Part shown: piece by piece, positions 1 through 64,000 of the stretch
Position numbering within the stretch: the stretch's first letter is position 1
How the letters are laid out: every line of letters starts with the position of its first letter
From: Bdellovibrionales bacterium
GTDB lineage: Bacteria; Bdellovibrionota; Bdellovibrionia; Bdellovibrionales; UBA1609
Reading direction: 5' to 3'
Assembly: GCA_965199825.1 (NCBI GenBank)
Contig: OZ241329.1
Location: 1,184,001 to 1,248,000 of the forward strand
Length of the DNA stretch: 64,000 bases
Translations under genes and position numbers: made by a program
The notes under the pieces: model-generated
Told to the model about the DNA's origin: nothing
Databases searched by the model: none
The model's input: the letters and a program-made list of their open reading frames with translations, nothing else

Positions 1-248
1 ATTTCGACCAAATCAAGCAGCGACACTTTAGATAAATTTTTAGTCAAAAAATATCCGCCGTAGGCCCCTTGCTCAGACTTTAAAAGACCTCGTTGTGCCA
101 TTGCCTGCATCACTCGTGCGGTCGCATCAAAGGGAGCGCCGGTGAGCTCGACCACTTCTTTTGCGGTGGTGAGTTTCGATTTTCCCTTATCACTCATCAC
201 TCGCAGAGCCATCAGCGCGTATTCAACTTTGCGATTCAGAGGTTTCAT
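1..248 (-). CDS. Rrf2-family transcriptional regulator (partial, runs off window; not in ORF track)
   Basis: Manual translation from ATG 248: MKPLNRKVEYALMALRVM...LLKSEQGAYGGYFL...VSLLDLVE, matching the Rrf2 EYAL and GxxGGY signatures. Confidence 0.85.
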   Translation of the reverse strand, partial: MKPLNRKVEYALMALRVMSDKGKSKLTTAKEVVELTGAPFDATARVMQAMAQRGLLKSEQGAYGGYFLTKNLSKVSLLDLVE

Positions 249-327
249 TTGATTGAAAACTAATTGATTACGCGCAGAATAGCAATTAAATAGGTCTTTT
301 TTTAGCGTAATTCATTTTGAAAAGGTT

Positions 328-1089
328 GTGAGTGTTGTGTTGAGAATTTTTGCAATTTCGATTTCGTCCATTGCAGCAGTTGGTCTTGTGATTTGTATGA
401 TGCGAGTCGCGGGATTAACCACCGGGTATGCGCCCCTTCATCACCCTTTTTCAGATCTTGAGCATCCCATTGTGGCTTTAGGTGGTGATGGTGATCCCCA
501 AGATTCTCTTGAAGCCTACGACCGCGCTCTGGCCTTGGGATCTCAAGTGGTTTTAGGGATTCATGCTAATCGCAGTCTTGATGGAGTGTGGATCGCTTCG
601 ACCAATGATCGACTTCAAGTGGAGAATTATGACGGGAAAACTTTAAAGATCTCGGATGTTGTTCAACGCTACACTGAGCCGGTTTTATACATTGAGGTTC
701 GGGTGCGATTTCCTCAAGTGATGCATGAGCTGGTAAAAGTTCTCGATCCAAAGGACAAAGAAGAACGGTTCGTGATTCACAGCGCGTATGCTACCGCTTC
801 GCGTGAGATTCGAAAAATCAGACCTCTGTGGCTTTATGGATCTGACCCCTCAACCATTGTTCGCTTTTTAACAATGAGCTCCATTTATCTTGAAACGATC
901 ACCGATCTCAAAGCGGACCTTGTGGTTTCCCCAATAGAACTGCGCGGTCGGCCGGTTTTTACTCCCCGGGTAATTCAAGAAATTGAACGGCGACAAAAGT
1001 TGATCATGGTAGAAGAGCCAGAAAATTTTCCGCCTCAAGCATTCGGCGTTGTGACGACAAAGGTCAGGAAGCTGTTGAATTCAAAGTAA
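328..1089 (+). CDS. Glycerophosphodiester phosphodiesterase-like protein, apparently degenerate
   Basis: N-terminal TM segment; ALGG...SLEAYDRAL...SLDGVWI resembles the GDPD N-terminus but lacks the AHRG His. Confidence 0.5.
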   Translation: MSVVLRIFAISISSIAAVGLVICMMRVAGLTTGYAPLHHPFSDLEHPIVALGGDGDPQDSLEAYDRALALGSQVVLGIHANRSLDGVWIASTNDRLQVENYDGKTLKISDVVQRYTEPVLYIEVRVRFPQVMHELVKVLDPKDKEERFVIHSAYATASREIRKIRPLWLYGSDPSTIVRFLTMSSIYLETITDLKADLVVSPIELRGRPVFTPRVIQEIERRQKLIMVEEPENFPPQAFGVVTTKVRKLLNSK

Positions 1090-1105
1090 TTCGTGGTTAG
1101 CCTTT

Positions 1106-1816
1106 TTGGATATGACACCACAGATTGCAATCAACACCGGAATTTTAAATGCCCTTACTTCGGCAAATATTGTCGTCCAACTGACGCTTTTAATTTTAGC
1201 GACACTCTCTGTCCTTTCATGGGCGGTGATTGTTTCTAAACGGCGCCAGTTTAGTCGAACCATATCTGCGAACGAACCGTTTTTGGATAATTTTTGGAAG
1301 GCGGGATCTTTAGAGGAAATTTTTAATACTCTCAAAGAATATCCCACTTCGAATATGGCCAATGTGTTTCGTGCCGGCTATACCGAGCTCAAAAAAATCG
1401 CCGATTCAAAGCTTGCCAAAAACAGTGAGTCGGGACCACTGCTCTCGGGTCTTGATAATTTGGAGCGCGCTTTAAGAAAATCGATCGACAATGAAATCGC
1501 CGAGCTTGAAACCTACCTCCCACTTTTAGCAACCACAGGAAGTACAGGGCCGTTCATTGGATTATTCGGAACGGTTTGGGGAATCATGGGCGCGTTTCAT
1601 AAAATAGGGGCGACAGGGATGGCAAGCCTTGCGGTGGTGGCACCCGGAATTTCTGAAGCCTTGGTTGCAACTGGAGTTGGATTATTCGCCGCCATTCCGG
1701 CAACCGTAGCTTACAACGTCTTTGTGACGAAGCTTCGAAAAGAAGAGATTGCACTTCAAAGTTTTTCTGCCGATTTTTTAAATATCGCTAAACGTAATTT
1801 TTTTCGGGATAACTAA
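1106..1816 (+). CDS. tolQ: Tol-Pal system protein TolQ
   Basis: LATTGSTGPFIGLFGTVWGIM and VAPGISEALVAT motifs; first gene of the tolQRAB run. Confidence 0.93.
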   Translation: MDMTPQIAINTGILNALTSANIVVQLTLLILATLSVLSWAVIVSKRRQFSRTISANEPFLDNFWKAGSLEEIFNTLKEYPTSNMANVFRAGYTELKKIADSKLAKNSESGPLLSGLDNLERALRKSIDNEIAELETYLPLLATTGSTGPFIGLFGTVWGIMGAFHKIGATGMASLAVVAPGISEALVATGVGLFAAIPATVAYNVFVTKLRKEEIALQSFSADFLNIAKRNFFRDN

Positions 1817-2238
1817 TGGCAATGTCGTCGCCCCGAGGTTCGCGGGTTGCATTCAGTGAGATCAATATTACACCCCTTGTAGATGTGATGTTGGTGCTGT
1901 TGATTATTTTTATGGTCACCGCTCCGATGATGCAACAAGGGCTAGATGTCGACTTGCCAGAAACTGCAAGCACCGGTGTTGCTACCAATGACGAGCCTTT
2001 TGTTTTGGTCATCAAGAAAGATCGCGAGATGCGAGCGGGCGAAGCGGTTTTGAATATCGATAACCTTGCCACCAAACTTCAGGCTATTTTTGCGACTCGT
2101 AAAAATAAACAAATTTATATCCAAGCAGACAAACAGGTTGATTACGGTTTTGTTGCTGAAGCCATGGGTGAGATTCGGGCTGCAGGGATTTTTCAGATTG
2201 GATTGATCACCAATCCGAGCACGCGTCATCGTGAATGA
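1816..2238 (+). CDS. tolR: Tol-Pal system protein TolR
   Basis: EINITPLVDVMLVLLIIFMVTAP; IQADKQVDYG. Confidence 0.93.
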   Translation: MAMSSPRGSRVAFSEINITPLVDVMLVLLIIFMVTAPMMQQGLDVDLPETASTGVATNDEPFVLVIKKDREMRAGEAVLNIDNLATKLQAIFATRKNKQIYIQADKQVDYGFVAEAMGEIRAAGIFQIGLITNPSTRHRE

Positions 2239-2917
2239 TTTGGCTTTTCGTAAAGCAATTACGGTTTCGCTTATTGGTCATGCCTTCTTGGTCATTCTTT
2301 TGCTTTGTCGCACTTTCTTTTTGCCTTCGGAGTCGCTGGATCTAAAAAATTCGATTCGTGTCGACATGGTCGGCTTGCCAGATAAAATTCGCTCGCAACC
2401 TGAGGCCTCAGCACCCACTGCGCCCCAACCGGTCAAAATCGCAAAACCCGAAACCCCTAAAGAGGGCATAAAACCCGGGGCTAAAGTTGCTGAAAAAAAA
2501 GCGCTCGATCGATTGAAGGCGATGGAAGCGATCGATAAGTTAAAAACATCTTCGGACGCACCCCAAAAACCAAAAGAGCAGACCTTTAAAGGGAATGTCG
2601 TTAACAGCGGCGATAGTCTTTCGGGTTTGGAGAAGATTCAGTTCAACGAATACTTCACAGCGGTTAAAAATAAACTTCGCGAAAATTTTCATCTGCCCAA
2701 GTGGCTGGTTGATGCCAACCTTCGTGCACAGGCCATGGCACTGATTGATGAAAATGGATTTGTTATTCATCGCGAAATTGTGAAGAGTTCAGGTAACGAT
2801 GTGTTTGACGGAATGATATTGGATAGTATCGATAAGTCATCGCCCTTTACACCGCCCCCGGCTCGATTAAAAACAGTCCTTCAATTTAAAGGCGTGGTTT
2901 TTAACTTTCCAGATTAA
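2231..2917 (+). CDS. tolA: TolA / TonB C-terminal domain protein
   Basis: N-terminal TM with S..H motif, Pro/Lys-rich linker, C-terminal SSGNDVFD...SPFTPPP; lies between tolR and tolB. Confidence 0.8.
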   Translation: MNDLAFRKAITVSLIGHAFLVILLLCRTFFLPSESLDLKNSIRVDMVGLPDKIRSQPEASAPTAPQPVKIAKPETPKEGIKPGAKVAEKKALDRLKAMEAIDKLKTSSDAPQKPKEQTFKGNVVNSGDSLSGLEKIQFNEYFTAVKNKLRENFHLPKWLVDANLRAQAMALIDENGFVIHREIVKSSGNDVFDGMILDSIDKSSPFTPPPARLKTVLQFKGVVFNFPD

Positions 2918-2928
2918 GGAGTTTTTGT

Positions 2929-4269
2929 ATGTTGAGTTTTATCTTTTTATTGAGCGCCGCATTTGCCCAAGAAAAAATCTATATCGATGTGGGCCAAGCC
3001 CAAGTTCGCCAAAGTGTTTTGGCTCTTCCACCGCTTAAATCTCAGGGCAGTGTGAGCGGAGTCGGTAATGATATTTTTAAGGTGATCTCCAATGATCTTG
3101 AAGCCACCGGATTATTTCAAATTTTAAAACCTGAGGCTTTTCTTGAAGACACTGCAGCTACCGGATTAAAGCCTGCTCCTGGCGAGCCCGGCGGTTTTGA
3201 TTTTGCTAAATGGAAGCCTCAGCAAACCGACTTTTTGATTCGGGGTGGATATAAAGTTGATGGGGCAAAGCTCACACTTGAAATGTATATTTACTATGTG
3301 CCGCAAGCCAAATTGTTGCTTGGCCGCACCTACGAGGGCCAAGTGGATATCGCCAGAAAAATGGCTCACACTTACGCCAACGATGTATTAAAAGCCTTAA
3401 CGGGTAAACAAGGAATGTTTTTAACTCGTATTGCAGTCTCGAGTGATCGTGCGGATAAAAAGACCAAAGAAATATTTGTGATGGATTGGGACGGCGAGAA
3501 TATAAAACAAATCTCTCAACATCAGTCGATTGCGATTTCGCCAGCGTGGTCTGAGGATTCAACGAAAGTTGCCTATACCGCTTTTGCCTTTCACAAATCA
3601 GCACAAGTGCGAAACGCCGATGTTTTTGTCTATGAGTTGCTAACAGGCAAAAGATTTTTGGTTTCGTATAAAAAAGGAATCAATTCAGGCGCCTGTTTCG
3701 CTCCAGGGAACACCGACATATTTTTAACAATCTCCACCGAAGGCACGCCTGATATTTATCGCATGAGCCTTGATGGAAAATCCTCAACTTCGATTACTAA
3801 GGGGCCAAACGGGGCGATGAACGTGGAACCTGCGGTTTCGCCAGATGGAAAAAAACTTGCCTTTTCATCCGATCGTTCTGGCAAACCGATGATTTACACC
3901 ATGGATAGCGACGGCAAAAATGCGAAGCGCATCACTTTTGGGGGCAAGTACAATTCCACTCCAACTTGGTCGCCGGATGGAAAAGTGTTGGCCTTTGCAG
4001 GATATGAAAAAGATCATTTCGATATTTTTACCATCAACGTGGATGGCACCGGGCTTAAGCGATTGACCGAAGCCACCCGCATTGACACCAAAAAACCGGC
4101 AACGAATGAAGATCCCACCTTTTCGCCGGATGGGCGGCATGTGATGTTTATTAGCGACCGTACCGGCACTAAGCAGCTTTGGATTGTGAACTCAGACGGC
4201 TCAAATGAGCGACGTATCACAACCGATAAATTTAATTATTTTAAACCCAAATGGTCTAACTTTCCCTAA
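2929..4269 (+). CDS. tolB: Tol-Pal beta-propeller protein TolB
   Basis: Signal peptide, TolB N-domain, repeated PD40 (PxWSPDG) blades. Confidence 0.93.
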   Translation: MLSFIFLLSAAFAQEKIYIDVGQAQVRQSVLALPPLKSQGSVSGVGNDIFKVISNDLEATGLFQILKPEAFLEDTAATGLKPAPGEPGGFDFAKWKPQQTDFLIRGGYKVDGAKLTLEMYIYYVPQAKLLLGRTYEGQVDIARKMAHTYANDVLKALTGKQGMFLTRIAVSSDRADKKTKEIFVMDWDGENIKQISQHQSIAISPAWSEDSTKVAYTAFAFHKSAQVRNADVFVYELLTGKRFLVSYKKGINSGACFAPGNTDIFLTISTEGTPDIYRMSLDGKSSTSITKGPNGAMNVEPAVSPDGKKLAFSSDRSGKPMIYTMDSDGKNAKRITFGGKYNSTPTWSPDGKVLAFAGYEKDHFDIFTINVDGTGLKRLTEATRIDTKKPATNEDPTFSPDGRHVMFISDRTGTKQLWIVNSDGSNERRITTDKFNYFKPKWSNFP

Positions 4270-4281
4270 ACGGAGCTTCAG

Positions 4282-4935
4282 ATGATCACATTTTTTATAG
4301 CAACACTTTTGAGCGTGTCCTTTGCCCAAATCCCGGTTAAAAAAGTCGACACCAAAGAAAAAACCAAAACAGAATCGAAAGGAACTTCAAAAAAAATGTT
4401 TGTTATTTTTGAAATCGAACAAGACGGAAAAAGTTTAGGAAAAATCAAAGCCAAACTCTTTGATAAATATGCACCCAACACGGTGGATAACTTTGTGGGT
4501 CTTGCAGAAGGCACCAAAGAATCCACAATCAAAGATCCCAAGACTGGTAAACCAAGTAAAGCCAAGCGCCATTTTTATGATGGTCTGATTTTTCACCGAG
4601 TGATTCCAGGATTTATGATTCAAGGCGGAGATCCTGAGGGCAAAGGTTATGGCGACCCTGGCTATAAATTTAAAGATGAATTTTCGCCTTATGCCAAACA
4701 TGACAAACCCGGCATGCTCTCGATGGCGAACTCAGGAGCTAACACCAATGGTTCGCAATTTTTTATTACTTTAGACGCGGTTCCGCATCTGGATAATAAA
4801 CATTCTGTGTTTGGTGAGGTCGTTGAAGGCCTTGATGTGGTCAAGGCCATTGCGGCGGTTCCAAGAGATCGATCCAATGATATGCCTAAGTCGCCCGTGA
4901 TTATGAAAAAGCTCACAATCGAGCGAGAAAACTAA
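4282..4935 (+). CDS. Cyclophilin-type peptidyl-prolyl isomerase, exported
   Basis: [37 protein letters not shown]; signal peptide. Confidence 0.95.
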
Positions 4936-6257
4936 TCCGTCGAAACGCATCCCAATCGGTCATTGCGATATTCGGATTTTGAACTCCAAAATCCAATGAC
5001 CGAGGCAATCACTTCTTTATCGTCATTGGTCCGAACTCTAAAAACGTTCGGATCAAAATGCACCATCTCTCGACAAGCCTGATCACTGAGTCCCGAAACA
5101 TACCGGCAAGAGCAATAAAAATGTGATGTCAGTCGTGAACCCAACTGAACAAGTGAGCTCGAGGTTGTATCCATACTTAATGGATCGGCTTCGTCACGCA
5201 AATCGTAATACTGTTTGGTGGGAGCATTCATCGGTTTTAAGCTTGGCGCGACTTCGGCAACCATCAGTCTTAAAAATTGCGAGATATCAAAATCGTCGTG
5301 TTGATCATCACCAAATCGGACCGCCACCAATTGCATCGAGGGGATCACAATCAAATACTGTCCGCGGAGTCCTACGGCCATATAGGTGTCGCTGGGAATT
5401 TCATTATTCAGCGCGACGGTTGGTTTTCTAAAATGTTTGAGTGGCACAGTGCTATCCGCAAATTCAGATGTCAGTTTAAAATTGGTGTTGGGTGCGGTGA
5501 GGTAATCAATCCAACTTGCCGGTACCAATTGTTTGCCGTCAATTTGACCTTTATTTAAGTAGAATTGGCCGAATTTTAAAAGATCCCTGGCGCTAATATA
5601 AATCAGAGCTCCGCCAACATAAAGCCCCGACATGTCCTGCTCGAAAGTCACTTCGGTGATATTCAAAGGATCAAAAAGATTTTTCCACGGATTTTCGTCG
5701 GGACCCCAAACCGATTTTAGTAAGCCCGTGAGTGCGGTGGAATCTCCGGTTGAATAGCTATAAACAGTTCCATGTTTATTGGCAAAAGGCAGATTTAAAA
5801 AATAGCGAAACATATCAAAGCGCCCGGGGCCCGCAAGCATTTGAGCAACCGTGATTTTGGCTTGATCTGAAGTTTTTGGATTCTCGTTCCACTTGATTCC
5901 ACTCGACCAATTTAACAGATCTTCCACTGTGATTTGGCAGTGTTCATTGGACACCCAATCGGAATGACCCTTACACACGCTATCTTGCAGAGTGATTTGA
6001 CCCTTTTCAATCGCCATTCCGATCATTGTGGCGGTGAAACTTTTGGTAACTGACCAAGCGATATGTCGACTTTCTGGTTTGTAGCCGCGGGCATAACGCT
6101 CAACAAGGGTTTGGCCTCCGCGATTGACGATCAAGGCGTCGGATTGAGCGGCTCCTGAAATTCCATTTCGTGAAAAAACATAGCGCTCCATTTCTGTTTC
6201 GCCAAAAGCAGATGACGTTGCAAAAAAAAGTAGAAAACAAAATATTGATTTTAGCAT
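4932..6257 (-). CDS. Beta-lactamase-family serine hydrolase, exported
   Basis: SxxK (WSVTKS), LLNWSSG, YSYST, GLRGQY; start moved to ATG 6257 at the signal peptide [11 protein letters not shown]. Confidence 0.85.
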
Positions 6258-6340
6258 TTTAAAAACCCCCATCCTTAGTGTGAGAGGGACTTTCAAAGGA
6301 TTAAAGCCAAAAAAGTGCGTCACGACTAAAGGCTGGATAT

Positions 6341-6985
6341 TCAGTATATCGCAGCATCTTGAGATAAAATTACGATGTCCAATCGCTCTTCACCTGTGCG
6401 GCTTGAAGAGATCACATCACCCGGCTCAAGTTGAAATGCCGAGATTAAAAAGCGAGCGCTACTTGTCGATCGCAAAGAGCTAATGTCACGATCTGCACCA
6501 TAAACTTCGAGTAGGAGATGGCGATGGAGTGTTTTTACAAAGGCTCCAAACTTGGTAAGAATTTGGGCTCCCGCTTTTGAGAATTTTGCTGTCTGCGGCG
6601 CAAAGACTTTGCTGGCATCAAAGCTAATCCGAACTCCCATTTCTTCAGCTGCGATATCTAGGACCAATGGGCTTTTTTTAAAATGGGTTTCGACAAATTC
6701 TTCGAGATCTCTTTGAAGTTCCGAATCTCCTTGGCGGTAGGAGGGGATGGGGGGCTCGATCGGTGAGTTGAGTTTTTCGGCTTCATTGGTTTGGGCTTTG
6801 CCACTGCCGCTGCCGCCGCTTGCTTTGATTAAATATTTTTTTACCGATTCTTCGAACTCTTTGGTTTTTTGCGAATCTCTTTCAGAGGTCGCATAAAGCA
6901 CCACAAAAAATGCAAATAACAGCGTGATAAAATCGGCGTAAGAAACAAGCCATCGTTCGGAGGGGCCATCTTCTTCTTCGGTCAT
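6341..6985 (-). CDS. motB: Flagellar stator protein MotB-like, with a degenerate C-terminal domain
   Basis: ERWLVSYADFITLLFAFFVVLYA TM motif; overlaps the motA stop. Confidence 0.85.
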   Translation of the reverse strand: MTEEEDGPSERWLVSYADFITLLFAFFVVLYATSERDSQKTKEFEESVKKYLIKASGGSGSGKAQTNEAEKLNSPIEPPIPSYRQGDSELQRDLEEFVETHFKKSPLVLDIAAEEMGVRISFDASKVFAPQTAKFSKAGAQILTKFGAFVKTLHRHLLLEVYGADRDISSLRSTSSARFLISAFQLEPGDVISSSRTGEERLDIVILSQDAAIY

Positions 6986-7734
6986 AGTGGCAACTCGGTG
7001 TATGAGCGCATTTTTTCTTCGATGATATAGGGGTTAAGACCACTTGCGATTCCGATCGCAGCTTCGACAATCATATGTTTGATTTCGGTTTCGATCTTGA
7101 TCGATTTTCTCACTTTATTAGCAATAGGAATAAAAATAAGGTTGGCAGAGCCGACTCCATAAATTGTTGCAACGAATGCAACCGCAATCCCTCGCCCCAG
7201 TGCCGAAGTGTCTGAGAGATTCGACATCACATGAATCAGACCAAGGACGGCTCCCAAAATTCCGACGGTAGGTGCAAAGCCACCGGCATCGTTCCAAACC
7301 TTTACTCCTTGCATGAGGCGTGTTTCGGTCACTTGCATTTCGCTATCGAAAATCTTTTTTAAACTCTCAGCCTCAACTCCATCGATCATGTAGCGAAATA
7401 CATTTTTCATATAGCTCGATGAAAATCCATTGATCTTAGTTTCCAGCGACAAGAGCGATTCTCTGCGTGCGGTTTGAGAGGCAGTTATAAGTTCTTGAGC
7501 AATGCGCTTGCGATCTTTTAAGGCTTGGTTGCGCATGGAGCGTTTAAACAAACGAATTGCTAAACGGACGTCTGGCATTCCGTGCGACATCAAGACCGCA
7601 CCAAAAGTTCCGCCAAACACAATGAGTGCAGCGGTTCCTTGAATGAGCGAGGCAATGTGACCCCCGTCGATAAAATTGCCAAGGAGAATGCCGCCTAGGC
7701 TAAGGGTGAGTCCGAGTACTGTTGCTGCGTCCAT
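6982..7734 (-). CDS. motA: Flagellar stator protein MotA
   Basis: AALIVFGGT, ARRESLLSLE, APTVGILGAVLGLI, AFVATIYG. Confidence 0.93.
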   Translation of the reverse strand: MDAATVLGLTLSLGGILLGNFIDGGHIASLIQGTAALIVFGGTFGAVLMSHGMPDVRLAIRLFKRSMRNQALKDRKRIAQELITASQTARRESLLSLETKINGFSSSYMKNVFRYMIDGVEAESLKKIFDSEMQVTETRLMQGVKVWNDAGGFAPTVGILGAVLGLIHVMSNLSDTSALGRGIAVAFVATIYGVGSANLIFIPIANKVRKSIKIETEIKHMIVEAAIGIASGLNPYIIEEKMRSYTELPL

Positions 7735-7916
7735 GCCGCTCCCAAAAGAGATTTGTATTTAAAAATTTTTGTTTTGATTTCGCTCAATGCTGTTTTGACT
7801 AAAAGAGTTTTGCCATCAAAAAATGTGATCAAACAGTCTGGGCAAGCCTCGACAAAACGAATGTGGTCGGGGTTTACCAAAACCAAATCTCCATTCATGC
7901 GCTCAAGCTCAATCAT
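7695..7916 (-). CDS. flbD: Flagellar FlbD-family protein
   Basis: From ATG 7916: MIELERMNG...VNPDHIRFVEACPDCLITFFDGK; directly upstream of motA. Confidence 0.85.
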   Translation of the reverse strand: MIELERMNGDLVLVNPDHIRFVEACPDCLITFFDGKTLLVKTALSEIKTKIFKYKSLLGAAWTQQQYSDSPLA

Positions 7917-7962
7917 ATAAATACTTTTACACAAGCCTTTAAGCTTGTATATCTGATGCTCT

Positions 7963-8931
7963 ATGAAAGCCTTGGTAACCGGAGCATCAGGATTTGTTGG
8001 AACATGGTTGGTTCGAGCGCTACGCGAGTCAGGGACCAAAGTCCGTGTTCTCAGTCGTGGTCCTATTTCGGTGGGTGACGATGTCGAAGTCTTTCAAGGT
8101 GATATCACAGACCCGCTCAGTACCAGACGTGCGTGCGATGGTATAGATACGGTCTATCATCTTGCTGGAGTTGTGGGTTACTCAAAAAAAATGCGCGCCC
8201 AAATGGAAAAGGTCAATGTCCTCGGCACCAAATGTATGGTGGATGCGGCTCTTGAGGCCAATGTTTCAAAATTTTTGATGATGTCCTCAGTGGTTGCTGT
8301 GGGGGCAAGTTTTGATAAAACAGTTCTAAATGAAGAGTCCCCCTATACCATCGCTCACCTTAATCTTGGATATTTTGAAACTAAACGTGCAGCTGAAATC
8401 TACGTGCGTAAAGCATTTGAAGACAGAGGATTACCTTCTGTCATTGTGAATCCCTCGACCATCTATGGGCCAGGCGATGCAAAAAAAGGGAGTCGCGGAG
8501 TTCAGCTTAAAGTCGCCCGTGGCAAGATCCCGTTTTATACCGGCGGCGGGGTGAGCGTGATCGGAATTGATGAGCTCATTCCTGCGGTCATCGAGGCAGC
8601 CCAACACGGACGGCTTGGAGAACGCTACATTCTCTCGGGCGAAAATATCACCATACAACATTTGTTTGATCTTATCGCCGAGTGTGCGGGCATCAAACCT
8701 CCTTCGATTTATTTGCCCAACCCCGTGGTGCACGCCTTAGGCGCTCTAGGCGAAGGTCTAGAAAAAGTGGGCCTTAAAGGTCCGTTGAACCGCGAAAATG
8801 CATGGACCTCGACTCTGTTTCATTGGTTTGACTGCAGCAAAGCCCAAAAGGAGTTAGGATTAAAATCCAAACCCGCGGGACTTGCGATCGAGGAGAGTGT
8901 CAAATGGATGAAAGACAATAAGCTCATATGA
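7963..8931 (+). CDS. NAD-dependent epimerase/dehydratase (HpnA/dihydroflavonol reductase-like)
   Basis: VTGASGFVG, YxxxK (YFETK), NPSTIYGPGD. Confidence 0.9.
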   Translation: MKALVTGASGFVGTWLVRALRESGTKVRVLSRGPISVGDDVEVFQGDITDPLSTRRACDGIDTVYHLAGVVGYSKKMRAQMEKVNVLGTKCMVDAALEANVSKFLMMSSVVAVGASFDKTVLNEESPYTIAHLNLGYFETKRAAEIYVRKAFEDRGLPSVIVNPSTIYGPGDAKKGSRGVQLKVARGKIPFYTGGGVSVIGIDELIPAVIEAAQHGRLGERYILSGENITIQHLFDLIAECAGIKPPSIYLPNPVVHALGALGEGLEKVGLKGPLNRENAWTSTLFHWFDCSKAQKELGLKSKPAGLAIEESVKWMKDNKLI

Positions 8932-9827
8932 AAATGTTCATCCGATTTTTGCTCGCACTTATTCTTTTACCCATTTCGATTATTGGTCTGTGTGTGGTCG
9001 CAGTTGCACTCGTTGTCCTCATGGCGCCAGATGTGCGCACTCTCAAAGGATGCATGATTACAAACATGCATCATGTGGACTTGTGTCCAAAAAATAAAGA
9101 CTATGTGCCGCTCAAGAACATTTCACGAATTGCAATCGAGGCGGTGCTTGCTTCTGAAGACACCACTTTTTATCAGCATAATGGCTTTGATTGGTTTGAG
9201 ATAAAAAATAGCATTTCAAAAGACATGAACAAAAAGGGTTTTGCTCGAGGCGGCTCGACGATCACTCAGCAATTGGCAAAAAATGTGTTTTTAACCGGCG
9301 AGAAATCTTTGTTGCGCAAAGGGCGCGAAGCTTTTTTGACCTATGAACTCGAGAAAAATTTTAGCAAAGATGAGATTCTCGAAAAGTATTTTAATGTTGT
9401 CGAGCTCGGACCAAATATATTTGGGATTAAACCGGCTGCGGCCTATTATTTTAAAAAAGCACCGAGTGAACTCAATATCCTTGAGGCTACTTTTTTGGCT
9501 TTCTTGTTGCCCAATCCCAAGGGCTATCACAAATCGTTTCGCGACAAAAAACTCACTCCCTTTGCACGCTCTCGCATTGTCGAATTGAGCAGTCGATTAA
9601 TGCATTTTCATAAAACCACACCGGAGATGTATGAGCGTGTGCAAGAACTTGTCGATCGATTTCCTTGGAGCGGCATCACCACTGCCGAGCTTGAGCAAAA
9701 ACCTATTCATGAAGTGAGCGAAGCTCCGGTTGAGGCTGTTGCTCCCTCAACCGAAGAGCAATCAACTGATGAGACGATTCTCGAGGCGCCGCAGCCCCAG
9801 CTCAGTAAAAATCCAACCGATCCCTAG
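8928..9827 (+). CDS. mtgA: Monofunctional peptidoglycan transglycosylase (GT51)
   Basis: ASEDTTFYQHNG, RGGSTITQQLAKN, RKxxE, KDEILEKYFN; no transpeptidase domain. Confidence 0.88.
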   Translation: MKMFIRFLLALILLPISIIGLCVVAVALVVLMAPDVRTLKGCMITNMHHVDLCPKNKDYVPLKNISRIAIEAVLASEDTTFYQHNGFDWFEIKNSISKDMNKKGFARGGSTITQQLAKNVFLTGEKSLLRKGREAFLTYELEKNFSKDEILEKYFNVVELGPNIFGIKPAAAYYFKKAPSELNILEATFLAFLLPNPKGYHKSFRDKKLTPFARSRIVELSSRLMHFHKTTPEMYERVQELVDRFPWSGITTAELEQKPIHEVSEAPVEAVAPSTEEQSTDETILEAPQPQLSKNPTDP

Positions 9828-10520
9828 TAAGACCAAAATATTTATTCCTAAAGTGATATTCCAGTCGTTACTCAAAATCAGACGAACCCCACTGACCGCA
9901 TGAGTGAGCGGCGAGATCCAAATTACTTTTTGAATCACCATGGGTAGAGTTGCGATCGGAAAGTAAGTCCCACTAAAAAAATAGATCGGCATCAGCACCC
10001 CGGTTTGGGTGTAGATAAACCAGTCGTAATTTTTTGCAAAAGTGGTGATCAACAAACCAAAGGCGGCAAAAATCCAGGCTGTGAGAAATGCTAAACACAA
10101 TGCCGGAAATATAGTCCAAGATCCAATGAGTCCCTGAGAAAAAGCGGCAACCGCCACACCAGTGGCACTCAATAAACCTTTGCTCGCCGCCCACCAAATT
10201 TCACCAAAGCCAATATCTCGCGGCATAATGGGCGTGAGCAAAATTGCGGTAAAGGTTTGTTGGTGGGTCAGTTTGGTGTAGCTGCTGTAAGTGGTTTCGT
10301 AAAACGAAACGAGCATACTTGTTGCCATCATCAATGCGGGAAAAAAGAATTCGGCATAAGACATTCCGTTAATCTCGCCGACGTATCCGCCAAGTCCATA
10401 CCCAATCGCATATAAAAAAAGTAAGGGCTCAACAACAACCCACAAAATCGAGACCCAAATGTTATAGCGAAAGTACAAAAAATTTCTGCGCCAGACGCTA
10501 AAAGTTCCACGGCGAAACAT
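9762..10520 (-). CDS. ABC-2 type permease (NodJ-like)
   Basis: Six TM segments, EPLLFLYAIGYGLG, FSGTYFP, PLTHAV. Confidence 0.88.
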   Translation of the reverse strand: MFRRGTFSVWRRNFLYFRYNIWVSILWVVVEPLLFLYAIGYGLGGYVGEINGMSYAEFFFPALMMATSMLVSFYETTYSSYTKLTHQQTFTAILLTPIMPRDIGFGEIWWAASKGLLSATGVAVAAFSQGLIGSWTIFPALCLAFLTAWIFAAFGLLITTFAKNYDWFIYTQTGVLMPIYFFSGTYFPIATLPMVIQKVIWISPLTHAVSGVRLILSNDWNITLGINILVLLGIGWIFTELGLRRLENRLIS

Positions 10521-10521
10521 T

Positions 10522-11451
10522 TTAAGTTCCTTCTCGTAATTCGTAACCGGCGAGTTTTAAAAACACATCATCCATATTGGATTTACGCACCAAAATATCT
10601 TCACTCGAAATCAGCTTTAAAGCTTCTTTGCCTTCGCGTCCCTCGGGCACAAACAGGCGCACCCGATTATTGAGAATCTGATATTCATAATGGGTTTTGA
10701 TTTTGTTCACATGATAATCCAGATCGGAAGCCGCAATCCGAAATTCCACAACCTCGTGGCCCACATGAGCACGAATCAGATCTTTTGGTTTGCCCGCACA
10801 AAGAATTTTTCCTTTATCGAGGATGACCAAGCGATCACAAATGCGTTCGGCCTCTTCCATGTAGTGAGTGGTCAGCACTAAAGTTTTACCATTTGATTTC
10901 ATTTGATGAAGTGCTTCCCAAATCCAAAATCGGGCCTGCGGATCAAGGCCAGTCGTAGGCTCATCGAGAAATAAAATTTCGGGCTCGCTCATTAAGGACC
11001 GCGCAATTGCAAGACGGCGCTTCATTCCACCACTTAATGTATTGACCGAGCGATCTTCAAAATCCTCAAGCCGCAAAAACCGTAGGAGCTCACGCGCGCG
11101 CGCCAAAGCCTTGGTCGGTTTGATTCCAAAGTAATGAGAATAAATCAGAAGATTATCCAAAACACTAAAGTCGGTATCAAGCCCATCTTCTTGAGGCACC
11201 ACACCAATGCGGGTTTTGATCTGCTCAATATTCGTTTGGACATTTTGGCCAAGGATAAAGAGTTGACCCGCAGTCACGCGAGAAAGCCCATACATCATCT
11301 TTAATGTTGAACTTTTACCTGCGCCGTTTGGACCAAGAATTCCAAAGCATTCGCCCCGCTCGATTTCGAGCTCGATGCCATCGACTACCGATTCTTGGTC
11401 ATATTTTTTGACCAAGCTCCGACATTCGATGACCACATCTCGTTTTGTCAT
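10522..11451 (-). CDS. ABC transporter ATP-binding protein (NodI-like)
   Basis: GPNGAGKS, LSGGMKRR, LDEPTTGLDPQAR, TTHYMEEA. Confidence 0.92.
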   Translation of the reverse strand: MTKRDVVIECRSLVKKYDQESVVDGIELEIERGECFGILGPNGAGKSSTLKMMYGLSRVTAGQLFILGQNVQTNIEQIKTRIGVVPQEDGLDTDFSVLDNLLIYSHYFGIKPTKALARARELLRFLRLEDFEDRSVNTLSGGMKRRLAIARSLMSEPEILFLDEPTTGLDPQARFWIWEALHQMKSNGKTLVLTTHYMEEAERICDRLVILDKGKILCAGKPKDLIRAHVGHEVVEFRIAASDLDYHVNKIKTHYEYQILNNRVRLFVPEGREGKEALKLISSEDILVRKSNMDDVFLKLAGYELREGT

Positions 11452-11486
11452 ACTTGAATTGAGCTCTGAAAAGGCTCAAAGGTCAA

Positions 11487-12764
11487 TCAGCTGATTGACG
11501 CTTTTTCGATTAGGAAATTTGCCACTTTTTCTTCAGTCAGCTGAAAATTGAGTCGCGATGCCATCTCTTTTTTCTGATAAAATTCGGCAATGCGAGCGCG
11601 CTCGATCCCTGTGCTTTCGGCGTGCTGGGTAATCCGAGCTTCAAATTCTTCAGAGGTTGCACGAAGATTTTTTTGGTCTGCGAGAGCATCCACCAAAAAG
11701 GTGCACTGGACCATAAACTTAGCTGAGTCGGTAAAATCATTGGACCATTTGGTTTTGTAATCTTCAAATTCGGCCTCAGAGTATTGGCCTTCTTGCTTCA
11801 TTCGATCTTGCACATCTTTTTGGAGAGTCTCGATTTGTTGTTGTAACAACGAAGCAGGAACCGCAACTGGATTGGCATCGACAAATGCGCGCATCACTTT
11901 GTTTTTAACATCCTCTTGAATCCGGCGTTCTTCACCCGCAACAAGATCGGCTTTAATTTCTGCACGCAGCTCGTCCATATTGGCTTTGCCATTTTTCTTT
12001 GCGAACTCTTCATTAATTTCGGGGAAACGTTTGGTTTTGAGTTGTTTCAATTTCATCTGAAATTGAGCGGGCTTTCCGGCCACATCGGCTGCGTGATAAT
12101 CATCTGGAAATTTGACCGAAATGTCGCGTGAGTCGCCAACCTTCATGCCGATAATTCCATCTTCAAATCCAGGAATTGATCGCCCGCTGCCGAGCTCCAG
12201 TGGATAATCCTGGGCTTCGCCCTGTTCCATCGGCGCACCATCAATAAATCCTTTGAAGTCGACAATGACCACATCGCCAGTTTGGGCGCCGCGGTCTTCA
12301 AATACGGTGACCTCCTCGGCTTGTCGCTCTTGCAAATTTTTAAGCAAGCTCTCAATACTCTCATTGGTGATTTCGTATTTTTCTTTTTCGACTTTGAGGC
12401 CTTCAACTTTTTTGATTTGAATCTCGGGTCGAATCTCGAGTTCAGCGGTGTAACTAAAATCACTTTCTTCGCTAAAAGGAGCAAGATCCACTTTTGGAAA
12501 TCCAATAGGCTCAAGTTGGTGCTCTTCAAGCGCCTTTTGATAAGAATCAGAAACCAAATCTTGAATAACATCTTGCTCAACTCTGTCGCGGTAAAGAGAG
12601 CGGATGGTTGTCATCGGCGCTTTACCTGGGCGAAAGCCCTTTATCGTGGCATTCCGTTGAATTCCCCGATAGACTTTGTCGAATGCAGTACGTACATCTT
12701 CGGCGGGAACTTGAATCGAGAGTTTACGTGATAAACCGTCGAGCGTATCGAGTGTGGATTTCAT
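11487..12764 (-). CDS. tig: Trigger factor
   Basis: GFRPGKAP ribosome-binding motif, FKBP domain (IPGFEDGIIG, FPDDYHA). Confidence 0.95.
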   Translation of the reverse strand: MKSTLDTLDGLSRKLSIQVPAEDVRTAFDKVYRGIQRNATIKGFRPGKAPMTTIRSLYRDRVEQDVIQDLVSDSYQKALEEHQLEPIGFPKVDLAPFSEESDFSYTAELEIRPEIQIKKVEGLKVEKEKYEITNESIESLLKNLQERQAEEVTVFEDRGAQTGDVVIVDFKGFIDGAPMEQGEAQDYPLELGSGRSIPGFEDGIIGMKVGDSRDISVKFPDDYHAADVAGKPAQFQMKLKQLKTKRFPEINEEFAKKNGKANMDELRAEIKADLVAGEERRIQEDVKNKVMRAFVDANPVAVPASLLQQQIETLQKDVQDRMKQEGQYSEAEFEDYKTKWSNDFTDSAKFMVQCTFLVDALADQKNLRATSEEFEARITQHAESTGIERARIAEFYQKKEMASRLNFQLTEEKVANFLIEKASIS

Positions 12765-12809
12765 AAAAGTCTACATATTCAATGCGTGTTTCAAAGGCAA
12801 GGAAATGAT

Positions 12810-13628
12810 GTGAAGCTTCTCTTCGTCACAGGTAAGGGCGGCGTCGGCAAATCCACTCTCGCAGCCGCTCTCGCACTCAAAAACGCCAAGAGCGGAAACA
12901 AGACCCTGCTGGTAGAGCTTGGGGATCAATCCTATTTTGAAAATTGGCTTTCGATCCCCATTGGGCATGATCCGACATCGCACATTCATCCCAACCTTTT
13001 TTTTAGTCGTTGGGAGGCCTCAGCCTGCCTCAAGGAATACCTGACCCATTATCTCAAGGTCGAGACCTTGGTGAATCTCTTTTTCCAAAACAAAGTGATG
13101 AAAACTTTGCTGCAAGCCGCACCGGCACTCAAAGAAATTTCGCTACTCGGAAAAATCACCAGCGGCATTCGCAAAATTGGACCCCCGTTAGTGTATGACT
13201 GCGTGGTGATCGACTGTTTTTCGACCGGTCATTTTAAGGCCTTGATACAAGCTCCAAAAGGATTGAGCGAAGCTGTTAAATTTGGCCCCATGGGCGAGCA
13301 ATGCCGATCGATTCTTAATGTGATAAAAGATAAAACCATTTGCTCCTATCATCTGGTTTGTTTGCCCGAAGAGTTGCCGGTGATTGAAACAAAGGAACTT
13401 GAGCAATTTTTAAAATCCGAATTGGGTGTTGAGCCCTTGCAAATATTAAATCGGATGTGGCCAATCCCACCTGTTCTTATTGAAGGCACTCCTTATTTTG
13501 AATTTCTAAAAGCCCGCCAACAATCACAAAAAGACAGTGCTAAAGAATTACCTCGAGCACTCAAAGCTCCCCTGGTTTTTGAAAGTTCACCACATGAAAT
13601 CCTAAATCAACTGAGCGAGAAAATATGA
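12810..13628 (+). CDS. ArsA/Get3-family ATPase (single domain)
   Basis: Deviant Walker A GKGGVGKST; D..STGH; LPEELPVIET; GTG 12810 follows an AAGGA SD (track start 12786). Confidence 0.85.
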   Translation: MKLLFVTGKGGVGKSTLAAALALKNAKSGNKTLLVELGDQSYFENWLSIPIGHDPTSHIHPNLFFSRWEASACLKEYLTHYLKVETLVNLFFQNKVMKTLLQAAPALKEISLLGKITSGIRKIGPPLVYDCVVIDCFSTGHFKALIQAPKGLSEAVKFGPMGEQCRSILNVIKDKTICSYHLVCLPEELPVIETKELEQFLKSELGVEPLQILNRMWPIPPVLIEGTPYFEFLKARQQSQKDSAKELPRALKAPLVFESSPHEILNQLSEKI

Positions 13629-14650
13629 AGATCATCATTTGTGCGGGAACAGGCGGAGTTGGAAAAACCACCGTGTCGGCAAGTCTTGGACTTTGTTTTG
13701 CTCATCAAGGCAAAAAAGTTTTGGTCCTCACGCTGGATCCAGCACGGCGTTTGATTTCGGCCTTGGGGCTTGATTCGTCAGACGAAGAAATTCGTGTGGA
13801 CCTCAAAACAAAAGGCGAGCTGTGGGCATCGATGATCGACCCGGCAAAAATTTTTGATCGCTTTATTCACCGAGTTTCGACTTCGGAAACTCAGGCTCAA
13901 AAACTGTTAAAAAATCCACTTTATTTTCAGCTGAGCCGTTCGCTCAATGGATCGCAGGAGTTCACTAGCCTTGAGCGACTTTTGGAGGCCTGGGAAAGCA
14001 AAAAATATAATTTGATCATTCTCGACACTCCACCCTCACAGCATGCGGTGGATTTTTTAAAAGCGCCTGAACAAATTTTTTCGCTCTTTCAAGATTCGAT
14101 TACGAAATGGTTTATCCAAAAAAATGGTGGCCTTCTCAACTCAATTTTTCATCGTGGTACTCAAGCGGTATTGAGTGCCTTAGAGCGGATCACTGGATCG
14201 CAATTTGTTGGCGAGCTTTCCGACTTTTTTGCGAGCATGAGTGATATGCAGCAAGTTGTGGCCAGTCGAAGTATTCGTGTGCATCAACTTTTAACCCAAG
14301 CCGAAACATCATTTTTACTTGTAACCGGATATGACGAAGCCAAACTGCGCGAGGCCCAAATGTTTGCCAAAGAGATTCGTCGTGGTGGCTACAAGCTCGG
14401 GGGTGTGGTTATCAATCGCTCATTTCCTGAAGAGCAAAAGAGCAGTGGCTTGCCAAAAGAAAATAAAGAGTTTTACCAAAATGTAAAAAACTATTTTGCT
14501 CACAAAATTAAGCTCTGCGATGACTTCGCACGCGAACTTAAATTACCGGTGACCCGATTGCCTGATTTTACTAAATCAATTCAAGGTCTCGATGGCATCA
14601 AGATGATCGCTGAAGAGCTGAAGAGTTCAAATATTATGGAGAAACTATGA
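13625..14650 (+). CDS. ArsA/Get3-family ATPase (second of pair)
   Basis: GTGGVGKTT, LTLDPARRL, LDTPP. Confidence 0.88.
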   Translation: MKIIICAGTGGVGKTTVSASLGLCFAHQGKKVLVLTLDPARRLISALGLDSSDEEIRVDLKTKGELWASMIDPAKIFDRFIHRVSTSETQAQKLLKNPLYFQLSRSLNGSQEFTSLERLLEAWESKKYNLIILDTPPSQHAVDFLKAPEQIFSLFQDSITKWFIQKNGGLLNSIFHRGTQAVLSALERITGSQFVGELSDFFASMSDMQQVVASRSIRVHQLLTQAETSFLLVTGYDEAKLREAQMFAKEIRRGGYKLGGVVINRSFPEEQKSSGLPKENKEFYQNVKNYFAHKIKLCDDFARELKLPVTRLPDFTKSIQGLDGIKMIAEELKSSNIMEKL

Positions 14651-15699
14651 GAATTTATTTATGTGCAGTTTTAATCTTAAGCTTGGGCTGTGCCTCATCG
14701 AAAAAAAGAGAATCGACTGCGACCCCCGCGCCAGATTCAAGAGTGATGGTGGAATTTGAAAAGGGGCTAAAATATCTTGAAGAAGAAAAATACGAGATGG
14801 CGGCTCGCACTCTTGATCAGCTGCTCGTCGATAAACCGGCCTCTGAATTTGACTTGGTCGTTTCATTTAATGCCGCCGCTGCACGCGAAGGGATGAAAGA
14901 TTGCAAAGGTGCAGCTGAGCGCTATCGCCGAATTTTTAATGTGGCAAAAACAAAGTTTGAACCGATCGCCAATCAAGCCCTTTATCGCCTGAGTTATGCT
15001 TACGAGTGTTTAGGTGCCGACGCCAAGGTGATCAGCAGCCTGCTTGATCTTAGAAAAAAAACCAATGGCATTGCCGAAGATATTAGTCTTGCAGAAATTC
15101 CTGCGCGCCTTGCCGCAGCCTACGCCAGAGTCGAAAATCGCGACCTCTCACTGCAGTACTATGATCTCGCAAATCAAGGACTCAATCAATTGCGAGTCAA
15201 TTTTCGCTCACGTGCAAAATATGATGATGTGATGGCGCGCACTCTTTTTTATATGGGACGTCTGACCCTTCCTGATGAAAGAGCAAAAGTAAAACCAAAA
15301 GCCTATCTTGAAAACGTAAGGGCGTTGCAACCTTATCTTGTTCAAGCGGTAATTATGGATGTTCCAACTTGGTCGCAAAAGTCTTATCAACAATTGAGCA
15401 ATGCCTACGCTCGCCTCTGGGATTACGTTGAGCAAGTCAAGAGCAGCGAAACCAAAGATGTTTTGCTCAAAGAAGTAGAAGATCGCAATGCACGACTTGC
15501 AATTGCACGTGAGGCGATGATTTCATTGGGCACCTTGCGCAAAATGGTAACCACCGTGCCGATAAAACCGCAAAGTGTTCCGGGCGAAATGCTGCAGTTT
15601 ATCGATGGACAAGATAAGCGCTTTCAAAGCTTATTAAGTGCAAATGCGGTAACCACATTGCCCTCGCTCGAGTCGCAAAAAAGACATCAGGTGAAGTGA
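14647..15699 (+). CDS. TPR-like lipoprotein
   Basis: Lipobox LSLGC; helical repeats (ALYRLSYAYECLG). Confidence 0.7.
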   Translation: MRIYLCAVLILSLGCASSKKRESTATPAPDSRVMVEFEKGLKYLEEEKYEMAARTLDQLLVDKPASEFDLVVSFNAAAAREGMKDCKGAAERYRRIFNVAKTKFEPIANQALYRLSYAYECLGADAKVISSLLDLRKKTNGIAEDISLAEIPARLAAAYARVENRDLSLQYYDLANQGLNQLRVNFRSRAKYDDVMARTLFYMGRLTLPDERAKVKPKAYLENVRALQPYLVQAVIMDVPTWSQKSYQQLSNAYARLWDYVEQVKSSETKDVLLKEVEDRNARLAIAREAMISLGTLRKMVTTVPIKPQSVPGEMLQFIDGQDKRFQSLLSANAVTTLPSLESQKRHQVK

Positions 15700-16928
15700 T
15701 GGACCAATCGCAAATTCATCATAAAATTGTTCATCGTTTGGATGTGATTACAAATTGGTTTCAGCAGCAACAAAAAGGTTTAAAATTTCCGTTTTACTCC
15801 AGCTTTGATTTGCGAGATTCGGGTTTTAAAGTTGTTCCTGTTGATGCAAATATTTTTCCTGCAGGATTTAACAATATTTGTCGGGCCGATCGTGATTCGA
15901 GTGTGGAGTTGGTCAGAGAATACTTGGCTCGCCATTACCCAGAAAAATCACAAAAAATTGTGCTGTTAACTGAGGAGCACACCAACAATCCTTATTACTG
16001 GGACAATGTGAGCACCATAAAATTTCTGCTTGAAAAAGCAGGGCGCACGGTGCGACTTGCGATTCCGCGCGAACTTTCGACACCTCTAAGTTTAAAGAGT
16101 GCATCGGGACAAATGGTCGATGTTTTTTCGGCCCGTCGCGAGGGCGAATCGATCACGGTTGACGGCATGACTCCAGATTTAATTATTAGTAACAACGATT
16201 TTTCAGAAAGTTATTCCGAATGGGCCGAAAATTTAAAAACGCCCATCAACCCACCCCATGATTTGGGCTGGCATCGAAGACGCAAAGATCATTTTTTTAA
16301 AATATACAACCAATTGGCCATCGAGTTTGCTCGATTGATTGAGGTTGATCCCTTTTATTTTCATGTCGAAACCACAGTCTTCGAAAACTTTGGTGAGGAG
16401 CGCAGGCAAGAACTTGCACAAGATGTGGATCTTTTTTTAACCAATTTAAAAGATCAATATGCTGCACAAAATATTTCAAATGAGCCATTTGCCTTTATAA
16501 AAAACAATGCGGGCACCTATGGGCTCGGAGTCACTCAAGTGCATTCCTCAAAAGAAGTTTTAGAATGGAATTACAAAGCTCGCAAAAAAATGAAAGCGGC
16601 CAAAGGTGGACGCGGAGTCGATGAGGTCATCATTCAAGAGGGCGTCCCTACGATTGTCACCGCCTCTGGTGCAACCGCAGAGCCTGCGATTTATATGTTG
16701 GGATGTCAGCTTGCCGGAGGATTTTTGCGAACTCACAATCAAAAAAATAACGAAGAGAGTTTAAACAGTCCGGGAGCGATTTATCAAAAGCTTTGCATCT
16801 CGGATCTCAATGTCAGCGTGGAGGGTCATCCAATGGAAAATGTTTATGGGTGGGTGGCGCGCTTGAGTTGCCTCAGCATTGCGCGCGAAGCTAAGGAGTA
16901 TGGCGTTCAATTTCCGGGGTATAACTAA
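15696..16928 (+). CDS. gshA: Glutamate--cysteine ligase, divergent (Acidithiobacillus-type) GshA
   Basis: FYSSFDLRDSGFKVVPVDANIFPAGFNN, EEHTNN, GTYGLG, IIQEGV, ESLNSPG. Confidence 0.88.
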   Translation: MMDQSQIHHKIVHRLDVITNWFQQQQKGLKFPFYSSFDLRDSGFKVVPVDANIFPAGFNNICRADRDSSVELVREYLARHYPEKSQKIVLLTEEHTNNPYYWDNVSTIKFLLEKAGRTVRLAIPRELSTPLSLKSASGQMVDVFSARREGESITVDGMTPDLIISNNDFSESYSEWAENLKTPINPPHDLGWHRRRKDHFFKIYNQLAIEFARLIEVDPFYFHVETTVFENFGEERRQELAQDVDLFLTNLKDQYAAQNISNEPFAFIKNNAGTYGLGVTQVHSSKEVLEWNYKARKKMKAAKGGRGVDEVIIQEGVPTIVTASGATAEPAIYMLGCQLAGGFLRTHNQKNNEESLNSPGAIYQKLCISDLNVSVEGHPMENVYGWVARLSCLSIAREAKEYGVQFPGYN

Positions 16929-16931
16929 TTT

Positions 16932-17567
16932 ATGAAAGCTGCGGTCTTTTCAATTTGTTTATGTTTTGGAATTTTGTGTTCGTTTTTATCCTGGAATAGC
17001 ATGGTCTACATCTATGTTGGTGATTCGCGAACTCCGGCTGCAGTCCCGCAGCATCTGGATTTATCCAATCTCCAAGGCACTTCGCTCACTCTTGCTTCGC
17101 GCGATCGATTATTTAGTCATGCTCGTTTGATAAAAGAAAACGAAGTCACTGGCATTGAGCTCGGAAATTTTTTGGTCAAATCCGACACGGGCGAAAAAAA
17201 CTTTGCTTGTCACACCTATCAGCGCATTCAACTCAAGTATCAAGCGGTGGGTGAAGCTGTGAGCGGCGAAATCCCTGAGATGTCGATTGAAGGTCCGTGT
17301 TTGATGTCTGACAACGTCAACACGCTTAAGCCCTTATGGATTCCGCAATCTCGATTGATTGCAACTCATCCACATGATTACGCCATCGATTATGAAGAGC
17401 ATGGTGTGCAAATGAATTTTCAATTTAAAAATATGGGAAATTCGTGGCCGGAGCAGTGGGTATTGTTAGGGGCTCGGTTATATGATCCCGATCAACAGGG
17501 ATCAGAATTAGCAATCAATGCACAGGGTGTGCGGCTTCCCCTCAACTGGTCAGCGAATCGAAAGTAA
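16932..17567 (+). CDS. Hypothetical membrane-anchored protein
   Basis: N-terminal hydrophobic segment followed by RTPAA; co-oriented with the gshA operon. Confidence 0.65.
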   Translation: MKAAVFSICLCFGILCSFLSWNSMVYIYVGDSRTPAAVPQHLDLSNLQGTSLTLASRDRLFSHARLIKENEVTGIELGNFLVKSDTGEKNFACHTYQRIQLKYQAVGEAVSGEIPEMSIEGPCLMSDNVNTLKPLWIPQSRLIATHPHDYAIDYEEHGVQMNFQFKNMGNSWPEQWVLLGARLYDPDQQGSELAINAQGVRLPLNWSANRK

Positions 17568-18317
17568 ATTTAAAAAAGTCGACATTGATCGATTGCTGCT
17601 GTTTGCAAGATTCGCAATCAACGCATGATCCACACCGCGCTCTTTTAAAAGATACCAATAAAATCCACCTTCAATAAATTGCTCAAAGGTCAAAGCCGAG
17701 AGTTGAATCCCATCATCGGTACTCGAGGCAGCGGCGGCATAGCTCAGCGCCATCAACACACCCGATTTCCAATTTTTGATATTCTTTTCGGGGATCATAT
17801 TAAAAACGAGGGTGATCAAGGGTTCAATTAGCATGATCTGCAGATGAGTGCTGTAAGGCTGTGCTTTGATATCCAGCATTCGCATATTGAGCTCGGCCGG
17901 GCTTAAACCCTGTCCAAATAAAAGATCAATTGCAGTCTCACCAATCAAGACCATTTGGGCTTGCATAACTGTTTTGGTGTACGAAGGTTCATCCTTATTC
18001 AGATCAGTAGTTGTGACCAAATATTTTTTGATGTGATCAAAGATGCGCGCGCCCACAAGATTCACCGCCACACCAGGAATGTTGGCGGGATAAGTCGAAA
18101 GGGCCTTTGTGAGAGCGTTGCGTGTTTGTGGATCCACCGAAAGCGTGCCGTTCGAAAAATTAACTTTTCCATTGTCAGTGATTGCCCCCATCCCAAGCGC
18201 AAATACGCCAGACCCAGCAAGCAAACTTAAGCACATCGAACGCCGCGAAATTGTTTTAGGCGCTTCAGCCGCAAAGGATTGGGTGGATAGCAATAAGATG
18301 AGAGCGAACTTAAACAT
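17550..18317 (-). CDS. Hypothetical exported/membrane protein with a degenerate CPBP-like C-terminus
   Basis: Probable start MFKFALILLLSTQSFA (signal peptide) at 18317; the longer track ORF just reads through the tandem repeat. Confidence 0.6.
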   Translation of the reverse strand: MFKFALILLLSTQSFAAEAPKTISRRSMCLSLLAGSGVFALGMGAITDNGKVNFSNGTLSVDPQTRNALTKALSTYPANIPGVAVNLVGARIFDHIKKYLVTTTDLNKDEPSYTKTVMQAQMVLIGETAIDLLFGQGLSPAELNMRMLDIKAQPYSTHLQIMLIEPLITLVFNMIPEKNIKNWKSGVLMALSYAAAASSTDDGIQLSALTFEQFIEGGFYWYLLKERGVDHALIANLANSSNRSMSTFLNLLSIR

Positions 18318-18328
18318 ATCCTGGGTGT

Positions 18329-18344
18329 AGCGATCAGCATGCCG
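18329..18344 (-). promoter_or_regulatory. Putative sigma54 (-24/-12) promoter
   Basis: Minus strand CGGCATGCTGATCGCT = GG-N10-GC, 12 nt before ATG 18317. Confidence 0.5.
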
Positions 18345-18447
18345 AGTGGGCTGCCGTAAGGCTGCCTCTGGCCTGGTATTGCTGATAAAATTTGCTTTGG
18401 TGTGCCGCAAATTGGCTTTTTTGGGTTGTTGCTGAGAGACGGCCGGT

Positions 18448-18933
18448 TTGTCGTGCCCGCTCAAGGTGTCGTGCCCGCTCATGTTGTCGTGCCCGCTCAT
18501 GTTGTCGTGCCCGCTCATGTTGTCGTGCCCGCTCAAAGTGTCGTGCCCGCTCAAAGTGTCGTGCCCACTCAAAGTGTCGTGCCCGCTCAAGGTGTCGTGC
18601 CCACTCAAAGTGTCGTGCCCGCTCAAGGTGTCGTGCCCGCTCAAAGTGTCGTGCCCACTCAAAGTGTCGTGCCCGCTCAAAGTGTCGTGCCCGCTCAAAG
18701 TGTCGTGCCCGCTCAAAGTGTCGTGCCCACTCAAAGTGTCGTGCCCGCTCAAAGTGTCGTGCCCGCTCAAAGTGTCGTGCCCGCTCAAAGTGTCGTGCCC
18801 GCTCAAAGTGTCGTGCCCGCTCAAAGTGTCGTGCCCGCTCAAAGTGTCGTGCCCGCTCAAAGTGTCGTGCCCGCTCAAAGTGTCGTGCCCGCTCAAAGTG
18901 TCGTGCCCGCTCAAAGTGTCGTACCCGCTGACT
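18448..18933. repeat. 18-bp tandem repeat array, 27 units, consensus GTGTCGTGCCCGCTCAAA
   Basis: Directly visible: 26 near-perfect units plus one degenerate terminal unit; no spacers. Confidence 0.98.
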
Positions 18934-19248
18934 CCAGATAAAATCCTGAACCAAAACTAAACACCTCCGGAGTTTGCAAAAATACTCAAGAATCACTTTC
19001 AGTAAGACGTGCGAAGTGCGTGTCACCACAAATTCTTTAAATTAATATTGACGCGTTTTTGCAGCTTCGGGAGCAGGACTTATTTGGTCACTATTGAATC
19101 AGGGGTCTTCAAAGCTCAATCTGCGGATATAACCTGGTCCAAATCAAAATAACCCACCGTAATTTTCAAAATAAAAATCACACGTGCTCGTTCAAAAAAT
19201 CAAAATAAATAACCCATGATATACTTCTTCTTTAAACAGGAGAAGTTT

Positions 19249-20067
19249 ATGGATCATTCTAAAATTCATTTCCAAGCAGTAACGGCTGCGGCCAACCACC
19301 GCAAAACAGAAATGGATTTACTTAACGCTTTAGAAATCGTATGGCGAAATAAAACGTATTATGAGTTTGGGTGCCAATCTTTGTTTGAATATTCAACCCA
19401 ACAACTTAAATTATCTGATGAGCTCGCGAGCATCTTTAATAAACTAGCAAAAAAATTTATTGAAGTGCCTGAACTTAAAACTCACATTGCATCAGGTGAA
19501 ATTTCAATTTCAAAGGGCAATCGAGTTTGCAGTGTGATCACCCCAGAAAATGCCGAAGAATGGCTGGCGAAAGCCAAAGGTACAAAACGAAATCTTGAAA
19601 AGGAAATCGCGAAAGCACAACCTGAAAAGGCAATCCCTGAGCGGGCACGATATCGTAAAGCAGGCGACACCGTTAGAATTCAAATTTCTTACTCTGTCAC
19701 CGAAGACGAATTTAAAGAGCTCGAAAGAGCAAAAGATTTAATGAGCCAAAAATTAGGTCGAACGGCCACAACCAACGATGTTTGTGTGCGAGCGGTAAAA
19801 ACACTCTTACAAAAAATAGATCCGCTCGAAAAGTCGTGCCTGGTTCAAACTGCGGGCACGATCAACTTAACCGTAAAACTAAAACGGAAAGTTCATCACA
19901 ATCACAATAGCCAGTGCACTTACCGAGATGAAAGTGGCAAGCGCTGCACTCAGCGGCGTCACCTTGATATCCATCACATCACCCCGACATCACTAGGTGG
20001 TACCAACGACGAAAACAATCTCACAATTTTTTGTTCGGGACATCATCGTGCCCACCACCGCCATTAG
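19249..20067 (+). CDS. HNH endonuclease with a DUF222-like N-terminal region
   Basis: C-terminal QC...RC...LDIHHI.P...GG.N..NNL...CSGHH zinc-HNH; N-terminal G..SLFEY....L.LS and GEISISK; AGGAG SD before ATG 19249. Confidence 0.88.
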   Translation: MDHSKIHFQAVTAAANHRKTEMDLLNALEIVWRNKTYYEFGCQSLFEYSTQQLKLSDELASIFNKLAKKFIEVPELKTHIASGEISISKGNRVCSVITPENAEEWLAKAKGTKRNLEKEIAKAQPEKAIPERARYRKAGDTVRIQISYSVTEDEFKELERAKDLMSQKLGRTATTNDVCVRAVKTLLQKIDPLEKSCLVQTAGTINLTVKLKRKVHHNHNSQCTYRDESGKRCTQRRHLDIHHITPTSLGGTNDENNLTIFCSGHHRAHHRH

Positions 20068-21086
20068 CGAAACGTCAAAAAAACTTTACTGTAATCTTGG
20101 GCCAAATCTACCGCGGCCATAAACTCGAGCGAGTCCACCCAAGGAATTAGCACTCGATAGGCCACGCCGGCGGTCCCATGAACCGCACCTTTAAAACCTT
20201 CGGTGCGCGAATTGGCGTAGTAGCATCCGAGCAGAAGAGTGCCTTTGGAATCTTTAAACCAAGGCGTTTTAAATCCCAAACGAGGGTCAACCACAAGATC
20301 GCGACCTTTTGGAATGTGAACGATGGTATCATAACTGGGTGCCATTCCACCTGATGTCTGCCCAATTAAATTTAAATCGAAAGTGAAAGAAGTTTGATCT
20401 TCAAAAGGGCGATAACCTGCACCTAAAGCAAAAATCCACGGCAAATGAACACCAATCTGATCCATGTACGATGGTGATTGTAGGGTCCGATCCACATGGG
20501 AGTCCAGAGGCGTTCGAAACCAAGAGCCAAAACTTAAAACTGAATTATGAAGGTATAATCCACCAAAGGTAAAACCGATCGAGGGATCCTGTTGCGCATG
20601 AATCTGACCACTGTCGGCGGAGGACATCAGAGTTTCTGTATGTAAAAAGCCGGTCAATGCTACGCCAATATGAATTTTTTTAGATAAAGCATAGGATAAA
20701 GGAATACTTAAAAAATAATTATGAGCTGTGGTTTGTAAATTGGAAGTTTGTGAAACAGAAATGTTGTCTTCGGTATATGAAATACCATAGCCAAATTTTC
20801 CATTCGAAAAGGCAAGTGCTCCTAAGCCGGTGTCTTGAGACACCCTGTTGTTTCCGGTAATTCCATTTTCCAAACTATTTGATGTTGAAAAATCAAAATC
20901 AAAATCCCAAAATTCATCTTGTGATGTCAGAGCTGCAGGGTTTTGAAAAAACCCGTGATCAAAATCTGGGTCGCCCGCACAAGCACCGCCAATGGCCGCA
21001 CAGAAAGCACCTTTAGGGTATTCGGAGGTAAATAGATCGTATTCAATAGCAAAGACTTTAAAAATTAAAAGATAAAATAAAATCAT
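20064..21086 (-). CDS. Putative outer-membrane beta-barrel protein (FadL/OmpP1-like)
   Basis: Signal peptide, AIGGA...FQNPAAL N-terminal motif, amphipathic strands, aromatic C-terminus. Confidence 0.6.
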   Translation of the reverse strand: MILFYLLIFKVFAIEYDLFTSEYPKGAFCAAIGGACAGDPDFDHGFFQNPAALTSQDEFWDFDFDFSTSNSLENGITGNNRVSQDTGLGALAFSNGKFGYGISYTEDNISVSQTSNLQTTAHNYFLSIPLSYALSKKIHIGVALTGFLHTETLMSSADSGQIHAQQDPSIGFTFGGLYLHNSVLSFGSWFRTPLDSHVDRTLQSPSYMDQIGVHLPWIFALGAGYRPFEDQTSFTFDLNLIGQTSGGMAPSYDTIVHIPKGRDLVVDPRLGFKTPWFKDSKGTLLLGCYYANSRTEGFKGAVHGTAGVAYRVLIPWVDSLEFMAAVDLAQDYSKVFLTFR

Positions 21087-21089
21087 AAC

Positions 21090-22910
21090 TTAAATTCCAC
21101 ACACCTTTGTAAATTCAGCGTGATCTAATTTTGCAGAATATGTATTTAAGTCTTTACTCACTTCAAGGTCACTTAATGTTTGAAAGCGCTGGTAGGGAAG
21201 TTCAAGTTGCTCAATTTTAATGACATAGGATTTGTAAAACAGCGGCAATACATCAACCAAGTCGAGTTCCAATCCTGAGGGCTTGAGCGATTCAAATTCA
21301 AAGCCCGAGTAATAACGATTTTCTGCATCATCATAGACAGCGACGAAATGCCCGCGTGCAGAGATCTCAGGAACTGTTCCTAAGATTGTTTTTTTAGAGC
21401 GCAGGCGGAAATGATGATTGTCGAGTTCCAAAAATTCAAAGCCCTTGGCTAAGCGGAGTCGCTCAAGAAAGACCTCATTCAAAGATTTTTCTTGAGCTCG
21501 ATCAATCGTTCGATTCAGGCGAATCGATTTAACACAATTGTCATAGCGCGAGTTGTTTGAGTAAAACACTGGGGCAGAACTTAATTCTGGACCTTGAAGA
21601 CCTTCTTTTAAAATATAAAGCCGGTCTGCGAGTGGACGTCCTTGCCGAAAAGAGTTGTGACACTCCTCTGTATTGCAATTAAAGAAATTTTTTGAGGAAC
21701 CGTTGAGCCAGGGCTGAATCTCCCAGGTCATATGAGAGGGATAAAGAACTTGAGATCCTGCAGGAATATTTCGTGAGGCGAAATAAAATTTTCTTCCCCA
21801 TTCGGGTTGAAGCAAGGCCCCTCGTTCAGAGATTGCGACAGGCGCAAGGATTCCAAAATAACAATAGATAAGTGCAGCCGCTGCAACCAAAGGTCGAAGC
21901 ATTTTTTGATTTATAAATTGGGTCGAATAGACCAATAAAATCAAAACCTGGGGGAGAAATATAAAAAAATATCTTTCGTAAGTTCGTGCATTGTCCGTAA
22001 TTAAGAGCCCAAAACTTTGTATTAAAAATGGCAAACCAACAAGATAAAACGAAAATTTGTGACTGCGCCAATTGAAGGCCACTGCAACTGTGGCGACAAT
22101 CGTCATCAAGAGGGCGACTGCTCCAAAAACGACATTTGTGCCAAAGGCATTGTACCAAAAAGTCCAAAGTAGTTTTGTATGTGAGATTTGAGCATTGCCG
22201 GCATGGGCTACAAAGGGTTCGAAAATGGCTTGAATAACTTTTGTTCCACCAGGATTCAAAATGGTAAAAAGGATTCCGCAAATCCAGATTGCCCAAGTTT
22301 TTCTAAACAGTGCTTCAATGAATTCTTTAAGAGAGCGATGGTTGCCAACAAATAAAGCACCGACCGACACCCACCAAAATAATGCCGAAAATTTAATAAA
22401 AATCCCACATGTCAGGTAAAAATAAAGTCTTGTAGCTCTGAGTGGTTGAGTTTGGCTCCGTGCAACCTCATAAAATGTGCATAAACAAAAAAACAATAAA
22501 GAAGGCTCGCAATAAGATGAAAATCCATAATAAATCATCAAGGGTTGAGTAAAAAGCCCTAGTGACAAGACAACAGCAAGACCACGATGTAAGCGAGGCT
22601 GTATCAGCTTTAGTATTTTGATAAAGATTAAAAAAGAACCGATATAAAATAATACATTTAAAACTCGGAAGCCAATATGAGTTTTGCCAAAGAGAACGAT
22701 GTCTACGGCCTGAACGATCATCACTAAAAAAGGTTTATCAAAAAAATAACTAGTGAGAAAAATATCACCAGTCAAAAAGCGAAGTGCCGCACCGATGTAG
22801 TATCCTTCGTCCATAAAAAATACGGGCGAAGTTAAGGCCTGAAAGCCCTTAACAAAAAGCACTAAAATTCCTATTAATGTAAATATCCAAAAACTAAAAG
22901 AACGAAGCAT
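21090..22910 (-). CDS. GT-C fold membrane glycosyltransferase (ArnT/PMT-like)
   Basis: MDEGYY, FDKPFL, many TM helices, ERYF, soluble C-terminal domain. Confidence 0.75.
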   Translation of the reverse strand: MLRSFSFWIFTLIGILVLFVKGFQALTSPVFFMDEGYYIGAALRFLTGDIFLTSYFFDKPFLVMIVQAVDIVLFGKTHIGFRVLNVLFYIGSFLIFIKILKLIQPRLHRGLAVVLSLGLFTQPLMIYYGFSSYCEPSLLFFCLCTFYEVARSQTQPLRATRLYFYLTCGIFIKFSALFWWVSVGALFVGNHRSLKEFIEALFRKTWAIWICGILFTILNPGGTKVIQAIFEPFVAHAGNAQISHTKLLWTFWYNAFGTNVVFGAVALLMTIVATVAVAFNWRSHKFSFYLVGLPFLIQSFGLLITDNARTYERYFFIFLPQVLILLVYSTQFINQKMLRPLVAAAALIYCYFGILAPVAISERGALLQPEWGRKFYFASRNIPAGSQVLYPSHMTWEIQPWLNGSSKNFFNCNTEECHNSFRQGRPLADRLYILKEGLQGPELSSAPVFYSNNSRYDNCVKSIRLNRTIDRAQEKSLNEVFLERLRLAKGFEFLELDNHHFRLRSKKTILGTVPEISARGHFVAVYDDAENRYYSGFEFESLKPSGLELDLVDVLPLFYKSYVIKIEQLELPYQRFQTLSDLEVSKDLNTYSAKLDHAEFTKVCGI

Positions 22911-22911
22911 T

Positions 22912-23637
22912 TTAATTCTTCCGAGAAACCTGCCCCGGAGCAGCTTGGTCGGTTGGATAAATCATTAATTCCTGAACACAAACACGTTGAGGTCTTTCGA
23001 GAACCCAAAGAATTGTGTCGGCAATATCAGAGGCTTTAAGAGGAGTCATACCTTCGTACACCTCACGGGCCTTTTCCAAATCGCCCAAACGGACTTGAGA
23101 AAATTCGGTCTCAACCATACCAGGCTCAATATTTGTAACTCGCACGGGTGAGCCCAAAAGATCTAAACGAAGGCCCTCGGTAAAGGCGCGAACCGCAAAT
23201 TTTGTGGCGCAATAAACCGCACCACCTGGATAAACATAGCGGCCCGCGACCGATCCAATATTGATGATATGAGCACTCGGTAATTTTAAAAGCTGCGGTA
23301 AAAACTGGCGGGTGATTTCGAAAAGGGCTTTGATATTGGTATCAATCATCTGATCCCAATCGGAGGCCTTGGCTTCGAAAACTTTTTGGGTGCCGAGGGC
23401 CAGGCCCGCATTATTGATTAAGATGTTTACATCACCACATTGGTTAACCAGCTCTTTTAAATCACTGCGGATGTCGCAAGCATAGAAGCGTGCGCCCAAT
23501 TCACCAGCCAGTTTTTCTAAACGATCGCGACGCCGGCCAACTAAAACAACAGCATAACCTCGAGCTGCCAAAACACGGGCGGTGGCTTCGCCTATTCCGC
23601 TGCTTGCTCCGGTAATGAGGGCTGTACCATTGTTCAC
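22912..23637 (-). CDS. Short-chain dehydrogenase (YdfG-like)
   Basis: TGASSGIG, NNAGLALG, YCATK, IEPGMVETEFS. Confidence 0.92.
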   Translation of the reverse strand: MNNGTALITGASSGIGEATARVLAARGYAVVLVGRRRDRLEKLAGELGARFYACDIRSDLKELVNQCGDVNILINNAGLALGTQKVFEAKASDWDQMIDTNIKALFEITRQFLPQLLKLPSAHIINIGSVAGRYVYPGGAVYCATKFAVRAFTEGLRLDLLGSPVRVTNIEPGMVETEFSQVRLGDLEKAREVYEGMTPLKASDIADTILWVLERPQRVCVQELMIYPTDQAAPGQVSRKN

Positions 23638-25115
23638 CCCAGCATCCGTGCAAGCTCAACAAATGTTCTGATCATCACTCCAGTAGCCCCTTTTTTGGGA
23701 ACATAGGGCAAGCGGTTGGAGGTGTTCCAAGCGGTTCCTGCGATGTCAAAATGTGCCCATGGAATTGAAGGATCAACGAATTCACCTAAGAATGCAGCTG
23801 CAGTGCTTGAGCCTGCGCCTTTTCCGCTTGAGATATTGCAAAGGTCTGCGTGATTGCCCTTCATATCTTCAAGATGCTGTTCGTGGATAGGCATTGGCCA
23901 CACAAGTTCGCCCGTATGGGATGCTGCTGTTTGGATTTCGCCCATTAAATTTTGATCACGTGTAAATACGCCTGTGTGAATATTGCTTAGAGCCACAACC
24001 ATTGCGCCTGTTAAAGTCGCCGCATCAAATATAGCTTGGGGCTTAAGTTCGGTGGCGTAGGAAAGGGCGTCCATCAAAATCAATCGGCCTTCAGCATCGG
24101 TATTAAAAATCTCAACTGTTTTGCCATTGCGTGCGGTTACAATATCGCCGGGTTTATTTGCTCCAGGACCCACCATATTTTCGGAGCTCGGAATAAGTCC
24201 GATCACATTTACTTTTAATTTTAGTTTTGCAATCGCAAGTAAAGCACCAATAACGTTGGCACCGCCACACATGTCATAAATCATCTCTTCCATTTGTGCA
24301 GAGGGCTTAATGCTCACGCCGCCGCAATCGAAAGTAAGGCCTTTACCCACAAAGCACACTGGCTTTTGTTTTTGTGAGCCGCCTCGATATTCCATGATGA
24401 TAAATCTTGGATCTTTGTCGCTCCCAAGTGCCACACTATAAAGTCCACCCATGCGCTCACGCTTAATTCGGGCTTTATCCCAAACGGTGACTTTTAGTTT
24501 TTGAATTCCTTTGGCGGCGTTGACCGTCTCGCGCGCCAATATTTCTGGAGTCATCATATTTCCAGGCTGGTCACCCAGACGTCTTGCGAAGTGCACCGAC
24601 TCAATTAAGATCTTTGCCGTCTTCACTTGAGCTTCAAATTCCGCAGGACCATTAAAAAACAAACTTAAAGTTTTTGTGTCTTTTGGTTTTTTTGATTTGT
24701 AGTCATCAAAATTATAATCAGAAAGATAAATTCCCTCGGCAAATGCCTGAACCATCTCGCCAGATCTTAAATCTTTAATTTTGCTCAAGGCTTCAAGATC
24801 GACCAACACATTTTCAAAAAGTTTTGAACTTTTTAAGGCCTGAAAGGTATGAGCACCGAGGGCTCTTAACCCTTCGGAGGTTAAATCTTTGGCCGCACCT
24901 AGACCCATCACCAAAATATTTAGCCCTTCTGGATTTTGGCGAAACAGGATCGATTCCTTTTTATCTCCACCAAATGTTTTATCTAAAAAACTTTGGCGAA
25001 TCAGATTGGCGGCGGTTCGCTCAAGATGCGAAAGCTCGGGTCGATCTGTCGACTTTTCACAAAAGGTGACTATTGTTTTGGGTGCGGTCTTGCGGAAGTT
25101 GATTGTCAAACTCAT
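23634..25115 (-). CDS. pepA: Leucyl aminopeptidase (M17)
   Basis: VGKGLTFDCGG, NTDAEGRL, ATLTGA, WAHFDIAG; start moved to ATG 25115. Confidence 0.93.
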   Translation of the reverse strand: MSLTINFRKTAPKTIVTFCEKSTDRPELSHLERTAANLIRQSFLDKTFGGDKKESILFRQNPEGLNILVMGLGAAKDLTSEGLRALGAHTFQALKSSKLFENVLVDLEALSKIKDLRSGEMVQAFAEGIYLSDYNFDDYKSKKPKDTKTLSLFFNGPAEFEAQVKTAKILIESVHFARRLGDQPGNMMTPEILARETVNAAKGIQKLKVTVWDKARIKRERMGGLYSVALGSDKDPRFIIMEYRGGSQKQKPVCFVGKGLTFDCGGVSIKPSAQMEEMIYDMCGGANVIGALLAIAKLKLKVNVIGLIPSSENMVGPGANKPGDIVTARNGKTVEIFNTDAEGRLILMDALSYATELKPQAIFDAATLTGAMVVALSNIHTGVFTRDQNLMGEIQTAASHTGELVWPMPIHEQHLEDMKGNHADLCNISSGKGAGSSTAAAFLGEFVDPSIPWAHFDIAGTAWNTSNRLPYVPKKGATGVMIRTFVELARMLG

Positions 25116-25340
25116 TGAGAAAATCCTTTGTTGAGACAAAAGTTGAGTTTTGGAGATCACTGCCCAAAGCGTCAAGTGTAAAAATGGACTTATAGTGAGG
25201 TCTTGCCAACGCGCCAAAAGGATTCATATTTCAAAACACTGCGAAAGCCGAGGATAATTGAAAAACGATTCGCTTGTTTAGCGAATGAAAAATACAATAA
25301 TAGAAGTTGCATCAAAGCAGTTTCAAAAATGAGGTGAATT

Positions 25341-25949
25341 TTGGCTCTTGTACCCATAGTGATTGAACAGACTCCTCGCGGAGAGCGAAGCTACGACATC
25401 TATTCTCGTCTTCTTAAAGACCGTATTATCATTTTGGGAACACCCGTGAGTGATGACATTGCGAATAGCATTATTGCCCAAATGTTCTTTTTAGAGATGG
25501 AAAATCCCGAAAAAGACATTCATCTTTACATTAACTCACCTGGTGGAAGCGTCAGTGCGGGGCTTGCAATCTATGATATTATGCAATTTGTGAAATGTGA
25601 CATCAGCACGTATTGTATAGGGATGGCTGCAAGTATGGGTTCACTCTTATTGTGTGCGGGCACTAAAGGAAAAAGATACGTATTGCCTCACGCGCGCCTT
25701 ATGATACATCAGCCGCACAATATGGGTGGCGGTATTTCAGGACAAGTGAGCGATATCGAAATTCAAGCTCGTGAAATGGTGAGTATCAAAAAGAAGCTCA
25801 CCGAAATTTATGTCAAGCATACCGGTAAAACGTTCGAAGAGTTAACAACAGCAATGGATCGAGATAACTATCTCAGTGCAGACGATGCCAAAGAGTATGG
25901 GCTTGTGGATCATGTGGTTAAAGATCGAAAAGTTGCAAAACAAGGGTAA
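25341..25949 (+). CDS. clpP: ATP-dependent Clp protease proteolytic subunit
   Basis: [31 protein letters not shown]. Confidence 0.97.
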
Positions 25950-25952
25950 ATA

Positions 25953-27257
25953 ATGAGCAAAGAAAAAACTTACGGAACGCTTTGCTGTAGCTTTTGCGGT
26001 AAAAGTCAAAAAGAAGTCAAAAAGCTGATTGCTGGTCCAGGTGTTTATATCTGTGATGAGTGTATTGAGCTTTGTAACGACATTATCGCCGAAGAACGTG
26101 AGCGCGAAGAGAGCACAAAAGTCAGCCTCAAGGTTCCAAAGCCCATCGATATCAAATCGTATCTCGATGACTATGTGATTGGCCAAGAGACTGCCAAAAA
26201 AGCTTTGTCTGTTGCGGTTCATAACCACTACAAGCGCATCAATAATATTTCTAAAAATAAAAAGCGCGACGAAGTTGAAATTTCTAAGAGTAACATTTTG
26301 CTGATTGGTCCAACCGGGTCTGGCAAAACTTTGCTTGCCCAAACTATCGCAAAAATTTTGAATGTGCCTTTTGCTATGGCCGATGCGACCGCCTTAACCG
26401 AAGCTGGTTACGTGGGCGAAGATGTCGAAAACGTGGTGTTGAGTTTACTTCAAGCTGCTGATTACGATGTCGAAAAAGCCCAAAAAGGTGTGATCTACAT
26501 CGATGAAATCGATAAGATTTCACGCAAATCTGAGAACCCTTCGATCACCCGCGATGTGAGTGGTGAGGGCGTGCAACAAGCCTTATTAAAAATTCTTGAA
26601 GGTACAGTTGCCAACCTTCCACCTAAGGGTGGTCGCAAACATCCACAACAAGAATTTATTCAGGTCGATACCTCGAATATTTTATTTATCGTTGGTGGAG
26701 CATTCGTTGGCCTTGATAAAATTATCGAAAATCGTATCTCAAATAAAGCGATGGGAATTGCCGCAGACATTCGTACAACCGAAGAGCGCAAAGCCGAACG
26801 CAATGTTTTATCAAAAATCGAACCTGATGATCTCATTCGTTTTGGTTTGATTCCAGAATTCATTGGACGTTTGCCCGTACTCGCGATCCTAGACCCTCTT
26901 GATGAAGCGGCGTTGATGGATATTTTGGTCAAACCAAAAAATGCTCTTACCAAGCAGTATCAAAAACTTTTTAGCTATGAAAACGTCGAGCTGATTTTTC
27001 AAGATGCAGCAGTGCGCGCAATAGCCAAAGAGGCAATCAAGCGCAACACTGGTGCACGCGGACTGCGCGGGGTCATAGAAACCGCAATGTTGGAGATCAT
27101 GTTCGAAATTCCTTCCAAGCCCAATGTCAAAGAATGTATAATTTCTGAAGAGGTCATCACTAAAGGTGAAAAACCTCAGCTGACTTTGGGTCGGGATCGC
27201 GGAGATGAAGAACCTTCCGGCAACGGTCAAGGTGGAAATTCTGCCGAGAGCGCCTAA
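25953..27257 (+). CDS. clpX: Clp protease ATP-binding subunit ClpX
   Basis: CSFCGK zinc finger, [22 protein letters not shown]. Confidence 0.97.
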
Positions 27258-27301
27258 AGTCTAGAAGCAAACAGACTTTTTTTGTTCCTCAAAGGAGTTT
27301 T

Positions 27302-29776
27302 ATGAGCCAGAGCTCAAGCGGTACAGGTAGCGCGACACCAGCGCAACTGCCCCTTCTTCCGTTACGTGATCTTATTATATTCCCGCATATGATGATGCCT
27401 CTCTTCGTTGGTCGAGAAAAAAGCATCAACGCTCTTGAAGAGGCAATGAGTAAACAATCTGATATTGTTTTGGCTGCACAAAAAGATGCAAAAACAAACA
27501 ATCCAGAACCAAAAGATGTTTACTCAGTCGGAACTGTTGGAACTATCATCCAACTTTTGCGTCTACCTGACGGAACCGTAAAGGTTTTGGTCGAAGGCAA
27601 ACGCAGAGTTAAAATTCGCGAGTTTGTCCAAACCGACAATTTCTTTATTGTGGCGGTGGATGATCTTTTAGAAATCAACGCGAATGAAACCGAATCTCGC
27701 GCACTGATGCGTTCGGTAAAAACAACTTTTGAAACTTACGTCAAACTCAACAAACGAATTCCGCCAGAAATTTTAATGCGTGTGAGCACCATCGAAGAGA
27801 TTGGTGAGCTTGCCGACATTATTGTAGCTCAACTGAATTTGAAACTTGAAGACAAGCAACGCATCCTCGAAATTTCGGATCCAGGGCTACGTCTTGAAGA
27901 ACTTTTGAATTTGATGACCGGCGAAATTGAAATTCTTGAAGTAGAAAAAAAGATTCGCAATCGTGTCAAAAAACAAATGGAGCGCTCGCAAAAAGAATAT
28001 TATTTGAACGAGCAAATGCAGGCGATTCAAAAAGAACTTGGTGAAAAAGACGACTACCAAGCCGAGCTGCAAGAATTAGAAGAGCGAGCTTCAAAGAAAA
28101 AATGGAGCAAAGAAGCGGGCGATCGCATCCGCAAGGAAATCAAAAAGTTAAAAATGATGTCGCCGATGAGTGCCGAAGCAACCGTTGTAAGAAATTACAT
28201 CGACTGGATGCTCGATTTACCATGGCATGATTACTCTGAAGAAAAACATGACATCACCGAAGCCGAACGCATTTTGGACGAAGATCATTGGGGATTAGAA
28301 AAAGTTAAAGAACGGATCCTTGAGCATCTTGCGGTGCAATCGCTAACCGAAAAGTTGCGTGGGCCTATCTTGTGTCTTGCTGGTCCTCCTGGAGTTGGAA
28401 AAACCTCTTTAGCAAGGTCGATTGCAAAATCATTAAATCGTCCTTTTGCCCGTATCTCCTTGGGTGGTGTACGTGACGAAGCCGAAATTCGTGGGCATCG
28501 CAAAACTTACGTTGGAGCCATGCCTGGTAAAATTATTCAGTCGATGCGAAAAGTCGAAAAAGGAAATCCACTGATTCTTTTAGATGAAGTGGACAAGATG
28601 AGCATGGATTTCCGCGGCGATCCCTCAGCAGCATTATTGGAAGTTTTGGACCCCGAACAGAATGGAACATTTCAAGATCATTACTTAGAAGTGGATTACG
28701 ATTTATCGAATGTGATGTTTTTAACAACAGCCAATTCGCTTCATCCCATTCCACGTCCTTTGCTGGATCGAATGGAAATCATCCATCTTGAAGGTTATAT
28801 CGAGAGCGAAAAATTCAATATCGCCCAAAAATATTTGGTTCCTAAACAAATTGAGATGCACGGAATCAAGGATTACCGCATCACATTTACTGAGCCTGCA
28901 ACCCGCGAAATCATACGCTCGTACACGCGTGAAGCCGGGGTCAGAAATCTTGAGCGACAGATTGCAACCGTTTGCCGAAAAGTTGCCCGCGAAATCGTTC
29001 GCGAAGAACTTAAAGGCGGCATGAAGAAAAAAGCGGCCAACAAAGAGGCTCTCAAAAAACGCGGCTACGTCGTCACACCAAAACGGGTGCTCGAATTTTT
29101 AGGTCCTAACCGACACAAATTTGGCAAGATCGAAGGACAAAACGAAATCGGTATGGTCAACGGCATGGCGTGGACCGAAGTCGGTGGAGACCTGCTCGTT
29201 GTTGAGGTCAGTGTTGTGCCAGGTCGAGGAAAGTTCACGGTTACTGGTCAGTTAGGTGATGTGATGAAGGAGTCGTGTTCGGCAGCGATGTCGTACGTTC
29301 GGTCACGCGGACCCCTGTTTGGATTCGATAAAGAATTTTATAACAGCATTGATGTCCACATTCACGTTCCCGAAGGATCCATTCCAAAAGATGGTCCATC
29401 GGCAGGGATTGCAATCACGACCTCGATTGTTTCAGCGATCACAAAAATTCCTGTGAAGCGAACTGTAGCGATGACCGGTGAAGTGACCTTGCGTGGTCGA
29501 GTTCTTCCTATCGGCGGCTTAAAGGAAAAAGTTTTGGCCGCCCATCGTGGCGGAATCCGTACGATCATTTGTCCAAAAGAAAACGAAAAAGATCTCAAAG
29601 ATATTCCAAAAGAAGTGATGAAGGATTTGAAAGTGATGCTTGTTGATCACGTCGATCAAGTCTTGGTGAATGCTCTCGATATTAAGAACGCGAAAGAACT
29701 CTTTAAGCTCAACAAAGAGCGAGCCATGGGTCTTCGTGCGCAGTATACGGGTCATTCCATGCAACAGCCCCACTAA
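27302..29776 (+). CDS. lon: Lon protease
   Basis: LPLRD N-domain, [24 protein letters not shown]. Confidence 0.97.
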
Positions 29777-29787
29777 CCGGGGGGCTG

Positions 29788-30882
29788 TTGGCAGATATCC
29801 GCGCTAAATTGTTGTTTGATGTCGGCGAACTCTACGCCGACAGTGGCGACTTCACTCGCGCCATAGATCGGTTAAAAGCGTCAAGTGAAGTGGGCAAGAT
29901 CACCAACGACAGCGCGATTTATTTTCGCAGCCAAAACCTTTTACTCCAAATTTATATCGAGCTTGAGGATAATGAAAAAATCCACGAGCTCAAAAACGAA
30001 GTGCACGATCAAATCGTGCACTGTTATTTTGATTTGGGAGCTAGCGCCTACCAAACTCTTTCGCTCTGCGCAGGATCCCAAAGGCAATGGCGTCTGGCCC
30101 TTGGTTATATGGAAAAATCTTTTGCCGCGGCTTTATTGGCTAAAGATAAATTTCAAATGTGTGAGTGCCTGTTTGGTCTGGCCAATATTTATTATCATCT
30201 GCGCTTATTCGATCGGGCGCTTCAAGAGCTGGAGCGGCTCAAAGTCTTTTTCGAAATTTTTGATCTACCAAGAATTAAAATCTTGAGCCAGATTCTGCAT
30301 GGCCGAATTTTTGAGCAGTGCTCAAGACACGCCGAAGCTTTAGACATTTACCTGCAATGTTTTAAAACCTTGAAGCAGCAAAAAAGTTTTTATTTCTTGG
30401 TCAAAGTGCTTTTGGCAATGGGCCGGGTCTCGCGCGAGTTGAATGATCATGCCCTCTCCGAAAATTATTTGCAGATGGCAGCTCATCTCGTCGATCCCGA
30501 AAATCTCAAAAGCACCCATCGCCAGATTTTAAAAGAAGTAAATGTCATCAAGCCCTTTCAAGAAGTGTCGTTCGATTTGATCTTCGAAAATCCAGCCAGC
30601 GTGCTCGAAAAAAGCAAAGGCCGAATCGATTTCGGAAAGCAGCATGTTCTGTTTGAACTCCTGCGCACCCTTGCCCAAAAGCCCGGCGAAGTGATCAGCA
30701 AGGAAGAGCTCGTGCACAGAGTGTGGAAGCAAGCGTATGTGCCACGTGTGCATAACAATAAGGTCTACGTGACCATGACTCGGCTGAAGCGAATGATCGA
30801 ACCCGATTGCAGCAACCCCCATTACATTTTTCGAGCTCGAGACGGTTATTTTTTGAGTAAGACTTGTAAGGTTTTGCTTTAG
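29788..30882 (+). CDS. TPR-repeat protein with a C-terminal OmpR-type winged-helix domain
   Basis: Helical repeats followed by PGEVISKEELVHRVW...VYVTMTRLKRMIE...GYFL. Confidence 0.8.
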   Translation: MADIRAKLLFDVGELYADSGDFTRAIDRLKASSEVGKITNDSAIYFRSQNLLLQIYIELEDNEKIHELKNEVHDQIVHCYFDLGASAYQTLSLCAGSQRQWRLALGYMEKSFAAALLAKDKFQMCECLFGLANIYYHLRLFDRALQELERLKVFFEIFDLPRIKILSQILHGRIFEQCSRHAEALDIYLQCFKTLKQQKSFYFLVKVLLAMGRVSRELNDHALSENYLQMAAHLVDPENLKSTHRQILKEVNVIKPFQEVSFDLIFENPASVLEKSKGRIDFGKQHVLFELLRTLAQKPGEVISKEELVHRVWKQAYVPRVHNNKVYVTMTRLKRMIEPDCSNPHYIFRARDGYFLSKTCKVLL

Positions 30883-30975
30883 GTTTTTAGCGAGCGAGGG
30901 TGAGAGTTGAAACGTAGTTCGTGAGGAGTAGAGTTTTAAACGGTTGGTCGGAAAAAGGTTTAGCGTGTTTCGAAA

Positions 30976-31017
30976 GTAGTGTGTGGTCTAATTGAAATTA
31001 GACCTTCGCTCACACTA
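30976..31017. repeat. Imperfect inverted repeat upstream of the Y1 transposase
   Basis: GGTCTAATT(30985-30993)-GA-AATTAGACC(30996-31004), outer arms TAGTGTG/CACACTA, starting with GTAG. Confidence 0.6.
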
Positions 31018-31062
31018 AACAAAAAATATTTGTAGTGTTGATTAAAAAGTTGTAAGTTTCTT

Positions 31063-31091
31063 TTGACGAATAATTAGAATTTGTTTATAAT
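31063..31091 (+). promoter_or_regulatory. Sigma70-type promoter
   Basis: TTGACG-N17-TATAAT, 7 nt before ATG 31099. Confidence 0.75.
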
Positions 31092-31098
31092 TCCAAAC

Positions 31099-31631
31099 AT
31101 GAAACAAGACTCTCTTTTTAAAACCAAAGTTCCGCATTCGGTGGTGAACTCTACCGAAAGCGAAGCGGCCGTGGCCCAAGACCCCTTGCCACAAATCAAT
31201 CGATGCATCTAGTTTTGCGTTCATCAAAAGCAAAGGGTAAATTGTCATTTCTGACATCAGAAAATAAAACGTTGATCGACTTTTACGTTAAGAAATTTGC
31301 AAATCAATTTAGGATTCGGATACTCGGATTAGCAAATGTTGGAAACCACATTCATTTGCATTTAAAACTTTCCAATCGATTTTTTTATAAATCGTTTATT
31401 CGTGCGCTAAATTCTGCCATCGTTACCGGAATTAGAAAATTAAATAGTTGGATTAAAATTGAGGGCAAGTTTTTTGATGAGCGTCCCTTTACCCGCATTT
31501 CATCGGGTCTAAGCGATTTTGAAAATATCTGTCGTTATGTTCAGATCAATATCCTCCAAGGCCAGGGCATTGCGCGCAGTGTGGCCGAAGCCTTTGTGAA
31601 ATCAGCGCGGAATTTCAGGCGGTCAGGATAA
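31099..31631 (+). pseudogene. RAYT/IS200-like Y1 (HUH) transposase, frameshifted near the 5' end
   Basis: MKQDSLFK from 31099 continues in the -1 frame as NQSSAFGG...RPL...MHLVLRS; HUH (NHIHL) and YVQIN; paralog of 59437..60003. Confidence 0.75.
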
Positions 31632-31822
31632 GGTTGTCACAATTTTTAGACTTAGACGTCTTGGCAGACGCACAGAACTAGGTCTTAAGATTTGCCATAA
31701 CAAACGGGCTGGTCGATCGCATGTAGGCATTATTCGCTCCGAAACGACCACAAAATCAAATTTGACGGTCTTTTGGTAGACATCCCTCAGATTTTCCCAT
31801 ATCTATATCGACTCATTTCAGC

Positions 31823-31898
31823 AGGGAATTAGCTCAGTTGGTAGAGCGCCACCCTTACAAGGTGGATGTCGTCGGTTCGAGCCCGGCATTCCCTACCA
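31823..31898 (+). tRNA. tRNA-Val(TAC)
   Basis: Acceptor stem AGGGAAT/ATTCCCT, D-arm AGCTCAGTTGGTAGAGC, anticodon arm CCACC-CTTACAA-GGTGG, GTTCGA, encoded CCA. Confidence 0.96.
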
Positions 31899-32023
31899 AA
31901 TAAATTGCATGGCACCACGTTTAAGCGAAACTCGATCTGAGTTTTGAGATGCAAAACTTATCAATTTTATACTAACTCGAAATTCATCAAATTATTGTTT
32001 GAGCAAAAGTAGGTTTCTTAACA

Positions 32024-32875
32024 ATGAGCATAGTATTGCTTCCGTATAGTTTACTGCTGATGTCGATTTTGGTCGGCTACGTGTCGACGGCTAGAAATTC
32101 GCTTGGTGTATTTACTTTGGCCATCGTAGCCGGCCTTTACTCTGATTGTTTGTCATGGATAAGCGTTCCAAGTGTCATCTGTCTCGGGACCCTTCTTTGG
32201 GCACCGGAGGGGTTGCGGCTTGGCAAAATACAAAGATTAATTTGTTATGCACTGTTTCTGATTCTTGCCATTGCCATGTCGATTCATTTGCTCCCTGGAT
32301 TCAATAATTTATTGATTTACAAACAAATTCAGTTTGCTGACGACTCAATTCCTTTTAATATGTATCTCAACTTCGATAAGACATCAGTGGGTTTATTTAT
32401 AGCACTGTTTTTCACAAGAACTGCTTTCAGCGAATTGAATGCCGAATCAATTAAGACTGCATTGGTTTTTCTAATGGTTCTAGTTGGCATAATATTGCCT
32501 ATTGCAGTGTGCATTCATTATGTTCGACTCGACCTTAAATTCCCAACCCTGGGATGGCTTTGGATTATAAATAATTTATTTTTTGTATGCTTAGCCGAAG
32601 AGGGTTTTTTCCGTGGGTTTATTCAAAGTGGGCTTGAAAGAATTCTGCCAAAAACTAAAACCTATTCTGGAATCGCAATTTTGATCTCAGCAGCGTGTTT
32701 CGGCCTTGCACATTACAAGGGCGGATTGGCTTACGTAGGTTTTGCTGGAATTTCCAGTTTGTTTTACGGATATGTGTTCCAAATGACTAAGCGCTTGGAG
32801 GCTCCAATTGTCGTACACTTTGGGTTGAATCTGATTCATTTTCTTATGTTTAGCTATCCAGCGATAATCAAATAA
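32024..32875 (+). CDS. CPBP-family intramembrane metalloprotease
   Basis: AEEGFFRG, FGLAH, HFGLN; multiple TM segments. Confidence 0.9.
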   Translation: MSIVLLPYSLLLMSILVGYVSTARNSLGVFTLAIVAGLYSDCLSWISVPSVICLGTLLWAPEGLRLGKIQRLICYALFLILAIAMSIHLLPGFNNLLIYKQIQFADDSIPFNMYLNFDKTSVGLFIALFFTRTAFSELNAESIKTALVFLMVLVGIILPIAVCIHYVRLDLKFPTLGWLWIINNLFFVCLAEEGFFRGFIQSGLERILPKTKTYSGIAILISAACFGLAHYKGGLAYVGFAGISSLFYGYVFQMTKRLEAPIVVHFGLNLIHFLMFSYPAIIK

Positions 32876-33175
32876 AAATTGGTTAATTTAGAGCACCTTA
32901 GGTTTGCTCACATGCCTTATTACCTTGCTCAAGAAGGCTCTCTGATTGAACGGATTTAAACTCTGAAGCGAATAGGTTATCGACGACTGTTATTGGTCAC
33001 AGAAACACAAATGCCAAGATTTCTTTGGTTGTCAGTGTCTATTCCCGGATTTGAATTTGTCATATTGAATCAATTTATTTGCCCGAATCATTTTAACATC
33101 AAAGCTCCGTTGTTATTTTGCAAACTGGCCAATATAGATTTCAACATCCTCCGCTTCATGCCATTAGACTATAAT

Positions 33176-33895
33176 TTAGAGGATCAGCAAAAGATCATGA
33201 TTTAAACCGTAATTTTCACTCCGCACCCTTTTAATAATTTTAAAGGGCACCTTAAAAATTTTAGAAACTCTGCTATTCAGATTGCTAATTCGAACTTGGA
33301 ATGATGGTAAACTGTTTGTATTTGATCTACGGTTATCACCAAAAATTTTGTATGAAAAATATGTGTTGGGCTGTCTTGACATGATTTCGAGGACATTTGA
33401 TTCCCACGCGCTCAATTCTACTGAATCTTCACCATAACGAATAAATCCCGTATCGACATAAAAATGCAGAGGGCCGATCTGCCTCTTTTGGCCTTGTTCA
33501 TCATCCCAAAAATAACCCACGCCGAATTTAGTTTTAAGCATGTTAAAATGAAGATCGCTTTCACGAAATTTTTTACGGATATGTACGATGACCATTTGAA
33601 CATCGCTGTCGCCTGCGCCCTGCGCGCCCCACACAAGTTTCGCGAGTTCATCTTTTGACACAATCTTAGGAGACGATTTGACCAAAAGATTAAGAACATG
33701 AAATTCAGAAGAAGAAAAAATTATTTCTTTAGCTCCCCACGTCGCCGAGCGAACATCCAGGTTGAGCTCTAATCTTTTTTTTGATTTGGCTTCAAGCTCT
33801 GATTCGCAAATAGGCAATGCAAAAACTGGCAAAGTTAAAATCAACAAAGAAATGTGTTTTAGCCATTTAAGATTTTGAGAATAATGCTGTAGCAT
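33176..33895 (-). CDS. Protein with two OmpR-type winged-helix domains and a signal-peptide-like N-terminus
   Basis: EFHVLNLL...IVSKDELAKLVWG...IVHIRKK...KTKFGVGY, then a second degenerate copy; no receiver domain. Confidence 0.75.
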   Translation of the reverse strand: MLQHYSQNLKWLKHISLLILTLPVFALPICESELEAKSKKRLELNLDVRSATWGAKEIIFSSSEFHVLNLLVKSSPKIVSKDELAKLVWGAQGAGDSDVQMVIVHIRKKFRESDLHFNMLKTKFGVGYFWDDEQGQKRQIGPLHFYVDTGFIRYGEDSVELSAWESNVLEIMSRQPNTYFSYKIFGDNRRSNTNSLPSFQVRISNLNSRVSKIFKVPFKIIKRVRSENYGLNHDLLLIL

Positions 33896-34075
33896 TTCGA
33901 TTCCTTTTTTCTCTAAGCTAAAGGACGAAAAACAAATTTTATTGTGATTCTAAATTTATGAATAAAGGAAGCGGTAAAATAAGCAAAATACGTGATCCAA
34001 AAATTGATGCGTTGCTAAATAAATTTCTATCTCGATTCGAAAGCTATTTTTCTTAAACCAAAATTAAGCATAAAA

Positions 34076-34801
34076 TTAATAACAGTACGTTTCCGTTTCA
34101 AGATTCAGCATGTAGTAGTGACCGTGTTTACTCTTAATAATTTTTTGTGTAAGATTAAAATGAGTATTAAACTTGGTATTTAATTTACTCACTTTTGATC
34201 GAAATGTAATCAAAGCAGCGCGAGAGGATTCGCTGGTTTGTGTGAAAGAGCGGTATGGATGAAAACTTAAAGGCTGACCTGAGAGAGCACTTAAGAAATC
34301 AGCTTCCCATGGACTCAGCTCCAAGATTTTATCTCGACAACGGACAAATCCTCGTTCTCGATAAAGGGTAAAAGGTCCAAATTCTTGTTCTATTTCTTCA
34401 CCTTTACCTTCACCTTGGGCCCAAGAATAACCTCTGCCATATTTATTCTTGATCAAGTTAAATTGAGGATCGATCTCTAAAAATTTTTTTTTAATTCTAA
34501 CTATTACAGTGCGGATATCATCATTTGTTGCGCCACGGGAACCCCAAACCAGTTTCGCGAGTTCATCTCTAGAAACTATTCTTGGTGCATTTCCTGAAAG
34601 AACTAAAAGTGCCCGTAATTGAATTGGTGAAAATGCAATGACTGAAGAACCCCAAATAATGGATTGAGTATTTGGGTCAATACTTAAGTTTTTATCTAGA
34701 TGAGGAAGCAAAGTCGAATCACAGACTGAAGATGCGTGAACTTGAAAAATCAAAATCATATTTAATAAAAGTAGAGATAATCGCAACTTCACCACCCACA
34801 A
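34076..34801 (-). CDS. Paralogous double winged-helix protein with a signal-peptide-like N-terminus
   Basis: IVSRDELAKLVWG...IVRIKKK...KNKYGRGY and a second copy starting LSPWEADFL; colinear with 33176..33895. Confidence 0.75.
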   Translation of the reverse strand: MWVVKLRLSLLLLNMILIFQVHASSVCDSTLLPHLDKNLSIDPNTQSIIWGSSVIAFSPIQLRALLVLSGNAPRIVSRDELAKLVWGSRGATNDDIRTVIVRIKKKFLEIDPQFNLIKNKYGRGYSWAQGEGKGEEIEQEFGPFTLYRERGFVRCRDKILELSPWEADFLSALSGQPLSFHPYRSFTQTSESSRAALITFRSKVSKLNTKFNTHFNLTQKIIKSKHGHYYMLNLETETYCY

Positions 34802-35021
34802 ATCAGAATGCTAATAAAACAATATATTCTGGTCTTATTTCCCAATATCAAGGTAGCGATAAATTTGACGCATCGTTTTTGTGAACTCCAAAAAACATTG
34901 AAATCTTACATTTCTGGCTTCGAAGATAGGCTACGTGTCGCGATGTTGCAGACCAAAATTCTTGTATCAATATTTATCGATTTGGACCCACAATCGATGG
35001 AATTAAACTTGAGGGGAAAAT

Positions 35022-35702
35022 ATGAAAATGTTGAATACGTCGATCCGAATGGCCTTGGCCTTTTTTTTGTTTGGTTGCGCCACTCCTAATCAGGATAGAA
35101 AACCGGCATCTGCTACAAGCAACTCGATGGAAATTAGAAAAAGAATTCTTCAATTTGATTCGAAATCTATTTACGGCCGATATAATCTTGTAAATAGATA
35201 CTGTTTAAGTTCGCCGATTTATTCACGATCGATCTATGGGAGCGATGTTAATAATTCGAGCAAAGGTGAATCACAACCTCAAACACCAAATGACACGCTT
35301 AAAGATTTGAATCTAACACTTCTAAAAAATGGAAATTTTAAACTGGTGGGTAAGAATACGCATGACGAGGTTTTTACCAATAAGGGACAGTTTGTTGTGA
35401 GCGAAATAGGCCCCACTGAATTTCTCAAAAAAAATGAGTTTGGTGTCATTGCAGATAACGGGTACCAACATTCGATTGTGTTAAACCTAATTAATGTTGA
35501 ATCGAATATGCCGAGTCCATCAAGAACAACTGAAACTGTGGAAATTGATTTGTTGAAATCCACACCAAACGAACTCGTTGTACACCAAAACGCTCAGGCC
35601 TCGAGCATGGGAAAAGTTGTTTTAAGCGAAGGGATTTCAAGTTGTGATTATGGAAAACTGGGTTGGGATTTAGTTACAGTTTTTAGAAAAGTGGGTCACT
35701 GA
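35022..35702 (+). CDS. Hypothetical lipoprotein
   Basis: Lipobox FLFGC followed by DRKPAS; GAGGGG SD. Confidence 0.7.
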   Translation: MKMLNTSIRMALAFFLFGCATPNQDRKPASATSNSMEIRKRILQFDSKSIYGRYNLVNRYCLSSPIYSRSIYGSDVNNSSKGESQPQTPNDTLKDLNLTLLKNGNFKLVGKNTHDEVFTNKGQFVVSEIGPTEFLKKNEFGVIADNGYQHSIVLNLINVESNMPSPSRTTETVEIDLLKSTPNELVVHQNAQASSMGKVVLSEGISSCDYGKLGWDLVTVFRKVGH

Positions 35703-35854
35703 ACTTTTAAAACACTGCAGATTGGTAGCAGAGATCTCATTGATGTCGAGCACCGTAAGTGCAAGATAAAAATCCTTACATTCTTGTAAGCGCGCGCGGT
35801 TATGTAACTCAGAAATCCGCAGTCATCGATAGCCGCGCTCGAGTTGGCAAAACT

Positions 35855-36064
35855 TTACTTTTTCAAAAGTTGATCAAGGGTCTCGACACCCTCGTTTTTT
35901 AAAACAGTTTCTAGTAAGTCATCGGATGAATATCCTTTCGCAAAACTTTCGCCGTAAGTTTTGCGAAGTGTTCCCACAAGTGTGTCGTCGCACTTATGCC
36001 GAATTTCTCCGTCGTAATCTCGAGCACGATCGTCGAGTCCTTTTTCGAATTGCCGTGATGTCAT
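35855..36064 (-). CDS. Small hypothetical protein
   Basis: 69-aa ORF with GAGG SD; GLDDRxRDxDGEI...TLVGTLRKTYG recalls a widespread small uncharacterised family. Confidence 0.65.
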   Translation of the reverse strand: MTSRQFEKGLDDRARDYDGEIRHKCDDTLVGTLRKTYGESFAKGYSSDDLLETVLKNEGVETLDQLLKK

Positions 36065-36276
36065 AAAACCTCTGTTGCTAGCTTGGATTTAAAAAAAATT
36101 TGCATCCGAAGCAATGAGAACGTTGGCATTTTTTTGTTGAGAAATTGTCTTCATTCAGAAATTTCGAAAGAGGGATAATAATTCCACAGCTTTTGAACTT
36201 GAGATCAAGACAACAACAGTTGATGTTGTGACTGCACAAACATGGCGTTGCGAATTTATTCGAAAGCGGTTGAGCG

Positions 36277-36912
36277 ATGAAATTCTTTTTTCTTTTGTTA
36301 AGTCTACCAAGTTGGGCCGCTGCGGATTGCGGATCAAAAAAAATTCCCTATCCAACTCAGGTCGAAGGGTTTTGTGAGCTATTAATTAGTCAGCCTCAAA
36401 ATAATTCTTTATGCTTGAGTAACAGTTTTACGCTGGACTCCACCAAAAGCCAGACGCAAATCATTTCAATAGGGGCTCATCCAGAAGAACTTCAATTTTT
36501 AATGAGTCTTGTTTATCAAGGGCACAAGCTGTCGGATTCGCATATCCGCTATGGCGATCAGTATGTGTTTGTTTTGACTCCGCTCAATGAAACAAAAGGA
36601 CTCACTGCTCCTGTGCGGGTTGATTTTTTTGTTGCGACAGACGGCAGCGTCGAAGCCTCGACCGTGATCAATGACATGCACTTTTCATCTCAGGAGAGTG
36701 AGCTTGAATTCACCTTGCCTATTCATTTGTTTGCTAATCAAAGTATTAAAAAGAATCGGTTTCGAACAATGATCAACCCGGTTTCAAAAATCTTTCGTCG
36801 CAAACAAAAAATAAAAAGCGAAATACAAAAGACATTTGAGCTTCGTATGAATCTTCAGTTTTTAAAACATCACCGTCATGATCTTGCCGTTCAATTCGAC
36901 ATTGAGCCTTGA
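36277..36912 (+). CDS. Hypothetical exported protein
   Basis: Signal peptide MKFFFLLLSLPSWAAA. Confidence 0.65.
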   Translation: MKFFFLLLSLPSWAAADCGSKKIPYPTQVEGFCELLISQPQNNSLCLSNSFTLDSTKSQTQIISIGAHPEELQFLMSLVYQGHKLSDSHIRYGDQYVFVLTPLNETKGLTAPVRVDFFVATDGSVEASTVINDMHFSSQESELEFTLPIHLFANQSIKKNRFRTMINPVSKIFRRKQKIKSEIQKTFELRMNLQFLKHHRHDLAVQFDIEP

Positions 36913-37376
36913 GAGCATGATCTTAAGGAACAAGTTGGAGAAAAAATGGAGTGGCCAGCGACAAAATCAATCAGACTCTCTAGATTTTAGCTTTCTAATT
37001 CTCCGGTTAAGTAAAGTATTGGGAGATCTAAGAGTGATCAAAGACAAAGGCTCAGCCAAAAATTTGTGTATTTACAATGGCATTGCAAGTAATCAGTGGG
37101 GCTCGATCACGTGTGTAGCCAAGAAAGTTAAATAGAAATAAGTTTGGTCTCTAAAAAACGCTTCGACTTATTCCGGATGGTCTATGCTCAGGCGTTTTGA
37201 TTTATATTTATTAAAATTGCCAATAGAAGATCGGCGGGTTGTTGAGTAACAACCTCTGCCTCCGAATCGTTTCAAATCAATACAAAAAAGTTATCAATTT
37301 TTCTAATAAGGCCTCGTAAGTCATTGAGAATTATTCAACAAATCCGATCAAGGTAGGGACCACGAACAGGAGCAAT

Positions 37377-38663
37377 ATGAAAAAGCCACTTTTCCCTAAC
37401 AACGAGGCCGAGAGACTTGCGGCATTGAATGCCTACGAGATCCTCGATACAGCGCCTGAGATCGCTTACGACGATATCACCGCTGTGGCCTCGGCATTGT
37501 GTGGCACTCAGATCTCGCTGGTCAGTTTGATTGATGGAGAACGACAGTGGTTCAAATCGAAACAGGGAATCGATGCAAGCGAGACACCGCGCGAGATTTC
37601 GTTTTGTGCGCATGCGATACATAGCACCGAGGTCTTTATCGTGCGTGATGCTCTTCAAGATGAACGCTTTGCAGATAACCCGTTGGTCGAAAGTGGACCC
37701 CAAATTCGTTTTTATGCTGGGGCTCCACTTATCACACCTGAAGGCTTTAACGTTGGGACACTTTGTATTGCCGATTCCGAGCCCCGCGATATTTCGCCCG
37801 AGCAAATTCAATCTTTACAAGCTTTGGCGAGACTGGTGGTCTCACAGTTAGAAACCCGCAGACTCAACAAACAATTAGCCACAAACTTTCAAGAGCTGCA
37901 AAAATATTCAAATCACATCGTAAATTATCAAAATCAAATTACCGAATCTGCAAAGATGGCGGCTCTGGGTGAGATGGCCGCTGGTATGGCTCACGAAATC
38001 AATAATCCACTAGCGATTATCAAGGGGACAATGTCGCTGCTTCAGAGAACCGTGAGTGCGGGCATAGGAAGTTTTAAAGATATTGAAATTGACCTTGAAA
38101 AGATTGATTCCACCGTCAATCGCATCGTCAAAATTGTAAATGGTCTTTTGATGTTTTCGCGCAATGCCGAGCGAGATGAAATGATCAAATACAGTGTTCA
38201 GCAAATTGTTCGCGATACATTTTCGATTTGTCAGGAGCAGTTTAAGTTAAACAACGTCAAACTCGAGTTTAATTCCACCGCCGAATCAGTTGTTGAGTGT
38301 CGACCATCTGAAATTTCTCAAATTATCTTAAATCTTTTATCTAATGCGACTGATGCGGTGGCAAAGCTTGATCAAAAATGGGTTGCGGTCAGCATCGAAG
38401 AAAATGCTCAAGGCGTTCGTTTGACAATCAAAGACAGCGGCAAGGGAATTACCAAAGCCATTGCCGAAAAGATGATGCATCCGTTTTTTACCAGCAAGAA
38501 CATCGGCAAGGGCACGGGTCTTGGACTGAGTATCGCCTTAGGCATTGCGCAAAGACATCACGGCACGCTCAGTCTCGACCAAACTTCGGATCATACTGCA
38601 TTTGTTCTTGAACTGCCTTGGACTCAACCGAATGTTATTACCAACGAGAAAAAATCGGCATAA
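37377..38663 (+). CDS. GAF-domain sensor histidine kinase
   Basis: GAF (SFCAHAI, RFYAGAPL), H-box AHEINNPL, NLLSNA, DSGKG, GTGLGL; no adjacent response regulator. Confidence 0.93.
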   Translation: MKKPLFPNNEAERLAALNAYEILDTAPEIAYDDITAVASALCGTQISLVSLIDGERQWFKSKQGIDASETPREISFCAHAIHSTEVFIVRDALQDERFADNPLVESGPQIRFYAGAPLITPEGFNVGTLCIADSEPRDISPEQIQSLQALARLVVSQLETRRLNKQLATNFQELQKYSNHIVNYQNQITESAKMAALGEMAAGMAHEINNPLAIIKGTMSLLQRTVSAGIGSFKDIEIDLEKIDSTVNRIVKIVNGLLMFSRNAERDEMIKYSVQQIVRDTFSICQEQFKLNNVKLEFNSTAESVVECRPSEISQIILNLLSNATDAVAKLDQKWVAVSIEENAQGVRLTIKDSGKGITKAIAEKMMHPFFTSKNIGKGTGLGLSIALGIAQRHHGTLSLDQTSDHTAFVLELPWTQPNVITNEKKSA

Positions 38664-38674
38664 GATCTGCCGTA

Positions 38675-39550
38675 ATGATTATTGTAGGCGCAGGACTTTG
38701 CGGTCTGACTCTAGCTCGGACGACTAAAAAAAATAAAATTTTGATTCTCGAAAAATCTCGAGGTGTGGGTGGGCGTATGGCCACGCGTCGGGATGAGCTC
38801 AACACGTATGATCACGGCGCACAGTTTTATCGACACTCCGATCATGATCCTTTTTATTGGCATCAGCGCTGGCTCGAAGCGGATGCGGCCGCTTTCTGGT
38901 TTAAAGAAGCAGATTCCTCCTATTATCGCGGCAAACCCGGAATGACCGCACTCGCCAAAAATCTTAGTCAAGATTTGGATATTCGTTTTGAACAAAAAGT
39001 GCTGATGATCAAAACAATCGAGGACCATGTGCACCTGCACTGCGAGTCGGGAGTCGAATATCAAGCAGAGCAAGTTGTCCTGACTTGTCCACTGCCACAG
39101 AGTCTTGAAATTTTGCGCAATTCAAAAATCTCATATCCAGCTGAACTTGATCACATTCGCTACCAAAAAGCGTTGGTGGGTTTATTTGAAGTTTCCAATC
39201 CAATATTAGATCAGCCTTATAAAAAGTTTGGCCAAAACATCTACTCGATCTCTTATCATCCTTCGACCATGGTGGTGGTGATGACAGATCAATTTAGCGA
39301 AGCTCATTATGATTCATCGGATGATCAAGTTCTCCAAAAAATGGTGGAGAGTTTTGAAAAGGAATGTTCGATTCAACTCCAAGTTGTCAAATTCCAGATC
39401 AAGCGCTGGCGGTATTCGCAACCGGCCTCAATGTACAATAAAAAATGTTTAGTCTTGAGTGAGTGTATTGGTTTGGCGGGCGATGCCTTCGGCGGTCCAT
39501 CATTAAAAGGTGCGGTCAGGTCGGCATTGGCGGTGAACGATGTTTTTTAA
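38675..39550 (+). CDS. Renalase-like FAD-dependent oxidoreductase
   Basis: IVGAGLCG, EKSRGVGGRMATRR, DHGAQF, RWRYS, LAGD. Confidence 0.88.
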   Translation: MIIVGAGLCGLTLARTTKKNKILILEKSRGVGGRMATRRDELNTYDHGAQFYRHSDHDPFYWHQRWLEADAAAFWFKEADSSYYRGKPGMTALAKNLSQDLDIRFEQKVLMIKTIEDHVHLHCESGVEYQAEQVVLTCPLPQSLEILRNSKISYPAELDHIRYQKALVGLFEVSNPILDQPYKKFGQNIYSISYHPSTMVVVMTDQFSEAHYDSSDDQVLQKMVESFEKECSIQLQVVKFQIKRWRYSQPASMYNKKCLVLSECIGLAGDAFGGPSLKGAVRSALAVNDVF

Positions 39551-39947
39551 ATTTATTTTTGTGTTCTGTTTTATTTTTGCAAAAGGTGAGGCGATGGAAA
39601 ATAAAAATGTTTTGGGTCAGCCCCTTGAATCTTGTAGTCAAAATCCAAAAACCGGATTTTATCGCAATGGCTCTTGTGAGACCGGACCCACCGACACTGG
39701 CACCCATACGGTGTGTGCGGTGATGACCCAAGAATTTTTGGATTTTACAAAATCAAAGGGCAATGACTTATCCACACCGCAACAGGGCTTTTCGGGCCTT
39801 AAAGCGGGCCAACGTTGGTGTTTGTGTGCAGCGAGGTGGCGTGAGGCATTTGAAGCTGGTAAGGCACCCGGTGTGGTGCTCGCAGCCACCCACCATACAA
39901 CCTTAAAGTTGATTGATTTAGACGCGTTAAAAAAACACGCTCAATAA
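39540..39947 (+). CDS. DUF2237-family protein
   Basis: NVLGQPLESC, TGFYRNGSC, HTVCA, GNDLSTP, WCLCAARW. Confidence 0.88.
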   Translation: MFFKFIFVFCFIFAKGEAMENKNVLGQPLESCSQNPKTGFYRNGSCETGPTDTGTHTVCAVMTQEFLDFTKSKGNDLSTPQQGFSGLKAGQRWCLCAARWREAFEAGKAPGVVLAATHHTTLKLIDLDALKKHAQ

Positions 39948-40222
39948 ACTTCGACGCCCTTCCAAAAGGCAACATAGTTCGAAATATTTTTGGCCGCGTC
40001 TTTAGGCTCAGGATAAAACCAAGCCGCATCGGCATTTTTTTTACCGTCAACGTTGAGGCTATAATAACTTGCCACACCCTTCCAAGAGCAAGTGGTATGC
40101 AGTTGGCTCGGCTCAAAATATTTTTTGTTTAGACTATCCATCGGAAAATAAGCATTGCCTTCGACTTCAATTGTTTGATCGCTCTCGGCAAGCACTGCAC
40201 CATTCCAAATTGCTTTTTTCAT
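39941..40222 (-). CDS. DUF427-family protein
   Basis: From ATG 40222: KAIWNGAVLAESD, VEGNAYFP, CSWKGVASYY, AWFYPEP. Confidence 0.9.
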   Translation of the reverse strand: MKKAIWNGAVLAESDQTIEVEGNAYFPMDSLNKKYFEPSQLHTTCSWKGVASYYSLNVDGKKNADAAWFYPEPKDAAKNISNYVAFWKGVEVY

Positions 40223-41016
40223 TAGCGGCTCCCAAAGCTTGGCCGAAGGCTGTTGGATTTGGCAATCGCACCACAAATTAAAAATACCATGGCGGTTGCA
40301 ATGATAGGCAGCCAGACCGCACCCGCCATCGCAAGCCCAAGCGGAAGAACAAGATTTGCAAAATAAAATTTGAGCGGAAATGAGTTTTTGATCCAACGCT
40401 CAGGGGTGTGAACTTTTAAATATTCAAAAACACTAAAAATCAGAACGCCGGTAAAAAACCATCCACAAAAATTGGTCAGTGGAATGTTAAGGATTGATAG
40501 CCCTGGATTTTCCCACACCCAAAAAGGTGTCAAATGGCTCATTGCGGGATCGAGAGTAAAATCCCATGTGACTAACAAAACAGCAGCAAGCAGAACTCGA
40601 TAAACCTTGTTTGATCTGTATCCCAAAATCCAATCAGCTAAACAAAAACAAGGCATAGCCATAAAAAACCAACTTAAAGGAATCAGCAGCGGCACACGAT
40701 CCAAAATTTTGTATCCCAACAAACTGGTGTAAGCATATTTGCCAAACGGAATCCCATAAATTGTTCCGGCAAGCTCCATGCTTAAGCTAATTCCAAAAGC
40801 GGCTACAAAAAACTTAAGCCATTTTGAACCAAAACTTTTTTGACATTCAAGAGCCATCACCACGAATGCAATCAAAATCAAAGACTGCGAAAAGAGCGGC
40901 ATCGAGATCGCAAAAAACTGGGGAGCTCCAGGATATTTCGCCAAATTTTCGGGGTGGACCATAAAGGTGGTGTATCCAAGGATCGAGGCTAAACTTAAAA
41001 TTATAATTAAAATCAT
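40222..41016 (-). CDS. CruF-like carotenoid hydratase family membrane protein (DUF422)
   Basis: E..G...G.PFGKYAY, VPLLIPLSW, WDFTLDP, IPLTNFCGW. Confidence 0.8.
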   Translation of the reverse strand: MILIIILSLASILGYTTFMVHPENLAKYPGAPQFFAISMPLFSQSLILIAFVVMALECQKSFGSKWLKFFVAAFGISLSMELAGTIYGIPFGKYAYTSLLGYKILDRVPLLIPLSWFFMAMPCFCLADWILGYRSNKVYRVLLAAVLLVTWDFTLDPAMSHLTPFWVWENPGLSILNIPLTNFCGWFFTGVLIFSVFEYLKVHTPERWIKNSFPLKFYFANLVLPLGLAMAGAVWLPIIATAMVFLICGAIAKSNSLRPSFGSR

Positions 41017-41094
41017 GCCCGCTTGTAGCCCAAGGGGTAGGGGGCTTCAATCAAAAAGGGGTCTAAAAGTTTTGATTACCTGGCCCGAGAACTC

Positions 41095-42027
41095 ATGTTA
41101 TTTTTGTCTATGCTTAAATTATTATTTGTACTTACTTCGTGTTTAGCGGCTCCGCGCTTAACCCCGGGACTTAGCCAAATCTCCAGTGAAGCCCGCTTGG
41201 CTTGGATTAAGGCCAATATTCTTGATCTCAAGGATTTATCGGCAAAAGAAAAATCGAATCTTAAAATTTCAAGTGAGATCGTCGAATTTACGGGTGAGAC
41301 AATCAAAGTAAAAATCGAACCTCGTGGAAATGTAGAAAGTCGTTTCTCTTATTTTCCCGATCAAATCCAATCGGTCAATTCTCCAGGCTTAACCGCTATG
41401 GTTGAGTACGAAATAAAATTGGGCGGTGAAGAAGCGCGCATCTTGATTTCACAATTGCTACAGGCTGAAAAGTCTTATCGGTTACGACCAGCGCTCGGTT
41501 TGATTGTCACTCCCTTGGCCAAGCAGGCCTTGATTGATAGGAGGGTTCTGCCTCTGTATTTCAAAGTCTTATCACGTCTAACAGTTGATGATACGAGTTG
41601 GAGATCCTGGGGCGATGGGGAATCAGTGATGGATAAATTCTTTGAAGAAATCTTCAATGATTTTCATGGCAATGTTCTTGATTTTGGTTTGGTGACTGCA
41701 GCTGCCATGACTCCACACTATTCTATCCGTCAATTAAATCTGACGGATGACTTAGTGCTTTTACGTGCTCACCGTTTTCGACAGATCTTAATGGGGGTGC
41801 AATCCTCAGATCGATTCGAGGTTGCAAAAAAAGGTTTGATTGACTCACAGGCGTTGAATGATTTCTTGAGAGAATTCCCAACCGATAAAAGGGTTGCACA
41901 GAATAAAGTTAAAGCAGTTACTCAAATGTGGCGAATCCGAAGATTCTTGCTGAGCAGTCCATTTGTTCATGATGTTCTTGGGGCGACCGTGTGCGCTAAT
42001 TATTTAGGCTCCGTGCCCAAATACTGA
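41095..42027 (+). CDS. Hypothetical exported protein
   Basis: Hydrophobic N-terminus; C-terminal VCANYL. Confidence 0.65.
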   Translation: MLFLSMLKLLFVLTSCLAAPRLTPGLSQISSEARLAWIKANILDLKDLSAKEKSNLKISSEIVEFTGETIKVKIEPRGNVESRFSYFPDQIQSVNSPGLTAMVEYEIKLGGEEARILISQLLQAEKSYRLRPALGLIVTPLAKQALIDRRVLPLYFKVLSRLTVDDTSWRSWGDGESVMDKFFEEIFNDFHGNVLDFGLVTAAAMTPHYSIRQLNLTDDLVLLRAHRFRQILMGVQSSDRFEVAKKGLIDSQALNDFLREFPTDKRVAQNKVKAVTQMWRIRRFLLSSPFVHDVLGATVCANYLGSVPKY

Positions 42028-42040
42028 TAGCGTTATTAAA

Positions 42041-43408
42041 ATGAAATCCCCAAAAATAATTGTGGCTGGCGCAAGTGGATATATCGGTCGAGCCTTGTTG
42101 CCAAAGCTTCTCGAAAAATTTCCTGATGCCCAGATCACCGCACTTTCTCGCAGTAAACAAAAATCAGATGATCCTCGCATCCAATGGAAGCCCTGCGACT
42201 TATTTTCTATTCATAGCATCGAAGAGGCTTTGCCCGAAAAAGCCGATCTGGCATTTTATTTTGTGCATTCGATGGGTCCGACCGCGCAGTTGGATCAAGG
42301 ATCATTCGCAGATTATGATTTAATCCTAGCCGATAATTTTGCCCGCGCTTTAATTGGGTTACAGATTAAGCATGTGATTTACTTGGGCGGACTCATTCCT
42401 GATAGCGACTCTTTGTCGCTGCATTTAAAAAGTCGTTTGGAAGTTGAAAAAACTTTTGCAAGCTACGAACTGCCTCTCACCGTATTTCGAGCCGCCTTGA
42501 TTTTGGGTGAAGACGGATCGTCGTTTCAAATTTTACTAAAACTTGCAAAACGGTTACCCATCATGGTGTGCCCGAGATGGACAAGACATTTCACAACACC
42601 CATTGATGTGGGAAGCGTGATCTTTGCTATTACCACTTCTGCTCTTGATCCTTCACATTTAGGAAAGGTTTATGATCTCGCCGGGTGTGAGCCTTTGACC
42701 TATATCGAGATGATGCGCCAAACCGCACTGAGGCTAAATAAAAAACGTTGGCTAATTACAGTGCCGTTGGTGTCGCCAAATATTTCGGCGTTGTGGGTGA
42801 GCGTGATTACCAACACCTCTCTCAATTTGGTTTACCCGCTTGTTCAATCTTTGCAGCACGATATGATCGCCAGAAAAAACCATTTGTTCAATCCTGAGTG
42901 GAGTAAACAATCTTACTCTGACCTGTTGGACAAGGCCTCACTCAAAACTCATTCGGGCCCGGCGTTTTTTCAATTTCGGGCCCAAAGAAAAACGGTGCGA
43001 TCGGTGCAGCGTTTACCCTTACCAAAAGGGCGCGATGCCGAGTGGATCAAGGATCAATATTTAAGATGGCTACCGAAATATTTGGCTCCATTTGTACGAG
43101 TGCGATTTGCCGCCGATCAAATTTTGTTCTCACTTTTTACCAAAAAACCGGTGTTGCTCGATTTAAAATATAATCGTTCACGCAGCAGTTCAGAACTCCA
43201 ATTGTTTAATATTGAAAAAGGACTCTTAGTCGCCAAGCACAATCAAGGACGACTCGAATTTCGAGTGGTTCTCAATCGACAGTATGTGATTGCTGCAATC
43301 CATGGATTTAGCCCTTCGTTGCCGTGGTACATTTACCGCAGAACTCAGGCCACGCTGCATCTTTGGGTGATGCGAGCGTTTAGTCGATATTTGCTAAGAT
43401 CTAAATAG
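42041..43408 (+). CDS. NAD(P)-binding atypical SDR protein (YbjT-like)
   Basis: AGASGYIG, YFVHSM, IYLGGL, HLKSRLEVE, C-terminal GRLEFR extension. Confidence 0.82.
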   Translation: MKSPKIIVAGASGYIGRALLPKLLEKFPDAQITALSRSKQKSDDPRIQWKPCDLFSIHSIEEALPEKADLAFYFVHSMGPTAQLDQGSFADYDLILADNFARALIGLQIKHVIYLGGLIPDSDSLSLHLKSRLEVEKTFASYELPLTVFRAALILGEDGSSFQILLKLAKRLPIMVCPRWTRHFTTPIDVGSVIFAITTSALDPSHLGKVYDLAGCEPLTYIEMMRQTALRLNKKRWLITVPLVSPNISALWVSVITNTSLNLVYPLVQSLQHDMIARKNHLFNPEWSKQSYSDLLDKASLKTHSGPAFFQFRAQRKTVRSVQRLPLPKGRDAEWIKDQYLRWLPKYLAPFVRVRFAADQILFSLFTKKPVLLDLKYNRSRSSSELQLFNIEKGLLVAKHNQGRLEFRVVLNRQYVIAAIHGFSPSLPWYIYRRTQATLHLWVMRAFSRYLLRSK

Positions 43409-44972
43409 ATTTTTTAAGATCATTTTCGCGGCATTCTGCGCGCAGTTTGCTATGGCGCGTGCTGTAGGTAAAATAAATCAAAAATCCAACAAGCAGCCAC
43501 ACAAACAATCGGATCCAAGTGTCCAGTGGCAGACCACTCATTACCCAAAGACAAGACACCGCACCAGCGGGTGCAACAAACCAATAAACGGGACAACGAA
43601 ATGGCCGCTCAATATTGGGTTGAGTTCGACGAAGGATTGGAATTCCTGCGCACACCAAAACAAACGCCAACAAAGTTCCGATCGAAACAAGCTCGCCCAC
43701 CAAACTCATCGGCATTGTTCCGGCACAAAGTGCGACAAAGATGCCTGTGACAACCGTGGCAATGTGAGGGGTTCCATATTTTTTATGAACCCGACCAAAT
43801 GCGGGAAGTAACCCATCTTTAGCCATGGCATAAAGCACACGGGTTTGACCCATCATCAAAACCAAAATCACCGAGGTGAGGCCTGCGAGTGCGCCCACTT
43901 TTACGAGTAATGTAAAAACGGTTTGTGCAGCAGGCGTCCAACCATGGAGCGCCACAATGCGATCCACACCAACCGCCATCGGATCGGGCACGCCGAGCTC
44001 TTTATAGGGAACAACTCCGGTTAAAACCAATGCGGTTAAAATATAAAAGCCAGTGCAAATAATAAGTGAAGTTAAAATTCCGATGGGAAGATCGCGCGTG
44101 GGATTTTTTGCTTCTTGCGCAGTCGTCGAAACCGCATCAAATCCGATGTAAGAAAAAAACACCACGCCTGCGCCGGTCAAAACGCCGGGCCAACCAAAAC
44201 TTAAAAAATCATCACCGTTACGTGAGGACATTCCGGGAGGCGGGACTAAGCTCGCAAGACCTGAGACCGCATGATTGGCCCACCAATTATTGGGATCAAT
44301 CACACTCCAGCCCAATACAATAACCGAAACAATGATGGCCACTTTTACCATCACAATAAAATTATTGAAGGTGGCGCTCTCTTTCATTCCGCGAAATAAA
44401 ACCGCGGTTAAAATCAGTGAGATCGCCATTGCTGGAACATTTAAAAGACCACTCACTTCGGCGCCGTTATGAAGTGTGACCGTTTCAAATGGCCCCTTCA
44501 TAAAACGCAAAAATTGATCCGAAAACTCAAAGCCCAAAGTTTTATGCAAGAGAGAATAAAAATATCCCGACCATGAGACCGCAACTGTCACCGAACCAAA
44601 TGCATACTCAAGGACAAGATCCCAACCAATAATCCAGGCCACAAGTTCACCCATGGTGGCATAAGAATAAGAATAGGCCGATCCTGCGACTGGGACCATC
44701 GCCGACATTTCGGCATAGCAAAGGCCCGCAAATGAGCAAAGGACTCCGCCGATCATAAAACTGTAAACGATCCCAGGACCTGCGTAGAAAGCCGCAGCGG
44801 TTCCGGTGAGCGAAAAAATTCCTGCGCCGATGATTGCGCCAATTCCAAGTGAGGTGATGTTTAATGCACTTAAAGTGCGCTTCAGATTTTTTTGGCCATG
44901 TTCAGCCACATTCGGATCTCCAGCGTCATCGATTAAACGCTGCAAATCCTTTTTCATTAGGAGGTGTTTCAT
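43401..44972 (-). CDS. APC-family amino acid permease
   Basis: GIGAIIGAGIF, LCYAEM, GSAYSY, FFSYIGFDAV. Confidence 0.93.
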   Translation of the reverse strand: MKHLLMKKDLQRLIDDAGDPNVAEHGQKNLKRTLSALNITSLGIGAIIGAGIFSLTGTAAAFYAGPGIVYSFMIGGVLCSFAGLCYAEMSAMVPVAGSAYSYSYATMGELVAWIIGWDLVLEYAFGSVTVAVSWSGYFYSLLHKTLGFEFSDQFLRFMKGPFETVTLHNGAEVSGLLNVPAMAISLILTAVLFRGMKESATFNNFIVMVKVAIIVSVIVLGWSVIDPNNWWANHAVSGLASLVPPPGMSSRNGDDFLSFGWPGVLTGAGVVFFSYIGFDAVSTTAQEAKNPTRDLPIGILTSLIICTGFYILTALVLTGVVPYKELGVPDPMAVGVDRIVALHGWTPAAQTVFTLLVKVGALAGLTSVILVLMMGQTRVLYAMAKDGLLPAFGRVHKKYGTPHIATVVTGIFVALCAGTMPMSLVGELVSIGTLLAFVLVCAGIPILRRTQPNIERPFRCPVYWFVAPAGAVSCLWVMSGLPLDTWIRLFVWLLVGFLIYFTYSTRHSKLRAECRENDLKKSI

Positions 44973-45106
44973 CCAATATTGTCTCCTCAGGGATTTCGCC
45001 AGGATTACAGGAACCCGTTCGCTTTATCAAGATGTACCTAAATCGAACTAAAAAACCATTTTTTGGTTTTTACTGCCGAAAGAGTTTGTGCAATGTTGAT
45101 CTCAAA

Positions 45107-45751
45107 ATGAATGCAACAACTCATGACCTCATCCATTTGGTCACAAAACCCGAAATGTATCGAGATGCGCAGTGGGAAAATGATTTTTTAAAAACATTTT
45201 CCCACTGCTCTTTGACCGTTGAACATGATGAACCTCGACCGGGTCCCGACAAATGGCCCTACCTTTTTGTGCGAACAAATAAATCTGCTACTGAAAGTGC
45301 TTCTCAAATCCTAAATTGGCTTTCAGAGCGTGGAATAGGTCTGGTGGTGAACGCCCACAAAGAAATTCCCGATTATGTTTTTACCTACGGAATGGTTTGG
45401 AATTTTCGCGAACGGGGTGAGTTCATCACTCCGCAAGAGTCAGTGCCTGAAGTAGAAATCAATTTTCAAAAAAGCGTTTGGACCATGCCACCTTCAACCG
45501 CTATTTTACCAAACTACGTGCGACACGTTTTGCTCGATTTTTTTAATCGCCAAAACATTACGGCGCCGCGTGTGAATATGATCAGTCAGGACCAAAAGCA
45601 TTTTGATCTTTGTTTTTCGATTGAGTCTTTAGGATCGCCTCCCGAAAGTGAGCATCGAAATGTGGCTGAGGCGATCTCTTGGTTTTTGCCCTCGCACTAT
45701 TCGATTGGGCTAGTGAGTGAGAAAGCAATTCCTAATTTTATGGCGCTATAA
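45107..45751 (+). CDS. Hypothetical protein
   Basis: Probable ATG at 45107 avoids overlap with the permease; GPDKWPY and PDYVFTYG. Confidence 0.65.
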   Translation: MNATTHDLIHLVTKPEMYRDAQWENDFLKTFSHCSLTVEHDEPRPGPDKWPYLFVRTNKSATESASQILNWLSERGIGLVVNAHKEIPDYVFTYGMVWNFRERGEFITPQESVPEVEINFQKSVWTMPPSTAILPNYVRHVLLDFFNRQNITAPRVNMISQDQKHFDLCFSIESLGSPPESEHRNVAEAISWFLPSHYSIGLVSEKAIPNFMAL

Positions 45752-45867
45752 CTTCAGTTCTTATTACGCAGATGCTTTGTCTTCAAGCCAAACACATTCC
45801 TGACTTTTAAAAATACAGCGTCTCATCATACCGTATATAAATAGTTTATTTTCCGGGGGGAAAATTA

Positions 45868-46968
45868 ATGGCAAAGTGGCTCTTTGCTTTTGCTCTCTTA
45901 CATTCTGTGAGTCCTGCTTTTGCAGATCGAGATCCAAGGCAAGTGTCTGTATTCGTCAGCGATTTTGATGGAACATTCGCCAGAAATCTTGCCAATGTGA
46001 AAGTAAAACTCGGGCTTTTTCCCGGCATACCTGGTCTTGGTGTTTATTCAGGCTTACCAAAAATTGTTTATGTGCCCGAACATGACTTTGACGGCAACAC
46101 AGGCGCTCGGATTCGCGACCTGCTTGGTCGCTACAATGGATTAAAATTTATTATCAAAGCCTCAGTCGATGAGATCGAACTGCAAAACGGAAGCACAATA
46201 AGGCCCGGTTATTATTACGTTGATCCAAACGATATGTTTGAAGAATTTTTTTCGACCGAAAATGGTGAGGATGGTCATCTTATCAACAATATCCGGATGA
46301 TGATCACAGGGGGTAAACGGTTTTTGTTGGAAGGATCAGCTTTCGTTGGATCAACATTTTCACAGCAACAATCTGAACTTTTAAAGTTGGTGATTCTTAC
46401 GAAGCGCGGCCATTCGTCGCAAGAAATGCGATATGCCCTAAATTTTCTGAGCAAATATTATGGTTGGGGTGAGGTCGACCATTCCGATTCTTCATATGTT
46501 AATCTCAGTCATCCTGACTTTGCCGAATTTTCGATGAACAAGGAAGTTTATCTACAAGCCCTCTACGACGAGCTTTCACAACGCACCATTAGAAACAAAT
46601 CGACTCCGCATTTTTTGGTTTATTTTGAAAATGATCGCAGTGCGATTTTTGAAGCCCAAAAAAAACTTAAAAATTTGGGTCAGCGGGGATTGTATGCCAA
46701 TCCTGTGGTTCCGGTTTTGATCAACTTGGTTGAACCTGAGGTTTTTAATTCGCCTCATGGTTTGGACTGGGACCGCAGCCGACTACAAACATTCGAGCCG
46801 ATGTGGAGGGTCAACATTTATTGGCCTGAGCGAACAGAGACAACAAATAATCTTGCCAGAGTTTTTGAACTCACTCTGAATTTGTCACCAAAAAAAGCAA
46901 AAGCACACTACCGCGAATATGAAAATACCTCTTGGTGCTGCAACATTTTAGCCAAGGCAAAAAAATGA
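45868..46968 (+). CDS. Exported HAD-superfamily-like protein
   Basis: Signal peptide, DxDGT (SDFDGT), motif II-like LTKRGH, motif IV-like FEND; C-terminal CCNIL. Confidence 0.6.
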   Translation: MAKWLFAFALLHSVSPAFADRDPRQVSVFVSDFDGTFARNLANVKVKLGLFPGIPGLGVYSGLPKIVYVPEHDFDGNTGARIRDLLGRYNGLKFIIKASVDEIELQNGSTIRPGYYYVDPNDMFEEFFSTENGEDGHLINNIRMMITGGKRFLLEGSAFVGSTFSQQQSELLKLVILTKRGHSSQEMRYALNFLSKYYGWGEVDHSDSSYVNLSHPDFAEFSMNKEVYLQALYDELSQRTIRNKSTPHFLVYFENDRSAIFEAQKKLKNLGQRGLYANPVVPVLINLVEPEVFNSPHGLDWDRSRLQTFEPMWRVNIYWPERTETTNNLARVFELTLNLSPKKAKAHYREYENTSWCCNILAKAKK

Positions 46969-48941
46969 TCTTAAGTCTTTTGTTTCTGATTTTCCAAGCG
47001 CAAGCATTACCCACTGACGTTTGCGAACGGGGTCTTGCTCCTAAGATAAGCTCTAAATTATTATTTAAAGTTTTTAAAAATTTAGTCAGCCAAAGAAGAG
47101 AAATTCCCGAATCTTCCCAAGTGGTACTCACAACTTTTGCTCTCGAATTTGGAATGTCGGTAGAAGATGTCGAAAAAAATATTATAGAGAGCTTTGGCGA
47201 TTTTAATTTATTTATCGAGCTCGCCAAATCGGCAAATGCAAATTTTCCGGGAGCAATAGATAGACGAATCTTTACCGAAGATCGAAGAGAAAAACTTTTG
47301 CGTGCAGTTCGCAATTCCTCTGATCTGATCCTTTTTAAATTGGCTGAAAATCAAGATGTCACAAATTGGGAAGAGATTTTTAATTTGAGCGATACACTCA
47401 AAGCCCCCATCATTGTTGCACCCGCATTTTCAGAAATTGGTTTAATCCCCCAAAGGCTGCAAGCCATATTAAATAATCCCCGTGTTCATTTGCTTGTTGA
47501 TCCCACGTTGCAGATTTCAAAAGATTTTTATGTGGTCAACAATGGATCGCCCGATAAAGTGCAAACCCCTTTGACAGGACTCGATGAGGTTTTTGAGCCA
47601 ACAGATCGGGTGCTTTTGTTTCATCCCCGAATCGACACCCAGACCCGTGCCTCGCTCTACTACGATTCGCGCAGAGGATATTTGGAGACAACAGGATCCA
47701 TGAGCTCACCTGCTTATCACTCCATGTTTAATGTTGGGATGACGACTGATTATCGAGCCCAAAGAACTGCCGAGCAAAATAGAAGTCTCACAATTCTATC
47801 TCGAAGATATCAAAACAAAAAGCTGTCTGAAATTTCGGGTTCGGCCCATGGCATGATGGCGCGACGAGTTCATGTGGTCAAAAGTCACTGGGGAAATCCT
47901 GCTGGATTGTTTGATCTCAACAAAATTTATTTTGATCAAGGAGCGGTTGAAATTAAATATCTTCCAGGTATTGTTCTTGGTGATCTGCACTGGGGTGTAA
48001 CCGACCCCGCAAAATTAACCGCATTTTTTAAATTGCTCATCGAGCTCAAAGTGCTCGCAAAAAATCTTAAACACGGCCAGCCTGGACAGCTTGAATACAT
48101 TGCGGGTCCAATTGTCTTGGGACGGCTCGTGCTTCATGACTTGGTTGATGGAATTCCTTTTAATCATCACCTCAAAGATAAATTAATCAGCCGATCGCTG
48201 TTGGATCAAAAAGGCTATTTGGATATTGAAAATCATTTTATTTCGGCCGCCGCATTTGTGACACAACTCAGTCGTCTTTTGCCTAAAACTCAAATCGTGG
48301 TGCCGGTGGACAATCATGGATATGACTGGATCCAATCCACACTCCAATCTGGCATCTTGGACTGCCAGCCCCGTGATTTACCAATTGTCTTAAAATTAAT
48401 GTTAGATGCATCAAAAGGCACCAATCCCTATGAACAGCTTTTGCGATATTATGGAATCGAATCAAATCCTAAGCGTTTTCTATTTTTTAATAATGATGAT
48501 CAAAACCGTATTGCGATCGACGGCACCGAAAACGATTCGACACTGAACGGTGTCGAAATTAGCAAACACGGCAATCAAGGTATCAATGGGGCTAAATCGA
48601 TTTCGATCAAGTCGATGCTTGCGGCCTATGGTGCCAGTGTGAGCGGACATGTTCATACCACAAGTGAGCGAGGCCGCTCCCGTCAAGTGGGCTCGTTGAC
48701 TCCCAATCGTCAGGATTATCACCGCGGTCCCTCAAAAAATGATACGTCTCTTGCACTGATCTACTCCAAAGAGGCGGTGCAAACTTTGAGATTAGAGCGA
48801 AATTCATTTTTGCCTAACGCCAAAGTTCAAGACCCGGATGATTTTTTTGATGAAGGATTTCCAAAATTAACCAAGTGGCCTGAGGGGAAAACCACAGACC
48901 AGTTCCGAACGCATCCTCCGATTCAAAGATTTCCACGATGA
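46965..48941 (+). CDS. Exported calcineurin-like metallophosphoesterase resembling phage T5 A1-type proteins
   Basis: Signal peptide at ATG 46965 (ATGA overlap); GDLH, HDLVDG, DNH, HGNQGING, GHVH motifs. Confidence 0.7.
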   Translation: MILSLLFLIFQAQALPTDVCERGLAPKISSKLLFKVFKNLVSQRREIPESSQVVLTTFALEFGMSVEDVEKNIIESFGDFNLFIELAKSANANFPGAIDRRIFTEDRREKLLRAVRNSSDLILFKLAENQDVTNWEEIFNLSDTLKAPIIVAPAFSEIGLIPQRLQAILNNPRVHLLVDPTLQISKDFYVVNNGSPDKVQTPLTGLDEVFEPTDRVLLFHPRIDTQTRASLYYDSRRGYLETTGSMSSPAYHSMFNVGMTTDYRAQRTAEQNRSLTILSRRYQNKKLSEISGSAHGMMARRVHVVKSHWGNPAGLFDLNKIYFDQGAVEIKYLPGIVLGDLHWGVTDPAKLTAFFKLLIELKVLAKNLKHGQPGQLEYIAGPIVLGRLVLHDLVDGIPFNHHLKDKLISRSLLDQKGYLDIENHFISAAAFVTQLSRLLPKTQIVVPVDNHGYDWIQSTLQSGILDCQPRDLPIVLKLMLDASKGTNPYEQLLRYYGIESNPKRFLFFNNDDQNRIAIDGTENDSTLNGVEISKHGNQGINGAKSISIKSMLAAYGASVSGHVHTTSERGRSRQVGSLTPNRQDYHRGPSKNDTSLALIYSKEAVQTLRLERNSFLPNAKVQDPDDFFDEGFPKLTKWPEGKTTDQFRTHPPIQRFPR

Positions 48942-48977
48942 CTTGTTTTGTTTAGCCTCTGTTGTTAAGCGATTGGG

Positions 48978-50060
48978 ATGCGCATATTTATAATTCTGGT
49001 TTTATTTAGTTTATCCGGTCGAATCAGCTTTGCCGAAGTGACGGCCCGGATCATTTCCGCCAACTCCGACAACAAAACGATGTTCGATCGAATCGAGTAT
49101 TTTATTGTGGTCCAAGATGGCAAAGCGATTTTAAGCAAAGTGCCTTTGCTCAATCTTAAGGGCCAACAGGTTTTTCGAAGTCTGCTTTACGGTACCGAAA
49201 CTCAAAATAAATTTGTGACCGCAATTTATGGGGATGGGCTGAGCTACGGAAACTATTTTGTATTTCCGGTGCGAATGATTAAGGGCGATGTCCAATCAAG
49301 CACATATTATTTGTTTAGTAAATCTGGCCGGTGGCTTGGCGAAATTGTGAGTCGTTTCGATATTAGTAATGATGCCCTTTTGCTAAAAGAGGCAAGTGCG
49401 ACCGGCTCAAAAAAATTGAGTTTTGTTACCAAAAATTCGGGTGAGTTGCCAATAACTCTGGTGAGCTATACTGGAAATCCTATAAAACTCCAAAAAGACG
49501 AATTGACCCATCCCTTACTTACTCCAGTGAGACTTAAAAATGGTTGGATTATTTTTAAGCTCAAAAAGAAAGTGTTTCTTGCGAATCCTGATGGTTCTGT
49601 GATTCGAAAATTGGTGGCTTCGTCAGACGTCCGAAGTCTTCATGACCTTATTGCTGAGCACGCGGATGGCACACAATCTTTTTTTGTTAAGCTTCATAAG
49701 TCTTCGGAGTTTTATTTTACGACCACAAAGCCTTCGGGCTTTGATATGAATCTAGGCCTGTTCGAAGAAAAATTTGTTGGTTCGAAGATTTTGCTTTTTG
49801 CTCAAACCCAATTTGATTACTTGATTGCCGTCTTACAGGGCCAAGAAAAACAGTCATCGAAAGTTGTCACTTTTGATCATGAAGGAAAAGTGATTGATAC
49901 TAAAGCCATTGAGTTTAATATTTCTCAGGCGAAATTTATTAATAATGTGATTTATGTGAATGAGAGTAATGCTTGCGCCGCTTGGCTCTCAAAATCCAAT
50001 GTGGCGTCTGAAAGATTTTTGCTCGATTCACTTGGCAATATTCACAAAATTTATAATTAG
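48978..50060 (+). CDS. Hypothetical exported beta-rich protein
   Basis: Signal peptide; short strand/turn repeats; ACAAWL near the C-terminus. Confidence 0.65.
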   Translation: MRIFIILVLFSLSGRISFAEVTARIISANSDNKTMFDRIEYFIVVQDGKAILSKVPLLNLKGQQVFRSLLYGTETQNKFVTAIYGDGLSYGNYFVFPVRMIKGDVQSSTYYLFSKSGRWLGEIVSRFDISNDALLLKEASATGSKKLSFVTKNSGELPITLVSYTGNPIKLQKDELTHPLLTPVRLKNGWIIFKLKKKVFLANPDGSVIRKLVASSDVRSLHDLIAEHADGTQSFFVKLHKSSEFYFTTTKPSGFDMNLGLFEEKFVGSKILLFAQTQFDYLIAVLQGQEKQSSKVVTFDHEGKVIDTKAIEFNISQAKFINNVIYVNESNACAAWLSKSNVASERFLLDSLGNIHKIYN

Positions 50061-50440
50061 TCCATTTCACCGGGAGCGGGCAAAAGATCGACGAGGCACT
50101 CTCTCCAATACTCAGGCACTTCGCTTGAGAATTCGACCGCAACCTCAAAAATGCCTTTACCGCGGTGGGCGGTGCGGCTGACGCGGCCATCAAGATCCAG
50201 ATTCATATTGGGTAAAAACATCACGACCTGTTGATTGACCAAAGCATCTAAACTTAAAGAGCTTTTGAGATCTTTAGGCACGAGGCTGTGGCGATCAATC
50301 AAGAGGCAAAAACCGGTGCTTGATGCATCGATTATGATACCTTCGTGCGCGATCACAGCGTAGTTCGATAAAGAGGTAAACTCGGTGACCGAGATTTTTT
50401 GGAGCGATTTGCGAGTGGCGGTGCGTGCATTTGCTTTCAT
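50057..50440 (-). CDS. PilZ-domain protein
   Basis: RxxxR (RTATR), DxSxxG (DASSTG), terminal AVEF strand. Confidence 0.8.
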   Translation of the reverse strand: MKANARTATRKSLQKISVTEFTSLSNYAVIAHEGIIIDASSTGFCLLIDRHSLVPKDLKSSLSLDALVNQQVVMFLPNMNLDLDGRVSRTAHRGKGIFEVAVEFSSEVPEYWRECLVDLLPAPGEMD

Positions 50441-50446
50441 ACCTAC

Positions 50447-50473
50447 CTATCGGACGACCTAGCCTTTAGTTAA
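50447..50473 (-). promoter_or_regulatory. Putative sigma28 (FliA) promoter for the PilZ gene
   Basis: Minus strand TTAA-N15-TCCGATAG. Confidence 0.55.
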
Positions 50474-50916
50474 AGAGGGGTCTGATAGATTCCCAAAATA
50501 AGATTGTCTTGCACTTCAACGTAGCCAAGGCCCACAAAATTTTTAATTTCAAAATAAAATTTGTTTTGAGAATTTGTCCACCGAACCACCTCAATCTGAC
50601 TGATGACCTTGAGATTTTGTTGTCGAGCGACCGCTTTAAACGCACTTTCTTTGGCAACCCATAAAGCTTCAAAAAAAGGAGCTAAGTCCATCTCCGAGGG
50701 ACTGCTGATACGAGCCACTAGCGGCCGATGGATTCGCTCAATGGATTCGAGATCTAATCCCACTGCAGAATTTGCGATAATAAAGCCACTGGCAATCGGG
50801 CAATGGGAGACAGAAAAATAAGATCCATCTTTTAAAGATGATTTCAAGCGCTGATGCAGTTTCGCGCGCGCGGTGGGATCGGTTGATTTCAAATCCCTAA
50901 AGATTTGTAGATCCAT
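50470..50916 (-). CDS. 4'-phosphopantetheinyl transferase family protein
   Basis: FSVSH, VGLDLE, WVAKESAFKA. Confidence 0.85.
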   Translation of the reverse strand: MDLQIFRDLKSTDPTARAKLHQRLKSSLKDGSYFSVSHCPIASGFIIANSAVGLDLESIERIHRPLVARISSPSEMDLAPFFEALWVAKESAFKAVARQQNLKVISQIEVVRWTNSQNKFYFEIKNFVGLGYVEVQDNLILGIYQTPL

Positions 50917-50925
50917 GGTTCCACC

Positions 50926-52281
50926 TTAACGGTCTCTTTCTAAAGCTTTATAACTTTCGGTGTCCTGCACCGGCATATGAGTAAGAGACGATTCAAAATG
51001 CGCGAAGCCCGTAATCAATTTTTTAGATGGCACTGTCATCTTTAAATCTGCAACTTGATCTAGAGCTAAGACAAGACGCTTAAAAAGCTCGGCGTGAGCG
51101 GTTGTCATCCTCAAGAAGGTAAATTCCTGATCCGCAAAGGTGGAGGTCACAAAATCTTTTTCGCCATCTTTCAAACCTTTAATAATGTTGCGGCCGTTCG
51201 GATCGAATGACTGAGGAACATCGAGGATTAAATTGAATGTTTCGACATAGTAAAGTTGAAGCATTCTAAAAATTAATTCGAGGACCTCGGCAGGTTTCTT
51301 ATTTGTAAAAGCAAAAACGTAGTCGGTTTCAGAAAATTGCAACAACTGAATCGGGCCTTGGTTTTGAAATTCAAAAACCTTGGGTCTATGGTTACTGGCA
51401 AAAAATGGTGGTCGTAGCGCATAAAACCAATAGGGAACCGTGACGTTTGGCGAATTTCGAAAAACCACTCTGTACCTATGTGCAACGTCTCGACGTATTT
51501 TATTTTGTTGGTCTGTTAAGGATTTGTACCAATGCGTGACCTCGGCCGATCGGGTGTCAACATCGCGAGCGAGATAGCGCACAATACCTGGCCAGCTTTC
51601 CATCATATCTGCAACTCTGCGAATGCGTGGAAAATCCCATTCCCATTTATCAAAGGCCCACTCTGTTCCTGGAAAAGGAATAAACGCATGCATCGCACGG
51701 AGCCTAATTTGGGTTGTAGTGGCTAGTGCGAAAACATATCCGATTTCGGCATGATCTTTCTGACTCGGATCGATTTCATAGAAGCCGGACTCGAAATAGG
51801 GCTGCAGCGTAAAATAATCTTTCAACAAAATACTTTTAACATCGACCAAACCCGAGACCGCTGCCGTCGCCTCGACACAACAGTATTGATGAATGGTAGG
51901 ACCAGACTCATAAAGCTCAAAAATTTTCGACGCAAAAGAAACTCCACGAGCCACATCAATCCAAACATTTTTTTTGTTGGCCATCTGAAGAGATTCAATT
52001 TTGAGTTGCTCGGCGTCGTCGCTACCGACTCGAAGCTTTTCAACATCAGTCACACGCGGCCAATCACCAGCTTGCGCGGGGTCGACTGAAAATAAAATTT
52101 GTTTATCTAGGTAGTTTATAAACGCGGCGTCTGGATTGGGTAATAAAGTGACGGGGCGGGTGGCCTTGTAAAGCAGCGGGGCGCATACGTCAATTGTGTT
52201 GCTCATCACCATTGCTTGGAAGTTTGTATCAAAATAAGGTTGAGCAAATGCGCTACTAAGGAAAAATAAAAGCTGAAGCAT
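50926..52281 (-). CDS. Hypothetical exported protein
   Basis: Signal peptide MLQLLFFLSSAFA; early VCAPLL. Confidence 0.65.
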   Translation of the reverse strand: MLQLLFFLSSAFAQPYFDTNFQAMVMSNTIDVCAPLLYKATRPVTLLPNPDAAFINYLDKQILFSVDPAQAGDWPRVTDVEKLRVGSDDAEQLKIESLQMANKKNVWIDVARGVSFASKIFELYESGPTIHQYCCVEATAAVSGLVDVKSILLKDYFTLQPYFESGFYEIDPSQKDHAEIGYVFALATTTQIRLRAMHAFIPFPGTEWAFDKWEWDFPRIRRVADMMESWPGIVRYLARDVDTRSAEVTHWYKSLTDQQNKIRRDVAHRYRVVFRNSPNVTVPYWFYALRPPFFASNHRPKVFEFQNQGPIQLLQFSETDYVFAFTNKKPAEVLELIFRMLQLYYVETFNLILDVPQSFDPNGRNIIKGLKDGEKDFVTSTFADQEFTFLRMTTAHAELFKRLVLALDQVADLKMTVPSKKLITGFAHFESSLTHMPVQDTESYKALERDR

Positions 52282-52293
52282 GATTGAGCCAGA

Positions 52294-52309
52294 AGCAATA
52301 AGCGGACCT
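52294..52309 (-). promoter_or_regulatory. Putative sigma54 promoter
   Basis: Minus strand AGGTCCGCTTATTGCT = GG-N10-GC, 13 nt before ATG 52281. Confidence 0.55.
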
Positions 52310-52899
52310 TAAAGATCTCCACCTTTGAGCACGGTCACAATGGTTTTTGTAACTGTTCGTAGAGCTTCGACCACACCGGCACCACTATTTGCGGTGGCCT
52401 CAAAATCGGGGGCGTTAAAGCGATTTAAAGAAGATCGGAGCTCGGCAATGGTCATTGCATTTGGAAGATCGCGTTTGTTGTATTGAAACACCAATGGGAT
52501 TTCTTGGATTCCGTAGCCTTGTTGATCTAAGTTTTTACGCAAATTTTCGAGCGACTGGAGATTTTCTTCCATACGTTCTGCTTGCGAGTCGGCAACAAAG
52601 ATCACTCCATCAAGCCCTTTTAATATGAGTTTGCGACTGGCATCGTAAACAACTTGGCCAGGGACTGTATAAAGGTGAAATCGTGTGCGAAAGCCCTGAA
52701 TATCGCCCGCGTCCACAGGCAAAAAATCAAAAAACAAAGTGCGCTCAACGGCTGTGGGTAAAGAAAACATTTCTGATTTATCTTGCGAAATTGTTTTTTG
52801 ATACACCCACTGAAGATTTGTGGTTTTGCCACTGAGTGAAGGGCCATAGTAAACAACTTTGCAGTGAATTTCTTTTGCGTTGTAGTTAATAAATGACAT
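52309..52899 (-). CDS. mglA: Ras-like GTPase MglA
   Basis: MSFINY..KEIHCKVVYYGPSLSGKTTN, RTLFFDF, YTVPGQ, NKRD. Confidence 0.95.
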   Translation of the reverse strand: MSFINYNAKEIHCKVVYYGPSLSGKTTNLQWVYQKTISQDKSEMFSLPTAVERTLFFDFLPVDAGDIQGFRTRFHLYTVPGQVVYDASRKLILKGLDGVIFVADSQAERMEENLQSLENLRKNLDQQGYGIQEIPLVFQYNKRDLPNAMTIAELRSSLNRFNAPDFEATANSGAGVVEALRTVTKTIVTVLKGGDL

Positions 52900-53519
52900 T
52901 AAAGCTGCACCCGATTTTCAATTGCTCGTCCAAGCGTTCGATAATCCACATAATCGATATCGCCACCAAAAGGGACACCGTGAGCAATCCGTGTGATTTT
53001 GACGTCACGTTCGCGAAGTGCTCTGGCAAGATAAAGCACTGTGGTGTCGCCCTCAAGATCGGCGTCTAAGGCAAGGATGACTTCTTTAATCTCAGGACGC
53101 AATCCTTTTTGACCGTTATCAATTTTCTCTAACAGCTCTTTAATTTTTAAATCATCGGGCGAAATCCCCTCAAGCGGTGAGATCGCTCCATGAAGCACAT
53201 GATACCTTCCGCGAAACACGTTTGAACTCTCGATGCGAATAATATCTGAGGGCTCTTCAACCACACATAAGCTGTCGTTGTGACGTGAGGGCTCAATACA
53301 AAAATGGCAAAGCCCTTCGTTCTCGGTAAAAGAAAAACACTGTGGACATTGGCGCACCAAAGTTTTTATTTTCTGCAGTGCATCTCTTAACGAATCCACA
53401 TTTTCTGAGGGCTGTTGCAGAAGATGATACGCCAAGCGCTGCGCCGATTTTGGCCCAATGCCCGGAAGGCGGGTGAGTTCATGAACAAGCTGCTCGAGTG
53501 AGGGAACATGAAGAATCAT
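52899..53519 (-). CDS. recR: Recombination protein RecR
   Basis: LPGIGPKSAQR HhH, C4 zinc finger, YHVLHG, Toprim domain. Confidence 0.96.
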   Translation of the reverse strand: MILHVPSLEQLVHELTRLPGIGPKSAQRLAYHLLQQPSENVDSLRDALQKIKTLVRQCPQCFSFTENEGLCHFCIEPSRHNDSLCVVEEPSDIIRIESSNVFRGRYHVLHGAISPLEGISPDDLKIKELLEKIDNGQKGLRPEIKEVILALDADLEGDTTVLYLARALRERDVKITRIAHGVPFGGDIDYVDYRTLGRAIENRVQL

Positions 53520-53836
53520 TAAAACAACCCAGGTATTCCTGCGCCGCCGGTGATCTTGGACATCTCTTCTTGCGAAGTTGTTTTGGCAAGTTTAATGGCT
53601 TCGTTGGTTGCGGCCTTTACAAGATCTTGTAGCATCTCCACATCGCCTGCCACATCGGGATGGATCACAAGTGATGCGATCATGTTGTCGCCAGTAACTT
53701 TAACTTTGACTCCACCACCGCCAGCGCTGCCTTCGAATTCTTTTGTTGCAAGCTCTTCTTGCATCTTTTTAATCCGCGCCTGCATCTGATTGGCCTGTCG
53801 AAGCATGGCCTGCATGCCGCCGCCAAATCCCTTCAT
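53519..53836 (-). CDS. ybaB: YbaB/EbfC nucleoid-associated protein
   Basis: QANQMQ...GSAGGG.VKV...DVEMLQDLV.AA.N; lies between dnaX and recR. Confidence 0.93.
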   Translation of the reverse strand: MKGFGGGMQAMLRQANQMQARIKKMQEELATKEFEGSAGGGGVKVKVTGDNMIASLVIHPDVAGDVEMLQDLVKAATNEAIKLAKTTSQEEMSKITGGAGIPGLF

Positions 53837-55422
53837 GATTTTATCTCCTTGATGTTTTTTATTTCGCTTTTAAATAATTGCTGTGTTGATTTCACAAGCG
53901 GATGATTCTCTACCTGAAGCCGGATCTCTGCACGCTCTTTTTGTGCGCGCTGCTCCTCAAGATTTTTTGGTGTGGCCTCGACTTCACCATCGCCCAATTG
54001 AAATTGGAGCGAGTGACCAGGACCCCAAAATGTGGTGAGATAATTCTGCAATTTTTTTTGAAAATTAACGTCTTGCACTTGCTCGTACAAAAATTTGAGC
54101 TTAGGCGGAATCCCAATCACCAATTTTTGCTCATCCATTGTTTTCAAAAAAGAATTTTCTAATTTTGCGCCCACCAAAGGATTGACTGCCTTAATTTTTT
54201 CAACAAGGTCGAGCCACTTTTCAGGAAGAGTAACGGGCCCCTTCTTTTTTTGAACAACTTCGACTGGTGGAGCAACCGTTTTTACCTCAACCGTTTTTTT
54301 TGTTTTTGGCTTTTCGGACATTCGCATAATGTCTTGAACGCGGGGGGCTTCGGCCATACGGAGCAAAAGCATTTCGAGCACAATTTTTGTGTCGGTTGAG
54401 CGCACCAAATCTTGGGCACCTTTAAGGGCCATATCAAACAACAAATGAATATCTTCGTGACCCAAACCTTTGGAAACTTCGATCAAAACCTTGATTTCAC
54501 TTTCGGGCAGATCGAGCTGGGCTTGGGGTGAGAGGCGCAAAAACAAAAGATTTCGCAAGCTCTCTAAAAGATCCTGGATAAAAATGCGGGCATCAAATCC
54601 GCCATCTGAAATTCTGTCGCAAATTGACAGCACCCGATTTACATCGCGGGTTGCGAGGGCTTCGACCGTTTCGGTCAGTAAACGTCGATCGGTCAACCCC
54701 AACACATCAAGAGTTTGGGTAAGAGTAATTTCTGAATCGGCAAAGGTGATCACCTGATCAAGCAGACTTAATGAATCCCGCATCGAGCCTTCACCTTGCC
54801 GAGCGATGAGCCAAAGGGCGTCTTTGTTGGCGTTAATTTTTTCGGCCTCACAAATTTTTGCCAGTTGTTCGGTTACAAGTTGGGTGCTGATTCTTCTGAA
54901 ATCAAACCGCTGACAACGAGACAAAATGGTTGCAGGAATTTTATGAACTTCGGTTGTGGCCATGATAAACAAAACATGTTCAGGCGGCTCTTCTAAAGTT
55001 TTGAGCAAAGCATTAAAGGCCGCGGTCGAAAGCATATGAACTTCGTCGATAATATAAACTTTGCGAGTGCCACTGGAGGGCATGTAGCCCACACGGTCGA
55101 TCAGTTCGCGAACGCTATCGACACCGTTGTTGCTTGCACCATCGATTTCGATCACATCGAGGGCGCGGCCTAAAGCAATATCGACACACTCTTTACACAC
55201 ACCACAGGGAACAAAATCGGTTGAGTTGGGACAGCGAACCGCTTTTGCCAAAATGCGCGCCGAAGAAGTTTTGCCGGTTCCTCGTGGCCCTGTGAGTAAG
55301 AGCGCATGATGAAGACGATGATTTTTTAGGGCGTTCAGCAGGGTTTGTGTGACATGGTTTTGCCCCACCAATTCCGAAAAATTTTGTGGTCGCCATTTTC
55401 GTGCGATCACCTGGTAGGCCAA
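53833..55422 (-). CDS. dnaX: DNA polymerase III gamma/tau
   Basis: YQVIARKWRP, GPRGTGKT, DEVHML, LEEPP, SRC; TTG start at 55422 after AAGGAG. Confidence 0.96.
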   Translation of the reverse strand: MAYQVIARKWRPQNFSELVGQNHVTQTLLNALKNHRLHHALLLTGPRGTGKTSSARILAKAVRCPNSTDFVPCGVCKECVDIALGRALDVIEIDGASNNGVDSVRELIDRVGYMPSSGTRKVYIIDEVHMLSTAAFNALLKTLEEPPEHVLFIMATTEVHKIPATILSRCQRFDFRRISTQLVTEQLAKICEAEKINANKDALWLIARQGEGSMRDSLSLLDQVITFADSEITLTQTLDVLGLTDRRLLTETVEALATRDVNRVLSICDRISDGGFDARIFIQDLLESLRNLLFLRLSPQAQLDLPESEIKVLIEVSKGLGHEDIHLLFDMALKGAQDLVRSTDTKIVLEMLLLRMAEAPRVQDIMRMSEKPKTKKTVEVKTVAPPVEVVQKKKGPVTLPEKWLDLVEKIKAVNPLVGAKLENSFLKTMDEQKLVIGIPPKLKFLYEQVQDVNFQKKLQNYLTTFWGPGHSLQFQLGDGEVEATPKNLEEQRAQKERAEIRLQVENHPLVKSTQQLFKSEIKNIKEIKS

Positions 55423-55449
55423 GAGCTCTCCTTGAGATAAATAAAAAGT

Positions 55450-55545
55450 GGCTAGGCGCCCCACATCACATAAGTTTCCAGCTACCGTTGCTTCCTTTCG
55501 GACCTAGCGGGATTTGCTAGCCACGTTATTGTGTGGGACCCAGCC
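55450..55545 (-). ncRNA. ffs: Signal recognition particle RNA (4.5S)
   Basis: Minus strand GCTAGGTCCGAAAGGAAGCAAC domain IV in a long hairpin closed by GGCTGGG/CCTAGCC; upstream of dnaX; ends approximate. Confidence 0.9.
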
Positions 55546-55667
55546 GAGGAGCACCTTACTGAAAATATGCCGCAGAAGCTAGGGATCTTTACGCTCAAAA
55601 AAAATTCATGCAGGCTTTAAAACGGGTTACGGCATTGCGTCCGGCCCATTTAACAAAAGGAGCAAAA

Positions 55668-57905
55668 GTGAGCATTTCCTTCAACAGCGCAGCCGCGCGA
55701 TTTCGGGTTTTAGGTGAGATTCATAATCGCACGCCAAAGCGATTTGATCCGCCACGGGATGAATCGGGCCGCCGCCTCAAAATTTCGGAATTTTTTGGTC
55801 AAAATGTTTTTGATTTACCAAAAATGGAATCGGCTCTTTCAAAACAAGTTTATGCCAAATTTGTTTCAACCATCGAGACCGGAAAAAAATTAGACTCAGA
55901 TGTGGCGAGCAATGTGGCAAAGGCGGTCAAAGATTGGGCTATGGCAAAAGGTGTGACCCATTACACTCATTGGTTTCAGCCTTTGACCGGCCTCACTGCA
56001 GAAAAGCACGACGCATTTATTTGGCCCGAAGAAAATCACAAGGTGATCGAAAAATTTTCTGAATCGATGCTTGTTCAAAGTGAGCCCGATGCTTCGAGCT
56101 TTCCTTCAGGTGGAATGCGCACCACCTTTGAGGCTCGAGGATATGCGGCGTGGGACCCGACCTCGCCCATGTTTATTATGGAAGCCCCAGGAACCAAAAC
56201 GCTCTGTATCCCTTCTGTTTTTATTAGCTATCACGGTCATGCGCTTGATGAAAAAACCGCACTCCTCAGATCAAGTGAAGCGTTGTCGAAGCAAGCCTGC
56301 GAGCTGCTCCATTTGGTTGGCGAAAAAAAAATTAAGCGAATCGTCCCCACCTTGGGAGTGGAGCAAGAATATTTCTTGATTGATCGCGCGTACATCAATT
56401 TGCGGCCCGATTTGCTGTTGTCAGGTCGATCTCTCCTGGGCAGTCAGCCGCCCAAGGGTCAGCAACTTGAGGATCATTATTTTGGCAGCATCCCCGCGCG
56501 GGTTCAGGGCTTTATGTCGGAGATGGAATTTGAACTTTACAAATTGGGTGTGCCGATAAAAACCCGGCATAACGAAGTGGCTCCCGGCCAGTTTGAAACA
56601 GCTCCTGTTTTTGAGCCCGCAAATGTGGCGACCGATCACAATCAAGTTTGCATGGAAGTGATTCGCAAAGTGGCTCTTCGTCATGGATTTACAGCTTTGC
56701 TTCATGAAAAACCATTTGCCGGAATTAATGGTTCAGGCAAGCACAACAATTGGTCGATGCAGGTGAGTGCCTCAGACGAGAGTATCAATGGGGATAATCT
56801 TTTAGAGCCTGGAAAAACCCCACACGAAAACATTCGATTTTTATTAATTTTGTGTTCGATTTTAAAAGGAGTGCATCAACACGCAGGTTTGCTCAGAGCC
56901 TCGATTGCATCGAGTGGAAATGATCATCGACTTGGAGCAAACGAAGCACCGCCTGCAATCATCTCGATATTTCTAGGCAATATGCTGACACGTATTTGTG
57001 ATGAGATCGAAGCTGGCAAAGTGTCTTCGGCCAATGCCGAAAAAGTTGTGATCGAATTAGGTTTAAGTCATTTGCCAGATCTGATGCGCGACAATACCGA
57101 TCGCAATAGAACTTCGCCCTTTGCGTTTACCGGAAACAAATTTGAGTTTCGCGCGGTGGGTTCGGGGGCAAACACTGCCTTTCCAACAACAGTTTTAAAT
57201 ACCGCGGTTGCCGACGGCATGATGGAGATTTCAAAACGACTTAAAAAACTCGGAATCTCTGGAAATATCAAAACCGACACACCCAAAATTTTTGATGTGA
57301 TTCGTGAAATCATCAAAGAGACTAAATCAATTCGGTTTGAAGGAAACGGCTACTCTGCAGAGTGGGTCGTTGAAGCCGAGCGCCGCGGACTCAAAAATTT
57401 ACGCCAGTCTCCAGAGGCCATTGCCGAATTGATTTCGGATGAAGCCCTAAAAGTTTTTACCGCGCACGGAGTGTTGACAGAGGCCGAGGTGCACTCGCGT
57501 TTCAATGTGAGACTCGAGCGGTATATCAAAAATTTGCAGATCGAAGTGGACTGCTTAAAGAGTATGGTGAACACCCAGATTATGCCGGCCTGTTTGCTCT
57601 ACCACGGGACTTTGAGTCAGGGGGCAAGGGATGCAACCAAGTGTGGAATCGAGGCGCCACAGCGAGCGATACTTGAGGATTTGTCGCACCATTTGGCAAC
57701 GGCCCAAAAGAAAATGATAAAATTGAATCAGGCCGCAAAAGCCGCCGAAGACATTCACGACGAATATAAAAAAGCAGATATGTATGCTCATGCGGTCTCG
57801 CAGGCGATGATGGATTTAAGGCAAGTGGTCGACGAAATGGAAGATCTAGTCATCGATGACATATGGCCCTTGCCAAAATATCGTGAGATGTTGTTTATCT
57901 CATAA
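55668..57905 (+). CDS. Glutamine synthetase type III
   Basis: HYTHWFQPLTG, EPDASSFPSGG, HNEVAP, HEKPFAGINGSGKH, DRNRTSPF; GTG 55668 after AAGGAG. Confidence 0.95.
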   Translation: MSISFNSAAARFRVLGEIHNRTPKRFDPPRDESGRRLKISEFFGQNVFDLPKMESALSKQVYAKFVSTIETGKKLDSDVASNVAKAVKDWAMAKGVTHYTHWFQPLTGLTAEKHDAFIWPEENHKVIEKFSESMLVQSEPDASSFPSGGMRTTFEARGYAAWDPTSPMFIMEAPGTKTLCIPSVFISYHGHALDEKTALLRSSEALSKQACELLHLVGEKKIKRIVPTLGVEQEYFLIDRAYINLRPDLLLSGRSLLGSQPPKGQQLEDHYFGSIPARVQGFMSEMEFELYKLGVPIKTRHNEVAPGQFETAPVFEPANVATDHNQVCMEVIRKVALRHGFTALLHEKPFAGINGSGKHNNWSMQVSASDESINGDNLLEPGKTPHENIRFLLILCSILKGVHQHAGLLRASIASSGNDHRLGANEAPPAIISIFLGNMLTRICDEIEAGKVSSANAEKVVIELGLSHLPDLMRDNTDRNRTSPFAFTGNKFEFRAVGSGANTAFPTTVLNTAVADGMMEISKRLKKLGISGNIKTDTPKIFDVIREIIKETKSIRFEGNGYSAEWVVEAERRGLKNLRQSPEAIAELISDEALKVFTAHGVLTEAEVHSRFNVRLERYIKNLQIEVDCLKSMVNTQIMPACLLYHGTLSQGARDATKCGIEAPQRAILEDLSHHLATAQKKMIKLNQAAKAAEDIHDEYKKADMYAHAVSQAMMDLRQVVDEMEDLVIDDIWPLPKYREMLFIS

Positions 57906-57923
57906 ACTTTTTTTGGTTGAGCA

Positions 57924-57944
57924 CCTGTCCAATGTTTGGACAGG
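57924..57944. other. Perfect 9-bp hairpin after GSIII (possible terminator or stabiliser)
   Basis: CCTGTCCAA-TGT-TTGGACAGG; no U-tract follows. Confidence 0.45.
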
Positions 57945-57970
57945 GGGCTGTCTCATAAGCGAGCAGAGGT

Positions 57971-57986
57971 TGGAACAGCGTTTGTA
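57971..57986 (+). promoter_or_regulatory. Putative sigma54 promoter (variant -12)
   Basis: TGGAACAGCGTTTGTA, 13 nt before ATG 57999. Confidence 0.4.
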
Positions 57987-57998
57987 ATGATGATGGTT

Positions 57999-58748
57999 AT
58001 GAAGAAGCTTATATATTTCATATTGATCATGTTGCCGACGCTCAGCCTCGCCGATGTTTGCGACGATCCCGAAATTTTAAAAATTTCGGAAGGGCTCACG
58101 CTTCAATCGAGCTTATGCGCTCAAAACGTCAGTGACTCTTTGTTGGGATCAAGAAACATCCACCTTCCCCCACCGGTGCCGTATTATAGAAACGAAAAAC
58201 GCACCGAAGCCAAAGCCGAAATCTTTTGTAAGGATTGTGCTGAAGCTCGCAAACACCCTGTGATGCCTGAACATATTCAAGTGCCTATGGCTGCTCCGGT
58301 TGCGGGTGCGGTTGCGGGCAATTCTGTAGCTAGCAATTCGTTTGGGCCGATTACAACTCAGACCATCACTTTCTACAATTTACCTGGCAATATCACCGCA
58401 GCAGGAAACAAATTTAGTAGGGGTGCGATGAGAGCCGCAATGCCTGCTTCAAATTCGCAAAGAATTAAGGCTGGCGCTTGGTACCGCATATATAATCAAG
58501 ATGGAAAATCGGTTGATGTTTGTGTGAATGATCATTTGCCCTCACGAAATCAAGGGCTTGATTTAACACCTGGAGCATTTAGTCGAATTGCACCCCTTGG
58601 CGCCGGCAAACTTCAGTTGCGCATGCAGCGTATTGCCGAACCTCCACCCGGTGTTCCAAAACAATATGCCTGTGATTCTCGATATGCCTCTTGGCATCCA
58701 GAAAATGGATCAAGCACTCAAATCGCTGCGGCTCGATCGCGCCGATAA
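57999..58748 (+). CDS. Exported RlpA-like double-psi beta-barrel protein
   Basis: Signal peptide; TAAGNKF...MRAA...GKSVDVCVND...LDLTPGAFSRI. Confidence 0.75.
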   Translation: MKKLIYFILIMLPTLSLADVCDDPEILKISEGLTLQSSLCAQNVSDSLLGSRNIHLPPPVPYYRNEKRTEAKAEIFCKDCAEARKHPVMPEHIQVPMAAPVAGAVAGNSVASNSFGPITTQTITFYNLPGNITAAGNKFSRGAMRAAMPASNSQRIKAGAWYRIYNQDGKSVDVCVNDHLPSRNQGLDLTPGAFSRIAPLGAGKLQLRMQRIAEPPPGVPKQYACDSRYASWHPENGSSTQIAAARSRR

Positions 58749-58875
58749 TTTTTCGCTTGTGGTTTTGGGCGGGGCTTGGTTTTTGACTTGGAATTGGGAC
58801 GGCCGGCTTTCGCTGGCCTGGTTTGTAGCGCTTACTGGTTCGAACCCAAAGAGCTGATTGAAATTAAATTTTTAT

Positions 58876-59391
58876 AAATGACACTGCCCCATTCATTTTA
58901 TCAATTTCAGGGCTGACAAATTCTTTTAATACTTGTCTTTGATTTTTCAAAAATGTTTTCCGTATAAATTAATTCCATCTAAGAATTTTTTAAAATTTCA
59001 AAGTCTTGGATGAGCTGCGTTTCAATCAACAAGGTGAGCTAGTTTTTTTTTGGGAGCTCGTCAATTCAGAAACTGAATGCAGAACTTATCTGTTTTAAAA
59101 TATAAATTTCGCAAACGGTTTATCAATGCCTCTGTTACTCTAGCCCTAAGCAACTAATTCCATCCAGATCTTTAAAAATGTCGAGACTAAATCCGGAAGT
59201 GTCTAAACTTTTAATAATGACAGTGCCCCCGTTAAATAGATTTTATTGTTTCGGCAAAATTAAATCTTATCAAAATTCGGCTATCATTTTTTTTAAAATG
59301 GCGTTACCCCAATTAAAAATATTTATCTAAATTCATTAAGCCCAGTTTGAAAAATCAATTTGCCCGTCATTAAAAATGACATTGCCCTCAA
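58876..59391. repeat. Four dispersed REP-like motifs (AATG(A/G)CnnT(G/A)CCC)
   Basis: AAATGACACTGCCCCATT (58876), AATGACAGTGCCCCCGTT (59216), AAATGGCGTTACCCCAATT (59296), AAATGACATTGCCCTCAA (59374). Confidence 0.7.
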
Positions 59392-59436
59392 AAAAATAAA
59401 TTGCATGGCATAAACAAATATAGTAATGTTTCTCCT

Positions 59437-60003
59437 ATGAAACAGCTTTCTCTATTCGAATTCAAATCTAAAACTTCTCATGGAGGAAAGATCAATTTCG
59501 GTCGGCGAAAGTGTGCCAGACCTTTAGATAAAAATCGCATCCAACACGTCGTGATGAGATCTCAACATGCAAAGGGCGAGAGGAGCTTTAGGAATTTTAA
59601 ATTAAAAGTTGAGCTTGAAAATCTAATTCGCGACAAAGCTCAACGATATGGAATACGTATTGCCGAACTCAGCAACGTTGGAAATCATTTTCACATCCTA
59701 ATCCGTTTTCAAAATCGGCAACTGCTCAAAACATTTTTTAAGGTCACGATGGGGCTGATCGCACGCCTTGTTACCAAAGCTCAAAAAGGCAAACCATTTG
59801 GTCGATTTTGGGATGGAATTGTATTCACCCGAATTGTTTCAAAGGGACGAGATGAAGCACGGATGCGTGATTATTTGTACGCCAACAAAATTGAGGCTGA
59901 AGAGGGTGGATATTCTCGAAATCGGTTTGAGAGCGAAACTAAAAAGTTTTGGAGGGGACGGCAAAAGACGAGACGATCACACACAATGGAATTTGGCAGC
60001 TGA
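59437..60003 (+). mobile_element. RAYT/IS200-like Y1 (HUH) transposase, intact
   Basis: MKQLSLF...HGG...RPL...HVVMRS, HUH (NHFHI), FW...FTRIV, catalytic-Tyr-like YLYAN. Confidence 0.82.
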
Positions 60004-60145
60004 GCCTAGCGTGCGCGCACTTTCTTAGAACGGATGAAATTTAAATTGATTTATTAGTTCGCCGTGAAAGGGCCCACACGAAATGAATTCACAGCCCGGC
60101 CAAATCGCAAAGCTCACCCACGCCCAACCAAACCCGAACGAAGGT

Positions 60146-60170
60146 AAAAAAGCCGGGCCCCACGCCCGGC
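60146..60170 (-). terminator. Rho-independent terminator
   Basis: Minus strand GCCGGGC-GTGGG-GCCCGGC-TTTTTT, 13 nt after the stop at 60184. Confidence 0.8.
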
Positions 60171-60183
60171 GTCCAAGGACAAA

Positions 60184-60360
60184 TTAATTTACTTTGGTTT
60201 CTTTTTTAACTTCATGCTTTTTATGCTTGGCGCTGGCGACCACTTTTTTCTCAATCGAAACTGCTTTGATCTCTTGTTTGGCTTCGGGTGATTTCACAAT
60301 ATCGTCGGCGGCATAGGCTGCAGTAAAAGACATCATTGCAAGAACCATAAGTGTTTTCAT
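60184..60360 (-). CDS. Small exported Lys/His-rich protein (58 aa; not in ORF track)
   Basis: MKTLMVLAMMSFTAAYA signal peptide, AAGGAG SD and its own terminator. Confidence 0.75.
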   Translation of the reverse strand: MKTLMVLAMMSFTAAYAADDIVKSPEAKQEIKAVSIEKKVVASAKHKKHEVKKETKVN

Positions 60361-60464
60361 TTCAAGAGACTCCTTTTAAGAAAGAGCGTGATGCTCTGAC
60401 ACCTCTTATCCTAAATGCGCTCTATGAATCTGCGATGATGGCGCCGTGGACTTTTCTTCAAGCT

Positions 60465-61415
60465 TTAAGTTGAGACACTCCAGGCGAGTCGCTCAAGGGC
60501 TTCGGTTTCTTCAGCCCAGTAGGTGTAATCCTGAAATTGTGGAAAAAGCTGTGGAAACACGGGGTCTTTCCAGCGCCGAGCGATCCATGCGGCGTACGAA
60601 ATAATTCGTAATGCTCTTAAAAATGGAATGAGTTCGAGTTGGTGTTTGGGAAAGTGGCGGAATTCTTCGTAGCCCTCGAGAATTTGTTCGATCTCACTTT
60701 GAGACGTTTCTTGGTCGCCCGAGAGCAACATCCAAATATCTTGGACCTCAGGGCCCATCACAAAATCATCGAAGTCGACCACTACAAGATCTTTGGGCTC
60801 ATCAAGAACATCATAAAGCAAAAGATTGCCACGATGAAAATCGCCGTGGATTCTAAAAAAAGTGGTCTCGTCGAGTCTTTCGTAGAGGCCATCGAGCAAG
60901 ACTTCGGCGGCTTCGAAATACCTTCGTTCAACTTCGGGGGCAACCCAGTCGCTCAACAAGTTTAAATTCTCTTCGCCGTGATTAAATTGAGATCGATACT
61001 GCGTTGGCTTGGATTGTCCCACATTGTGGAGCTGGCCAAGCAAGCGGCCAATGCGGCGAAGTTCGGTAACATCACTGAGCATGCGCCCGTGGGCCTTTGG
61101 GAAGACCGCAAACTGCAATCCATGAATATCAGCCAAAGTCGAATCGCCAAGGATGAGCGGTGGGGCAGATCGAATGCCATTATCGAACAGCTCTTGAGTA
61201 AACTGGTGCTCTTCTAGAATTTGATCTTTGCTCCAGCGATTGGGGCGATAGACCTTTACGATCAACCGCTCGCGAGTGCTCTCTAGGGAAATTTCAAAAA
61301 CCCGATTCTCATAAGAGTTCAGTTGCACATACTCGCCTGTGGGGGCAAAACCGAAGTCTTCAAGTGTGTCCATTAAAAGATCAGGCGTAAGGGTTCGAAA
61401 CATCCAGTCCACCAT
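60465..61415 (-). CDS. srkA: Stress response Ser/Thr kinase SrkA/RdoA (YihE)
   Basis: LNSYENRVF, KVYRPNRWS, HGDFHRGN, DFDD, VQDIWML, RRWKDPVFP; start is 61415 or 61403. Confidence 0.92.
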   Translation of the reverse strand: MVDWMFRTLTPDLLMDTLEDFGFAPTGEYVQLNSYENRVFEISLESTRERLIVKVYRPNRWSKDQILEEHQFTQELFDNGIRSAPPLILGDSTLADIHGLQFAVFPKAHGRMLSDVTELRRIGRLLGQLHNVGQSKPTQYRSQFNHGEENLNLLSDWVAPEVERRYFEAAEVLLDGLYERLDETTFFRIHGDFHRGNLLLYDVLDEPKDLVVVDFDDFVMGPEVQDIWMLLSGDQETSQSEIEQILEGYEEFRHFPKHQLELIPFLRALRIISYAAWIARRWKDPVFPQLFPQFQDYTYWAEETEALERLAWSVST

Positions 61416-62121
61416 AACCGAATTTAACGGTCATCGCATTGAGATAATCAGACGGCGCGGCTTTAGAAGCATAAAGTTGCGGGTCAAGCCATTGCGTTAT
61501 GTGCAAGTGGTCGCCTCTTTGAGCGCCACCCAAAATGAGATTCTAAAATTTGTAGTGAGTGCCGAAAATTTTATTCAAGAGCGGCTTCGTGTCTACGAGG
61601 AGCATGAAAAAAAATATCCGCCAAAACAATTTGTGAGTGGTGAGAGTTTTTTGTTTCAAGGGCGAATGCTTAAACTCTGCATTTCGGAGTTTGAGGGGAA
61701 GCGTCCACAAATTGTGTTTAGCCAAAAAGAACTCTTTGTTTTTTTGCCCGTGGGTGCTGGTGTGGTGGACATCAAAAAATTGGTCATCCAAAATATTAAA
61801 AAACAAGCTGCAAAACTTTTGCTTCAGCGACTGGCCATTTACACCATAAAAATTGGTTACACCCCGGAGCGAGTTTTATTTCGTGGGCAAAAAACGGTGT
61901 GGGGCACCATGCGGTCCAATGGATTAATGACCCTCAACTGGAAACTGATTTTGGCTCCATTGGAGGTGATGGATTATATTGTGATCCATGAGATCTGCCA
62001 TATGCCGATCCCCTCACATTCAAAAAGTTTTTGGAAGATGGTCGAAAGTTTTGATCCCAAATTTAGAGAACACAAACAGTGGCTCATCGATCATGCGATG
62101 GAATTTAGGTATTTGGACTAG
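61366..62121 (+). CDS. YgjP/DUF45-like zinc metallohydrolase
   Basis: GESFLFQGR, QKTVWGT, LNWKL, DYIVIHEICH, HSKSFW; start uncertain (GTG 61339 or 61366). Confidence 0.85.
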   Translation: MSIKRSGVRVRNIQSTITEFNGHRIEIIRRRGFRSIKLRVKPLRYVQVVASLSATQNEILKFVVSAENFIQERLRVYEEHEKKYPPKQFVSGESFLFQGRMLKLCISEFEGKRPQIVFSQKELFVFLPVGAGVVDIKKLVIQNIKKQAAKLLLQRLAIYTIKIGYTPERVLFRGQKTVWGTMRSNGLMTLNWKLILAPLEVMDYIVIHEICHMPIPSHSKSFWKMVESFDPKFREHKQWLIDHAMEFRYLD

Positions 62122-63730
62122 CCAATTTTTTATCCAAATATTCATCATAAGTTTCATCGCTCACCAAAAGTTGATGACGATCAAGTTCAAAAACTCGGGT
62201 GGTAATGGCTCTTAGAAAATGACGATCATGGCTGACCACCATAATGGTTCCATTAAAAGTTTTTAAGGCTTCGAGCAAAACTTCGCGAGACTGAATATCA
62301 AGGTGATTGGTGGGCTCGTCGAACACCAAAAAATTAACCGGCTTTGCCAAAATTGTGGCGAGCACCACCCGCGATTTTTCGCCACCACTTAAGATCGAAA
62401 TTTTTTTGTCGACCTCATCACCCGAAAAGCGAAAGGCACCAAGTAACGTGCGCACCATTCCAACCGAGGCATTGGGAATGCGGCTTGAGACCTCTTCGAC
62501 AATGGTGAGCTTGGGATCAAGCACATCCATCGAATTTTGCGAAAAATATCCAAGCTCAATGCTTGCACCTAAGTTGAGAACGCCTTCAGTCGGATCGGTA
62601 AAGCCCGCGATCATTTTAAGAAGAGTCGATTTTCCAGCACCGTTGACTCCGACCACCGCCACTCGATCAAGCCGCTTGACGAGGGCTGTTGCTCCTTGAA
62701 ACACCAACTTTTCATTTTCATCGGTGGACCAAACTTTTTTGAGGTTTTCAAATTTGACCACCTCATCACCCCCGCGTGGGGGCTCGGGCCAAACAAATTG
62801 CATCGTTTTTTCTTCAGTAGGAATTTCGATGCGATCAATTTTTTCTAATTTTTTAACACGCGATTGAACCTGTGCTGCGTGCGAGGCGCGGGCGGCAAAG
62901 CGCGAGATAAATTCTTCTTCTTTCGCAAGCATATCGTCTTGTCGTTTTGCCGCCGAAATCAATTGCTCGCGCCGCACCTGGCGCTCGCGCACGTAGTAAT
63001 CATAATTGCCAGAGTAAACCGTAATCGTGCCATGACTGAGCTCAACAATTTTGTTGACCAAACGATTCATAAATTCGCGATCATGACTCGTCATCAGGAG
63101 CGCGCCCTTGTAAGCCCGAATCCAAGTCTCAAGCCAAAGGATCGATTCAAGATCGAGATGGTTTGTGGGCTCATCCATCAAAAGGACATCAGGGTTAAGC
63201 GCCAAAATTTTTGCCAGAGCAATTCGCATTTTCCAACCGCCACTAAAACTTTCGGTGGGGCGGTGATAATCGTCGGGACCAATTCCTAATCCAGTGAGGA
63301 TCTCGGCCACACGCGATTCAAGATCATAACCGCCCAGTCGCTCAAACTCTTCTTGAAGTTCTCCGTATTGATCAATGGCCTTAGTCATCTCTATTTCAGA
63401 AAGTTCGGTCGCCAGCTTTTGTTCGACATCGCGAAGTCGGGTTGAAACTTCGGCAATACGACCAGCTGCCGACTTGACCTCTTCAAAAGCACTTCGGCCC
63501 CTAAGGTCTTCGATATTTTGGGCAAAGTAACCCACCGTGATGCGATCGGGTTTGGTGACTTGACCTTCATCAACGGTTTGCTCGCCAGTAATCAATCGAA
63601 AGATCGTGGTTTTACCCGCGCCATTTGGACCAACCAGCCCAATTTTTTCGCCCGTGTTGATCTGAAACGACCCGTTTTTAAAAAGCAGTTTGTTGCCGTA
63701 GTGTTTGCTAATGTTGGAGAGATGAATCAT
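62105..63730 (-). CDS. ABC-F family ATPase
   Basis: Two ABC domains (GPNGAGKT/FSGGW, GVNGAGKS/LSGGE), DEPTNHLD twice, no TM; start at ATG 63730. Confidence 0.93.
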   Translation of the reverse strand: MIHLSNISKHYGNKLLFKNGSFQINTGEKIGLVGPNGAGKTTIFRLITGEQTVDEGQVTKPDRITVGYFAQNIEDLRGRSAFEEVKSAAGRIAEVSTRLRDVEQKLATELSEIEMTKAIDQYGELQEEFERLGGYDLESRVAEILTGLGIGPDDYHRPTESFSGGWKMRIALAKILALNPDVLLMDEPTNHLDLESILWLETWIRAYKGALLMTSHDREFMNRLVNKIVELSHGTITVYSGNYDYYVRERQVRREQLISAAKRQDDMLAKEEEFISRFAARASHAAQVQSRVKKLEKIDRIEIPTEEKTMQFVWPEPPRGGDEVVKFENLKKVWSTDENEKLVFQGATALVKRLDRVAVVGVNGAGKSTLLKMIAGFTDPTEGVLNLGASIELGYFSQNSMDVLDPKLTIVEEVSSRIPNASVGMVRTLLGAFRFSGDEVDKKISILSGGEKSRVVLATILAKPVNFLVFDEPTNHLDIQSREVLLEALKTFNGTIMVVSHDRHFLRAITTRVFELDRHQLLVSDETYDEYLDKKLASPNT

Positions 63731-64000
63731 GTGAGCTTTTATCTCGAAAAGTGGGTGTGGGTGCAATCTTATTTTAATATAAATAAAATATGTTTTTGTA
63801 GTTGGGGGTGGGCTGGCAACTTTGTTTCAGCAGTCGACTCTCCAAAATTTGGTATTGGTGTTTTCAGCGGGCACGATCAGTATTTCACCTCAACCTTAGT
63901 GCATCTGCCTTTCCATTTGATGGTGGGCACGATGATGTCCTGAGCAAAGCAAAGTCAGATTTTCAATAGCATCTGTGCCACCTTCCGATTTTGGAATCAA

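Follow-up and report, generated by a model that had tools for sequence, protein, structure and literature searches.

A multicopy HNH nuclease gene family linked to its own short DNA sites in Bdellovibrionota: a candidate selfish element

Twenty-seven diverged copies of an HNH nuclease gene were found under purifying selection in the genome of a Bdellovibrionales bacterium, each with a short DNA site upstream and inside the gene. The in-gene copies of this motif are constrained at the DNA level, and the link between site and gene is kept from locus to locus. As the copies here share one word and related genes in other bacteria each have a different one, the protein likely binds its own word and probably spreads word and gene. 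On balance we favor the view that the family is a selfish, multicopy nuclease element that binds its own site, and that nicking would drive the spread of site and gene. Listings of the open-access literature gave no published description of this HNH family.

The analysis was centered on a 64-kb window (64,000 nucleotides), whose features are given in Table 1.

Table 1. Features of the window.
Position	Strand	Feature	Basis
18448..18933	+	Head-to-tail array of 27 x 18 bp, each unit a half-site TCGTGCCC(G/A)C plus spacer	Sequence, TRF
19048..19060	+	TTGAC-N3-T5 box, left anchor of the fixed-length upstream region	25/27 paralogues; 38 relative loci in 15 genomes
19048..19225	+	Spacer of fixed length between TTGAC and the extended -10; mean identity ~38%, with A/T tracts ~50 bp apart	Paralogue and relative comparison
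19217..19225	+	Putative extended -10-like promoter box TGnTATACT, from the consensus	Sequence; conserved in paralogues
19238..19242	+	Ribosome-binding site AGGAG	Sequence; paralogues
19249..20067	+	272-aa gene with ParB-type HTH domain, ribbon-helix-helix and HNH; one of 27 paralogues	Profile searches, predicted structure
19249..19623	+	Residues 1-125, predicted ParB/KorB/Spo0J-type DNA-binding domain without CTPase domain	VIA, Foldseek, HTH_ParB
19638..19650	+	In-gene site 1, TGAGCGGGCACGA, reads GGGCACGA; codons E-R-A-R	Kept in 18/26 paralogues
19669..19824	+	Residues ~141-192, predicted ribbon-helix-helix, likely dimerisation domain	AlphaFold model, VIA
19833..19861	.	Linker sites: GTCGTGCC at 19833-19840 (7/8 core bases, SCP-type remnant) and GCGGGCACGA at 19852-19861 (AGT-type)	Sequence, paralogue comparison
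19855..20064	+	HNH nuclease domain	PF01844 E 4e-5; McrA Z 7.3; conservation
20046..20053	-	In-gene site 4, TCGTGCCC; codons H-R-A-H	Kept in 24/26 paralogues
63110..64000	-	Part of a second paralogue, broken by an internal TAG: its 3' end and the flank beyond, with the motif at 63869 and at 63925	Homology, motif count

The array and the motif copies in the window

The array is intergenic. 15/27 of its units are exactly GTGTCGTGCCCGCTCAAA and the others are 7 minor variants; TRF reported 26.7 copies with 96% matches. The number 27 is the unit count as assembled, and the right edge of the array and the gene are covered by contigs from two public runs of one study. The end of the array lies 315 bp from the real start codon at 19249. 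The ATG at 19216 selected by the ORF finder was rejected as the start, since it lies inside the promoter. At its other end the gene has a stop codon that overlaps the stop of a convergent neighbor (20064-20067), with no terminator between them.

The initial annotation had reported this array of 27 copies of an 18-bp unit some 315 bp upstream of an HNH gene, and an exact 13-bp copy of the unit within the gene. Both were found as claimed, as was its conclusion that the array is not a CRISPR: the repeats are not separated by unique spacers. The 8-mer GGGCACGA occurs 31 times in the window versus 1.37 times expected from shuffles. 26 copies are in the array, 3 are in this HNH gene, and 2 are beside the second paralogue at the window end. 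Three copies in the gene had been judged unlikely to occur by chance, and at the background rate the probability of three such 8-mers within 819 bp is indeed ~2e-6. The copy designated site 4 had been overlooked.

The HNH paralogues and constraint on the in-gene sites

The 2.84-Mb genome contains 27 HNH loci, of which the others are 50-78% identical to this gene, along with a lone HNH fragment. 25/27 loci read through to the final HNH residues. Among the paralogues the median dN/dS is 0.12 with a dS of ~1.9, a result that holds in all three domains (0.13 in the HNH domain). Many paralogues have in-frame TAGs, and read-through of these was considered and rejected; the TAGs are upstream of the true start. 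The loci are scattered, with a slight preference for the origin; 19/27 are within 600 kb of C1:964354 and 964917, where two perfect parS-like palindromes lie close to the minimum of the GC skew.

Codon choice was then compared in 25 paralogues at 93 conserved columns encoding amino acids with four- or six-fold degenerate codons. The median share of the top codon was 0.5. Fixation of a single codon (≥90%) was observed in 5/93 columns, R132, A133, R134, R267 and A268, all of which are motif codons.

The linker of 24/26 paralogues has either an SCP-type or an AGT-type copy, and only this gene has both. The best paralogue partner of this gene switches at the linker from SCP-type to AGT-type, which suggests that the inverted pair in this copy is likely a recombinant joint and not a designed hairpin. 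The two linker sites are where the initial annotation placed them, but the inverted pair that they form is peculiar to this copy (1/26 paralogues has both). Mosaic breakpoints among the paralogues showed no clear enrichment at internal sites. The spacing from a forward in-gene site to the next reverse site is 191-192 bp in both subtypes, despite the different positions of the pairs.

Distribution of the motif on the chromosome

GGGCACGA has 522 chromosomal copies and is the most over-represented 8-mer. 232/522 copies are inside an HNH paralogue or at most 1 kb from one, and such DNA makes up 2.8% of the chromosome. Upstream copies are present at 27/27 HNH loci, where the coding-strand reading TCGTGCC occurs 159 times and the opposite reading once. 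Isolated copies away from HNH loci and arrays number 74 versus 55-68 expected, which is near chance. Counting the motif by its distance to HNH paralogues, a check put forward in the initial annotation, thus revealed clustering at the paralogues and background elsewhere, not a uniform frequency. There is no replication-strand bias (244/522), the full palindrome is absent from this genome (0 versus 522 half-sites), and close inverted pairs are almost absent genome-wide. In its longer form the motif occurs in 0-15 copies in 59/60 genomes of relatives; the exception, G058, has 55 copies with a control of 22.

High-identity tandem arrays were defined by ≥89% identity, a period of ≥8 and ≥4 copies. 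16/16 such arrays on C1 contain the motif, in units of 16-25 bp. Clusters of at least 5 motif copies number 17, of which 7 precede an HNH gene and 10 are away from HNH genes; only 7/27 HNH loci have one. The array spacers often resemble the sequences found locally to the left and right of a lone site, which local duplication would be expected to produce. The units are short, and their mutations come in blocks, the way slippage leaves them.

These features of the units would also fit a process in which the site-bound protein stalls replication and so causes slippage, the nuclease being uninvolved and the gene spreading by ordinary recombination between sites. The lack of arrays in most relatives with an equally intact HNH agrees with this. 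However, the copies end at the last HNH residues, and an HNH domain under purifying selection needs some function. We consider an uninvolved nuclease unlikely.

A second word, TACCWTCGTTCRC, is 13 bp long and unrelated to the motif. It has ~260-330 copies on C1 that are evenly spread, mostly in coding DNA, without strand bias. It flanks 7/17 motif clusters (chance ~1% per window), this array not among them, so another factor may help seed arrays. It is at the start of only 1/17 Y1 genes.

The Y1/RAYT-like genes form a family with 17 loci on C1 (for example 247000-247536), one of them in the window at 59437-59970. 12/17 have their own co-oriented upstream motif, TGACAYTGCCCC, a layout that is the same as in the HNH family with a different enzyme. 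A six-copy family on C1 (for example at 1289492) encodes proteins of ~308 aa with an N-terminal zinc-ribbon and is probably an IS transposase.

The motif might therefore belong to one of the 17 Y1 transposases or to a host protein, with the HNH loci only collecting it. In addition to the flanking TACCWTCGTTCRC copies, one array group is directly upstream of a Y1 gene (C1:246-247 kb), and the sites of the G034/G263 type resemble the TIRYT consensus GGGG[AT][CG]A[CG] as given in part of PMC6006769. On the other hand, the motif of 12/17 Y1 genes is a different one and the HNH motif is near only 2. Outside the HNH loci and the arrays the HNH motif is also only as frequent as background, and the same holds for 59/60 relatives. 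Sites differ between paralogues of one host and follow the protein tree. Ownership of the motif by another factor is thus very unlikely.

The predicted protein

The AlphaFold model (pLDDT 90) has three parts. For residues 1-125 the top 4 VIA matches were ParB/KorB/Spo0J proteins (Z 6.4-7.3, rmsd 3.7-6.1 over 98-108 residues). The top 10 Foldseek matches were all ParB, none of them significant (E 0.1 or worse), and HTH_ParB matched 30/71 family N-termini. We assigned this domain to the ParB type because several middling scores (Z under 8) agree. A profile of the N-terminus matched only designed helical proteins among the sequences of solved structures. No ParBc or N-terminal CTPase domain was found in 28 family members; the protein starts with a helical domain. 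The ribbon-helix-helix region resembles TraM, PutA, NikR and MazE (VIA Z 4-5). Residues H243, N257, H266 and H270 of the HNH domain are present along with C223, C233, C262 and H265, and with its metal and catalytic residues in place this McrA-like HNH is predicted to be catalytically intact. The ParB-type domain likely binds the site of its own locus.

The gene product had initially been labeled DUF222-like. The DUF222 / 13E12-repeat HNH proteins of Actinobacteria (PF02720) are products of multicopy chromosomal genes and have a helical N-terminus and a C-terminal HNH. The proteins studied here share these three properties; this one is shorter and has no DUF222 match. Nor did any of the 28 full family proteins match, and only 6/71 family N-termini gave weak matches (best E 7e-4) versus 30/71 for HTH_ParB, which leaves the label weak. 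The nearest ESM Atlas clusters are mostly from Bdellovibrionota, and one neighbor cluster is 14% DUF222.

The upstream region

The distance from TTGAC to the extended -10 is 168-171 bp in 25 paralogues; at the 38 relative loci it ranges from 166 to 171 bp. Among homologues there are smaller spacing groups near 175 and 188 bp, and the geometry, with -35-like and extended -10-like boxes, is similar to that of a split promoter. TTGAC was also considered as an IS200/IS605 target motif. This was rejected because close copies share ~35 bp upstream of TTGAC.

IscB/HEARO loci have an HNH gene with a fixed-length 5' region. A region of conserved length upstream of an HNH ORF is common to IscB/HEARO/CRISPR-type RNA-guided HNH systems and the loci studied here, and the array or the fixed-length region could by analogy be an RNA component (a guide, an antitoxin or an OMEGA-like RNA). 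There is a weak similarity to IscB: the IscB model (PLMP, RuvC, HNH) scored 28.8 bits against a cut-off of 175, in the HNH region only. Unlike those systems the element has no RuvC, no structured RNA and no spacers. A conserved fold was not found in the upstream spacer on either strand (mean z -0.3), the upstream region has no Rfam match, the units differ in length (16-42 bp), and most loci lack arrays. The initial annotation had entertained an RNA component; an RNA or guide role is, we feel, scarcely credible.

The sites are found inside the gene and immediately before its conserved promoter region, as they would be if this were a toxic, addiction-like nuclease that represses itself. The sites would then be only operators, with looping between upstream and in-gene copies, and the arrays would be decoys gained by ordinary slippage and retained by the host for soaking up the nuclease from 25 copies. 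The predicted KorB-type fold agrees with self-repression. So do the arrays, which are extreme only where the genome has many near-equivalent copies, and the lack of any full palindrome among the 522 half-sites. However, self-repression leaves both the dispersal to 27 loci and the strict 159:1 orientation of the upstream copies unexplained, there is no adjacent antitoxin gene, and array spacers that resemble the flanks of a single site point to local duplication. Self-repression as the whole explanation seems rather unlikely.

Locus-matched palindromes in relatives

The HNH family was found in 55/251 genomes of the phylum at E 1e-40 or better, often in multiple copies. With E 1e-30 as the limit, 1,713 representatives of it were counted. 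143 relative loci were examined, 133 of them with upstream sequence. Our filter identified a linker or 3' palindrome at 82/133 loci and none at 51/133. Many relative loci have a 16-18-bp palindrome in the linker between the ribbon-helix-helix and the HNH, or at the 3' end, with a second copy 90-430 bp upstream. An upstream copy with ≤2 mismatches is present at 26/82 palindrome-bearing loci, and the other 56/82 have no close upstream copy. In controls the rate of such a match was 0.6% for other-genome pairs (n = 328) and 9.9% for same-genome pairs (n = 404). The proposal that nuclease gene and motif form one unit is upheld by these matched sites in homologues, by the clustering at paralogues and by the fixation of synonymous sites.

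Paralogues within one genome can have different sites, as with L124 and L161 of G139 and the three types in G149. When 57 loci were placed on a tree, the sites tracked supported protein clades from host to host, and one host could have several sites. Part of this pattern is explained by ancestry, and it therefore demonstrates linkage of site and gene, not co-evolution. Six palindromes considered not to be of the linker/upstream kind (L057, L082, L134, L153, L155, L171) were left out of the tree and of the count of 37 distinct sites. In two genomes all exact sites are at HNH genes, 9/9 at the three genes of the complete genome G026 and 5/5 in G263.

The consensus parS, TGTTTCAC-GTGAAACA, and NBS, TATTTCCC-GGGAAATA, are given in part of PMC7383237, where four residues switch the specificity of the ParB-type fold. 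The central hexamer of parS (CACGTG) or NBS (CCCGGG) is present in 14/37 sites, in agreement with the predicted ParB-type fold. No residue-to-base code emerged from the family; mutual information was weak and confounded by ancestry, and L054 and L056 of G048 have the same recognition helix with a different palindrome center. The relatives have palindromes of the 16-bp type and this genome has only half-sites: the motif is one half of the TGCCCGGGCA-class site of G026, G157 and G236.

The initial annotation had suggested a search of homologous loci for motif-matched repeats. Matched palindromes were found upstream and in the gene, but they are single, and short arrays were not found at the relatives' loci. 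Of the outcomes that it had named as refuting, neither homologous loci devoid of matched sites nor a uniform genome-wide motif frequency was observed. Site-anchored tandem repeats were seen in only 1/20 genomes of relatives, G026, with units of 107-123 bp. Given these single palindromes, the 7/27 loci with a cluster and the 10 clusters away from HNH genes, the array is not an obligatory part of the locus. Identity around the locus palindromes stops at 16-20 bp, with no flank copied along with the palindrome. Upstream of L162 (G139:C10, locus 2600-2945) are modules of 100-160 bp with the locus palindrome that recur widely in G139 and are possibly non-autonomous elements. The relatives also have a second, more distant multicopy HNH class (L060-L062, L067-L070, L094-L110), some with their own repeated words.

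Unit boundaries and mobility

Copies that are 92-96% identical at distant loci share only the region from about -220 to the last codons. Beyond it the flanks and even the C-terminal tails differ; in G139 the 3' end is the same. Homology among the copies ends 5-20 bp after in-gene site 4. Comparison with congeners twice showed the gene missing next to a shared flank. Only one of the two congeners retained both flanking genes, with no HNH gene between them, and neither comparison yielded a junction. No base-level empty site was found, and G139 has no congener. Terminal (inverted) repeats, a target duplication or a transposase were not seen at the ends of near-identical copies. Phage and plasmid collections gave no match with tblastn, and a metagenome scan produced only 4 distant loci.

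A model for the element and its relation to known systems

In the model that we favor, a selfish nuclease element, the N-terminal ParB/KorB-type HTH domain would read the site as ParB reads parS, and the ribbon-helix-helix would dimerise. In relatives the dimer may bind the full 16-18-bp palindrome, and this lineage would use only the half-site. The tethered HNH would nick near the site. Repair at the nick could duplicate a window of 16-25 bp around the site, which slippage would extend into arrays, and rarer events would copy the whole 1-kb gene unit elsewhere. The upstream and in-gene sites are likely also operators that keep the nuclease low. Two steps have analogies, and these are analogies only. 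According to part of PMC3592412, an HNH domain joined to a DNA-binding module makes its nicks at a fixed offset, and for BIMEs part of PMC3333891 gives nick-primed amplification as the proposed model.

The closest comparison is with REPtrons (TnpA(REP)/RAYT with REP and BIME), in which, as portrayed in parts of PMC3333891, PMC8266576 and PMC6006769, a nuclease gene is likewise flanked by its own lineage-specific short word that also forms intergenic tandem clusters. The enzyme of REPtrons is HUH/Y1, whereas this one is HNH with no Y1 by Pfam and NCBIfam. A REP is a palindrome of 20-50 nt after a GTAG-like tetranucleotide, paired in inverted BIMEs, in the account given in part of PMC8266576. 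The HNH element instead has head-to-tail half-sites with no GTAG-plus-hairpin unit, its site is inside coding sequence, the gene itself is multicopy, and recognition is predicted to be of double-stranded DNA by an HTH. The RAYT-like comparison made in the initial annotation therefore holds as an analogy, with double-strand binding of the ParB type the more likely mode of recognition.

The predicted DNA-binding fold and the 16-18-bp palindromes of relatives are like those of ParB-parS, Noc-NBS and KorB-operator (part of PMC7383237; PDB 6s6h, 8qa8, 1r71, 6y93). Unlike parABS/Noc, the element has no N-terminal CTPase domain and an added HNH, the neighbors of this copy are not parA, and the loci are dispersed. 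It also has dozens of copies with at least 37 different sites, and the parS-like pair of the host is elsewhere, at C1:964 kb. Selfish spread is plausible by comparison with free-standing HNH homing/nicking endonucleases, in which a zinc-binding HNH can nick beside a fused DNA-binding domain (part of PMC3592412). Homing enzymes cut alleles without the element, whereas in the present case the element keeps its presumed site and has it multiplied at its own locus. The HNH element works like a REPtron yet has neither the enzyme nor the repeat of one, and where this can be tested it also differs from parABS, CRISPR, OMEGA and insertion sequences.

A broader proposal is that these are phylum-wide, transposase-free mobile elements that combine a ParB domain with an HNH. 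Each copy would carry and rewrite a parS-like address, with dozens of specificities, and the switch to a half-site in this genome would generate nearly all tandem repeats of the host. We put this forward tentatively, as a possibility somewhat short of probable.

The analysis offers a concrete, testable function for a large anonymous protein family. If true, the model would add to REP/RAYT a second way for a nuclease to multiply its own repeats, one that differs in chemistry and in recognition, and it would explain all the high-identity tandem arrays of this chromosome. The locus-matched palindromes, at least 37 in number, are a natural experiment in how the specificity of the ParB fold diversifies, a question addressed until now mostly with the ParB/Noc pair. 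They might supply orthogonal DNA-binding pairs or compact site-specific nickases, and if the ParB-HNH reading is true the family would be a natural collection of site-tethered nickases and of ParB domains with their matched sites.
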